Source: Haliotis rufescens
Taxonomy: Eukaryota
Length of the DNA stretch: 64,000 nucleotides
Assembly: GCF_023055435.1 (NCBI RefSeq)
Contig: NW_025963835.1
Location: forward strand, 27,466,001-27,530,000
Reading direction: 5' to 3'
Position 1 is the first letter of the stretch, and each line of letters opens with the position of its first letter. Below, one piece after another: positions 1 to 64,000 of the stretch. The notes beneath the pieces are model-generated. The model saw only the letters and a program-made list of their open reading frames with translations, made no database searches and was not told the DNA's origin. The translations under genes and the position numbers were made by a program.

Positions 1-526
1 CACATTGTCGGAGTATAATGACCCACAATCAATTAGGTCACACATTGTACCATCTTATCTTCATTTAAATCTCCCCGCATATAACTTGTGAGAGAGTGAG
101 GAGTTAGGTTTAACGACGCTTTAGGTGAGGTGAAACAGGGTTTAACGTTTCCATTTCTGCACCTAGTCATGCCAGCATCATGTGCACTCCCCGACACAGC
201 GCACCAACACTAGGCTGTGCAGTCACCAGCTGCTGTTGACACTAACATCCATATTCAATACTGCACTCCAGTAATTGATGGCAGGGTGTTCAATGCAAAC
301 TGTACATGAATATGATATGCTACAGACACACATGGTAATTACATTCAAAACAGCTACTGATGTAAAACATCATGGAATAGAAGATTCAGGACAAGACACG
401 TCATGCATTCTGACTCACTGACGCATTTGTAAGTGAACAGGTGGATCAGATGATGGCTGAGTGGGTGGATGAATATGTGAGTATGTGAGTGGGTGGTGGG
501 TGGTGGATGGATGAGTAAATGGGTAG

Positions 527-771
527 TGTTTGTTTGTTTGTATAACGCCAAACTCAGCAATATTCCAGCTATATGACGGCGATCTGTAAATAATCGAGTC
601 TGGACCAGACAATCCAGTGATTGAAATCATGTACATCGATCCATGCATTTGGGATCAATGACATGCATCAACCAAGTCAGCTAGCCTTACTATCCGATCC
701 CGTTAGTAGCCTCTTCCGACAAGCATAGTTGACTTTTACAGAAGCATTGGTTGCTGAAGACCTATTCTACC
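527..771 (-). mobile_element. Retroposon family B, 5'-truncated
   Basis: Family B body with (CAAA)n tail. Confidence 0.85.
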
Positions 772-774
772 AAA

Positions 775-1310
775 TGAGTAGGTGGGTGGTGGGTGGGGGG
801 AGGATGGATGAGATGGGTGAGTGAGTGGGTGGTGGATGGTTGGATGAGATGGGTGAGTGAGTGGGTGGTGGATGGATGAGATGGGTGAGTGAGTGAGTGG
901 TGGATGGATGAGATGGGTGAGCAGGTGAGGGAGTGAGTGGTGGATGGATGAGATGGGTGAGTGAATGAGTGAGTGGATGGATGAGATGGGTGAGCAGGTG
1001 AGTGAGTGGGTGGTGGATGGATGAGATGGGTGAGTGAGTGAGTGGTGGATGGATGAGATGGTGAGCGGGTGAGTGAGTGGGTGGTGGATGGATGAGATGG
1101 GTGAGTGAGTGGGTGGTGGATGGATGAGATGGGTGAGCGGGTGAGTGAGTGGGTGGTGGATGGATGAGATGGGTGAGCGGGTGAGTGAGTGGGTGGTGGA
1201 TGGATGAGATGGGTGAGCGGGTGAGTGAGTGGGTGGTGGATGGATGAGATGGGTGAGTGAGTGAGTGGTGGATGGATGAGATGGGTGAGGGCATTTATGA
1301 GTGAGTGAAT
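775..1310. repeat. Complex GAGT/GGAT/GGGT minisatellite (31-39-bp units)
   Basis: Repeated GAGTGAGTGGGTGGTGGATGGATGAGATGGGT. Confidence 0.95.
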
Positions 1311-1920
1311 GCATTTGTGATTTGTATGACAAGAGCTGGACGACAAAAACTAAATGGCATAGCGTGATGTCGCAATATTTCACCAAAGGGTAGTATGTCA
1401 CTTTCAAAAAACCCATAGCTTACACAAAATCCTGAGGACAACTTGGTGCACGCTTCTCAACCTGATTAAACTCTATTGCCACATGGGGCTCTCCTCAAGC
1501 ATATACCGCAGGTGTCCCCCAGTCAGCCAGGCTCAGCTGAAGGAGAGAGAGACATTTCCCTCCTCAGGACTGATCCTGCAGTAAGCACCAGGGTGTACTG
1601 TCGGATCAGTACCCTCTCTCGACATACCTCCCCCACCCTCCCCCGACCACACCCTAATCCCACTCCCTACTACAGCAGATCCCATAAATCTGACACCAAG
1701 CCTTCATTAGTGTTGAGTCTCGGTAGGATATTTTAAAGGTTATCCTCAACATGACCCTCCACAACACGATCTCCTCTTCACCAGGGACTGGTAAAACCCT
1801 CAAGTTCTTATTATGCATGCCATGATCATCATCCAGTGCCACATGCAAGGACAAGTCTTGTCTTTTTTTTTAAAAAACACACAAAAAAACACTGAAAGTT
1901 AGCTGGGGGGACTGGGGGTT

Positions 1921-2087
1921 AGTGAGTGAGTCAGTATGGTTTTATGCCACTTTTAGCAATATTCCAGCAATATCACGGCAAGGGACACCACAAATGGGCT
2001 TCACACATTGTACCCATGTCGGGAATCGAACCCGGGTCTTCGGCATGACGAGCGAACGCTTTAACCACCAGGCTACCAAACCGCCCC
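1921..2087 (-). mobile_element. tRNA-derived SINE family A (tRNA-Asp-like head, (ACTC)n tail)
   Basis: A box TAGCCT(A/G)GTGG, B box GGTTCGATTCC; TSD GGGGGACTGGGGG. Confidence 0.9.
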
Positions 2088-2528
2088 AGGGGGACTGGGG
2101 GGACAAAATAATTTATGGGTATACCGCAATAGTATGTTTCATAAAAGTGACCCTTAGCGGAACAAAATCTGAGGTGCGAATCTGCGAAAAATTCTCATCC
2201 CTGTATATGCCTTGATTTCAATGCCTATATATGAACAGAGTGTGTGTATAAATCATTATGACATCAGTCATATAATCTCCATGATACATGTACAAATGAT
2301 ATGTTTATGCAGTCTGCATCGTTGGCCACTATCAGGAGTCAAAAATACTGTTCAATCTCGTATTTTTGGTTAATAATAGTCCATAATGTAACACAAAAAT
2401 CTTCTGAAAATGATGCAAAAAGCATTTATATATATATATGCCGTGATATAAATCATGATATACATGCCATCGCCATGTACATGATGTAACTGAAGAGAAT
2501 TATGAAATATGGCACAGAGGGTAATCTA

Positions 2529-3860
2529 CCGTATATGACCGCGTATAAGCCGAATTTTGAGGACCAGAAAAAAGATTCTGTAGAAAGGGGTCGGCTTATC
2601 CACGGGATACACTTTCATGATAGTATTTTTCAGATCGTGATCTGTCAGAAACATCGCCTGAATGACGGTCCGATAGATTACAACTTCCCGAAAGTTTGGA
2701 AGTTGCCACAACTAGAGCCATTATTGTTATAAATTATCAATAAAGTTATTATTATACACCAATGTTGTCATTATTAAAAAAATGTTATGCATGTTACTAC
2801 TTCCGATAATAAGTTTTCAATTGAATGTTCAAAGTTTATCGTTCTTCGTCAACTCCACAATCTTTACATATAACAATATACGTAATTCACAGCTATAATA
2901 TATAATCCCCAGATAAAATCGCCAATAGCTATTACGTACGTTTTGCAAAGTTCATAAATTGATAGTGAACAAGTGTCTACCTTTATTGAAAGGGGCAAAT
3001 AAACAACTGTATTGGCGAGTTATTCCGTTCGCCATTTGCAAAAACATGTGATCAGCTGTTTCCTGTGACGTCACAAACGGTGACAACTGTGATTGCTTCC
3101 TGTTGTTTAAAGCAACACGGTACACAAGGAAATCAGCATTGATAATAACGGGCCGATTGCTATTGTCATGTTGTTTACACAAACATTTTCAAGTTGTGGG
3201 TGCTTAGCGATCGTGTTGGGAGTAGGGGCTTAATTCCTTTGTTTTCGAGAGATTAGTTTAATAAACTGGAAAAGCCTGTGAGTAAGTGATGGTCATTCAA
3301 TGTGTTCATAGTATGATAGTTTATTTAATTCAATTGGATTAACATACAATAGTGGTGTAAAGGGGGTTATAAAAGTTGGTATATTTTTACTGACTGACAT
3401 TTTCATCATGAGTTTTAAACGAAAACGCCATGCTTACGATGCTGAATTCAAACTGCGAGTTTTCGCTCCAGCTGATATATTTTCTCACGGGTTCAGAATT
3501 CTATATACACCGATTCACAAAATGGCGCTTGGTTGTTGATGGCAACTATAACGATCATTATGAGATTAAAAAAACCCACGAGAAACAGCTTCCCACATTA
3601 TGAAAGTGGATGACTGGTTTGTTAAATCTTTATTAGAAATAATAATGACTTTTTCAATATAATTACAACGTTTTTCATCTTATATTTTTGAATATCTGCG
3701 AGTACCGGCACATGTCTTGCAGTCCGACTTCGCAGTGTTTTTTGTCTTTCAATTCCTGATTCGGCTTATCTGCGGGTCATATCATTTTCTTTCGTATTTC
3801 AATGGTCAAATTAACACCTCGGCTTATCTACGGGGTCGGTTTATCCGCGGTCATATACGG
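2529..3860 (+). mobile_element. Non-autonomous pogo/Tc1-mariner DNA transposon with a transposase N-terminal remnant
   Basis: TIRs CCGTATATGACCGCG(T/G)ATAA, TA TSD, subterminal TCGGCTTATC repeats; short ORF 3408-3539 begins MSFKRKRHAYDAEFKLRV. Confidence 0.85.
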
Positions 3861-4284
3861 TATTTCACAGAGTAATCTAATCTGTCAGAAACTTGTACAT
3901 CAGAACATTGTCCATATTTAATTGTTACATCAGTTGTTGGGTTCCATCTTCCATTACACAGCTAATTACCATCCCCATCCTTTGTCATGAGCCACCAGCC
4001 ACCACACTGAGCGACCCGCCATCAAGTGCCTCATTTGAGTTGTGTATGGGCCTGCGGTCTACACTACTTGCATTGGAGGGATTAATATAGAGCCCTGTTG
4101 GCAGGGGGTCCACTATCTGCCCTTGTGATCTTGCATCCATTACACATTTCACTCATGCCAGTGAATTCACCTCACCAAACCACACCATCATCAGAATATC
4201 CAAACCCACTCCTTAATACCACAACACACCACCTAGCACAGGTCACCTGCTCCCTTTAACTCTTGCACCCATCAAACACAACAC

Positions 4285-5078
4285 TCATGTGATCTAGCAA
4301 CCCAGGGTATCTACCCCCCATCTGATCTAGCATACCCAGGGTATCTAGCCTACATGTGATCTAGCATACCTAGGGTATCTAGCCTACATGTCATCTAGCA
4401 TACCAAGGGTATCTACCCCCCATCTGATCTAGCATACCCAGGGAATCTACCCTCCGTGTGATCTAGCATACCCAGGGTATCTAGCCTACATGTGATCTAG
4501 CATACCTAGGGTATCTACCCCCCATCTGATCTAGCATACCCAGGGAATCTACCCTCCGTGTGATCTAGCATACCCAGGGTATCTAGCCTTCATGTGATCT
4601 AGCATCCCCAGGGAATCTACCCTTCATGTGATCTAGCATACCCAGGGTATCTAGCCTACATGTGATCTGGCATACCCAGGGTATCTACCCTCAATGTGAT
4701 CTAGCACCCCCAGGGAATCTACCCTTCATGTGATCTAGCATACCCAGGGTATCTACCCTTCATGTGATCTAGCACACCCAGGGTATCTACCCTTCATGTT
4801 ATCTAGCATACCCAGGGTATCTACCCTCCATGTGACCTAGCAACCCCAGGGTATCTACCCTCCATGTGATCTGGCATACCCAGGGAATCTACCCTTCCTG
4901 TCATCTAGCACCCCTAGGGAATTTACCCTTCCTGTCATCAAGCACCCCCAGGGAATCTACCCATGTGATCTGGCATACCCAGGGTATCTATCCTCCATGT
5001 GATCTAGCATACCAAGGGTATCTACCCTCCATATGATCTAGCATACCCAGGGTATCTACCCTCCGTGTGATCTAGCAC
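4285..5078. repeat. 34-bp minisatellite with an internal palindrome
   Basis: ATGTGATCTAGCATACCCAGGGTATCTACCCTCC, about 23 copies. Confidence 0.95.
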
Positions 5079-5668
5079 CTATTACACACCAAAAACAAGG
5101 CCCCACCCCTGCCTTATCCAGGGAATTCGACCTAATATTGATATGATTTCCCCAGACCCGGGGAGAGAGCAGCAGTGATGCATGTAACTAGGCAAGCAGT
5201 CTAATTCAGTCACCTGCTGTTAAACCTGAGCCACTGCACCTGAACCACCTCAAACACATCTAGCCTTGCTGACCTTCACCTTATAAGCCAGGTTGTCGTG
5301 GGTCACAGATTATGAATACATGACACTTTTTATCGATAGCAACTTCTTTTATTCTTAGTGACAAATAAAAAAAAGTTGCTTTCCATAAAAAGTGTCATGT
5401 ATTCATAATCAAAGAATAAAAGAAGTTGCTATCCATAAAAAGGATCAAGTATTCCATGTTCTTCCAACTTCTAAATGCCTATCAAAGACTTCAGGTCACA
5501 GATTACAAAGGTCAGCAAAGAGGATGAGAAAGTCTTCTGATCATTTCCTACAAGGTGAGTCAGCTCCTGTTATGGCTGGGCTGACTACAATGCAAACTGT
5601 TCTGCACAGCTTCAGGAGGGCTGCTATTTTTGTCCGAAAGATTATGTCATGATGGTTAGTTGCATGAC

Positions 5669-6332
5669 TAGACCAGCATATCCTACATGTTATCACAAGA
5701 CCAGCATATCCTACATGTTATCACAAGACCAGCATATCCTACATCCCATCACAAGACCAGCATATCCTACATCCCATCACAAGACCAGCATATCCTACAT
5801 CCCATCACAAGACCAGCATATCCTACATTCCATCACAAGACAGCATATCCTACATCCATCACTAGACCAGCATGTCCTACATCCCATCACAAGACCAGCA
5901 TATCCTACATCCCATCACAAGACCAGCATGTCCTACATCCCATCACAAGACCAGCATGTCCTACATTCCATCACAAGACCAGCATGTCCTACATCCTATC
6001 ACAAGACCAGCATATCCTACATCCTATCACAAGACCAGCATATCCTACATCCCATCACAAGACCAGCATATCCTAAATGTTATCACAAGACAGCATATCC
6101 TACACCCATCACAAGACCAGCATATCCTAAATGTTATCACAAGACCAGCATATCCTACACCCATCACAAAACCAGCATATCCTCGACCCCATCACAAGAT
6201 CAGCATGTCCTACATCCCATCACAAGACCAGCATGTCCTACATCCTATCACAAGACCAGCATATCCTACATCCATCACAAAACCAGCATATCCTCAACCC
6301 CATCACAAAACCAGCATATCCTACACCCCATC
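5669..6332. repeat. 28-bp minisatellite
   Basis: CACAAGACCAGCATATCCTACATCCCAT, about 23 copies. Confidence 0.95.
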
Positions 6333-6337
6333 ATCTT

Positions 6338-6588
6338 ATTTGTTTGCTAATATGTTTGTTGTTTAACACCGCACTCAACAATATTACAGCTATATTATTG
6401 CGGTCTGTAAACAATCAAGTCTGGACCAGACAATCCAGTGATTGACATCATGAGCATCGATCCACGCAATTGGAATACGATGACATGCATCAACCAAGTC
6501 AGCGAGCCTGACCACCCGATGCTGTTAGTCGCCATTACAGCAAGCATGAGTTGCTGAAGACCTATTCTACCCCAGATCTAAACGGGCC
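6338..6588 (-). mobile_element. Retroposon family B, single 5' hairpin module
   Basis: Full-length; CCCATCAT flanking duplication. Confidence 0.85.
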
Positions 6589-8011
6589 CATCATATGTAC
6601 CATGAACTCACCATCATATGTACCATGAAGTCACTATCATATGTACTGTGAACTCACCATCATGACAAGTACCATATCACGACCTGACCATGATGACACG
6701 CATCATATCGTGACTTTCTGTATGGTCCCAGAGCAACGCAGTGTACAGAACAGTACAACCCATCCCTAGCTGCACTAGAATCTGATCAAGACATGCCCCC
6801 TACCGCCCCACCAGGCTCCCTCAGTTCGGCTGATCTGGCAGCGATAACACCTATGCAGGGTTCTTGGGTTAAATAAGTAAAATGCTGCACGTGTTTGTTA
6901 TCATACAGGCAATCAAAGAGCTGCCTTATAGGCCACGTGCTCATAACTCAACAGACAAACACCACCAGATGCTAAATGGGCGAGGTCCGTTTCCAGCACA
7001 AACTCCACTGCAGGCAATGCTAAATGTAAACTGTTCAAAACTATATCACGGAAAAAACAACGTTGGTTTAATCTTTTCTTTCCACTCCTAAATCGTGATG
7101 GTTTTTGTGGTTGAACTCGACAGTAAGCACCTAATCTAACAGCTACATTTGGTTGGCCTCATAGGTAATTACTTGTTGACATTGCAACTTCCTCAAGGAG
7201 CAGCGATAGAAATGTTTCCAATCCTGTCTGCTCAATTGTATCAGCGAAAGGGTTGCATCCAAAACAGGAAATATACATAATGTGGAAATATTTCATAGAT
7301 GTTCTCAATTTTGATATTCTTTACTTTGAACAAGTAGGGATTTGGATTCCATTTTTAATAAAAGTCTGAATATTTAAGCCATGCTAAGGTTGCTCTTTAT
7401 ATACAAAAGTTGAAGTAAATGAAAGTATTCCTGTCTTTGAATGGATCTATTCCATCTCGTGTGACAATCAAACTCTTAAACAACTTGGCTGCTGCACTGC
7501 TAATTATCATTCAGAGGCTGTCGTCGCTCTTGTCATTCGAGGTGTCTTCTTATGTAAAACTAAATTCAGAAAGGTCCAAAGGAGAACTGTTGAAAAGGCG
7601 AACTTTACCCCTCATCAAAACAAGACTACTTTTCTACAACACCTAACAACTGAAGAAATCTCAGCCCATTTTTATTAAAATCAGATCTTTTAATCTGATA
7701 CGATATGAGATTTGAGGATGTCTCAAGGGAGGGTGTGTCAAGATAACCCTCAGCGAAGTATGACAACCCAATATAAATGTGTGGATTCTTGGGCCAATCA
7801 GATGTCAGCTTTCCAAACCATTCAGCTTCGCCACCTCAATTCAGAAATTTCAATTTGTACAAATGAAAACCCCCTTAGGACACCAACATTCCTAATGGTA
7901 CTACCAACTAGATGTCCATGCCATAGCCGTCAGGAACAACAAGGTCGTACTGTATAAAATATCAGAGCAATATAATACAGCAGCCTTATATATCTACATT
8001 CAGAATTTGTT

Positions 8012-8159
8012 GGGGTGGTCAGGTAGCCTAGTGGTTAAAGCGTTCACTCGTCACGCCGAAGACCTGGGTTCGATTCCCGACATGGGTACAATGTGTGAAG
8101 CCCATTTCTGGTGTCCCCCGCTGTGATATTGCTAAAAGCGGCGTAAAACCATACTCACT
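8012..8159 (+). mobile_element. SINE family A
   Basis: A/B boxes; TSD CAGAATTTGT. Confidence 0.9.
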
Positions 8160-8661
8160 CAGAATTTGTCATTTTTTAGTATGTTTTCAGAAATGCTTGT
8201 ATGAATACTGGTATGAATGCTTTGCTCAATCATACCAAAGATTTAGAAGCCTTGATACTGATTGGCTGATTGGAAAGCGCCACTGATGCAACCTCCAAAG
8301 GATGTGTCCTCATATCTTTACACAGGGATTTATCGTATCAGAGCAAAAGATCTGATCATAGTGAGATTGGATCTTTTTACATGCAAAATTTTACATTACA
8401 TTAAGGTCATAAACACTATCTACCCGAAAGTACTTTTGTTGAAGTGGGTAGAGCAGGGATGGATCTAGGATTCGAAACTAAGTGCCCTTGGCAGACAGGT
8501 TGAGAAAAAATTCATTATTACACTAAATTGGGATTATCTAAAAACAAATATTGACTTCAAAGGTTTTTATCAGTGTTTTCTCAGCATTGCTTTCAATGCA
8601 ATACTCTACACCTACAACTACAAAGCCTCTAACCCACTATCACGTTTATTGGCCAGGTTAT

Positions 8662-8868
8662 GGTTGTTAGATGTTGTTAAAGCTGCACTCAGCAATATTC
8701 CAGCTATATGACGGTGGACGGTAAATAACTTACACAATTGGGATACGATGACATGCATCAACCAAGTCAGGGAGCCTGACCCCCCGATCCTGTTTGTCAC
8801 ATCTTACAACAAGCATAATTGACTTTTAAGGCATGCATGGGTTGCTGAAGACCCGGATCTTCACGGGT
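8662..8868 (-). mobile_element. Retroposon family B, internally deleted
   Basis: Both ends present; TSD GCCA(G/C)GTTAT. Confidence 0.85.
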
Positions 8869-9272
8869 TGCCACGTTATCAGTGAAGTAAGTCTCTAAAA
8901 AGCCAATACATTTGTGATGAGTAGTTTAACAGGAGTTGGGAAGGACTTTAATTCCAATTTTGGGATTTTATTACGTTTCCTGCAGACTTGTGGCCGAATT
9001 GTGGCAAAGATAAATCCCTATTAGCACAAAGTGTAGGTCAGTGCTCGACACAAACACTTGTCACTGGTCTGGGTCAAGTATATTTTCTTAACGACCAGAA
9101 AACTTAAATAAATGGTGGTCCAGTATTGTTATTTTGGGAATGAACAAAGTAATTCAAGTTTGGACAACTTTTGTAATCATCGATAGATCCAGTCAGTCTA
9201 AACTCGAAGCACCATTGCGTCTAGTAGATATCCCAAAGGGCCAGTAGATTTCTTTTGGTGCTGATCCTTTGG

Positions 9273-9684
9273 TGAGGTGAGGTGAAATTGGGTTTAACGT
9301 CGCGTCCAAGATTATTGCNNNNNNNNNNNNNNNNNNNNNNNNNNNNNNNNNNNNNNNNNNNNNNNNNNNNNNNNNNNNNNNNNNNNNNNNNNNNNNNNNN
9401 NNNNNNNNNNNNNNNNNNNNNNNNNNNNNNNNNNNNNNNNNNNNNNNNNNNNNNATGCTGATTTATAGTGCTAGGCCACTGAGATACCATGCCGCAGTTT
9501 AACATGAATATCCCACTCAGACACAGTATACTGACTCCGAGCCGACCAGTCCTTGTTTTAGCCCCTTAATGCCGAGTGCCAGACAGGGTAACAACAAGTA
9601 CCATCTTTTAACGTCTTTTGGTATGACGCGGTCGGGGATCGAACCCCGGACCTTCCGCTCTCCCACAAGACCACGGAGGCGGTC
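9273..9684 (-). mobile_element. SINE family C (Meta/MESC-domain-like), spanning the gap
   Basis: B box GGTTCGATCC; GTCATACCAAAAGACGTTAAAAGATGGTAC and CAGTGGCCTAGCACTATAAA motifs; 13-bp TSD GCTGATCCTTTGG. Confidence 0.8.
9319..9454. other. Assembly gap (136 N)
   Basis: Run of N. Confidence 1.
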
Positions 9685-10592
9685 GCTGATCCTTTGGACC
9701 AGTGACCCATTTTGGCCTGTGTCAAGAACTGCAGGTGCAATGTTCTCTGAAGCCCAACAATGGCCTTGCTTTGCTAAGTGACAGCATTGCTTCACGCTGG
9801 TCACAGTTTTCACATACCGTATGGCTCAGTTTGAAAAACTTGTTAAAAACCTTGCGCCTGGGTTACACAAACCTATCACAATGGCTAAATGCTAAGCATA
9901 GGTAATTATCAAGGAACTGGTATGTACACAGGGCCTGTTCAGCTGGTTCACAATGACATAGCAACGTAAGTGCCGTGCCCTTTGGTAAATACCAGGGAAA
10001 GTAAACAAAGGGAACAACCTGCCTCTACACCTAGCCAAATGTCAGCCAGCAGGAGGAGGTGCACAATCGCTGTGACATTCAACCGACGCACACTGGGCGG
10101 ATGCAAGCCAGGCTGGTAAAGTTGGTCGTGATGGTTGCACCGTCGACATGCAGACAGAACCTGTATGGCACTGCATGGGGGCGCACTCAGCTCAGATCAC
10201 AATAGCCTTGTCCTGGGCTACAAGACTCCAAGAGGAAATGCCACAGATTAACATGAATAGATCATCAGTGACAAATCTCGACTACACCTTGTTGAAAAAA
10301 TGATGTAAAGGTCTGATTCAGAGACCCACATCATTTTTCATAAAATTCAATCGCAAGTTAATTATTTTAGTTGCCATTGTACCCTTCTACACCAAACATA
10401 AAACATCAAATGTTCAAAGGCCCTGCAAATGTGTGATCAAAACAGCACTGAAAACACCTAACCTTTCTGCTATATAGTCTTAAGAGTGCAGCACAGATAT
10501 GAGGTGCCAACTGGCATTGCAGAGAGATTATACTGCCACTTCAAACAGTTGCTGTTTTCTGTAAGACAAGACTGGGCAAGCCTGTAATGTTA

Positions 10593-10756
10593 GGTGGGTG
10601 AGTTTGGTTTTACGCCGCTTTTAGCAATATTCCAGCAATATTACGGCGGGGTACACCAGAAATGGGCTTCACACATTGTACCCATGTCGGGATTCGAACC
10701 CAGGTCTTCGGCGTGACGAGCGAACGCTTTAACCACTAGGCTACCCGACCGCCCCC
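10593..10756 (-). mobile_element. SINE family A
   Basis: Near-consensus copy. Confidence 0.9.
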
Positions 10757-11047
10757 CTGTAATATTGAATGCAGACAGTAATGTGGTGACATCCTCACCC
10801 AGTGTCTGAACCACTCCCATTAGTATATACACAACAAGTTGACGCAAGCAGCAGTGGAATCAGGGGTGAGTACACTCAATAGAGTTGTCCCCCTTGCATG
10901 AACTACCTTGTTCGGGATACAGATCACAACCTACTGTCACACCAGGGCCAAGCATCTACCACATGATGTGACCCAGAACCATTTTGATTTTTTCTCGAGC
11001 TGCATCATAGCTTTTATCAGCATCCCGATACTGCCTGTACTTTGTCA

Positions 11048-11340
11048 GTTGGTTGGTTGGTTTGTTGTTTAACGCCGCACTCAGCAATATTCCAGCTATA
11101 TGACGGCGGTCTGTAAATAATCGAGTCTGGACAAGACAATCCAGTGATTAATATCATGAGCATCGATCCACGCAATTGGGATCGATGACATGCATCAACC
11201 AAGTCAGCGAGCATGACCATCCGATCCCGTTAGTTGTCTCTTATGACAAACATAGTCGCCTTTTTTCTGGCAAGAATGGGTTGGGGATGACCTATTCTAT
11301 CCCAAACTCACGGGTCTGTGCATAGTCGCCTTTTACGGCA
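11048..11340 (-). mobile_element. Retroposon family B containing a templated patch
   Basis: Family B body; flanks ACTT(A)TGTCAGT. Confidence 0.85.
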
Positions 11341-12603
11341 ACTTATGTCAGTAATTTGTTGTGCTTCACTATATATCAGTCATTATTTTAATGTAAAAGC
11401 AGTCTTTCACTGGCATACTGCAATTGCCATTTCGAAAGATTTTTAAAAATAAAATAAATAAATACCAATTTATAATGTCTATTCTCACCACATAATGGAT
11501 GAAAACAACTGAAAACCTAATGATGATTGAGTTGTAGCATTTGAGGGCTATACAAATTGGAACTGAATAAAACTGTCAAATGTAAACATAGTAAACATGT
11601 TTGTCTCATTCAAGCAGGCCCAGCTACAAACTTTGAGGAAAAGTGAAAAAAGGTTTACACCAGTCCTCAGGACTTGTATTAACACACACACCACATTTCT
11701 CTCTCTCTCTCTCTCCCCCCACCCTCCGAATTTCTAAGGCTGAAAGGTATGCTCAGATGATCACAAACTTAGTCTCTGAAAAATAAATAACTTTGATAAA
11801 AACAAACACCTCAATTTAAATGGAGTCCAGTGAGATGGGAGAACCTGTGAATCTAGACTTGATTCGTTAAGACTATAGCATTACAGTTAGAGCTGGGTTG
11901 AAGGGAAAATAATACAGTTCAGGGACTGTGAGACAGGCGAGAGAGGTGCAGGAGTGCACAGTTCTGAGCAACCCCTTTTTGTGTTTATTATGTGTAGGAT
12001 AAAGCACGTCTGAGGGTTCTTATGATACTAAAAAGTCAAAACACACATCCACGGGATAAAACCGAGGGGATAAGGGTTTTAAATAATATAAAAACCCGAT
12101 GGGAAGTGTTTTATCTAACTTTTAACAAACAAAAAAGAAACATATAACAACATTTATCAACATGTTTAAATTTCAAACATACTTTCCAAAAACCTTAGGA
12201 AACAGGAGTAATATATCTGTTGCTGGCGTACGGTACTTGAAAAGACATTCTAAAAGCATTGTGATTTATCAGCGCCTCTGTAGCCTAGCGATACACTCAC
12301 TCACTGGGCTACAGATACGAAGGTTGCGTGTTCGATCCTCGGCAATATAAAGGAAACATTTGTCATTTGACTTTACATTTCGTTACATTGTGTTCAAATG
12401 CAAAATAAATTTCTTGCGAGAAACAATCATATGTCACAATATATGGAAGTTGTATTTATAAAATCTCTGAGATATTATATAGAATCCTGGGGATATTATA
12501 ACATATTACACAACAAAAATCCCGGGGATATTACAACATCCTGTTCATGAGATTTAACCTGATTGGAGAAAATTAGGACGACATCACTGAGGTTCATTAG
12601 TTC

Positions 12604-12722
12604 AGTTCATGACTCAGGGATCTACCCTTGCTTGACTCTCAGCTCTTTGGTCAAAGGACAGTTCATGACTCAGGGATCTACCCTTGCTTGACTCTTGCTC
12701 TTTGGTCAAAGGACAGTTCATG
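12604..12722. repeat. Tandem duplication of about 55 bp
   Basis: CAGTTCATGACTCAGGGATCTACCCTTGCTTGACTCT.. twice. Confidence 0.9.
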
Positions 12723-13024
12723 TTCCCGACTTCTTAAGTACTTTCTGATTTCTAGAGGTGTGTGGTATTACCGGTTTACTACAATCTGAAATACTACGTT
12801 TCCCAATACCTGTGGAAAATGCTGGTATACTGCATTCTCCAAAATGAAGCATATTTTCATCTTGTCAGCAAAGTTTAAATCAGTGGCAAATCGATCTGAA
12901 ATTTTGAAATTCAGAAATTAGCACCCGATTCCTGTGATCGAAAAAGCAAATCTATTCGCAACCAGCTTCCTGTATATAAGTTGTGTATTACACATTCAGT
13001 GTGACCATGGAAACATCCAACAAA

Positions 13025-13178
13025 GGGGCGGTCGGGTAGCCTCGGGGCTTAAGCGTTCGCTCGTCACGTCGAAAACCCAGGTTCTATTCCCGACATGGGT
13101 ACAATGTGTGATGCCCATTTCTGCTGTCTCCCGCCGTGATATTGCTGGAATATTGCGAAAAGCGGCATACAACCAACA
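13025..13178 (+). mobile_element. SINE family A with a CAAC-type tail
   Basis: TSD ATCCAACAAA. Confidence 0.88.
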
Positions 13179-13932
13179 ATCCAACAAAATAGTGGACGAC
13201 TCTGAAGTTGTAAAAAAATGTGGGGGGGAATGTCTGATGTATGGGTCTATTACTGATGAAGAACGCATGCAATATGTTGCGGTTAGTATCGCAATACAAG
13301 AATCATTATCGAAATAAATTGCAATGCGGAACACAGGCCAATACCCATCACTCTTGATATCCATCATGTGCAGCACCAGTAAACCAAAATGCCTCTACCT
13401 ATCAATAACAAGGATGAATCACAATACCGACGCTGAGGAAAACAGCTGCACCTCCATAAAACACAACCCCAATTTGTTTTTGTGTTTTCTCCATTCACAA
13501 TAACACAGATCATCCAGGATTGAGTATGACCGTTTCCCCAGGCCCAGGTTCTCTGTGGCTGCCAGTGGCAAGGTGCTCAGATCAGCCCTTGCTTGCCAAG
13601 TCATCTATTCCCATGTCCTCTGTAATTGGTAATGGAGACAAACAGCACCCTTGAACTTTGTGTAATGTGGTTGGGTGTCAATTAGCGCTACTTTCTTCTA
13701 CATAGCGTCACTAACGATGACAGGTCGCTGGAAATATACCATTTTCAGACCTCGTGGACACAGATACCAAATAACTCCAGGCTGAACAGCAAATGGAGGA
13801 AGCAATTAATTCATAAATATCTCTGATACACATAAGTCCTTGAGGAGACAATGGGCTGTCAGTTGGCCGATCTGTGGCCTGGGCAGACACAGACCTGCTG
13901 GACCAGCTCACCATTATCAGTGATCTCAAAAG

Positions 13933-14106
13933 CAGTGATAGAAACTATCATGTTTGGTCCACTAGTCCTTATAATGATAACATATAGAAAAACCCTTAAA
14001 AATGGCAAATTTCTACTGGTACTTGTGACACCTTAACTTTTGGGCAGTTTGACAGTAGACAGTTTGACAGTTTGGGCAGTAGAACAAGTGCCAATTTCTA
14101 CCACTG
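13933..14106. mobile_element. Short MITE, CAG..TAGAAA family
   Basis: Homologous to the 52628 and 63041 copies; flanks AAAAG/AAAAT. Confidence 0.7.
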
Positions 14107-14439
14107 AAAATACTATAAAGTGTAGTTGCTTTTTCAAAATGAACATTTGACAAATATTATTGTCAGCCTTCATATCATCTCTGAAATCTCAAAGAAGTTT
14201 GTTGTTAACTCAGTAATCCGCAACACTCCAGCTGCTGACGTCAGCCGGTAAATGAAATTATCTGAATCACACAATTCAGTGAATGATATTGTGAGCAACA
14301 ATTCATGGCATTGAGGTCATATGACACAGAAGTCAAGGTAAAACACTGATGGAATATTAGAAGTTTCAAAATTTATATCCAGAGGCCTGCTTAGGCATTT
14401 GTCCAAAGCTGAAGCATAATCTGATTCTCACAAAACAAA

Positions 14440-14785
14440 ACCTGGAGTCCTAGGATGGGTGACCGTGTTTGGCAGCTTGGCTCCTGAGAGTTTCAAGGGC
14501 CTAGGTCCTGCCCGATACTGAAGCAGCATGTTGCACATCTGGTGTCCCTTAGGCAAGTGACTTTCTAAAAAATATGCCTCTATTCACCCAGCCGTGAATG
14601 GGTACCCAGTAGGATGAGATGTCATGTGAATGGTTCTAGCCGACAGGCAGATTGGGTTGTATACTCCCTATGAAGCTGAGAATTGATAATGGACTGCCCA
14701 CTGATCCACTGACCGGGGTAATAATGCAGCGCCTTGAGCAGACATTGTGTAGGAAGTTGTGCACTTTACAAGCGGATTATTATCA
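14440..14785 (+). mobile_element. Old SINE with a CORE/Nin-like central domain and an L2-type 3' tail (family E)
   Basis: GTGTCCCTTAGGCAAG..CACCCAGCCGTGAATGGGTACC; GCGCCTTGAG...ATTATTAT end. Confidence 0.55.
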
Positions 14786-15028
14786 GCATTGATATAGTTT
14801 CATGGATATTTTCAATAAAAATGGAATGTTGAAGAAGATTATTTACAATTAGCATTTAGCTTCGGCAGATCACAACACAGACATCACTGCTTCAATCGTT
14901 TTCTTACACACCAACCAAGACAAGTATCAAATTTCAATTCCAGATCATCTAGGGCAACTTAATATCAGTTGTTTCACATTTTTATTTCACATCAAAACTC
15001 ATTCAGTTTCAGAGCTGCAGCAACGTAA

Positions 15029-15379
15029 GGCCACATTTTTATTTTTCGTTTCACGGGCCTGCTCCCCATACCGAAAAGCAGCAGGAAAAGAAATAATTGA
15101 AACATAAAAATATTTATTTTTATTATGTGTCCCACCAGTGATAAAGACCGGGCTGACCCTCTTATAAAACATAAAATGTCACATATCAATTCCATGTCTA
15201 CATCACTATCAGTGTTTCAAGAAGACAGCTTCAGTTGAACTCCATGGCAGAATGACTTCCAAATAAATATATAAATAATTGACACAGCTATTTATTTTTA
15301 ATTTTATTGTTATTTCGACCTACGTTGTGTGGAAAAGTTTGAATAATTCCGTGAAACATAAGATTAAAAAAGTGTGGCC
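15029..15379. mobile_element. PIF/Harbinger-like MITE
   Basis: About 30-bp imperfect TIRs GGCCACA...GTTTCACGG; TAA/TGA flanks. Confidence 0.6.
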
Positions 15380-15939
15380 TGATGAATAAAAAACCCCAGT
15401 AACACTGCAGTTGCACTGCCCTTTCAGTGCCTGTTAATTTCTTTCAAGTCTTATCAAGTGTTACGCTAGTTTTTATCCGGGAAGCCTGTGTTATTTCAAG
15501 ATACAATCAGAGTACAACACTTTATTACTTCAGCCACAGACATGTGAAGGCAAAAGGCTTCTCCGATCCTTGGGTAACCTGCTGCCTATTGTCACAGGCT
15601 AAGCCTAAGGAGCCCTCTGATGGATAGTTCCCTTGACTGCCTTCATGCCAGTCTCATAATTGTAATCACCCAACGACTGATCACAAGATGGTATTTTTTA
15701 CAAAACATGTTCCTGGTAGGTCAGAGCGGATGGAGTTAATCAGCAAGATGCAGTATTACCAAGCCAGACAAGCTTTGATACAGAAATGATAGAGCCTTTC
15801 TCTTGCTGTATTGATTTCATGAACCTGTAGCAAAGCCAATTAATCCAGTGGAAATACATTGTGAGATGTAAACAGTTGTTAGGTTGATTGCATGTCACTG
15901 ACCTTGTATTGTAAGGGTTATCATAGAAAGTGGGAGTAC

Positions 15940-16510
15940 CATTGATGAAGTAGGGGCTTGTTCATATAATTGTCACATGTACCGTAAAGAAAGCGGGCAT
16001 CTTGGGTCATCATACAATGGGTGGGTCATCTTTGATGAAGAAGGTGGTTGTTACTGTCACATGAATAGTGAAGAAAGACAGGATTTTGGGTCATCATACA
16101 AAGGGTGGGTCATCTTTGATGAAGCAGGTGCTTGTTACTGTCACATGAACAGTGAAGAAAGACAGGATTTTGGGCCATCATACAAAGGGTGGGTCATCTT
16201 TGATGAAGCAGGTGCTTGTTACTCTCACATGAACAGTGAAGAAAGATGGGATCTTGGGTCATCATACAAAGGGTGGGTCATCTTTGATGAAGCAGGTGCT
16301 TGTTACTATAACCAGCGCGAGAAATCAGCACTAGTCAGCTTTATTGAATATATTGAATAATGTTATCATTTTAAGGACTAGTGGACTCAACATGTTAGTT
16401 TCTATCACTGTGTTACATGAAGAGTGAAGACGATGGAGTCTCATGTAATCTTATGGGGCCATCACTGAGGAAGCAGGTGCTTGTTACTGACAAATGAACA
16501 GTGAAAAAAG
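15940..16510. repeat. 84-bp tandem repeat (about 4.5 copies plus a displaced remnant)
   Basis: GGGTCATCATACAA recurs every 84 bp. Confidence 0.9.
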
Positions 16511-16615
16511 ATAATGTCCAGGGTTAACAATCATCAATATTGTTTGAATATTGATGACTGCGCTGTTTCACTAATTTACTATTGAATAAAAAAATAGGGG
16601 AAGAAATATGTTGGA

Positions 16616-16868
16616 TTTGTTTGTTTTTGTATTTGTTTTGTTGTTTAACGCTGCGCACAGCAATATTCCAGCTATATGATGGTGGTCTGTAAATATTCAA
16701 ATCTGGACCAGACAATCCAGTGATTAATATCATGAGCATCGATCCACGCAATTGGGATCGATGACATGCATCAACCAAGTCAGTGAGCCCGACCACCCGA
16801 TCCTGTTAGTCGCCTTATGACAAGCATGGGTTGCTGAGGCCCTATTCTACCCCGGATCTTCACAGGTC
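16616..16868 (-). mobile_element. Retroposon family B, single module
   Basis: Full-length; TSD about GAAA.ATGTTGGA. Confidence 0.88.
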
Positions 16869-17497
16869 GAAAAATGTTGGAGCTTGTGGACCTGCAAGAA
16901 TCACCCTAAAGGCAAGTTCACAGCCAGGGATCCAGGTACATTCTGGAGCCAGTGAGCATGCTGAGAATACAGCTTGAACTATGCTTGAAATGCTCTTTCC
17001 TCTGAAAATTTGTGTATTACTCACTGCAGTAGAGTCCATGTATACGTGATGCCTCAAATCGGTCAGCAAATAAACATCTGTGAAGAAATACTTAAATGCA
17101 AGCTGAAATAGTTACATTGGGTATTACTGCACAGTGCAGTTATTTTATTTAACAACCAGTTTCCTGCATTTTTGTATGCAAGCAACTCAAAACGAATTGA
17201 GTAACTGTGATTTGACTTTGCATATTTTACCAGATGTGCAGGTTATCTGGAGCTCCACACAGCAGAGACAAGTTCCCAGCCCAGCAACAGTGATGGCGAG
17301 GGATGTCTTGCAGGGACACAGCAGGAAATGGCAAATGTCAGCTAAGATGTAGTACAAATTGATTCTTTTTCATATGTCTAGATGAGTGAAGAGATTCCCA
17401 TGATTACAACACACCTTCAGCATCTCTTGAGATGTCACATGACAGTAGGTCCTTGCTCCAAGGTAGCATCACGTAAAGATTGTCTCACCTCAAAACA

Positions 17498-17661
17498 AGA
17501 GTGAGTGAGTATGGTTTTACGCTATTTTTTAGCAATATTCCAGCAATATCACATCTGGGGATACCAGAATTGGGCTTCACACATTGTACCCATGTCGGGA
17601 ATCAAACCAAGTCTTTGGCGTAACGAGCCAACGCTTTAACCACTGGGCTACTCGACTGCCC
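17498..17661 (-). mobile_element. SINE family A
   Basis: TSD CCTCAAAACAAGAGT. Confidence 0.9.
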
Positions 17662-17666
17662 CCTCA

Positions 17667-18200
17667 AAACAAGAGTCATCAGGAGATGACATATACCCGA
17701 ACCACCCACCCCACTTCCAACTTGTCATCATGAAAACATAAAAAATATATAAAAAATAAATCATCAAAAGGCACCAGTTCACCACTAGACTGATCTGTAT
17801 AGCAAGTGACATCATGAAATATGTACTATTTTTCAGAGAATACATATTTTCAGTATAGGTCCAGATTTCGTCATGACAAAAAAAAAAAAAAAAAAAAAAA
17901 AAATTCAAAATCCCTGATCACCAAAGGACACCAGTTCACCACTAGACTGATCTATATGGTAAGTTTCAAAAAGAAATATTAAACGGTTTTGAAGTTCTGC
18001 TAAGGAAACGAATCCACCCCTTTTAAGTCCAAATCGATTCCAAGGATACCAAGAAAAAACAAAACAAAAAACAAACAACATCTGCAAATAGCAAAAAGTA
18101 CCACTTAATATATCTGCTTGTTTGATATATCTGCCAATTTTTGGTGAAAAATATTGAATGTTTTCTTAGTTGTCCTCTGAAAACGAAATCCACGCCCTTA
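17667..18200 (+). mobile_element. Possible non-autonomous Helentron/HINE-like element with internal direct repeats
   Basis: AACAAGAG start; duplicated CACCAGTTCACCACTAGACTGATCT and AAACGAA(A)TCCAC blocks; the class assignment is inference. Confidence 0.3.
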
Positions 18201-18615
18201 TTTGACCAAACAATGAGGAGATTAAAGAATATCAGAGCAGGGACACCAAAAATGTGCCTCACATATTTTAACCGCTGGGGATTCAGACCTGGGATTTTGG
18301 CGTGACGAGCACAGCCTTCACCACAAGGTTATCCACACTTCTTGTTACACCTGATTCAGAATGGGACCAGTGTAGGCTGATATGTCTAAGTAGGGGATGA
18401 GGGATTGAATTTGATCATGGAAGCTGTTTCATACATCTATGCTCTGGGGACTGTAAGATTACGGTATCCATTATTTCCTCTGAAAATACAGATAAAGCAT
18501 TTTTTTTTAACTAAAGTTCCTATTTAACATTTTCTAAAATGAATGATTCACGGTCAATATTGCTGATTTAAATAAGACAAAATTCTAGTCTTTGAAAGGC
18601 ATTTAGAAGTGATAC

Positions 18616-18751
18616 ACATAAGGAAGAGAATTTATGGATGTCAACTTCTTTATTATGAGGAATATGTTTCGGAGTATATACTTACTCCTTCATTCACCAA
18701 AACGTTCCTCATAAAAAGGAAATTGACATCCATAAATTCTCTTTCCCATGT
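18616..18751. mobile_element. Short palindromic MITE / fold-back element
   Basis: AGAGAATTTATGGATGTCAA..TTATGAGGAA arms in inverted orientation. Confidence 0.6.
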
Positions 18752-20186
18752 TCTAGTTGACGACAGCAGCACCTAACAACTCGGAACCCTCGTACCTGGG
18801 CCTTGAAGTCCCTGCAAATGAGGCTCTCTTTGAAATCACATGATAACAGTTTGAGAGCACAGCACTTTTAGGACTTAGCGAACAAACAGCAATTACTGTT
18901 GTGAAATATCCAATAATTTTGATTTATCTAGGGAGACGCACTTGAGAGGCCTGTCAGACAGGAGAAAACTGCATTTGTTAAATCCATCTGACCAAACTCA
19001 GTAGACAATACCCAACCAAAACCGAAGGACTTTTTCCTAAAAAAGTCATTTCTCCAGAACAAACTAAGTTCATCAAAGCATTGCACAGGATGGCTTTGAC
19101 ATTTTACGAAAATAATTTACTTTGGAGGTCCCCGGTCCACTGCTCAGACAGTGCTAATCAGCTTATCGTAAACTAAATGTGTCTCGTAAAAACATTGGCG
19201 AGTTTCTCAGTGGAAATTGCCATCTCCAGTACAGAAAACTCATCCATGGTAGAGATGGGGAGTGGGAACCGTTTAAAGTAGACACACGCATTAGACATAC
19301 ACCTAATCAGTACATCAGGATAACCTTTTAACAATCACGGAAGGGACAGTATCACTTCTTGTGCATTTGTCACCCCCAACAAGACATAGCCCCTCCCTTG
19401 GGAACAAAAAATTGGTCTGAGTAATCTAAAGAAGACATACAAATTCTCGTACAATAATTGAGAAAGTGTGCTGTCGATGCAATGACGCAAGTTGTGACCT
19501 TGGCCTTTCAGCTGCTTGTCAAGAAATTAATCGGCATCTGTCCATGAGGTTGTCCAATAATAAGAGCCGTCGGTCATATGGTAATGACACAGACCTGGTC
19601 ACTTTAGACTCGACAGAGTCAAGTAATGAGAATGGTAAACTACTTCCAGTATGGCTTAATCTCTTTCAGGGAAGTATGTCTTTCAAACATCACTTGATCT
19701 CACATGACACAGGAAGACGTTCTTGAGGCATTAATATTGCCAGAAACTGTTTTTTGGTACAATGTATTTTCTCGACAACTGATGGGGTGTAGTATGGAGT
19801 TTGTTTGTTTGTTTGTTTGTTTGTTTGTTTGTTGTTTAACGCCATACTCAGCAATATTCCAGCTATGTGAATATATTTACTCCTTGAATATTGGCTGTCA
19901 CAAGCTTAGCTAACTTGACCAAAATTTATGTCATTAGACTCGGGCTACAAAATTTTCACTCCCTTGACTTGATCTTCTGACCAATGCCCCTGCTGGGATC
20001 TGGGATAGGCTGGGTTCATAGCAACCTTACATGGCTTAAATCGGTGGAGATTCTGGGTAAGAATTGGTCCCCAGCAACACACTCTGGTCGTAAGATATGA
20101 CCAAATGGATCGGGTGGTCAGTCTTGGTGATTTGGTTGAGTGGGTGTCCTCGTACCCTGATGGTGTGGATCGTTGCTTACAATATT

Positions 20187-20597
20187 CAGCATTAGAAATT
20201 GGCACTAGTCCTATAGATCTTGCAAAAGTGCCCAATATTTAAGATATCATAGAAGGAGTAGAAATTAGACATTTTAAAGTTTCCTTTTCTGTTGTTTAAC
20301 GCCGCACTCAGCAATATTCCAGCTATACGACGGCGGTCTGTAAATAATATCGTCTGGACCAGACAATCCAGTGATTGACATCATGAGCATCGATCTATGC
20401 AATTGGAATTCAATGACATGCATCAAACAAGTCAGCAAGCCTGACCACCCAATCCTGATAGTTGCCTCTTACGACAAGCATAGTCGCCTTTTTACGGCAC
20501 GCATGGATTGGTGAAGACCCATTCTACCCCGCATCTTCACGGGTCGCCATTTTTAAGGTTTTGCTACATGTTATCATTACAAGGACTAGTAGACTAA
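20187..20597. mobile_element. Same MITE family, interrupted by a family-B retroposon; right end lost
   Basis: CAGCATTAGAAATTGGCACTAGTCC start; colinear with the 63041 copy. Confidence 0.65.
20288..20545 (-). mobile_element. Retroposon family B nested in a MITE
   Basis: Full-length; imperfect TSD CATTTT(T)AA(A/G)GTTT. Confidence 0.88.
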
Positions 20598-20812
20598 TAC
20601 ATGGAAACGGGGAGATACAACACCATACATGGAAATAGGTGATATAACACCATACATGGAAATAGGCGATATAACACCATACATGGAAATAGGGGATATA
20701 ATGCTATTTATTGAAACAGGTGTGATACAATGCAATACAAGGAAACAGGTATGATATAAAGCCATACATGGAAATGGGCGAAATAACATCATACATGACG
20801 CCATACATGGAT
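20598..20812. repeat. 27-bp minisatellite
   Basis: CCATACATGGAAATAGGTGATATAACA. Confidence 0.85.
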
Positions 20813-21263
20813 ATATATTGCCTTAAAGCTGGCTTGTACACCTCTGACCTTTAAAGCTATACCTGCAATTCAACACTCCTCTCATTTACTTTAAATACAT
20901 CTACATACTGAGGCAGGCTATTTTATTTCAGTGACATTGAATGTGATGAGAGACTTGTGTGGTCAGGTGACATGACATCACAGCTCCAAATCAATGGGGC
21001 ACAACACACACAGCACTGGCATGTTAAATGTCATATCACTCACGTTGCAGGAGATAACGTTTTACCACATGGCTACAAATAGGATTCCAGTTAAAACCTA
21101 GTGATACAATTTTAAACCGTAATCAAATAACTATTCCGTTATGTTTCTGCAAGTCTGTGGAGGAATTGTAATTGAGTTAGGCTCCTTCCACATGAATAAA
21201 ACCGAGCTGGTGCTGACCATGTTGCCCCGACTCAGCCATTAGGATCTCAATCAGCTCCATCCA

Positions 21264-22283
21264 CTGTTGTTTATGACTAGTTTGCCATCGTTGTTTATGA
21301 ACATTTCTCCAGTGTTGTATCTGACTAGTTCTCCGGTGTTGTTTATGGCAAGTTCTCCAGTGTTGTATGTGACTAGTTCTCCAGTGTTGTTTATGGCTAG
21401 TTCTCCAGTGTTTAAGACTAGTTCTCTGTGTTGTTTAAGACTAGTTCTCTGTGTTGTTTAAGACTAGTTCTCTGTGTTGTTTATGGCTAGTTCTCCAGTG
21501 TTGTATCTGACTAGTTCTCCGGTGTTGTTTATGGCAAGTTCTCCAGTGTTGTATGTGACTAGTTCTCCAGTGTTGTTTATGGCTAGTTCTCCAGTGTTTA
21601 AGACTAGTTCTCTGTGTTGTTAAAGACTAGTTCTCTGTGTTGTTTATGGCTAATTATCCAGTGTTGTTTATGGCTAGTTATCCAGTGTTGTTTATGGCAA
21701 GTTCTCCAGTGTTGTTTATGGCAAGTTCTCCAGTGTTGTTTATGGCAAGTTCTCTAGTGTTGTTTATGCCTAGTTCTCCACTGTTGTTTATGGCTAGTTC
21801 TCTGTGTTGTTTAAGACTAGTTCTCTGTGTTGTTTATGGCTAGTTATCCAGTGTTGTTTATGGCTAGTTATCCAGTGTTGTTTATGGCAAGTTCTCCAGT
21901 GTTGTTTATGGCAAGTTCTCCAGTGTTGTTTATGGCTAGTTCTCTAGTGTTGTTTATGCCTAGTTCTCGACTGTTGTTTAAGACTAGTTCTCTGTGTTGT
22001 TTAAGACTAGTTCTCTGTGTTGTTTATGGCTAGTTATCCAGTGTTGTTTATGGCTAGTTATCCAGTGTTGTTTATGGCAAGTTCTCCAGTGTTGTTTATG
22101 GCAAGTTCTCCAGTGTTGTATATGGCAAGTTCTCCAGTGTTGTTTATGGCAAGTTCTCCAGTGTTGTTTATGGCTAGTTCTCCAGTGTTGTTTATGGCTA
22201 GTTCTCTAGTGTTGTTTATGCCTAGTTCTCCACTGTTGTTTATGGCTAGTTATACAATGTTGTTTATGGCTAGTTATACAGTA
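21264..22283. repeat. 23/24-bp minisatellite with an approximately 190-bp higher-order repeat
   Basis: GTGTTGTTTATGGCTAGTTCTCCA variants in a recurring order. Confidence 0.95.
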
Positions 22284-22957
22284 TTATATATAAACAGTTT
22301 TCTTGTGTTGCATAACGTAGAACTAGTTCATCAGTATTTGCTTTTTTGCCGTAATACAAAGTTTCACGTTTTTACAGGATATGTGTTGAGGGATCCTGCC
22401 GAAAGTTTGGTTCCATAAAACTTCCAAACAAGACACATAGTTCATGGCACCTTGGTGTGGCATATTTCTGTGTCTTGTGCCATGTTCACAATGGCTCATT
22501 TAGAGAATATCTACAAGCAATCACCGATGTTGTGAGCCTTGGTGAGGGAATTTCAACATCATCATTCCATATTTTACTCAGTCTTTTCTCGTTGAGAAAG
22601 TGAAGAACAAAAAGTGTTTCCTGAGCACATGGGAGAATAATTTTAGTCAATCAATTGTTGGAATGTATGAACAGTGGATGTCATTGTCTTCATTTATTTC
22701 ATGGCGCTACTGTTCGCTTTGCAAACAATGTAAACAATGGAACAACATGAACAATGGCATGAAAGTGTGTGAATTAGCCAATCCGCCAGTGTTACCACTG
22801 GCTCGTGAAACTGCCAGTTCTGTTGGACTGATAACTCTAAAAATTTATTTGCCTCCACAGGGACTGGCAGTCACATGAATTACCAGTCCAAGCCTAATTT
22901 TATGGGTAGAAAACTGGTAAATACCGGTAAATGGGAACACTGCAATCCGCATGAAGA

Positions 22958-23231
22958 AGAGTGAGAATGATTGAGGGATTGAGTTGGGTTTTAAATGCCA
23001 CTTTTAACAGTATTCAGTTATATCACTGCATGTCAGCTTAATGTGTGAGGAAAGCCCAAAGTGATACAGGTCTCCGACGTTTACCACTTTGATGAAACCC
23101 AGGACAAACCTAGAAACAAAATCAGAGCGAACTAGGTCGAACCCATAATCATAAGTCTTGGTCAAACCCATGGGAGGTAACTCTGCACAACTAATTGTGG
23201 TGCCTCAGACGACTTGGCCACCTGTGCCCCC
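22958..23231 (-). mobile_element. SINE family D (other partial copies at 37436-37630 and 49101-49200)
   Basis: Colinear with 43643-43914. Confidence 0.78.
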
Positions 23232-23336
23232 AGCATGTAGAAAAACTTGTAATAGTGAAAATTACGGAACTTAATTGCACCAATATCCTTGCCTGTTTGA
23301 GCAATATAAAACATTATTATAAGAAACATTACATAC

Positions 23337-23544
23337 CTGGGCATAAGGGTCTGTTCTGTAGATCCCAGGGTAAGGGTGTGTACCTGATCCCATCCCAGCG
23401 TATCGGGGTGCTGACTGTTCCTGGGGGTAGGCATACGCTCCCTGGGTGCTGCTGGGCCCCCCACGCTGTATGTGGTGGGGGGACGAGGGGCGGACACGCT
23501 TGTATGGGGACGAGGCATCATGGGGAGGAGGCCCACTTAACCCC
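23337..23544 (-). CDS. Internal coding exon GLSGPPPHDASSPYKRVRPSSPHHIQRGGPSSTQGAYAYPQEQSAPRYAGMGSGTHPYPGIYRTDPYAQ; possibly NCoR/SMRT N-terminus
   Basis: GC-rich 208-nt block in AT-rich DNA; ttctttttcgttgcag acceptor and CAG|GTATGT donor; open in phase 2 to 0. QGAY..QEQSAPRY is weakly like NCOR1 NQGAFSTEQSRY, so gene identity is only about 0.4. Confidence 0.8.
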
Positions 23545-23722
23545 CTGCAACGAAAAAGAATATTGTGTCAAGTAGGAACTTATTAACAAGGGATTAATCT
23601 AGGATTTGAATTTAATGCCTTTGGAAGGCAAAGTGGGAAAACAAGTCATTAGTCTTGGTTTTTAAAAAATTCTTATTGTCTGGAACTAAGAGACTGCATT
23701 CAATGCAATGACTCAAAACTAA

Positions 23723-23977
23723 GTTTTGTTTGTTTATTTGTTGTTTAACGCCGCATTCAGCAATAGTCCAGCTATATGACGGCGGTCTGAAAATAATCGA
23801 GTCTGGACCAGACAATCCAGTGACTGACATCATGAGCATCGATCCACGCTATTGGGATCGATAACATGCATCATCCAAGTCAGCGAGCCTAACCACCCAA
23901 ACCCGTTAGTCACCTTTTACGACAAGCATAGTCGCCTTTTACGGCAAGCATGGATTGCTGAAGACCTATTCTAACCC
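23723..23977 (-). mobile_element. Retroposon family B
   Basis: Family B body, double module. Confidence 0.88.
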
Positions 23978-25392
23978 TATACCATTACTGGTCCTGTTAA
24001 CAGTGATAACATTAGTTGAATACTACGAGTTGGGAAATGTTTTATTCCAAGTTTAGAATATATATAAATTTGTTGCAGACTTGGAGCTAAATATCGGCCT
24101 CTGAGCAGGTGTCGATATAAATAACATTTATTACAGTTGAAATTCATCCTGTTTGACAGATACCATTGTTATGAAGCAGTCAATCCAACTGAGACCCCAA
24201 TATCACTCAGACATGGGAAGTCATTTTTGCATTACATCTGTAACCATGGCAACACCCTTGTCATGGTAACATTATCCAAATCAAGGTCTTACAACAGCCT
24301 ATTTCCATGGCTGAGGAGAAGTTTTTATAAAAGAGAAATTCCCGCTTTTATGATAAACCTAAGTATGAAAAGTACAACAGTTTTCAGACATATTATGGCA
24401 TTATTTGGGATTTTAATTAAAAGCCTGTGGCAAGAAAATTTTGAAAAAAAAAAAAATTGTACAAAATTGGGAAAAGTGTAAGACCTTATTTTTTAATCTT
24501 TTTTAAGAAATTGCATTGACATCAGAATCAATATGAATGCCTCTTTCTCCTGTTATCAATGAATAAATAAAACACAGGTAAGCCAAGCAAAGCTAAAACA
24601 TTAGTCACAATGACATACCACTCAAAAGAAGTTAAGGGCCACTTGATTCTTTCACATTACCTTAGTTAATCATGCCATGGCAGATTCCCTATAGCCAAAT
24701 GAAAGAGTTGGGTGCTTCTTAACATCTTAGAGTAGAATAATAACCCTGGATTGTGATTGGTTATTCCATCTGTGGAGTTTAACCAACAATGCTGAAGACA
24801 TGTGCGAAACATGGGACTCGGAGAGCACCTTGTAAATGTCTTAAATTAGAGTGTTCACTGCAAGTGCTTCCTATGTGTCCTTGAGGCTTCTAGCTGTAGA
24901 CAGCATAAACAAGGGCAATGTTGTCTAGTTCTCAACATGTACCAAGCTCAGATAAATCAATGTCATGCAATTTCTTAAAGAAATGCCTCCAAGCTCACTT
25001 TAAAAATGAAATAAAAATTAGGATCGAAAACCCAAAATGACTTTTCATTGTTCCGTTTATAGAACCTTCAGTGATGTTTTTGTCCTAACCATCCATGTTG
25101 GGTTGGAGCAAATAAATGATAAATAAGGAAAATAGGCTGCCTTTTCTCTTTCATAATCATTTAAAACTGCTTGTCTCCTTATATTGTCAACATCCGCAGC
25201 TAGACTTAATCTAATCAATACCTTTTACAACAACACTCCGATCTTTTTCACTCAAGATGCAGAAGAGATAAGATGTTGGAACAGAGACACAGTGGTTAAA
25301 TCATCTGGGTGCAAAACCTAGGTATGTCATAGACTCATACAACACTGATTCAGCAAAAATAAAGCTCAGACTTTATTGCAATAAACAAGGGA

Positions 25393-25652
25393 TTTGTTTG
25401 TTGTTTTAAGCCACACTCAGCAATATTCAAGCTATATGACAGCAGTATGTAAATAATTGTGTCTGGATCAGACAATCCAGTGATTGACATCATGAGCATC
25501 GATCCACGCAATAGGGATATGATGACACGCATCTATCAAGTCAGGGAGCCTGACCACCCAATCCAGTTAGTCGCCTCTTGCAACAAGCACAGTCGCCTTT
25601 TACGGCAAGTATGGGTTGCTGAAGATCTATTCTACCCCGGATCTTCACTGGG
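25393..25652 (-). mobile_element. Retroposon family B (an older fragment follows to about 25760)
   Basis: Family B body. Confidence 0.88.
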
Positions 25653-25803
25653 ATATGATAACATGAATCCTCCAAGACACCAAGCCTGACCACCGGATCC
25701 ATTCAGTTTCCTCAAACAACAGGCATAATTTGCTGGAGACCCATTTTATCCAGAAACCCACTGTAAATATTCAAGTCACTGGAAAAACCAGTGATTGAAA
25801 GTA

Positions 25804-26138
25804 CCGTATTTGACATAATAAGCGCCCAGGGCACTCTCAAAATTAGAAATAGGGGGCTCTTATTAGAATATTATTTTGGTGAAAAAAAACAGAGTTGAAA
25901 GATAAGTTTCGTGGTTTATGCTGACAGCCTGAGATGTTTATATACGACTGATATATTTTTCCAGAATTTAATTGTCCATAATTAAGGGTGCATATAACAC
26001 ACGAGTGCGTAATAAATAAGTCTTTTGTACATTGATCAATCGGAAGGGGTGCTAATTGGGATTGTTCACTAGCCAATATATCAGCAAATATCTCTGTGGG
26101 CGCATATTCGAGAGGGGCGCTTATTACGTCGAATATGG
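25804..26138. mobile_element. pogo-like MITE, copy 1 (inverted relative to copies 2 and 3)
   Basis: TIR CCGTATTYGACGTAATAAGCGCCC, TA TSD; three homologous copies in the window. Confidence 0.85.
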
Positions 26139-26226
26139 TATTAGCAACAACTCACACCGTCAGGTAAGAGTCACCTAGCCTGACCACCTGATCCATGAAG
26201 TCACGTCACTTCATACAACAAGCACA

Positions 26227-26493
26227 GACCCGTGAGTTTGGGATAGAATAGGTCATCCTCAACCCATTCTTGCCAGAAAAAAGGCGACTATGTTTGTCAT
26301 AAGAGACAACTAATGGGATCAGATGGTCAGGTTCACTGACTTGGTTGATGCATGTCATCGTATCCCAATTTTGTGGATTGATGTGGATGATGTTAATCAC
26401 TGGTTTGTCTGGTCCAGATTTGATTATTTACCGACCATCGTCATATAGCTGGAATATTGCTGAGTGTGGCGTTAAACAACAAACAAACAAACA
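26227..26493 (+). mobile_element. Retroposon family B inserted into an older antisense B copy (26165-26541)
   Basis: Starts GACCCGTG; TSD AACAAGCA(C/T)A. Confidence 0.88.
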
Positions 26494-27002
26494 AGCATAC
26501 AGCTGCTGGGGACCTATTCTAACCCGGAATCCACATGGGGTCAACCTCCAAGGAGACATGGCTTCATATTTCTGTGAGGAGGTCCACAGAGGTCAGAGTG
26601 ACCGCAGGACCTCGTCTCCCCTCCTCAGTGGGGACGGATCAATGGCAGTATAATAGCATCAATCTAAACATGCCTCCTCTGCCGCCACAGAGATCTGTCT
26701 TTGTGGTCTTAGCTGACTTTCAGCAGTGGCCAGGTCAGCCCAATCCTAAACTCCACAACATAGACGGGAGTCACAACTTCTGCATTATTCAGACCTATAG
26801 ACACATGAACAGCTGGTCGTCTGGTCTCAAATTTGGATCCCGGGGTTGCAAATTTGCATATAAATTGTGTGGTTACACAGATTGTAGGTTAATGTCAACA
26901 TTGATAGCTGTGAAGAGATGTTGGTAAATAAAAACAAGGATATCTATTATACATATTGTAAATGATATGATATACATGATATACCAGCATGATAATATTT
27001 GA

Positions 27003-27754
27003 GTGAGTTGCTACACTGTCACCAAGCAGTCCATGAGTTGCTACACTGTCACCAAGCAGTCCATGAGTTGCTACACTGTCACCAAGCAGTCCATGAGTTG
27101 CTACACTGTTACCATGCAGTCCATGAGTTGCTACACTGTCAACAAGCAGTCCATGAGTGGCTACACTGTTACCATGCAGTCCATGAGTTGCTACACTGTC
27201 ACCAAGCAGTCCATGAGTTGCTACACTGTCACCAAGCAGTCCATGAGTTGCTACACTGTCACCATGCAGTCCATGAGTTGCTACACTGTCACCATGCAGT
27301 CCATGAGTTGCTACACTGTCACCATGCAGTCCATGAGTTGCTACACTGTCACCATGCAGTCCATGAGTTGCTACACTGTCACCAAGCAGTCCATGAGTTG
27401 CTACACTGTCACCAAGCAGTCCATGAGTTGCTACACGGTTACCATGCAGTCCATGAGTTGCTACACTGTCACCAAGCAGTCCATGAGTTGCTACACTGTC
27501 ACCATGCAGTCCATGAGTTGCTACACTGTCACCATGCAGTCCATGAGTTGCTTCACTGTCACCAAGCAGTCCATGAGTTGCTACACTGTCACCAAGCAGT
27601 CCATGAGTTGCTACACTGTTACCATGCAGTCCATGAGTTGCTACACTGTCACCAAGCAGTCCATGAGTTGCTACACTGTCACCATGCAGTCCATGAGTTG
27701 CTACACTGTCACCAAGCAGTCCATGAGTTGCTACTGTCACCAAGCAGTCCATGA
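27003..27754. repeat. 30-bp minisatellite, very homogeneous
   Basis: CATGAGTTGCTACACTGTCACCA(A/T)GCAGTC, about 25 copies. Confidence 0.97.
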
Positions 27755-28079
27755 CTTGCAACAAGCACATTTATACTGACCAATTACATGGGAAATCTAT
27801 ACAAGGCTGCACAGCCTTCAGATACATACAAACCTAATCTATTGATTTGCATCCTATGTATAGAAGTCATTTCCAGTTGTAAACTGACAAACATGTTAAT
27901 CTTGTAGGCTTCATATTACTAATTATCTGCTGACAGAGCACAATCATTATATGACTTCTAATTGGGTATTTTTCCAATGTAATGTTCTGCTACATCATGA
28001 GCTAATTCTGTTGAGACAAATCGTATGTTTCATTTATTCTCATGGTAATATTGGAATCATCAGTGTTTGAAATTAAGAG

Positions 28080-28482
28080 ATGGTGGGGATCAGGTAGAGG
28101 ATGGAATGGGTTAGGTAGAGGATGGAATGGGTTAGGTAGAGGATGGAATGGGTTAGGTAGAGGATGGAATGGGTTAGGTAGAGGATGGGATGGGTCAGGT
28201 AGAGGATGGAATGGGTTAGGTAGAGGATGGGATGGGTTAGGTAGAGGATGGGATGGGATGGAATGGGTTAGGTAGAGGATGGGATGGGTTAGGTAGAGGA
28301 TGGAATGGGTTAGGTAGAGGATGGGATGGGTTAGGTAGAGGATGGAATGGGTTAGGTAGAGGATGGGATGGGTTAGGTAGAGGATGGGATGGGTTAGGTA
28401 GAGGATGGAATGGGTTAGGTAGAGGATGGGATGGGTTAGGTAGAGGATGGGATGGGTTAGGTAGAGGATGGGATGGGATGGG
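28080..28482. repeat. 21-bp G-rich minisatellite
   Basis: GGTAGAGGATGG(A/G)ATGGGTTA, about 19 copies. Confidence 0.95.
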
Positions 28483-28778
28483 GAAGGTGGGGGAGAAGAG
28501 GTCCTCAGATCCTTTAGCTTTCTTCTATGTTATTTGAATGTAGTGCCCCAGAATTTTTCACTTTAACACTAGGGCTAATAAAAGACACTTCGACTTCATG
28601 CATAAATTCAAAAAATGAATTTTAAGTTAGACTTAGCAATTGTTATTCTACAGAAAAGGCATTTATTTATGCAACATGATATGAGTATGCAGATGGGAAA
28701 TCATTCACAAAGATTTTGCATTCATTGTACCCCAACCTTGACCACAGATTTCTTGTAATGGAGTTGTAATATAGTTAC

Positions 28779-28940
28779 AGTGAGTGAGTGAGTGAGTGAG
28801 TGAATGAGTATGGTTTTCCGCCGCTTTTAGCACTATTCCAGCAATATCACAGTTCACACATTGTACCCATGTCGGGAATCAAACCCAGGTCTTCGGCGTG
28901 ACGAGCAAACGCTTTAACCACAAGGCTACATGACCGCCCC
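28779..28940 (-). mobile_element. SINE family A
   Basis: TSD TT(G/A)TAATATAGTTA. Confidence 0.88.
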
Positions 28941-29374
28941 TTATAATATAGTTATAATATTGCATTAAAACATTCACCTACAATACCAATAACTGCAAGT
29001 GCAAGTCTTGTTGAAGTGTGTTTCCGTGTAACGAAGCGTTCCTCTTTCAATCAAAAACCAGAGACATGATCAGGACTTGCAACATTTCTCACATCCTTGC
29101 TTTATTTCATTATGTACATGTTAATCAAGTTACTGGTTTTTATGCCCGTGGTATTGTCCTCCAATACTAACATGATGAATCTACATAAGCACTGATCAAT
29201 GTGGCGTTCTGAACTACCATGCCTGGTCCCCTGCTGAGGAGCATCAGACTGTAGGTATTGATTGGAACCAGTAGATAGGATAGAAATAGAAACAGTTGGA
29301 CTTGGCAAAATATTATCCTAAATACACAGCTAAATATACACACGGAAAAAACAAACCACTTCACAGTAAACACA

Positions 29375-29938
29375 AAGGCACGATGCTGCAGTAAGCTATA
29401 GAGTGAATCACAGCTACATCCCAATGGCATGCTGCTGCAGTAAGCTATACAGTGAATGACAGCTACATCCCAAAGGCATGCTGCTGCAGTAAGCTATACA
29501 GTGAATCACAGCTACATCCCAAAGGCATGCTGCTGCAGTAAGCTATATAGTGAATCAAAGCTGCATCCCAAAGGCATGCTGCTGCAGTAAGCTATACAGT
29601 GAATCACAGCTACATCCCAAAGGCATGATGCTGCAGTTAGCTATATAGTGAATGACAGCTACATCCCAAAGGCATGCTGCTGCAGTAAGCTATAGAGTGA
29701 ATCACAGCTACATCCCAAAGGCATGCTGCTGCAGGAAGCTATATAGTGAATCACAGCTACATCCCAAAGGCATGCTGCTGCAGTAAGCTATACAGTGAAT
29801 GACAGCTACATCCCAAAGGCATGCTGCTGCAGGAAGCTATATAGTGAATCACAGCTACATCCCAAAGGCATGCTGCTGCAGTAAGCTATACAGTGAACCA
29901 AAGCTGCATCCCAAAGCCATGATGCTGCAGTGAGTTAT
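29375..29938. repeat. 49-bp minisatellite
   Basis: TGCTGCAGTAAGCTATACAGTGAATCACAGCTACATCCCAAAGGCATGC, about 11 copies. Confidence 0.95.
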
Positions 29939-30443
29939 ATATGTTATATCACAGCCAGCTTGATATGTAATAACAATGTTTAGCAACAACCCATGCCCCT
30001 CTCCAATCTAACTGAACACAACATAATAAACTCGACAATTTTGGAAGACATTTTGAAACAGAACAAAAAGTTGAAAAAGAGTTGTGTAAATCTCCACTTT
30101 GTTTCCCACTTCAATTGTCCTCTTCAGGCTAACGAGACTGAAATAAGGTCTGTAATAAGGCCATGAGGGACACATGCATCTTGGCTTATTGCCTTCTTGT
30201 AGTACGCACACACAAAGTAATGCTTTCAACCAGTTGGCGAAATTAGAAGTTATAGAACTAATATTGCGCCACAAGTAGTTTCCGAAATTAGAAGTCATAG
30301 AACTCCTATTAATCCAGTCAGTGTGAATCAAGAGTTGTTGGGTCATGCTGAGATCAATCTGGGGTGACAACAAAGAAGAGACTGTAACACTGGAAAAGAG
30401 GTGATTGGGGAAGGCACATAAACTTACATGTGGGCATCAAAAG

Positions 30444-30835
30444 ATTTGTTGGTTTTTGTTGCGTAACACAGCACTCGGCAGTATTCCAGTGTGACGGCAG
30501 TCTGGGTGAGTGAGTGAGTTTGGTTTTCGCCGCTTTTAGCATTATTCCAGCAATATCACGGCGGGGGGCCCCAGAAATGGGCTTCACGCATTGTACCCAG
30601 GTATGGAATCGAACCCTGGTCCTCAGTGTGACGAGCGAAGACTTTAACCACTCGGCTATCACACAGCCTCGATGGCAGTCTGGAAATAATCAAGTCTGAA
30701 CCAGACAATCCAGAGATTGACATCATGAGCATCAATTTACACAAATGGGATACGATGACATCCATCAACCAAGTCAGTGTCCTGTTAGTGGCCTCTTACG
30801 ACAAACATGGGTTGCTGAAGACCAATTGCAACCTG
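30444..30835 (-). mobile_element. Retroposon family B interrupted by a family-A SINE (30505-30665)
   Basis: TSD GA(C/T)GGCAGTCTGG around the inner SINE. Confidence 0.85.
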
Positions 30836-31162
30836 AAATCATCAGGTATTTATAGAATTTTACGGACAACCCAATTGCTCAAATTACTTATCGCCATTCA
30901 AGGATATGAATACAGAGAAGTTGGACTGACCATAGAATATTCCACAATGATACAAGAACAGTGATTGGTCGATGACATTTCCATTATAAATATGATCTTA
31001 AGAACTTCTCTCCTTACTGCTTTGAAAACTTTCTTGTCATTTATTCTAATGGTTCAAGTTTACATGTCAGAAGTATTTTGCAAGAATGATACTGCCTAAA
31101 TCCCATGATCACACAGCCTTGATGTATGAGGAAGCTGAAGCAATACAAATGATAAAAAAAAC

Positions 31163-31309
31163 TGTGAGTGAGTATGGTTTTACGCCGCTTGTAGCAATAT
31201 TCCAGCAATATCACAGCGGGATACACCAGAAACAGGCTTCACACATTTTTCCCATGTCGCGAATCGAACCCGGGTCTTCGCTTTAACCACTAGGCTACCC
31301 GACCGCCCC
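31163..31309 (-). mobile_element. SINE family A
   Basis: TSD GATAAAAAAA. Confidence 0.88.
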
Positions 31310-31760
31310 GATAAAAAAATAGACGAGTTTCAGTTACATGCTTTTGTTAAACATAACCTCATATTAAATAAGTTTGATGGGGATATTAATCATCATTGCA
31401 ATATAAACCAACAATATATGTATAACATGTTAACTACTGTAACATATCTCTGTATTCCAATAATAGAATTAGTACTTTACTGTTGTAAACATGGTAAATG
31501 ACCTCTGTCCAAGGTTGACAAAAAACACTTTTTTGGTAACCATCCATTTTTGAATTAAACTGTAAATGGTGGTAGGACATCTTTATGATTTAATCAGCTT
31601 TGGACAACACATTCTTTCATAATCATTACCAAACTTGGAAACATTTTTTGGACGTTTTGGATGACAATTAGTCAGTGTCCAAGAAAATGAACCAATATGA
31701 AACTATGTGGTGATTTTCCTGATGTAGGAATTTGGCAGGTATCATGCATATTTGGTGTAT

Positions 31761-32027
31761 GTTTGTGTTTGTTTGTTGTTGAACGCCACACTCGGCAATA
31801 TTCAAGCTATATGACTGCGGCTGTAAATAATCGAGTCTGGACCAGACAATCCAGTGATTGACATCATAAGCATCGATACACGCAATTGGGATACAATGAC
31901 ATGCATCAACCAAGTCAGCGAGCCTGACCACCCAATCCCGTAAGTCGCCTCCTATGACAAGCAAAGTCGCCTTTTACGGCAAGCATGGGTTGCTGAAGAT
32001 CTATCCTAACCCGGATCTTCACAGGTC
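31761..32027 (-). mobile_element. Retroposon family B
   Basis: Full-length; TSD TA(T/C)TTGGTGTATG. Confidence 0.9.
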
Positions 32028-34061
32028 TACTTGGTGTATGAATATCACAGCCTTAGCATCAATCATAATACAAAGACATCTCAATTTGTACACATGATCT
32101 ACACCAAGTCGAAACACAAGTGAATCAGTGAGTGAGTGGAGTGAGTGAGTGAGTGAGTGAATGTGTGTGGTTTCACGTTAAAACTACACCACCCTGATCA
32201 CAGCCAGAGCACCCAGAATGGCCACACCACAATAAACCTAGGTGAGAAATGGATTTCAAGTTTCATTTTGAACATGTTGAAGTAAAAAAATATTTTTGAA
32301 TCAAAACCGCTGAATAATATATCCACTGTATAATTCTCATAAAAAAACAAAAAATAAAAACTTGAAAAGTTGACTATGTTGTATGAAAGACTTTCACATA
32401 TGTTACATGTTATCCTGAACCTTAGGGGTTAAGAATTATAGATGTATACTGACATCAATCTATGGACCTGCTTCATAGTGTCTCCATGTCAAGAGTTAAC
32501 ACATGGAAAACAGCTGATAAACAAAGTCAAACATGAAGCACAGACACCATCTGATAATGTCCCCACTGAACCTTGATTAATGGCACCGTTAGGTACTCCG
32601 GCTGAGTCAAAGGAAAATTATCGGGGAGAACTTCATCTCAAGTCTTCTAATCACATCCTATGGTTACACCTTGTTTATCATGAACAGATTGGTGTATCCT
32701 GATGTTTCAACAATGCTAGATTCAGCATCCAATAAATGACATACCAGCATCCAGGGGAAAGAAACAGAAACCTAGATATGGCCTTTCAAGGATTCAGATC
32801 ACCACCTTCATCGGCCATTGGTCAATAATTATTTCTAATGATCACTGACTGTACAATACATGGGTCATTAGAACTGACTGACTACAATGACACTTCTGTA
32901 TCTACCTTTGATAAAACACGACTAGACATTATGATTTATAATTTCAATTACATCCAGTTACACTAGACATTATTTGTAAATAATCAGGGATTAAGATTAT
33001 CATGTGTAATTGTCTCATAAAATAAGCCGGAATTATCTATCAGCTGTACACACATTTTATCCCATAATCAACTGAATATCATGGTTATGCAGTCAAAACA
33101 TAACCCCTATAAAAACTCAAGTGTAAAGCAATGATCGGACAGAAACTAGATCTGAAACAATTATTGAGCCAAGAACAGTATTTTCTATCATGTTGTTAAT
33201 ACAGTTAATGCTTTTACAAAACATATATTCAAAATGAAAATAATCAAAAATAGCAGTTGTAATTTTGTTGAAGTTAACTTTGTCCCCTTTTCATTGAGAT
33301 TGATAATATGCTTTTTTATTTATGAATACCAAAATCTATTTTAACTATTCAAAGTGTGCATAAAGCGAGTTTATAATTTTTTCATTTTCAATTTGAAATA
33401 TGTCTATAAGTATTCCCTGTATACCAGGAACATACTGTGCCATTATCAAGTTAACCGCGCCATCGGCACTAAAATATAAGGAATTTCGAACTCTGCACAT
33501 TAAACTTGGATGGAACTACAAACACGTTATTAAATTGATCATTAACTTAATTTACAGACAATGTACCTAGAAATTAGACAATGTCAGTGACTACCCCCAG
33601 GGACATAACTAGAATATAAAACTAAGCGCCCTTGTCAGGCAAATTGTGATAAAAAAGCAAATTGGGAAAAAAACATGATCTTGTTCAAAATTGGCGCTTT
33701 TGTGTTTTAAGTTACTTTCTTAATTTCAGAGATATTTTATAATTGTCTTTTACTACTGTAATCAATAATGTAAAATTATAGTGACAGCCTCTTCCTCCTT
33801 ATTGGCCCTGTTATCAGTGAAACACCTGATGAAGTCACCTGATGAAGTCACCTGATGAAGCCATCCCACTAATTATAACCATATAAACATGAATCAGGAC
33901 ATTTTTCATTTCACTTTGGGAATTATTACTGACATTTGTCGCAGACATAGAGACGAATATCAACCTTTGAGCAGGTCTAGATAAATCCCTGACAGCTGAA
34001 CATTATAAGCATGTAACTGACAATCGTCAGAGGAACCGATTTGACAACACCTGACAAGTAC

Positions 34062-34141
34062 CTCTTCCAGAACTGGTGTGAAGCGTATACCATCCTAGCG
34101 TCCCATCCCTGCTGCCCGAAACACAGCCCGGTGGGGTACAT
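34062..34141 (-). CDS. Candidate alternative first coding exon (1b), MYPTGLCFGQQGWDARMVYASHQFWK(R)
   Basis: Within a CpG/GC-rich island (about 34060-34560); AGGATG start; AG|GTACTT donor in phase 2, in frame with exon 23337-23544. Confidence 0.45.
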
Positions 34142-34142
34142 C

Positions 34143-34288
34143 CTAGGGGCGCGAGGGATGGGGGAGGGGGTAGAGGAGGCCAGACTTGCCCGCTGATGCC
34201 GTCGTCGCTGCCAACACCATTAATGCTGCTCCTCCATCTGTGCTACCACTGCCGTCACACCCAGCTCGCTTTGATCCGTGGAGCGCAT
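34143..34288 (-). promoter_or_regulatory. Two chained upstream ORFs in the leader of exon 1b (34288-34220 and 34220-34143)
   Basis: MRSTDQSELGVTAVVAQMEEQH* overlaps the next ATG as TAATG; MVLAATTASAGKSGLLYPLPHPSRP* stops 1 nt before the main ATG. Confidence 0.4.
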
Positions 34289-35705
34289 CACAGATCTAGT
34301 TTCTACCAACACGCAGATGACGAACCCGATTCCTAAGGCTGCAGCAATGACAAAGGCAAGGCAGCCAAGAAAGTCGTGGCGACGAGTGGTGAGGAATTGA
34401 TCGTAGGACTGTTGTCAGCCGACGTGATGGCTGGTTAACACCAACAGTGAGACCCTGTGTCACACACGGCAAATTGCACCTCAATTAGACTCGGGAATAT
34501 CCATAACATCGCTGTCACCTGGGAACTCATTAAACCTGGCTGCCTCACACAACTAAGTCATCATATTGGCGGCGAATACATCACCCGATACTTCACATTC
34601 AACTGGTTGTGTTTCACTTACAGATATTCTCCAAACAGACTCAAATTAAATGCAATGAAATGTGAGGGCCTTCAAACCAGGTCCACTTTCACAGATGCAC
34701 ACATGACTCTTTTTCACAAAATGACAGAATGAAAAAAGGGGTAGGGTCATAAAAACTTATTGCCACAAGCCCTTTTTATCATCTGAATGGAAATTAAAAA
34801 TCACCAGCAATGAACTCGGGAGCATCTCCTGCAATTGCCATGGTAACCATCAAGGTGACAATTCTGGAATATCTCACAAATAACTGGTGAACACTCCACT
34901 CCCTAGTAACACTAGCTCTCACACTGTCTCTCCTGCACATGATAAACAGCAGCATAAACATGTTATCAAAAAGTGATCAAGCTGTAGAATCGGGTTTTAA
35001 AGATAACTTATTAACATGATTTATACCTTTATTTCTCAAAGGTGTATATAAGAATATTTTTTCCAAAGAGACAGTTATTATTGAGCAAGAAATATATTTT
35101 CACTTATTATCTTTCATGATGTGTTTGCACGCAGATAACAGCCATTATCTCCATTTGTTGTCCCAGTTGTAAGCATGGTAAGGGGGCATCCTAAATGTTA
35201 ATCTGATCAAAATATAAAACTGACTTTCAAATTCAACACTGGCTTGAGCTTGTGTATTCCTAAAATGGAAATATTTACTAAAATATAAAAATGATTTATT
35301 TTAGCATGGTTTCCATGGTTACTGGTACAATTCTAACCTGCAGAAATTCAGCCACTGAGAGAGATAAATAAACATCTTCAAAAGAATGGCAAAGGTTTGT
35401 TCCAGGCAAAACTACACAAATTACTGTTTCTGATGGTAAGGATGGTAAATTATTATTATAAGAACACACTTCTAACACAGGCTGGTTCAAGACAAAACAG
35501 AAACACTAATGTCACAGACAGTTGTAAGGAAATACATGTCAAACCCACTCATTTTCCTGCAGATGTTACTTTCTAAGAAACAATTAGATCTTACAATACC
35601 CAGGTATGTACATCATATATTGCTATTCACTGCAATACATGCATATACACATGGTATAACTGCCATACTGCTCCTACAGATACCTTCTCCCAAAATTGCT
35701 GTAAC

Positions 35706-36370
35706 GACTCCCTCAAATACCCTTGTATTACTGCTGTATCTGTTCCATTAAATACCCTTCTCTCATTATTGCTGTACTGATTCCTCAAATACCCTTCTCT
35801 CATTATTGCTGTACTGATTCCTCAAATACCCTTCTTTCATTATTCCTGTACTGACTCCCTCAAATACCCTTCTCTCATTATTGTTGTACTGACTCCCTCA
35901 AATACCCTTCTCTCATTATTGCTGTACTGATTCCTCAAATACCCTTCTCTCATTATTGTTGTACTGACTCCCTCAAATACCCTTCTCTCATTATTGTTGT
36001 ACTGACTCCCTCAAATACCCTTCTCTCATTATTGCTGTACTGACTCCCTCATATACCCTTCTCTCATTATTGTTGTACTGACTCCCTCATATACCCTTCT
36101 CTCATTATTGCTGTACTGACTCCCTCAAATACCCTTCTCTCATTATTGCTGTTCTGTCTCCCTCAAATACCCTTCTCTCATTATTGTTGTACTGACTCCC
36201 TCAAATACCCTTCTCTCATTATTGCTGTACTGACTCCCTCACATACCCTTCTCTCATTATTCCTGTACTGACTCCCTCAAATGCCATTGTCTCATTAATG
36301 CTGTGCTGTCTCCCTCAAATACCCTTCTCTCATTATTCCTGTACTGACTCCCTCAAATACCCTTCTCGCA
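35706..36370. repeat. 37/38-bp minisatellite
   Basis: CCCTCAAATACCCTTCTCTCATTATTGCTGTACTGACT, about 17 copies. Confidence 0.95.
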
Positions 36371-37108
36371 TAATTCAAGCAGGGGCAGAAATATATCCTC
36401 GTCTCACATTTTGTGATAGCTTTGTTAGTTTACAAAATCAATCAGCTCGGACATATCTAACTGAAAATAGCCACTGAAATGCACCTGCACTTATATGGTC
36501 AACAGATTGGCTATGTGATGAGAGTCAAGCCTTGAGAACCACCTACTCATGAGGGAGGGGGGTGAGGGGGGTGAGGGCAGGTGAGGGGGGATAAGGGGGA
36601 TTGGGGGAGCCTCAGCTGTCACAGACATGTTCCTGATCATAGATGTGAGTGAGAATCAAGATCGAATATCAGGCAGTTTCTATGACTCAGGCTCTACGAA
36701 GGATCTATACCATCAAAATAATAGATCAGTACATCGCAGACAGTTGTTTACAAGCCCAGGAGCGAGGACTGACTCCAAGACATTAAGTTTGAGCACATAT
36801 TGACCATACAAGGAACAAGTTTATTTATACCACGCTTAATATACTAACACATGCGGAAGACAATATCTCTGGCAAACGAGATATATATGGACAAAATCTG
36901 TAGATACTAGTGCTGAAATTATTGGGACATATACTACTCAAAATAAGTTAGAGAACACTTGATTTTTTTATATGACTAGTTAATCTGTTGATATATATAC
37001 TACTCAAAAGAAGTTAAAGAACATTCAATATTTTTCATATGACTGTAGCTTAGTTGGCGTGTTATGACAGATTAACAACAGCCATATGAATAATTGTGTT
37101 AGTATGTA

Positions 37109-37291
37109 GTTTTTTGTTGTTTAATGTCGCACTTAGCAATAATCCAGCCATATGACGGTGGTCTGTAAATAATTGGGTCTTGATACGATGACATTTGCAA
37201 GTCAGCAAGCCTGACCACCCGATCTCCTTAGTCACCTCTTATGACAAGCATAGTCGCTTTTACGGCAAGCATGGGTTGATGAAGACCTATT
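37109..37291 (-). mobile_element. Retroposon family B, deleted
   Basis: Partial body. Confidence 0.8.
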
Positions 37292-37776
37292 TTACAGATA
37301 AACTATCGTCATGAAATATTTGTATGTTCTTCTTGTCTTCTTGTGAAAAGTATATGCTAATGAACTATTTGGGGAGGAGGGGGAATGCCATTTTATTTAA
37401 TAATAGTTACATCCTCATATATGGCATGTCTCAATGTGAATGAATTAGTGAGTTAAAGGCGCTTTAACAGAATTTCAGTTATATCACGGCATGTCAGCTT
37501 GATGAAGGAGAAAGCCAAAGTGATGCTGGTCTTTGATGTCCCACGAGCAGGGCTATGGTGCTGCCAAGCCCACAAACATAATCAGGGCGAATGAGGAACC
37601 CACAATCATGGGATTCTAGCTGCCTAAGGAATTCAGCTCTGTACAGAGGCGTGGAATACCACATATGGTATGGTATGGTACATATGGTATGTAGATTTTT
37701 TTTGTATTTCCACAGACAAAATGACCACTTCACCATTCAGTGAAATATGTGAGCAATACTGAGCACTGGTATCGAG

Positions 37777-38070
37777 TTTGTTTGTTGCTTACCACCTCAC
37801 TCAGCAATGTTTGTTTGTATATTTGTTGTTTAACGCCGCACTCAGCAATATTCAAGCTATATGGCAGCGGTCTGTAAATAATCAAGTCTGGACCAGACAA
37901 TCCAGTGATTGACATAATGAGCATCGATCCCTGAAATTGGGATACGATGACATGCATCAACAAAGTCAGCAAGCCTGACCACCTGATCCTGTTAGACACT
38001 TCTTTCGACAAGCATAGTCGGCTCTTAAGGGTTGCTGAAAACCTATTCTCTACCCAGATCTTCATGGGTC
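37777..38070 (-). mobile_element. Retroposon family B with a duplicated 3' tail
   Basis: Body plus an extra CACTCAGCAAT tail copy. Confidence 0.85.
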
Positions 38071-38835
38071 ACATCCCATTGTAGTGCAGTCATAATCTGG
38101 AGCATGTCAGTCTATCAAGTTGTTATTCAATGTGTGCGATCGTTGAAATCAAGAAAAACAAACATGACTTTCTGTTTTCCTGACCAATCCTAATCTACCT
38201 CCACCTCGCAGGTTGCATCATACATTTCCATATCCTATCCCCAAGACTTAAATTTTCTGTGCTTTTCTACACATCATAATCTTCAAAGTGGTGTACTTAA
38301 ATGTCATTTGCAAGTAGGATTTAAATGATACTCAAAATTACCATTTCTCAAAGAAGAAAAGAAATAAAATATTCCAGAGCTCCAGATAGCATTTTGAGCT
38401 ATTGAGTTTTTACTCTAGGGTTTCTATTTTAATTATTTAGTTATTACATTTTTCATTTTTCAATTTTTTTTCACTCATCTATTCATCACAAAATGAAATA
38501 ATGTTTTAGATGTATGTAACTGTTTTAAATATATAGGCTTGACTCGGAAATTAAATTAGCTCGTAATTGTGTTTTGGAAATTAGCTCCATTGTATGCATG
38601 CTGAAAAAGCTTCATTTGGTATTTACGCATACTGTTTTTATACATTTAGGTTTTTTATTTAATGCATATGTTTCTGTAGCAAGTTAATTGTAGCTCTGAA
38701 AATCCAACCAACCTACCCTACAGCACAAACCCAGGCTATTCTCTATTTTGTGCACAGGTGGCATTACTGACAGGAAACAATTTTTTCAATTTCCAACACC
38801 GATAAATAATATCATTTGGTATTCTCATAGGAACA

Positions 38836-39171
38836 AGGTGAAGTGGGATGAAATGGGGTTCAATGTCGCGTTTAAGATTACTGCAACGTGCATGCATGCA
38901 TGTGTGCATGCAGGCGCATCTGCTTTTACTAGTGTGGACTAATGATGGTTTTATAGTGCTAGCCCACTGAGATACCATGCTGTTTAACATGACAACCCCA
39001 CTGAGACACAATGTACTGACTGAGACGACCAGTCCTTGTTTTATCCACTTAATGCCAAGCACCAGGCAAGGTAACAACAAGTACCATCTTTTAATGTTTT
39101 GGATTGAAACCCCCGACCTTCTGCTCTCTGGACAGACAGACGCTCTATCCACTAGACCACAGTGGGAGGTC
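38836..39171 (-). mobile_element. SINE family C, second copy
   Basis: Colinear with 9273-9684. Confidence 0.8.
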
Positions 39172-39737
39172 TAGGTGGGAGGGACACAAAAGATCATCCA
39201 CATCAAACATTCAGTGGCATTAAAATATCGACTCTCCTTCAACATGTCACGCTATTAATTGTTAAAGAGCTGAAGTCAGTCAAAAGCATAGAGATCTTTA
39301 TCAATGGTTGTTTAAAATTGATTTAGAATAATTCAGAAATACTGTATTCATTAGCGGGTCCAAAATCAATATTGACATCATTAATGTGTTCTGAATTCCA
39401 TAAAAAGACACCTCATCATAAGGCTAATAAAACTATTTTTATTGGTTTAAATGTAGAGCTCACTTTATATTGCTGACATATCTCATATCATTTCAAAAAT
39501 GAATAAATATTTTCCATATTTGAATTGTGTTGAGGCCATAAAGTGTTCGATGTAGTATTCCACACCAAGCACCTTTAGCAGGCAAGTAGGGGCAAATAAT
39601 CATAATATTGTTGAAAATGTGATTTGATGTTCTTATCTTTATATATTCTGAGAAATTGGGAATTATTAACTGTCATTTGCTGACGACTTAGGAACGAATA
39701 TCTCGATAAAACCCTGAATGTAGCCAATGTTCCAAAC

Positions 39738-40035
39738 CAGTGTTTAAAATACGCGCCTGCCCGATAGTCGGAGACGGTATATTTTGCTGACGGACGGTCA
39801 GTTTTGAACAGTTGCACGCCCAATGGTGAGGGGTTAAAGTTACCAAGTTGACAATCCACCAGTTTATTGTTGTTTTCTGAGAACTCACATTAAACAGTAC
39901 TAGTGTTATGTTTACCCTTTTGTAACTTTTGTTCGATAGTCTAGAAACTACTGGACTGGCAAATTTTATCTGGTCTGGTAACTTTGCAATGTTGCCCGTC
40001 CGGCTGTCTGAAATTTTGGGGAATTCCATACACTG
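39738..40035. mobile_element. hAT-type MITE
   Basis: CAGTGT...ACACTG termini and perfect 8-bp TSD TTCCAAAC. Confidence 0.8.
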
Positions 40036-40130
40036 TTCCAAACCCTTTTGAATACAGTAGTACAAGTCCCTGGACCGTCAAACAAAGGATACTGGGAGTC
40101 CATTAGAATCGAAAGCAGTCAAGTCATCAT

Positions 40131-40401
40131 GGTTTGTTGGTTGGTTTGTTGTTTAACGCTGCACTCGGCAATATTCCAGCTATATGACAGTGGTCTGTAA
40201 ATAATCGAGTCTGGACCAGACAATCCAGTGATTAAAATGATGAGCATCGGTCCACGCAATTGGGATACGGTGACATGCATCAACCAAGTCAGCGAGCCTG
40301 ACCACCTGATCTTGTTAGTCGCCTCCTACGACAAGCATAGTCGCCTTTTACGGCAAGCATGGGTTGCTGAAGACCTTTTCTACCCCGGATCTTCACGGGT
40401 C
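40131..40401 (-). mobile_element. Retroposon family B, near-consensus, double module
   Basis: Full-length; TSD CAAGTCA(T/C)CATGGT. Confidence 0.9.
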
Positions 40402-42679
40402 CAAGTCACCATGGTCACCTTTGCTATGGTCTTGATTATTATTCAAAACTTCTTGAATGACTTTTATATCTCTACTTGATTTGTCAAAAGTGTAAAATGG
40501 TAAATTGATCAAGTACTTCACTATTAGAAGTTTTATTAACTTTAGAATGAATCTGCATTAAACAACTTAAACTAAACAATATAGCCATGACAGATTAATA
40601 ATAGTCAAATAAAAACATTGGATGTTCTTTGAGTAGTATACTATATGGATCCTCACAAAGGACAGAACAGAAACGAAACCCGGAAAAATAATTTGTCCTC
40701 ATGTTTACCCCAAAAATAACAAATATCTTCTTCACTGGACATGCAGGGTGTCCTGTGAAAAAAAAGGAGTATAAAAAAATAATTGCTTGGCTCTTCCTTT
40801 CACAGAAAAAAAGAAGTTTTAACCAGTGACCTTATTTATGTCCTGTCTAAAAAAAATATGAACACAACTAAAATACACTTACAATTGACAAATCTTCAGT
40901 TTAAGATTTCATGATCAACTCAGTGGAGTGTTTCCCCCGCTTTCAGCAATATTCCAGAAATATCATGTCAGGAGAAACCCCACATTATACCCATGTGGGG
41001 AATCGAACAAACGACAAGCGATTGCCTTAACCACGAGGCTGCCACACGATCAAATGATCCTGCTGAAATTAACTTCAATGAAAAGAAACGGCACCATTAA
41101 ACATGATTAACGGCATAAAAAATCTAAACAAAAGACGGCCGTCAACGTTTAACACTTAACATATCACATCATCTTTATTTGTACTGCTGTTTGCGAAAAC
41201 AATAAATGACCACTGTGTTTGAATAAAAGTTCCAACAGATAACTAGAGATCTGTCACTTTGATTTGTGTCAGGTAATACGATGAGACGACAACTGCCTCG
41301 GCTTGTTTGTCTAAAGCTCGTTTTTCACAGGGCTCTAACCTCACAGGAATTGCAACGTGCTTGTAACACTATCTTCTAATCTATCATTTTCAAGGAACAT
41401 TTTCCTGTCCTCCTTTCTAACTATGTTAAATAACAATCTATTATTACCCTTCTCACGCATGCGACGCCCCAAATATGCCTTCCCTGGGCTAATGACAAAT
41501 GTTATTGTCACGCGTTATCCAAATTTACCACGATCTGTGCCTTGACGTCATGTGCGACAAGAAGCAGAATTTGAAGGAAAAACTGGAAGATTGCTTTTAA
41601 TGGTTACCATGGATATGAATGATTCCGAGTTAAATCAATACATTCACCGCTGGCTTGACATACTTCCTCAGTCGCTGCCATAAAAACTCATCTTACGACC
41701 TCTAATAAAGATCTAGCAGCTTGACAGTCAAAAATAATTTGAGATTTGCCTGTCTGATGGGAGTCTAGTGCAGCCGTCTCAGATTATGTCTACATGATTG
41801 TCATATCTGAATGTCTCATATATACAAACCGTCACACGATCAGGGCAGACAGCGGAAGTGCTGCATAAATATTCTCGAATGAGCCATTGTTTGCAGACAA
41901 ATTTATATGGTACACACTACCCAGATATTGACATCAATGGTAAAGAATACACTTACATGATAAAAGGTGATACAATTAATTTTTAGATGTGTCTGTCTGT
42001 CTGTCTGTATGTATGTATGTATATTGACAATGTTGTTAAACAACACACACATCTCTGAATTTTTTATACAAAACTTAAATCATAGTGGCATAACTGGTCT
42101 TTTGATGCAAAACTGGATATAAGAAATTGGTGTGTGTTACTGGCATATTATTTATGGCTCAATGCTCCTGAAAATTCTTTAGGGCTCATAATGTAAAAAT
42201 GTTGTTGGACATGAGCCTCAAATCATCCAGTTTCGCAGCCACTAACATTGCTTGCACATCACGTAGCCTTGCTCCAAGTCTGTCCTGAATTAAGTCCATG
42301 GAAGTATAGTAATTCTATCCTTACAATAGGCAAGTCTAGATTAGTCGACAGTACGCCAGTCTTTAATAAGGAGAACTTGTTCTTATTCATATGATCTTGA
42401 ATAATGATTTAAACTAATAATCTTTTCCTTGGAGACCTGTCAAATCTATACACTACGGAATCACCATGTGAGAGTTCAGTCTTCGAACAACTAGGAACTT
42501 TACCTGCACACACACAAAAAAACAACTGCAACTGATACATATCCTAGTGATACACTATTTGTAGAATGCAGTCTTATGTTATAGAATCTTGTGTCATTTC
42601 CAACGAGCTAGTTCTAAGTAGCTACAATCCCTAATGACGATTTTTGTTCATGTCACTGGTTAGAAGCTTTCACAGCTTG

Positions 42680-42880
42680 GTTTGTTTGTTTGCTGTTTAA
42701 CGCCGCACTCAGCAATATTCCAGCTACATGACGGCAGTCTGTAAATAATCTGAGTCTGGACCAGACAATCCAGTGATTGGCAACATGAGCATCGATCCAC
42801 GCAATTGGGATTGATGACATGCATCAACCAAGTCAGCGAGCCTGACCACCCGATCCCGTTAGTCGCCTCTTACGACAAGC
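42680..42880 (-). mobile_element. Retroposon family B, 5'-truncated
   Basis: Near-consensus 3' body; GCTTGGT flanks. Confidence 0.88.
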
Positions 42881-43305
42881 GGCTTGGTGTTCTAAAGTCT
42901 CAATGTCCCTTATGGCTGGTTTTGTAAATACGGGGTCAATATCCCCGTTCATTCTTAGAGCTGGTTGTGTCAAAGGGACAACTAGTCCTTACGGCTGTCT
43001 GAATCTAAGCGGCCAACAGCCCTTTCATAATTGCTGTGCTAATTCTCTGATTATCAGATAACATACTAATTAGCACTCATATAATTCCAGCACTATCACA
43101 CAAAGTGCATTAATCTCTCTGATCATTTATTTTTGGGCGTCTTAATCATGGCAATACATAATAAAATAAATAATAACAGGAGAATACTGAGTCACATGAC
43201 TACAGCTTATCTGATTTTTGTCTGGAATATTTGCCACAGTAGGTGCAGGTCAGCTTAAAATCAGTTTTTCACAACTGCTATACATCATACAGTACATAGA
43301 ATATC

Positions 43306-43568
43306 GACCGAAAAGATCCGGGGTAGAATAGGTCTTTAGCAACCCATGGTTGTCGCAAAAGGCGACTGTGCTTGGCGTAAGAGGCGACTAACAGGATTGG
43401 GTGGTCAGGCTTGCTGACTTGGTTGATGCATATCATCGTATCCCAATTGCGTATCGAAGCTTATGATGTCAATCACTGGACTGTCTGGTCAAGACTCGAT
43501 TATTTACAGACCGCCATCATATAGCTGGAATATTGCTGAGCGCGGCGTTAAACAACAAACAAATAAAC
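43306..43568 (+). mobile_element. Retroposon family B
   Basis: Full-length, (CAAA)n tail. Confidence 0.88.
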
Positions 43569-43642
43569 ATAGATTATCAACCTCTCATGTGTGTCCTACT
43601 GATTTTAAGAAATCAGTATCACAATTGTTGCATTTCCTGAAC

Positions 43643-43914
43643 GAGTGAGTGAGTGAGTTGGGGTTAATGCCGCTTTTAACAGTATTCCAGTCATATCACG
43701 GCGTGTCAGCTTAATGTGGGAGGAAAGCCCCAAGTGATGTAGGTCTTAGATGTTTACCACTTCGGTGAAACCCACGAGCACGGGTATGGTGCTGACAAAC
43801 CTAGAAACATAATCGGGCGAACCGGGATTCGAACCCAATCATAGGTTTCTGGCGTGCCCAAGGGAAGCAACTCTGCACAGCGAACTGCGGCGCCTTAATG
43901 CCACCCGTGCCCCC
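43643..43914 (-). mobile_element. SINE family D (tRNA-Leu-like head, (ACTC)n tail)
   Basis: TAAGGCGCCGCAGTTC..GGGTTCGAATCCC; TSD TTCC(T/C)GAACGAG. Confidence 0.82.
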
Positions 43915-43978
43915 TTCCCGAACGAGAACAAGGGGAATAGTATTACCAATGCATGATTCTTACACGTTTCATGAAATC

Positions 43979-44468
43979 ATTATGACCCACACAAGTGTAA
44001 TAATTTCTTTGACCACTATTTCTTTATCATCTTGAGCTCCCCTATTGAAAAATGCACTGATCACCACCGCTGTCTTTGAAAACCACAATTGTCGAATGAC
44101 GTCAACAATCTTCTGCTATGACGTCATTTCAAGTGTGATGTCATTCCGACCTGTCTGAATAAGACTCAACTGACGTCAACAATGCTGTCCAGATGACGTA
44201 AACAATAGACATGTGCGCGTGAAATGATATTTCCCCGAGTGCACATACGACTTTTTGTTAACTCGGTTAATCCTGCCCCTGGGTAATAAACTGAGATACT
44301 TTTACTCTGATAAAGAGTAACATGTTCTGTATCGCATACCAAGCATCATGATACACAACATTGACATTAGTTTATTGTCTCAGGCCTGTTTGCCCCATGT
44401 TATTTATCCTACGCTATTCATCTTCCCCGCTTGGACACTGCTCAGCGTATTACACACGTGGTCAATAA
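43979..44468. mobile_element. Degenerate inverted-repeat element carrying a TGACGTCA cluster
   Basis: TTATGACCCACACAAGTGTAATA versus TATTACACACGTGGTCAATAA termini. Confidence 0.4.
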
Positions 44469-45037
44469 GCACAGCTGCTTATGAAATGTGAATACAAGCC
44501 AGAAACATACAGTTAATTTCAACGTTCCGAACTGCATTTTGTCTGGCAGGGCTCACCTCTTGGTGACCTTGTGATTACATCTCTTGCGGCAAGTCTCCTG
44601 ATCCGCTACAAAATCAATATGTGGGTATTTTTGCCGACTCCAATCAAGGAGAGCTTTCTTTTCTCAGCACATGTTGCAAGAGGCAAGCAACAGGGACAAT
44701 CTCTTGTTATCCGTAATTGTGCTCATGTTGAATAACCATTGATCCTCTCCACAATATCGGTCAGCTATTTCCACACATACAATTTGCTTCCTTCTGTTTT
44801 GCATTTAAATTTAACATCCCACACACCCAATCTGTCATTAAGCCACTAGTCGTAAGCCCGAGAACAATGTATATTCGCTTAATGGGGCTTGGCCAAAAAT
44901 ACTCCTTATGTTCAGATTAAAATATATTGTATATGATACCAAATGACATAAATAATAAGGATTAATAGTTATAATCTGACACTTTTCTATTGTTTGGCTC
45001 ACGAACTAATGGCTTGTTTCAAGTTTTGGACAAGTTG

Positions 45038-45404
45038 GAGTGAGTGAGTGAATATGGTTTTACAATACTTTTAGCAATATTCCAGCAATATCTTGGCGGG
45101 GATACCAGAAATGGGTTTCACACATTGCACCCATGTGGGGAATTTAACCCGTGTTATCGATGTGATGAGCGAACACTTAAACCACTAGGCTACCCCGTCA
45201 CCCTGTCAGTCTAGTGAATTGTTCATTATCGACACAAGGTGAGTGTGTGAGGTTGGTTTTACTCCGCTTTTAGCAATATTCCAGCAATATCACGGGGGGA
45301 ACACCAGAAATGGGCTTCACATATTGTACCTATGTCGGGAATTGAACCCGGGTCTTCAGCATGACCAGCAAATGCTTTAACCACTAGGCTACCTGACCGC
45401 CCCC
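45038..45404 (-). mobile_element. Two adjacent family-A SINEs (45038-45203 and 45238-45404)
   Basis: Two bodies; the second has TSD ATTATC(G/A)ACACAA. Confidence 0.88.
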
Positions 45405-46039
45405 ATTATCAACACAAAGAAGCATTTCCTGTTAGTATAGACAGGAAATATGCTTAAGAATATTCAGGCATTTCAATATTTCCCGAAATATCCTCAGTGG
45501 CTCCCGAACATTTTCAAGTAGCACGCTGGAGCCACACAGCTCCAGGAAAACAAAGCTGATCTGTTTTCCAGCAAACCAAGATCTTCCTCCTACACATTCC
45601 TCCAGGAAGCTGGTGGAGGACTGTGTCCCTGCCCTTCAATCAGTGGACGTTATGAGTTACAACACCACATGGAGCCATAATACTTTATGATAGAGAGCTT
45701 GCAACATCTCCAGTGTCAATGGTGCTTCAGAGGGGGTAAACATGGCAGTCTGTGACAAATGTCGGGGATTTATCTCAGATTCCAAACCGAGTGCTTAGCA
45801 GGCAAATTTGGAAAAAGTAAAACTGTTCAAATTTTTGCAATGCTCTTAATTTTATAAATAGTGATGAATTGGGTAAATTTCAATTCAAATGGGAAATTTT
45901 TTAGTCATTCTGGTCCGAATTTCAGCCTCTTGGTAGGTCTAGATACATTATGTCATAACATCTGGTACCATATAGTTCCTTTAAATATCAGGTCCTTGGT
46001 ATTAATTGTCCATATAACATGTTCCACAGTTTATATTTA

Positions 46040-46365
46040 CCGTATTTGACGTAATAAGCGCCCACGGTGATATTTGCTGATATATTGGCTCATGAACAAT
46101 CCCAATTAGCACCCTTTCCGATTGATCAATGTACACAATACTTATTTATTCGCGTATAATACGCACTCGTGTGTTATATGCAGCCTTAAGTTTGGGCAAT
46201 TAAATTCTTGTAAAATATATCTCTCGTATATAAACATTTCAGGTGTCAGCATAAACCACGGAATTTATCTTTGAACTCTGTTTTTTTCGACAAAATAATA
46301 TTCTAATAAGAGCCCCCTATTTCTAATTTTAAGAGGGCCCTGGGCGCTTATTACGTCGAATACGG
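46040..46365. mobile_element. pogo-like MITE, copy 2
   Basis: Same TIRs, TA TSD. Confidence 0.85.
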
Positions 46366-47097
46366 TAAATGCAAACATATTTTAAATTAAAAATTTCCAG
46401 GATTTATATATAACCAACAGAAACAAAAGTCAAGTTGTCTCACAGTCTTTTATTTTGGACAATGAGAGATCTAAGCTAATTCTGTCATTGTGATTTGAGT
46501 CTTCCTGTTAAATGTCATGTCTGTAGCTCTGCAGCTTAACTCACACATGGAAACGTGGTATTTACTTGCACAGACAGATGAGTAACCATGGACTCCCAGA
46601 AACCATTTGGACATGACACCGCAGCTGAGACTGATGAGGCTGTCATCGGGGGACCATGCTGCATCTTTAACACGATGTCTACACACTTGCTGCACTGAAG
46701 ACTCTGAATTGGTGACTATTAAAACCCCTTTAAGGTTATCAAGGTCAGGACCGCAGGAAACGTGCTACGGTTCCTCCGAAACCTGCTCAAATGATTCTTT
46801 ACTTCAAAGCAATTTGGCATTTACTCACAATGCTAGACCAAATTAATTACTTGTTTTTATGGGATTTTTTGTATGCCAAGATGCAGGAGAGGGAGGGGAG
46901 AGAGAGGGTAATTTGTTGAAGTGGTCATCACGGGACTATTGGGGAAGTCGGTCAACCTTTCGTTATTCTTTTTGAACATTATCGAAAGCAGATACTGGGG
47001 TCCATGTTCTTGTAGTGCCTATGTCTACATTCAACATTAGGGTTAAGACAGGGCGCTATGATGTCATCATGACATGCAAAGACATTCCTGACACAAA

Positions 47098-47292
47098 GTG
47101 AGTGAGTGAGTGAGTGAGTGAGTGAGTGAGTGAGTGAGAATGGTTTTACGCCGCTTTTAGCAATATTCCAGCAATATCACGGCTGGGAACACCAGAAATG
47201 GGCTTCACACATTGTACCCATGCCAGGAATCGAACCCGGGTCTTTGGCGTGACGAGCGAATGCTTTAACCACTAGGCTACCCGACCGCCCCC
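47098..47292 (-). mobile_element. SINE family A with a long (ACTC)n tail
   Basis: TSD CCTGACACAAAG. Confidence 0.9.
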
Positions 47293-48268
47293 CTGACACA
47301 AAGGCTTTGTGTATTGTAAATCATTTCCTACTTATCAGAAAAACACAAAGCACCTTACTTTCTCAGCGACAGACATGATAAAGGAAGGGCCACAATTCTG
47401 TCACCTTGCCAGGAACCTATCTAAAACTGCAAAAAGAATGACATTGGGCCCAAAGCCTGCAGTAATAGTGCCTAAAAATTCCCAAATTCGAAAAAACATT
47501 TCCCAATTCAAGTCATTATTAATGTTATAGTTAAAACTAATGTCATGTCTTAAAGAGGAGAGTCTTACTTCATTGACAGCAGAACCAATAACATGTGTAC
47601 GCATGAAGCAGCTTCAAGATGTTTAATGATTAGTTTTGCATTAATGCATTGAATGCAATGTTGAATGCAATGTTGAATGCAATGTTGAATGCAATGTTGA
47701 ATGAAATAAAAAAAAAAAAAAAAAAAAAATTGAACAAAATTTAAGAAAATAAAAACTTGAACATGTTCAAAAGTTCCAATTAAAAAAAAAGTACCTTCCA
47801 TGTTTGGAATCCGTTATAAATCCCTTCATAAAATCTTCACAAGTGGTAAGTCACCTGACACAAAAGTTTTGCTTTACCCTTGGATCCCCAGAATATCAAA
47901 CGGATAAGACCTAAATCTGAAATATCATGTCGTCTCACAATGAGTCCCAGTGTTTCTCCCAGTCTCTGGCCCTACTCCTGGTCTCCAGGGAGATTTTATA
48001 GGAGCTTCACAAATCTGGGCAGCAGCATCACCTGTGTGCCTTCACAGCAATCAACACTTCATAGCAAGTTGAAGACTACAGTGTTAGACAGTCAGTAGCA
48101 GGATTTAACTGGGTCTACCTATTTTGAGTCGGGGAGACACTCATTTCATAAAAATGTTGGGGTCTAAGGCATGTACATGGGATTCAAGGCTTTCGACATG
48201 TGGCACACCACTTGTCTTCCAACAATTTTATTGAGGTCACAGACAAGACAAGACATAGTTTATTTCAT

Positions 48269-48425
48269 AGTGAGTATGGTATTACGCCGCTTTTAGCAAT
48301 ATCCCAGCAATATCACAACAAGGGACACCAGAATGAGCTCCACACATTGTACTCATGTGGGGAATCGAACTCGGGCCTTCGGTGTGCTGAGCGACCACTT
48401 TAACCACTAGGCTACCCCACTGCCT
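48269..48425 (-). mobile_element. SINE family A, diverged
   Basis: TSD TTATTTCATAG. Confidence 0.85.
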
Positions 48426-48614
48426 CAGGTTATTTCATAGGGCATAGGCCAAAAACAATATGCACAAAGACCAGTATTTCTCACGGCAAGTACTAACAGT
48501 GACTCATACATAGAGCTAGTCCCCTACCCCCAACATCCATACCCAACCCAACCCAACCCACAGCCCATCATAATTACACATGCTCATATGTCTTAAGCCT
48601 GTCACAGATGGGAG

Positions 48615-49093
48615 CAATCTCCTTAAAATCAGACCTCAGTTCTCGCTACCGCTAAACAAAGATCTGAGGACATCCCATTAGAGGTCACGTCAGAACGACC
48701 TTTCATCCGATCAATCAGAGCATCGCTTACCAGATTGTGAAAGTGATAGTCGGAATGGGATTTCTAATCATGCAACCTCGAAAACTTTAACTCAGAACGA
48801 TAGTTACTGGTTTAACGACTGAATCCATACAATCTACACCATCTATTAGCCATTCCAGAATGTTCTTTTGTTCAGGTTTAAATTTGTAATCGAGAAATTG
48901 TCAAAATATGTTTCGAAGCGTAGTCGCCAATTTGATATTAGTGCCGTTAAGCAGGAGAAAGCTGCCTTCTGATTGGTCATTCCATTGGTCGGTCAAAGTT
49001 CGCGCAAGGTCGGTCTGACGTGACCCGTAATGGGATGTCCTCAGATCTTTGTTTAGCTGAAGCGAGAACTAAGATCTGATTTTAATGAGATTG
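48615..49093. mobile_element. Long-TIR MITE (about 65-bp TIRs; superfamily unresolved, possibly Mutator-like)
   Basis: CAATCTC...CTAAACAAAGATCTGAGGACATCCCATTA is mirrored at the right end; imperfect AGATGGG(G)AG flanking duplication. Confidence 0.75.
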
Positions 49094-49687
49094 AGATGGG
49101 GAGTGAGTGAGTGAGTGAGTATTGTTTACACCACTTTGAACAGTATTTCAGCCATATCACAGTGTGTCGGTGGACAATGATGCAGGTCTCAAATGTTTAC
49201 TATAGATGAGGATCTCAATGTCAGATTGAAGGAAATCGACCTCTGACATTCTAAACCTTGATTATGCATTTCCTCCCAGGATAGAATAATCTGATTTGAA
49301 CTGAGGACAAGTTGGTTGTTAACTCATCAGGTCTAACCCTGACACATCCATTTGATTTGGAAGGGGGTGAGAGGTGGGGGGAAGGAAATCATTTGGTTCC
49401 ACCTGCTTCCAACAAACTATTTATTTACTGAGCACCATCAAACAATCTATTCATTTTCACTATTAACACAAAAAAATTATGTTTGGGTATTTTCGACAAA
49501 ACATTTCATTTAAACTATTCATTTGAAAAAGCTTCCTAACCACCCCATAGAAATAAAATGGATGCTCCCGAAGTAGTAATCAATGAATCCATTGTATAAA
49601 TTTTCAAGATCTTAGAAAGGTTTTGGCTTTTGTTTTACCCAATTTTCATCACCTGTTCATGTCTTGTGTAACCCAAGTGGAGTACTA

Positions 49688-49858
49688 TGTGAGTGACTGA
49701 GTGAGTTTGATTTTATGCCGCTTTTAGCAATATTCCAGCAATACCACAGCAGGGGACCCCAGAAATTAGCTACACACATTTGTACCCATGTCGGGAATCG
49801 ACCCATGTCTTCGGTGTGACGAGCAAATTCTATAACCACTAGGCTACCTGACCGCCCC
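49688..49858 (-). mobile_element. SINE family A
   Basis: Family A body. Confidence 0.85.
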
Positions 49859-50734
49859 TGGACTATGATGTACACTTCTAAAATTTGAAAATATTCACAT
49901 CACTTCTGCCATGTTCTGCATCTACTCTGTTTAGTCCAAAATGGCCAAACCTCTGTTTTGGCAGCAACATTGCGTCAATTAGCCAACACAATTTCTATTC
50001 ATTATCAGCTAGCCACCAGTTTTCGATCTTGCATCTATCTACACAAGTTCATCTTACTTGACTGAATTAATTTTACTCAATTCAGCTTTGGGCTGGCTGA
50101 TAAATTCATATGCAGCTGCTTAACGTGTATACCACATACATATGCCAAAATGTAACCATGGTAACTGTCCATGATCAGACCAATTTGTATTCTGCATCAA
50201 CACAACATAGTGATACCAACCCTGCATTAGTTACTTCCCTTGTCAACATCAACTTCACGAAGACCAAGCAATGAAACATCTACTATTTCAATGTTGTGTT
50301 AATTGTGATAGTTTCAGACAGAAATGTATGGGCCTTTGTTTTTCAAAACCTAATATACAGACCCAAGCCTCATTTATTAATTAGGGCTTTACCATCATAA
50401 TCATGATAATCATATATGTCAGAACAATTGGCCCACTCTGCATAATAACTTACGTGATGTAAACCATAAAAAACAATGTAGAATACATGAACAAATCCTA
50501 CTAATATTGGACACTGCTAAAAATAACCGCTCGCAGTCACCTGACTGCCAATCATTACCCTGATTGTGACCATGCGATAAAAAATCAAAGATGATGTTTA
50601 TCGCAAGAAAAATGGATATTTCTTGAAAAGAGTAATTTGCAATTTTGGCTGGTTGTTATTACTTTATTGAGATATTTTCGTTAATTAATTGCGATTCTAC
50701 TTTGAAGTGGTGAGGACTATAGAATCCTTACCAT

Positions 50735-50977
50735 GACCCGTGAAGATCCGGGGTAGAATAGGTCTTCAGCAACCCATGCTTGCCATAAAAGGCGACTAAC
50801 GCTATCGGGTGGTCAGGCTCGCTGACTTGATTGATGCATGTCATCGATCCCAATTGCGTGGATCGATGCTCATGATGTCAATCACTGGATTGTCTGGTTC
50901 AGACTCGATCATTTACAGACCGCCGTCATATAGCTGGAATATTGCTGAGTGCAGCGTTAAACAACAAACCCACCTAA
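50735..50977 (+). mobile_element. Retroposon family B, single module
   Basis: Starts GACCCGTGAAG; perfect 14-bp TSD AGAATCCTTACCAT. Confidence 0.92.
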
Positions 50978-51959
50978 AGAATCCTTACCATGTAATATTT
51001 TCTCAAAATTTCAAAATGAGCACTTCCTACATTTGTTAGCCTTGGGACATTTGTCCTTAGATTTAGCTTACACAAACACATAACCAGGGCAAGCACCTTT
51101 TATTCAAAGTTTTATTCACTTCACATCCAGTATGACAGATGCCACAGCCTTTCTTTTCCTGGACCATTCTAAATTATCCATGACAGACTTATCTTGACTA
51201 TGAATACCAAAGAGCTGTCTTGGATTCATTACTAGTTTTGTCATGTTTCTGTCCAGGTCGGCAAATGGAACTGCCCTTCGGAAAATAAATGTTGACTTAC
51301 CATAGTAACTGTTTCTGAACTTACACTGCTTGCTTCAATTTGAAGGTCAAAGCAGAGGTCAAATTTATGACAGTGTCAATGCTAGGGTTGTCATCAAACA
51401 TCACAAAATACAATACAACACACAAAAAGCCTACCCATGTATAGATTCATGTGTTATTTCTGATTCTAAAAAATTAGTATTTACGTTTTGCAACAACTTG
51501 GTCTAATGACTGCTTGGGCTAGTGCTACTTTACTGTGTATCACGAAACAAAAGGCTAAATCTGACTGCATAAAACATGTACTGTCAGGACAAACCAGTCA
51601 TGCAAGTTAAACTGAAACACAAACAAATTGAGAATGATGATCAGATGTATTTGGACTCAGGTAAGCTTGCTTCTACATCCCTAGCGTGTGCTTCTTAATG
51701 CTTCCTCTTACAAGCTTAAACACAGTCTGCGACTTGAGCCATGTGTCTGAAAAAGTCTGGTAACATTCTGTTCAGTCTAGTAAGCTCAGTTAATAATAAT
51801 CCACATAATAACACCAAATTCTACTTAAAACGATGCACTGAGCCATGTTTGAGCTAGTAGTTTCAAAAGTCTTTGGCAGAGACTGAAAACATGTCAAACC
51901 CAGGAAATGTCTATCATTTTACCATAATACCATGTGCATTTAATTACGAAACCCCATCC

Positions 51960-52222
51960 CCTCCACCCACCCATACCCACCATGTCCACACACCCACCCA
52001 TGCCCACACATACACCCAACATGCCCACACACCCACCCAACATGCCCTAACACCCACCATGCCCACACATCCACCCATGCCCACACACCCACCCATGCCC
52101 ACACACCCACCATGCCCAAACACCCACCATGCCCACACACCCACCCATGCCCACACACCCACCATGCCCACACATACACCCAACATGCCCACCCACCATG
52201 CCCACACACCCACAAACACAAA
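51960..52222. repeat. CA-rich low-complexity repeat
   Basis: CCCACACACCCACCATG variants. Confidence 0.9.
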
Positions 52223-52627
52223 CATTTCATCTTTCTACACTTGTCTGCTACTTCAAATCTAAGTGGATAGGCAACCGTTCACTACTGTCTCTTTGTGAGA
52301 CCTTCACTGGGTTGCTTTATCTTAATCATTGCTTCCACCTGGTCTTGTGTCGGTGGAACTGGCAGGATCTGACTGAATTAAACTCCAGTAAACCAGATCA
52401 AAAACACATTACCATTGACACAGGGACATACAGAGACATACTGGTTAAATATTCATAAGAAAACTGGTCTGAAAGATACACTATCCCGTCAGCCTGAGGA
52501 GGGAAGATTTATGTAAGGATCAGTAAAGGCAACTGACATGGTAGCCCAGCTGGTGTATTTTGCCATGCTATTTATACGATTGAGTGACACAACAAAATAG
52601 ATATATAGGGTTTTTGGAACATGTAGG

Positions 52628-52776
52628 CAGCGGTAGAAACTAAGTTTTCATCCACTAGTCCTTATAACAACATATAGCAAAAGAATTAAAAAGGGCAAAT
52701 TTCTACTAGTCCTTGATACCTTAACTATGGGGCAGTTTGGCAAGGACCTCAGGACTAGTGCCAGTTTCTAACGCTG
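52628..52776. mobile_element. Short MITE, CAG..TAGAAA family, 5-bp TSD
   Basis: CAGCGGTAGAAAC...GTTTCTAACGCTG with GTAGG on both sides. Confidence 0.75.
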
Positions 52777-53104
52777 GTAGGATAAATTGTATATAACACA
52801 CGGTGCTTGAAGCTGTCACTGAACATGATAGTTGTGCATTAAAATCTTGATTGAACTTTCACGTTTCTGTGACTACAATCATAAACAGTTAACATTGGGA
52901 ATTCAGAACGGGGTTTTCATAAACTCTTAGCCTTTGCTTGTGTGCAACAATCTAACCTGACCATTCAATTGAAAATATTTTACATTAAAAACCTTTAAAT
53001 TTAAACTTAAAGACAGTGAATTGTCTTAAGGACTAGTTAATTGTGAGTGATCACTAGTCCTTGAGCCTAGTGCAAAAAATATCCTGGTGTCTTGTGCTGA
53101 GTAC

Positions 53105-53563
53105 TAGGGCTGTTACGATTCACTCGCATATATGGGGAATCAAACAGTATCCATTCATGAATTGAATTCGTTATTCATGGCCACTAGAATCGAATATTTG
53201 ATAATATGCAATCATGTGCATTTACAATACATACCTAAAAATATCCATAACAACATATTATATAGATTTCTTCAAAGACAACACTCTTATAATATTTAAT
53301 TTGACAGTATTGTGCTCACTGGTCATTGTTGCATTTGAGCAGATACAAGTACCTGGATAAGTGCAGTATATAAATGTATAATATATTAATAATTAACAAA
53401 CCATGTCAAATAATTTATGTTATTAATATTTATTCACTGAATATAACAAATAATAAATCAACTGCTGGCATGTTATTGTATTCTTGATTTAATATTCGTA
53501 TTCGTTACCCTACATTGGTGATATGAATCGTATTCGCCTCATAGTGTATTCGTTGCAGCCCTA
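53105..53563. mobile_element. hAT-type MITE
   Basis: TAGGGCTG...CAGCCCTA termini and perfect 8-bp TSD CTGAGTAC. Confidence 0.88.
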
Positions 53564-55204
53564 CTGAGTACAGAAACTCCTAACTGTATATACACATCTT
53601 GTACAGAGCAGGATTTTTACAAGGACCCAGAGTTGATCCTGTGGTCAACAGGTACAGCCTCTGGGTCACTTAATGACAAACATGGCAAATTTTCAAAACA
53701 GGGACTCCAAAATATATGCCCTTGGAATGCAAAGAGGGAACAAATATATATATTGTACAAAATTTGGAATTTTTAAAAGTCCTTGTTTCTTTAATTCAGA
53801 GATATAATACAAGTCACTTCTATAAAAATAAAAATCTACAAAGTCAAAATAATAGATATAACTATATATATTTTTTTTTATTAACATGAATAGGGAAAAC
53901 AAGGCTCGCAAAAGTCTTCAAGTTCAACCCAACTTGTCCTGCAGGGCAAGCAACTATTATTTTGTTCTTGTCCTGCAACATTTTCACATGCCCTCTAATT
54001 TTTTCTAAAGTTTTATGTTTTCAGTGATTACCATTTCCTGTAATTAACCATCAAGATGGGGATATTTACGACAGACAATCACTGCCATGTACTGTCATCT
54101 TCACCCACTCAAAGTTGCTCAACCATGCCTCTTGCAGACTTTGTTCGTTTTTTACATTCACATTGTTTTTGACAAAAGTTCCTCTTTTCGGTCTATTTGG
54201 TAATCAAATCATGTTGTTTTTTCTCATCAACCCTACCATCCCTAATTAAAAATGTTGTCCATATCCCTCATAAAATCATTAATTTTTGCTTTGTTATTTG
54301 AGCGTCATTAACGAGTAACTTACAACAAAAATAATAAATATAATTACCTCCCTTTAAAACTACAGCCCTGGGAAAATCTAAATTCCAAGTTGGAAATTTG
54401 TACTGACATTTCAGCAGGTCGAGATAAATCCCTGCAAAAATCATTGTAACTTCTAGTTGTGTGTCGAACGTAGCTGTATCTTGTTGATACATTGTCTATC
54501 ATTTAACAAATAAACAAACAGCACTAAAAACACGAAAAACAGTTTATTTGGAATTTGATCTTTATCATATGATCAAACACAGTTTTGCTTTCGCCTGCCT
54601 GTGTATATTAGTTAAATCGTGTATGATGATGATTCAGACAATATGACGTACTCAGCAATATTCCAATCTCATGTGTTGGGCAGCCTGTCAATAATGGAGT
54701 CTGGACCAGAAAATATAGTGATTGATAGTGTGAGCAACGATCTGATATTAACTGAATCAGAAAGCTTTGAATTTAATTTTTTTTAACATTGGTATTTTCT
54801 CAAAATAAAGACGTGTTTGTATTATATCACAGTATCAATGTTCAGAATTGATATGAACAGAAAAATAACTAATTCTAAAACTAAAGTCAAACTTGTGAAA
54901 AAGAATAAGACACAAAATCCAAATTGTAGCTCATCAACACCCCCTCCAAGGAAAGTCAAACTGTTCTGATAGATGGTAGTTCAACCCATGAAAAGTGCTA
55001 CCAGTGCTGCAAATACGTGTTTAAGTCATGGAGTATTTTACACTCATGCAATCATTCTCATAGAGCTTTTCAGTTTTTCTTAGTGTATTCAACACGTTCA
55101 ATGAAATTGTACTCCCTTCCTTCCCTAGGGTCAAGTCTAAACTATTTCTAAGCATGTTAAAACCAGCAATATATTTTTCAAATTGCTGTCTATGGCAATG
55201 ATTA

Positions 55205-55518
55205 CCGTATTCGACGTAATAAGCACTCCGCTCTAATAAGCGCCCACGGCAATATTTGCTAATATATTAGCTAGTCAACAATCCCAATTAGTACCCCTTC
55301 CGATTGATCAATGTACACAAGACTTATTTATTCATGTATAAAACGCACTCATGTGTTATATGCACATAAATTCTGGAAAAATATAGCTGTCGTATGTAAA
55401 CATTTCAGGCTGCAGCATAATCCACAAAATTTACAATCTTTCACCAAAATAATATTCTAATAAGAGCCCCCTTTTTCTAATTTTGAGAGCCCCCTGGTGC
55501 TTATTACGTTGAATATGG
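55205..55518. mobile_element. pogo-like MITE, copy 3
   Basis: Same TIRs, TA TSD. Confidence 0.85.
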
Positions 55519-57615
55519 TACATGTTTTTACTCAGCCAACTGACAGGCCTTGTTTGGTTTTGGTATCTATAAATGTATATGCAAATACTGTGGTTTTTTT
55601 GTATCATTTGAGGCAAACATTTTTGCACCAACTATGTTTGCTGGACAATTTGCAAGGATTTCCAAAAACTGGATGTGGTTCTCATTTCTAGATCACAACA
55701 GCAAAAAGTAACAATAAATGGGAGGAGGTCCTTTGTACAATTATGGTCAAAGCAGGACAATATTGAATGGAAATATAAACAGACATACAGCAATAAGGAG
55801 TTTCCTTATCAATTATCATCTTATTGACCTCTCTGGAGACACGCAATCTTGATAATATTGCAAATATGCACCAATAACCTGAGAACAAAAAATAGGGGAT
55901 AGGCTTGCCATGTGAATTTTGGGAGGTTCTGTTCTTATGAAGACTTTCTCTGTCCCAAAGACATTTCTTTTCTTAAACCTGGCATAGTGCCAGCAGCAGG
56001 CAAAACTCCCAGAGATTAATCTTGAATTTAAACATTTAACGGAATACCCATGGCCATGATGGCAGAACAAAAACATTTGTTCATGTCATAAATTGATTTT
56101 TATTTTTGTAATGTTCCTCTGTTCATATATATAGAGGTATTCATACCATGCTAACGTCATGAACATTGCATTCCATGCAATAATGTCAAACTCGGTTACA
56201 TCTGCAAAGCAACAACATATCATGAAAAAACTCATAACCTGATTTGTGACATCTTTTATTCCAATTAGGGAATTTTACCAATATTTGATGCCAAATATCA
56301 ACCTCTGAGAAAGCCTAAATAAGTCCCAGACTTTACTCAGAAAACTTCCTGTTATTTTAATCAATCATTAGATCAAGAAGGATTATTGCCTTGTGTGCTT
56401 TTTGGCTGAGTGAAGGACTCCGTACATACAAAAAACGTGCCTCGAGTAGTCATCACCAATAGCAATTCAGACTCAAGAGCCTGGCATTTGCCAATACTAG
56501 ACCATTTATCGTACATGCCTAAGGGTCCTGATGAGAGGGTGGGTTGAGGGAGAGACTGTTGTCAGTTAATTATTTGGTCAATTTACGCTCACTGTAATGA
56601 GTGTAATCCCTAATTTTCACATTTGATATGCAATAATACAGCATAAAATAGACAAAGGTTATGTTATGTTATATTATTATGGTAAATACAGGGGTTATTT
56701 TATGTTCACTATAATGTGATTTTATGCAAGTCATTACCACCCATCAGGAAACTCATGATACTAGAGTATCCCCTTTTTTCAGGTACACAAGTTCTTGAAA
56801 ACGGACTCAAGTCTGAGTAAACCTGATCCGTTATCGAGTTCCCCTCAGAGCACTATCTAAGTGAGAATCTATATACAATGAACATGATGAAGATGATCAT
56901 GTGTGAAAATCCTGATGATGATGCAGTTACAGAAAAAGATGATGCAGTTACAGAAAAAGGGGGGAATATGTACTTTTTGTTCTCTGTACTTTCAAGATAC
57001 ATCAATTTACCTTTACCCATCATGTGACTTTCAGTTCTCTGCTTGCATACATTAGCATGATTAGGTCAAATATCATCATCACAAATGAAGTAGTTAATGA
57101 GACTTCTGAATCTTTCAGTACTCAACAATGATTCAGAGGAGATATAAAAACACAAATCTGAGTTGTCAACCAGAGGAAATATCTCTTTTGAAAATAATTT
57201 GTGAAAAACCGTATTCCAGAATAAATGTAAACAGAAAACACATTCCTGGGACTCTCAAACTGACATGAATGAGTTCAACCAAATCAATGTTAAGCATTTG
57301 GAGCATGAGCACAGGTAGACGACAGAACGTTTCATTCATATGTCCTTAATTCCCTTAGCACGAAACATAGTGGTGCACATAAGCAGAAATGCCCATACTA
57401 ATGCGAAATATCACTTTTCCCAAACAAACGTAGGGGCACTTGTTTCTAAATATAGATGGCCATAATCTGGGTCAATAATTTTGTAGCAATAACAACACTT
57501 ATAATAAGCACTGCAAATGTCATCTGGAGCTGATATTGGGCCTATTGTGTCTCCTTACAATGTTGCATCAAACACAGGACTTTATAAGTCAAACACAACT
57601 TTGATAAACCCTTAC

Positions 57616-57641
57616 CTATCATTTGGTTGTCGCCCTGACAT
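57616..57641 (-). CDS. First coding exon (1a) of the minus-strand gene, MSGRQPND(R); tentatively nuclear receptor corepressor-like
   Basis: AAAATGTCA start, strong AG|GTAAGG donor, phase 2 matches exon 23337-23544; lies in the divergent promoter region. Confidence 0.65.
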
Positions 57642-57848
57642 TTTCAAGTTGCCCTGTCCGCCATTATTTATGACGTCATTTTGCAGTGCAGAGATGAATA
57701 TGATAAATGTAAACACTGCCTAATGAGACACACATTTGATTGATTCCTCACTTTATGTAAATATGATAAATCTACAATAGTGGTATCATTTTATCGCGTC
57801 ATCTGGTCCAACGTATCTGCGGTACTGTTATGTTTACATTCCGAGAAA
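57642..57848. promoter_or_regulatory. Bidirectional promoter shared by MKS1 and the minus-strand gene
   Basis: Divergent ATGs; CpG-enriched; CRE TGACGTCA at 57671; forkhead motifs GTAAACA at 57709 and TGTTTAC at 57831; YY1-like AATGGCGG on both strands. Confidence 0.7.
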
Positions 57849-57925
57849 ATGGCGGATCTTTATGAGCCTGATGTGGGAACTGCATATTACAGATCGAATG
57901 ACTCCATCAAAAACCTACAAATCAA
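57849..57925 (+). CDS. MKS1: MKS1 coding exon 1 (MADLYEPDVGTAYYRSNDSIKNLQIK)
   Basis: ATG in AAAATGGCGG context; resembles the recalled human MKS1 N-terminus (DTGEAVYRSRDPVRNLRLR); GT donor at 57926, phase 2. Confidence 0.92.
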
Positions 57926-58949
57926 GTGCGTCGATTTTGCTCTCTTAGTATACGATCATAGGAACTATGTACTGTGTGTCTGTCATGAAATGTCAATGGC
58001 GTAGTTTCGATAATAAAATTAAGACAAATCAAACTTGTCGAAACTTGATCATCAATAAGGTCTAGGGCCTAGAGATCAATAATCAATCATTTACCATACC
58101 CATCTCTTGTCTTTAGGTTGGCGCCAGACCATAACCCAAGTCAACCCTATCAATGGAGTCTGCCCATACCTTCCATATGTCATGTCAGTTGTTGATGTTG
58201 TTTGTTTCTTTCAGTGTTTATATTAGATTTTAATTTAAAATATATCATTGATGGGTGAATATATGCCTCTCTGTCAGATCTATATAAGGAACTTACAAAA
58301 TTATTTCATGCAGTACATGTAATCTGTTATTCCTTGTAGCTTGTATAATAGAGAGTATTCTCAGATTTTGTGTATTTCCATGCATGATATTTGAGTCAAA
58401 CCAGGTTTCACAACAGTAAATGTTATAGGAAGGATACAGTTGTTTTACAATGCTCTGTTTTATGACTGCAACTCATTACAGCAACACCCATACTCTACCA
58501 CATACATACTACAATTGTAGCACTAAGATTGCTTTGCAGAATTATTCCCTGGCATCAAAATATTTTTTCCAGTTGTAATGTCCTGGTGTTCAGTTGTTCA
58601 GGAGTACACACATTTTCACCATGAGTGAATTTCTAATTGAATATAAATCTGTCTTCAAGTTAATTATCACTCGAACCTGTGAAGTACGTCAAAACATGAT
58701 CTTCCTGAGGTCCACCAAGTGCATGTAAAAAAAATCAATTTGTGTCAGACTAATCCTTACTTGTCCACATAACATCAATTTTTGAACACACTCAGTATCT
58801 CTAAACTTTATTAATCATACAGTATCACTAATTCCTATGGTTATGTGTAATTCATGACGCATGACACAGTCATCAGAGATCTGAGATTTTACTTGGCTAG
58901 ATTAGTTTATCAAGTATGTTTCAAATTTTATTAATTTATTGGACCAGGA

Positions 58950-59785
58950 GCAACCTGGTGCAAGAGATCTTCATGTCAACATGCACCTGGTGCAACTAGG
59001 TCCTCATGTCAACTTGCACCTGGTGCAACTAGATCCTCATGTCAACTTGCACCTGGTGCAACTAGATCTTCATGTCATCTTGCACCTGGTGCAACTAGAT
59101 CTTCATGACATCTTGCACCAGGTGCAACTAGATCCTCATGTCAACTTGCACCTGGTGCAACTAGATCCTCATGTCAACTTGCACCTGGTGCAACTAGATC
59201 TTCATGACATCTTGCACCAGGTGCAACTAGATCATCATGTCAACTTGCACCAGGTGCAACTAGATCTTCATGTCAACTTGCACCTGTTGCAACTAAATCC
59301 TCATGTCAACTTGCACCTGGTGCAACTAGATCCTCATATAAACTTGCACCAGGTGCAACTAGATCATCATGTCAACTTGCACCAGGTGCAACTAGATCTT
59401 CATGTTATCTTGCACCTGGTGCAACTAGATCCTCATGTCAACTTGCACCTGGTGCAACTAGATCCTCATGTCAACTTGCACCCGGTGCAACTAGATCCTC
59501 ATGTCATCTTGCACCTGGTGCAACTAGATCATCATGTCAACTTGCACCAGGTGCAACTAGATCTTCATGTCAACTTGCACCTGGTGCAACTAGATCCTCA
59601 TATCAACTTGCACCAGGTGCAACTAGATCATCATGTCAGCTTGCACCAGGTGCAACTAGATCCTCATGTCAACTTGCACCTGGTGCAACTAGATCCTCAT
59701 GTCAACTTGCACCTGGTGCAACTAGATCCTCATGTCAACTTGCACCTGGTGCAACAAGATCTTTATGTCAACTTGCACCTGGTGC
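58950..59785. repeat. 33-bp palindrome-containing minisatellite in MKS1 intron 1
   Basis: TCATGTCAACTTGCACC(T/A)GGTGCAACTAGATCC, about 25 copies. Confidence 0.97.
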
Positions 59786-59924
59786 CAGTTAAATCAAGTT
59801 CCTTAAATCGAGCCCTGGAGATGATTTACATTCAATCAACCAATTAGTGTTGCACATGTTTGGTAATTGTCTTGTTTATTTATTATTATTTGAGGACAAA
59901 TGAAACTAGATGTTGATGTTGCAG

Positions 59925-60084
59925 AGTTCGGCTGAAGCGAGTGACGTCCTCAAGTATCGTCCCATCCGCAGCAGCCAAAGAACAGAAGGAGGGCAGTGTG
60001 GAGATGGGAGAGATGGGGAAACAGCCCAAGCTGGTGGACGAGGAAGAAATTATCATAAAGTGGCAGGAAAAGATTTTCAGTCAG
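59925..60084 (+). CDS. MKS1: MKS1 coding exon 2 (VRLKRVTSS...DEEEIIIKWQEKIFSQ)
   Basis: ttgcag acceptor and gtgaat donor, phase 2 to 0; matches VHLQRITSS...EEEEIVIGWQEKLFSQ. Confidence 0.93.
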
Positions 60085-60591
60085 GTGAATGTTAAATATG
60101 CACTTGTGATTTGAACCGTATATGACCGAAGATAAGCCAAATTTGATACAGATTTCAAGGACCAAGTTAATACCTCAGTTTATCTATGGTCATATAAGGA
60201 CCATTTCACAAACAGAAAGGACAATGGAGGATCAGGTCCCTTTTGGGCATTGTGAAATTTTGGCGCCTTTGACGACTCGGCCACCAGGAAACGTGAATAT
60301 TAACCTATATATTTGTTGTATGCTGTGGAATTTGTCTTAACTGAACTTGTGTGGTGCTGAAAATTTGGTCATTTTTAGACAGTGGTCTGGATTATTGATA
60401 TTTTAGTTGGAGTTGCTTCCCTTTCTGTCATGATATTTGCGCACAAGATTAATGACAAGTTATTCAAGTGGCAGTTTCCTGGTCTGGTTTTGACAGTGAT
60501 CTGGATTAGTCAGAGCTGTGTTTAACCAATTTCACTGAATTTTCATTTGACTTTGTGTGTATTTGTTTTAAGATGGAGTTTTATATTTCAG

Positions 60592-60674
60592 AGGGAGGTT
60601 GAGTTGTACAACCAAGAGGCCAACTGCTTCAACATACGAGAAAAGACCTACCACGATCAAGTTGTTAAAATCAT
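60592..60674 (+). CDS. MKS1: MKS1 coding exon 3 (REVELYNQEANCFNIREKTYHDQVVKI)
   Basis: tttcag acceptor and gtaagt donor, phase 0 to 2; matches [27 protein letters not shown]. Confidence 0.92.
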
Positions 60675-61324
60675 GTAAGTCACTCTCCCGTTTCTTGATG
60701 AAGAAACTATCCGACGGTTCTGAAGCTTTGTCAGTAAAATGTCCTTGCATGACACCATTTCATGTTTGTCCAAAGACCATCAAGAAAATGATTCATTGTC
60801 ATAACATACTTGTTTATATGCATCAAACCATCCAGAAATCAGACATGGAAAACTCATTGCCAGAAAGTGTCTTGTGTTTATTTTTCAGCTCTATAGTGAG
60901 ATATATTAGTATCCCTGTGTTACGCGTTTTCGGACGCTAAAGAAACGTTCATAGTTTTCTTGCAAATCACAAGAACTGTAAAACACCTTAAACATCTCAC
61001 TCACTTGTAAAAGACAATATTATCTTCAAAACAAGCCATCATCTCAGAATTTACAATGTCTGTGTGATGTCACACCCTTGTTATAGCAGCTGTAATTGTG
61101 ATAAACATGGCCGTCCGAAAATGTATGATGTCCAAAAACCTATAATCCGATGATACTGTACTGGGATGTATTTGTGTGAATATTTGTGCTGAATTCAAAG
61201 GGTCATGTGAGCTTGAATAATTACCTGTCCCTGTATCATGTCTCCATTTTAGAGCTTTTTTCACACACTACTTTGAATTAGAATTAATACCTGAATAATT
61301 TTAAAATTTTAAAATTTAGTTACA

Positions 61325-61460
61325 AGGGGAATAAGGTAAGCCTCCTGGTTACAGTGTTTGCTCATCATGCTGAGGGCCCGAGTTCAGATCCCAATAAGGG
61401 TACAAAATGTCAGACGCCCATTTGCTCAATTCTGGCGTCAACCACCGTGATGTTGCCAAA
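61325..61460 (+). mobile_element. SINE family A, highly diverged (MKS1 intron 3)
   Basis: Colinear GGTAAGCCTCCTGGTTA...GGGTACAA...GCCCATTT...CCGTGATGTTGC. Confidence 0.6.
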
Positions 61461-61538
61461 AATGGCACGAAACCTCACTCTTTCCTCGCTTGTGGATTAT
61501 TCTCTACGTTTTTGAGAGCTGCACTGTTTGTGTTGCAG

Positions 61539-61608
61539 AGAGAGAGGGAAGCCCACCAACCGGATATTCACCTACACTGACGATGACAAGTTCTCACACG
61601 AAGAGGAG
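61539..61608 (+). CDS. MKS1: MKS1 coding exon 4 (ERGKPTNRIFTYTDDDKFSHEEE)
   Basis: ttgcag acceptor and gtagat donor, phase 2 to 0; RIFTYTD motif as in human RRIFTYTDSDRY. Confidence 0.93.
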
Positions 61609-61636
61609 GTAGATGGTTATTTTGTAAACTTAATTT

Positions 61637-62364
61637 CCAGGATATGGATATTGTCCTATTGTGTCTGGGAAATAGATATTGTCCTATTGTGTCTTGGATA
61701 TAGATATTGTCCTATTGTGTCCAGGATATAGATATTGTCCTATTCTGTCTGGGAAATAGATATTGTCCTATTGTCTCTTGGATATAGATATTGTCTTATT
61801 GTGCCAAGAATACAGATGTTGTCCTATTGTGTCTTGGATATAGATATTGTCCTATTGTGCCCAGAATACAGATATTGTCCTATTGTGTCCAGGATATAGA
61901 TATTGTCCTATTGTGTCCAGGATATAGATATTGTCCTATTGTGTCTGGGAATAGATATTGTCCTATTGTGTCTTGGATATAGATATTGTCCTATTGTGCC
62001 CCAAATACAGATATTGTCCTATTGTGTCTGGGATATAGATATTGTCTTATTGTGTATTGGATATGGATATTGTCCTATTGTGACCAGGATATGGATATTG
62101 TCCTATTGTGTCCAGGATAAAGATATTGTCCAATTGTGTATTGGATATGGATATTGTCCTATTGTGACCAGGATATGGATATTGTCTTATTGTGTCCAGG
62201 ATATAGATATTGTCCAATTGTGTATTGGATATGGATATTGTCCTATTGTGACCAGGATATGGATATTGTCCTATTGTGTCCAGGATAAAGATATTGTCCA
62301 ATTGTGTCCAGGATATAGATATTGTCCTATTGTGTCTGGGATATAGATATTGTCCTATTGTGTA
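61637..62364. repeat. 28/29-bp minisatellite in MKS1 intron 4
   Basis: GGATATAGATATTGTCCTATTGTGTC(C/T), about 25 copies. Confidence 0.95.
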
Positions 62365-62749
62365 TAGGTCTTCCGCAACCCATGCTTGCTGTAAAAGGCG
62401 ACTATGCTTGTTGTAAGAGGCAACTAATGGGATCGGGTAGTCAGGCTCGCTGACTTGGTTGATGCATGTCATCGTATCCTAATTGCATGGATCGATGTTC
62501 ATGATATTAATCACTGGATTGTCTGGTCCATACTCAATTATTTACAGACTGCCATCATATAGCTGGTATATTGCTTAATGTGGCATTTAAGAACAAACAA
62601 ACAAACAAAAGCATATGAAAGTTTCCCGATGGTGTGGTTCGTTACTCATAATATCAATCACTGGATTGTTTGGTCCAGACTCAGTTATTTACAAGTAATT
62701 GTCATGAAGCTGGAATATTGCTGAGTGTGGCTTTAAACAACAAACAAAC
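62365..62749 (+). mobile_element. Retroposon family B plus a second 3' fragment (MKS1 intron 4)
   Basis: Body 62365-62609; fragment 62620-62749. Confidence 0.85.
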
Positions 62750-62888
62750 ACGACTTTGTAATCAGTAAGACATTATCTGAGAACGTACCAACTGACATTT
62801 CAATAGACATTTTTCTGCCAGAAATTTTGAAAAACACCTGCTTTTTACAGTTTTTGTGACATTTCTGCATAACTTCCCTTGTCTTTAG

Positions 62889-62995
62889 GCCGTGCAGTTC
62901 ATGACCACATCCAATTCGGAGAGATCCACGATTCTTGCTGAGAAGATGTCCCATGTCCGCCAGCGCAGGGTCGGGGGTCGACAACTCAAAGAGAG
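62889..62995 (+). CDS. MKS1: MKS1 coding exon 5 (AVQFMTTSNSERSTILAEKMSHVRQRRVGGRQLKE)
   Basis: ctttag acceptor and gtgatc donor, phase 0 to 2; matches [23 protein letters not shown]. Confidence 0.92.
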
Positions 62996-63040
62996 GTGAT
63001 CATCATGATTACAGTATAAAATGTTGATTACCCTGGTAAT

Positions 63041-63466
63041 CAGGGTTAGAAATTGGCACTAGTCCTATAGTCCTGACCCGTGAAGATTCCAGGGTAGAAT
63101 AGGTCTTCAGCAACCCATGCTTGCCGTAAAAGGTGACTATGCTTGTCGTAAAAGGCGACTAACGGGATCGGGGGGGCAGGCTCGCTGACTTGGTTGATGC
63201 ATGTCATCAAACCCAATTGCGTGGATTGATGCTCATGATATTAATCACTGGATTGTCTGGTCCAGTTATTTACAGACCGCCGTCATATAGCTGGAATATT
63301 GCTGAGTGCGACGTTGAACAACAAACCAACCAACCTATAGTCCTTGCCAAACTGCCCAATAGTAAAGGTATTCTAGGGACTAGTAAAAATTTGTCATTTT
63401 TAAAGGTTTTGCTATATGTTATCATTATAAGGACCAGTGGACTGAAACTGTTAGTTTCTACCACTG
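63041..63466. mobile_element. Same MITE family, interrupted by a family-B retroposon; in MKS1 intron 5
   Basis: CAGGGTTAGAAA...TTTCTACCACTG with 5-bp TSD GTAAT. Confidence 0.8.
63075..63333 (+). mobile_element. Retroposon family B, double module, nested in a MITE
   Basis: Starts GACCCGTGAAG; perfect 11-bp TSD CCTATAGTCCT. Confidence 0.92.
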
Positions 63467-63578
63467 GTAATACTGAATCATTTTCTTTTCCTTTCATTTA
63501 AGTACTTGGATAATGCTGGATTTCATGAAAATCCATGAGCTTTGTTCAATGTCATTCATTGACAGATTTTGTTTGCAG

Positions 63579-63710
63579 AGGGGTCGGCATAGTCCCGAAA
63601 ATCAACGTGGTAGACGCATCACCATCACAGGATTTGAGGAGGAAGAACCACATCGAGGCTCCCCCGATGGAGGTGATGTACGTCATGGGAGACCTCAGTC
63701 CCAGGGAGAG
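63579..63710 (+). CDS. MKS1: MKS1 coding exon 6 (GVGIVPKINVVDASPSQDLRRKNHIEAPPMEVMYVMGDLSPRE); gene continues past the window
   Basis: ttgcag acceptor and gtgggt donor, phase 2 to 2; matches [28 protein letters not shown]. Confidence 0.92.
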
Positions 63711-64000
63711 GTGGGTAGGATACTGTTGTGTGGCAGCTGAGATTGCTGTAAGTTTTCGTAGTGATAGTCAGTGGCAGGAAAGGATTGAAACACTGGTAAA
63801 ATCTTGGCTGCTGTGGTGGCCAAATTGTAACAGGAAATGTTATTAGAGTTACCTCCCTTTGTTGTTGACAAACATGGCAAGATTGATTGTTCAAGGACGT
63901 GACAGTTTCTAGAAGGATGTTCTGTCAAGGGTGATCTGACTTGTGTGGACTGGATACCTGTCATAAAACACCAAATCCCTGACAGCTTAAAAAATTCTGG

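Follow-up and report, generated by a model that had tools for sequence, protein, structure and literature searches.

A 5'-terminal pseudoknot module of SINEs, LINEs and viral contigs as a candidate exoribonuclease roadblock

The first ~70 nt of an abundant Haliotis rufescens retroposon are predicted to form a compact RNA module in which a 5'-terminal H-type pseudoknot is followed by a stem with an invariant, T-loop-like hairpin. This structure is supported by covariation across SINEs, LINEs and viruses. The family, named here after a copy that starts at position 50735 of the window (the whole 64,000-nt stretch of DNA that was analysed), appears by its sequence to be an element of a described kind and fits the LP-SINEs of Matetovici 2016. 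We tentatively propose that the head fold acts as an xrRNA-like roadblock to 5'-to-3' exoribonucleases and thereby sets the LP-SINE 5' end. Somewhat more doubtfully, it could represent a new xrRNA class that is common to invertebrate retroposons, Nimb/I and RTE LINEs, and unrelated RNA viruses, with SINE 5' ends produced by Xrn1/Xrn2 trimming. Both this kind of SINE and its LINE-derived head have been described before, and the RNA fold apparently has not: the fold, its viral occurrence, and the ribozyme-plus-module head were found neither in Rfam 15 nor in the literature searched (text of open-access papers), and no paper in that search contained the core 15-mer.

The 50735 family and its partner LINE

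The sequence-only reading had described the family as a retroposon lacking a tRNA head, and our analysis agrees: it is an ~255-nt element that is flanked by target-site duplications (TSDs), ends in a (CAAA)n tail, lacks a tRNA head, and has a sharply defined 5' end. All eight copies named in that reading begin where it had placed them, with GACCCG or a close variant. Apart from the copy at 50735 (+), these are the full copies at 63075-63340 (+; with a 22-nt core duplication), 40135-40401 (-; with the duplication and a TSD), 31760-32027 (-; with a TSD), 26227-26495 (+; head diverged), 20285-20545 (-), 16615-16868 (-; single core, TSD), and 37815-38070 (-; head with an internal deletion). The estimate of over 20 copies or fragments is matched by 40 pieces retrieved by BLAST and 22 heads retrieved with a covariance model in the window, where the 5' 14-mer had 12 matches (2.7 expected) and the core 15-mer 24 (0.8 expected). 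Pol III A and B boxes had been reported as lacking, and a one-mismatch scan of the best copy indeed returned only loose A-box and B-box look-alikes; nor was there a tRNA or Rfam match in the SINE head.

The copy at 50735 spans ~243 nt between 14-bp TSDs (50721-50734 and 50978-50991, + strand). Its head is followed by the element body (50804-50927), a segment homologous to the 3' end of the I/Nimb-type LINE L283 (50928-50961), and a short CAAA/CCAA-type repeat tail (50961-50977). The copy lacks the 22-nt duplication that is present in 46 of 107 heads. This tandem duplication of the core was seen at window positions 63075, 40401, 32027, 20545, and others, and some copies contain three units. Also found in the window were the head of an older subfamily (20038-20114, +; further members are L231, L235, and L242), with a compensatory change in both strands of stem P2 (defined below) and AAUGG after the core, and a second SINE family (47215-47286, -) with a tRNA-like head (Rfam tRNA, 35.6 bits) and a tail resembling that of the 50735 family.

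To characterize the 5' end, we used a 464-kb sample consisting of the window and 40 stretches at round coordinates. Nucleotides 1 to 3 were reached by 33 of the 67 3'-complete copies, and 44 of 69 body-anchored copies start at nt 1 to 4. TSDs were called in 25 of 85 tailed heads; they measured 9 to 22 bp, with 16 of them at 12 to 13 bp, and 13 of the 25 TSD-bearing copies had exactly GA between the TSD and CCCG. The precise 5' end claimed for the family is thus present in the sampled copies, 1 to 2 nt ahead of the first stem of the module, and a purine occupies +1 in the families checked. Truncations that seemed to cluster at nt 62 to 67 were discarded as an alignment artefact of single-core copies, given that 4 of the 69 body-anchored copies start at nt 46 to 70.

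In the 1.33-Gb genome, the core 16-mer had 26,895 exact matches and the 5' 18-mer had 15,496, with none for the reversed control in either case. The covariance model retrieved 60 heads in 400 kb at round coordinates, which corresponds to roughly 200,000 genome-wide, all subfamilies included. A tandem array with a period of ~640 bp and a core variant in each unit is located at G000:C57:2176648-2212231, with about 50 units listed. Small-RNA reads from three miRNA-seq runs of one study showed no pile-up at either 5' edge; mapping was to the SINE plus the LINE head and to a near-majority SINE copy, at the shallow depth of 8 to 157 reads per run in miRNA libraries. At L245:2584-2614 (-), 63 of the 96 reads of run X21 share one antisense start and are ~31 nt long; these antisense reads look like piRNA against the 3' half of the element.

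LP-SINEs were described by Matetovici 2016 in abalones, oysters, and a periwinkle as elements with TSDs and tandem-repeat tails and a length of 255 bp in Haliotis (PMC4758252). According to the same text, their ~70-bp head is LINE-derived and common to Nimb-17_LMi, I-3_DR, and RTE-9_CPB, and it was proposed as a LINE promoter. The 50735 family resembles these LP-SINEs (Hdi_LP, Hmi_LP, Oco/Oed_LP, Sgl_LP, and Lsa_2) in a number of features. (i) It has no tRNA, 5S, or 7SL head. (ii) Its ~70-nt head is homologous to a LINE 5' UTR, and the module is also present in I/Nimb-type LINEs of the genome. (iii) It has variable TSDs and a tandem-repeat tail. (iv) Its length up to the repeat tail is 251 majority columns over 26 copies, compared with 255 for Hdi/Hmi_LP. 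In addition, its core is that of the scallop heads labelled "Nimb-17 homology" in PMC4758252. The element itself is thus not novel, LP-SINEs having been described already (PMC4758252). It was likened to the published Haliotis consensus by description, its 5' word being absent from three supplementary files of Matetovici 2016. The hexamers quoted there before the Haliotis and Ostrea tails are absent at that place in the copy at 50735, which may reflect a species variant. The text parts of that article propose the promoter and make no mention of a head fold, a partner LINE, viruses, or an upstream ribozyme.

L283 is an intact LINE with an ORF1 and an APE-RT-RNase H ORF2; its I/Nimb label rests on this ORF layout and on Matetovici 2016 (PMC4758252). 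It is probably the partner of the 50735-family SINE; the local alignment of its 3' end with the SINE tail scored 54, above the maximum of 48 among 2000 shuffles.

A covarying pseudoknot with an invariant hairpin

To define the fold, we compiled sequences matching the core pattern. In metagenomes, these were 120 stretches that fell into families of 47, 31, and 11 members, four pairs, and singletons; the pattern also yielded the older subfamily, the LINEs of the genome, and viral contigs. The strand order of the module, P1-P2-P1-P2-P3-P4-P3, was constant across families. In the copy at 50735 (+ strand), the two initial bases GA (50735-50736) precede the 5' strand of P1 (50737-50740), a stem of 3 to 5 bp in which the 5'-terminal CCCG pairs with a CGGG located directly behind the first P2 strand (50749-50752). 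L1 is a single U (50741) that is invariant in alignment A1 and conserved to at least 90% in A2. P2 has 6 to 7 pairs, seven in this copy (50742-50748 with 50761-50767). L3 (50753-50760) ends in a conserved AGAAUA and accepts insertions at its start, of up to ~70 nt in other families. After a linker, P3 (50773-50777 with 50800-50803) encloses an internal loop and the P4 hairpin, GUCG-(7 nt)-CGAC, which together with AA covers 50781-50799 and has its 7-nt loop at 50786-50792. The partner of the 5' strand of P3 consists of the bases after the core, in a register that differs among families; it was seen in the minimum free energy folds of L284, L196, L341, and L136. The copy at 50735 is itself decayed, with GCCA for GTCG and ACGCT for ACGGG: P1 and P2 are kept, and pairs of P4 (two substitutions in its stem) and of P3 (CGCT for CGGG) are lost.

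The comparison of 18 families supports this structure. The cells paired amounted to 87.5% for P1, 87.0% for P2, and 97.2% for P4, and two-sided changes were found at 7 of 7 pairs of P2 and 2 of 4 pairs of P1. None of 500 shuffles reached the fold score, partners slid against each other paired in at most 49% of cells, and the G-U pairs agree with an RNA of the + strand. In scallop heads inspected by eye (PMC4758252), P1 is CCCT/AGGG, and P2 is wholly different in sequence yet paired. The four core pairs of the P4 stem did not covary. Across 76 LINE copies, the base pair just below GUCG/CGAC was always G-C (44 copies) or G-U (32 copies), and it is A-U in L341. In the same 76 copies, U1, A5, G6, and G7 of the P4 loop never varied and positions 3 and 4 did. 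This distribution of invariant and variable positions is that of a T-loop. The structure parser fitted 22 of 24 representatives, the fits of L108 and L117 being visibly wrong and P2 being doubtful in L082 and L132. Because MAFFT shifts rows with a 1-nt L2, as well as row v191 in A2, the pair counts are lowered for both this fold and the one drawn earlier, and P3 was left out of the counts because its register varies.

The sequence-only reading had recognized a conserved, pseudoknotted module tied to the 5' end, and both covariation and copy starts bear this out. Of the four helices that it drew, two stood and two proved wrong or weakened. Its GAAGATC/GGTCTTC stem is real and corresponds to P2, and its hairpin is present in a different register, since GUCG/CGAC around 7 nt is paired in 97% of cells versus 83% for the register proposed. 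The enclosing CCCGT/ACGGG stem is paired in 36% of cells over the 18 families and the loop-GGGT/ACCC pseudoknot in 58%, the partners having been swapped. The ViennaRNA fold of the copy at 50735 is close to that nested drawing (z of -0.73, not significant). Both drawings are possible in the 50735 family because of its C-runs and G-runs, and the alternative stems can still form in many G/C-rich rows of the alignment. The suspicion that the core occurs at retroelement 5' ends of other invertebrates was justified, for example, by the scallop heads and the metagenome families.

The module was correctly judged to be neither HDV-like nor hammerhead. An Rfam search, also suggested earlier, returned nothing over the module at gathering and E-value thresholds and no ribozyme family (hammerhead, twister, pistol, hatchet, hairpin, and the rest). 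Three further candidates were rejected. An HDV-like ribozyme would have the nested double pseudoknot P1-P2-P3-L3-P3-P1-P1.1-P4-J4/2-P2, which differs from the order P1-P2-P1-P2-P3-P4-P3 of the SINE head. A hairpin ribozyme with AGAA paired to UGUC would also need its flanking helices, and these fail to form, as judged by inspection against the consensus. RNase P cleavage of a T-arm-like hairpin would be expected to place the 5' end at P3 rather than P1.

In some families the module is combined with other elements. It directly precedes a tRNA-like head in L106, L135, and L146, which belong to the metagenome family of 11, as it does in scallop MESC SINEs; transcription must therefore start upstream of the tRNA part in these three loci. 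In L082, L132, and the metagenome family of 31, it is followed by sequence resembling the 5' and 3' UTRs of RTE elements. This context is in line with the RTE-9_CPB case as published (PMC4758252).

The module in ribozyme-headed LINEs and in viruses

The I/Nimb-type LINEs of the genome have a minimal HDV-like ribozyme at their very start, 57 to 58 nt upstream of the module. This 57-nt segment lies at the exact 5' end of L283 (L283:9169-9113, - strand) and was also seen in L284 to L332 and L346 to L375. By inspection, it comprises P1 with a G+1.U pair, a 3-bp P3, L3, GG, CUAA in J4/2, and P2; the Rfam model RF02682, which has a gathering score of 44, stayed below that threshold with 27.5 to 29.3 bits in 4 of 5 loci. 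The flanks of the LINEs diverge upstream of the ribozyme G+1, the TSD of L283 ends at that G, and the LINE copies start at G+1 of the HDV-like ribozyme. Among 47 module matches near ORF1, 43 carried the ribozyme and 2 carried remnants of it, and there was one SINE and one ribozyme-less LINE. When 30 loci were picked by the core alone, 27 had the ribozyme, 1 had a degenerate one, 1 was truncated inside the module, and 1 was ribozyme-less. The exact ribozyme-module junction had 873 genome matches and the LINE-type core had 1,097. The ribozyme-less type (L323 and L366, two copies with different flanks) appears, judged from flanks alone, to start at the module. Kojima 2018 lists six clades with 5' ribozymes (PMC5786205), and the HDV-like ribozyme predicted on I/Nimb-type LINEs is an addition to that list. 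The ORF1 proteins of L284 to L333 are 51 to 57% identical, and their ribozyme-plus-module heads are nearly identical, many copies being clustered; near-identical heads on LINEs with diverged ORF1 suggest recent swapping of 5' UTRs.

A covariance model built from retroposon heads only scored eight viral contigs at 30.6 to 70.1 bits, and viral loci with the core by chance reached at most 17.4 bits; since the viral loci were chosen by the core pattern, these bit scores serve as a comparison, and their E-values differ from what an unbiased search would give. Six distinct RNA-virus-type contigs have the fold in their 3' UTR, and it was also found in one large DNA virus. An RdRp is encoded by four contigs, namely, L196 (toti-like) and L203, L205, and L345 (tombus-like), and an RNA-virus-type capsid by three, L188 and the near-identical L191 and L204. 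Module copies of the RNA-virus-type contigs lie on the coding strand, 6, 10, 21, 75, 101, and ~200 nt behind the last stop codon and 81 to 186 nt from the contig end (81 to 88 nt in L205 and L345). In the 212-kb DNA virus, the module is intergenic (L195:6980-7055), upstream of a gene, ~140 nt before a 1056-codon open frame, with P1, P2, and P4 intact and P3 decayed. A second, partial copy was noted at the very end of a viral contig (L188:1-47, -). A CRESS-virus origin beside the L061/L188 copy was rejected, as an S-domain capsid is encoded on that contig and the motif comes after the final stop codon. Viral pattern matches without the fold were set aside at 2 of 7, 14 of 21, and a further 15 of 15 loci (best score of 21.9 bits, no P1).

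Prokaryotes nearly lack the module: among 185,579 species, eight pattern matches were retrieved, seven of which are real modules. These occur in an animal-symbiont assembly, at chimeric contig ends, on short contigs, or beside microsatellites, and they look like eukaryotic contamination. SINE-like elements with the module, one of them with a TSD, are joined to bacterial MAG contigs at L336:93-290, L341:147-235, and L339:1475-1556; L336 has a long, bulged P2 and L341 an 8-bp P3. These three elements are probably eukaryotic contamination.

Setting the 5' end, and comparison with known RNA systems

The sequence-only reading had proposed that the module sets the 5' end either by self-cleavage or as an internal Pol II promoter. 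Its tie to the 5' end holds, and both mechanisms are weakened. Cleavage or initiation at the edge of the module would leave LINE RNAs without the upstream ribozyme, and the retention of this ribozyme in 28 of 30 LINEs counts against both; the occurrence in RNA-virus 3' UTRs, where a Pol II promoter would be useless, further speaks against a promoter. The two ideas could nevertheless stay viable if the LINE variants were inactive. An exonuclease block, conditional on a 5'-phosphate upstream, would spare ribozyme-cut RNA and trim host transcripts to the SINE edge. On the mechanism that we propose, SINE copies would be transcribed passively within host transcripts, and an upstream 5'-phosphate end (of a debranched intron, of a decapped RNA, or of the fragment downstream of a poly(A) site) would admit trimming by Xrn1/Xrn2. 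The T-loop-like loop of P4 would dock on the pseudoknot, probably via an A of AGAAUA, and lock P1, so that the enzyme would halt. The LINE ORF2 protein would then bind the tail and copy the trimmed RNA by TPRT, giving a new copy that begins at the fold. A 5'-OH end is not a substrate of Xrn enzymes; in LINEs that start with an HDV-like ribozyme, which would leave such an end, the ribozyme would be kept and the fold would provide backup protection. Viral 3'-terminal RNA would be shielded by the same block, as it is by known xrRNAs, and the module's viral position is where xrRNAs are generally located, in 3' UTRs (PMC10321173).

Several observations speak against a block. Plain H-type frameshift pseudoknots fail to stop Xrn1 (PMC10321173), so that this proposal depends wholly on the predicted tertiary contact. 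The long insertions in L3 sit badly with a tight ring, the 22-nt duplication falls inside P3/P4 in 46 of 107 heads, and the fold seems redundant behind an HDV-like ribozyme. Moreover, the fold is near the contig end in L205 and L345 and, with P3 decayed, upstream of a gene in L195, and a purine at +1 also fits transcription initiation. Finally, core pairs without covariation, as in P4, look like sequence-specific protein recognition or a catalytic core.

Recognition by a conserved host factor (an initiation factor, the ribosome, or another protein) that supports translation or stability of uncapped LINE and virus RNAs is, in our estimate, unlikely to be the explanation. The fold would then carry SINE RNA to the ribosomes that make the ORF2 protein, much as Alu reaches ribosomes through SRP9/14, and the sharp 5' end would arise only as a side effect, either of protein footprinting or of the way in which the 5' junction forms. 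Such a role is in keeping with the invariant, non-covarying P4 stem, with a fold kept behind a ribozyme that leaves an uncapped end, with its 3' UTR location in tombus-like viruses, which have relatives that use 3' translation enhancers, and with its 5' UTR position in the DNA virus L195. A parallel is L1Tc, for which refolding into an IRES downstream of the ribozyme has been proposed (PMC3383444). Nevertheless, SINEs are non-coding, and in several non-coding families compensatory changes preserve the fold as a whole; in L283, the fold lies ~560 nt upstream of the start of ORF1; PMC12397905 describes 3' CITEs as plant-virus-specific; and Rfam returned no cap-independent translation element over the module. 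By itself, a host factor leaves 5' ends 1 to 2 nt ahead of P1 unexplained.

We consider it quite improbable that the fold belongs to an undescribed class of self-cleaving ribozymes and releases the element from host transcripts by a cut at the 5' edge of the module. It is compact and pseudoknotted, with many invariant unpaired bases, its 5' end is fixed relative to P1 amid random flanks, and 5' ribozymes are used by other LINE clades (PMC5786205). Efficient cleavage would, however, remove the ribozyme that HDV-headed LINEs retain, unless the LINE variants, which differ at few core positions, are dead; a linear RNA virus cut 80 to 190 nt before its end would presumably lose its 3' terminus; and no Rfam ribozyme matched. 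More improbable still is an internal Pol II DNA promoter, the "LINE promoter" of Matetovici 2016, perhaps with an RNA structure in addition, as in Pr77 of L1Tc. The location at the 5' end of LINEs and SINEs, the purine at +1, the DNA palindrome GTCG-N7-CGAC, and the copy upstream of a gene in a DNA virus agree with a promoter, but stem sequences change and stay paired, G-U pairs included, the RNA viruses have no DNA stage, and LINE transcripts would lack the HDV-like ribozyme if their start were fixed at the module.

The fold bears on the question, standing since 2016, of how transcription of LP-SINEs and of LINEs with the same head takes place. If the fold blocks Xrn1/Xrn2, nuclease-resistant RNAs would not be solely viral and would also carve a non-coding element from host RNA, and the module would have moved between viruses and retroelements. 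SINEs would then have a fourth route to a 5' end, without a Pol III head, promoter, or ribozyme, and an xrRNA would have been written about 200,000 times into an animal genome. An HDV-like fold now protects uncapped template RNAs in retrotransposon-based gene writing (PMC13708176), where a compact 5' protector would be of use for such templates. Should the module be a ribozyme or a translation element instead, it would still be an RNA family missing from Rfam 15.

The known systems closest to the module share parts of it. Pr77/L1TcRz of the trypanosome elements L1Tc and NARTc is likewise a ~77-nt 5' signature common to a LINE and its short partners (PMC3383444). As described there, Pr77 combines an HDV-like ribozyme with a promoter, whereas the module has another strand order and, in the LINEs of the genome, a separate HDV-like ribozyme upstream. 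The class 1 and 2 xrRNAs of flaviviruses form a three-way junction with a double pseudoknot (PMC12397905), an arrangement that the module lacks. Coremin (xrRNA-C) requires a pseudoknot-like part and a downstream hairpin (PMC10321173; PMC10520033), and the module resembles it in the H-type-like pseudoknot, the single L1 base, the downstream hairpin, the position at the start of 3' UTRs, and the spread over unrelated virus families. In the module, unlike coremin as described in these articles, P2 consists of seven canonical pairs, the downstream hairpin is fixed in sequence, and the 5' stem encloses a variable P2 strand instead of a YGAD or YGNNAD loop. Class 3 xrRNAs (Tombusviridae/Solemoviridae) consist of a pseudoknot and a canonical T-loop (PMC12397905). 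The module has in common with them its compactness, a 5'-stem loop that pairs with a downstream 3' strand, a T-loop-like element, and a viral 3' UTR or intergenic position. The class 3 T-loop, according to the same source, lies inside the apical loop and docks on the P1/P2 (J1/2) bulge, whereas the T-loop-like loop of the module caps a separate hairpin 3' of the pseudoknot; in addition, P1 of the module has only 3 to 5 bp, there is no common sequence motif, and the module also occurs in animal retroposons. The module thus holds a pseudoknot and a T-loop-like hairpin in a new order, which on the exoribonuclease-block reading would make it xrRNA-like and place it outside the known classes.
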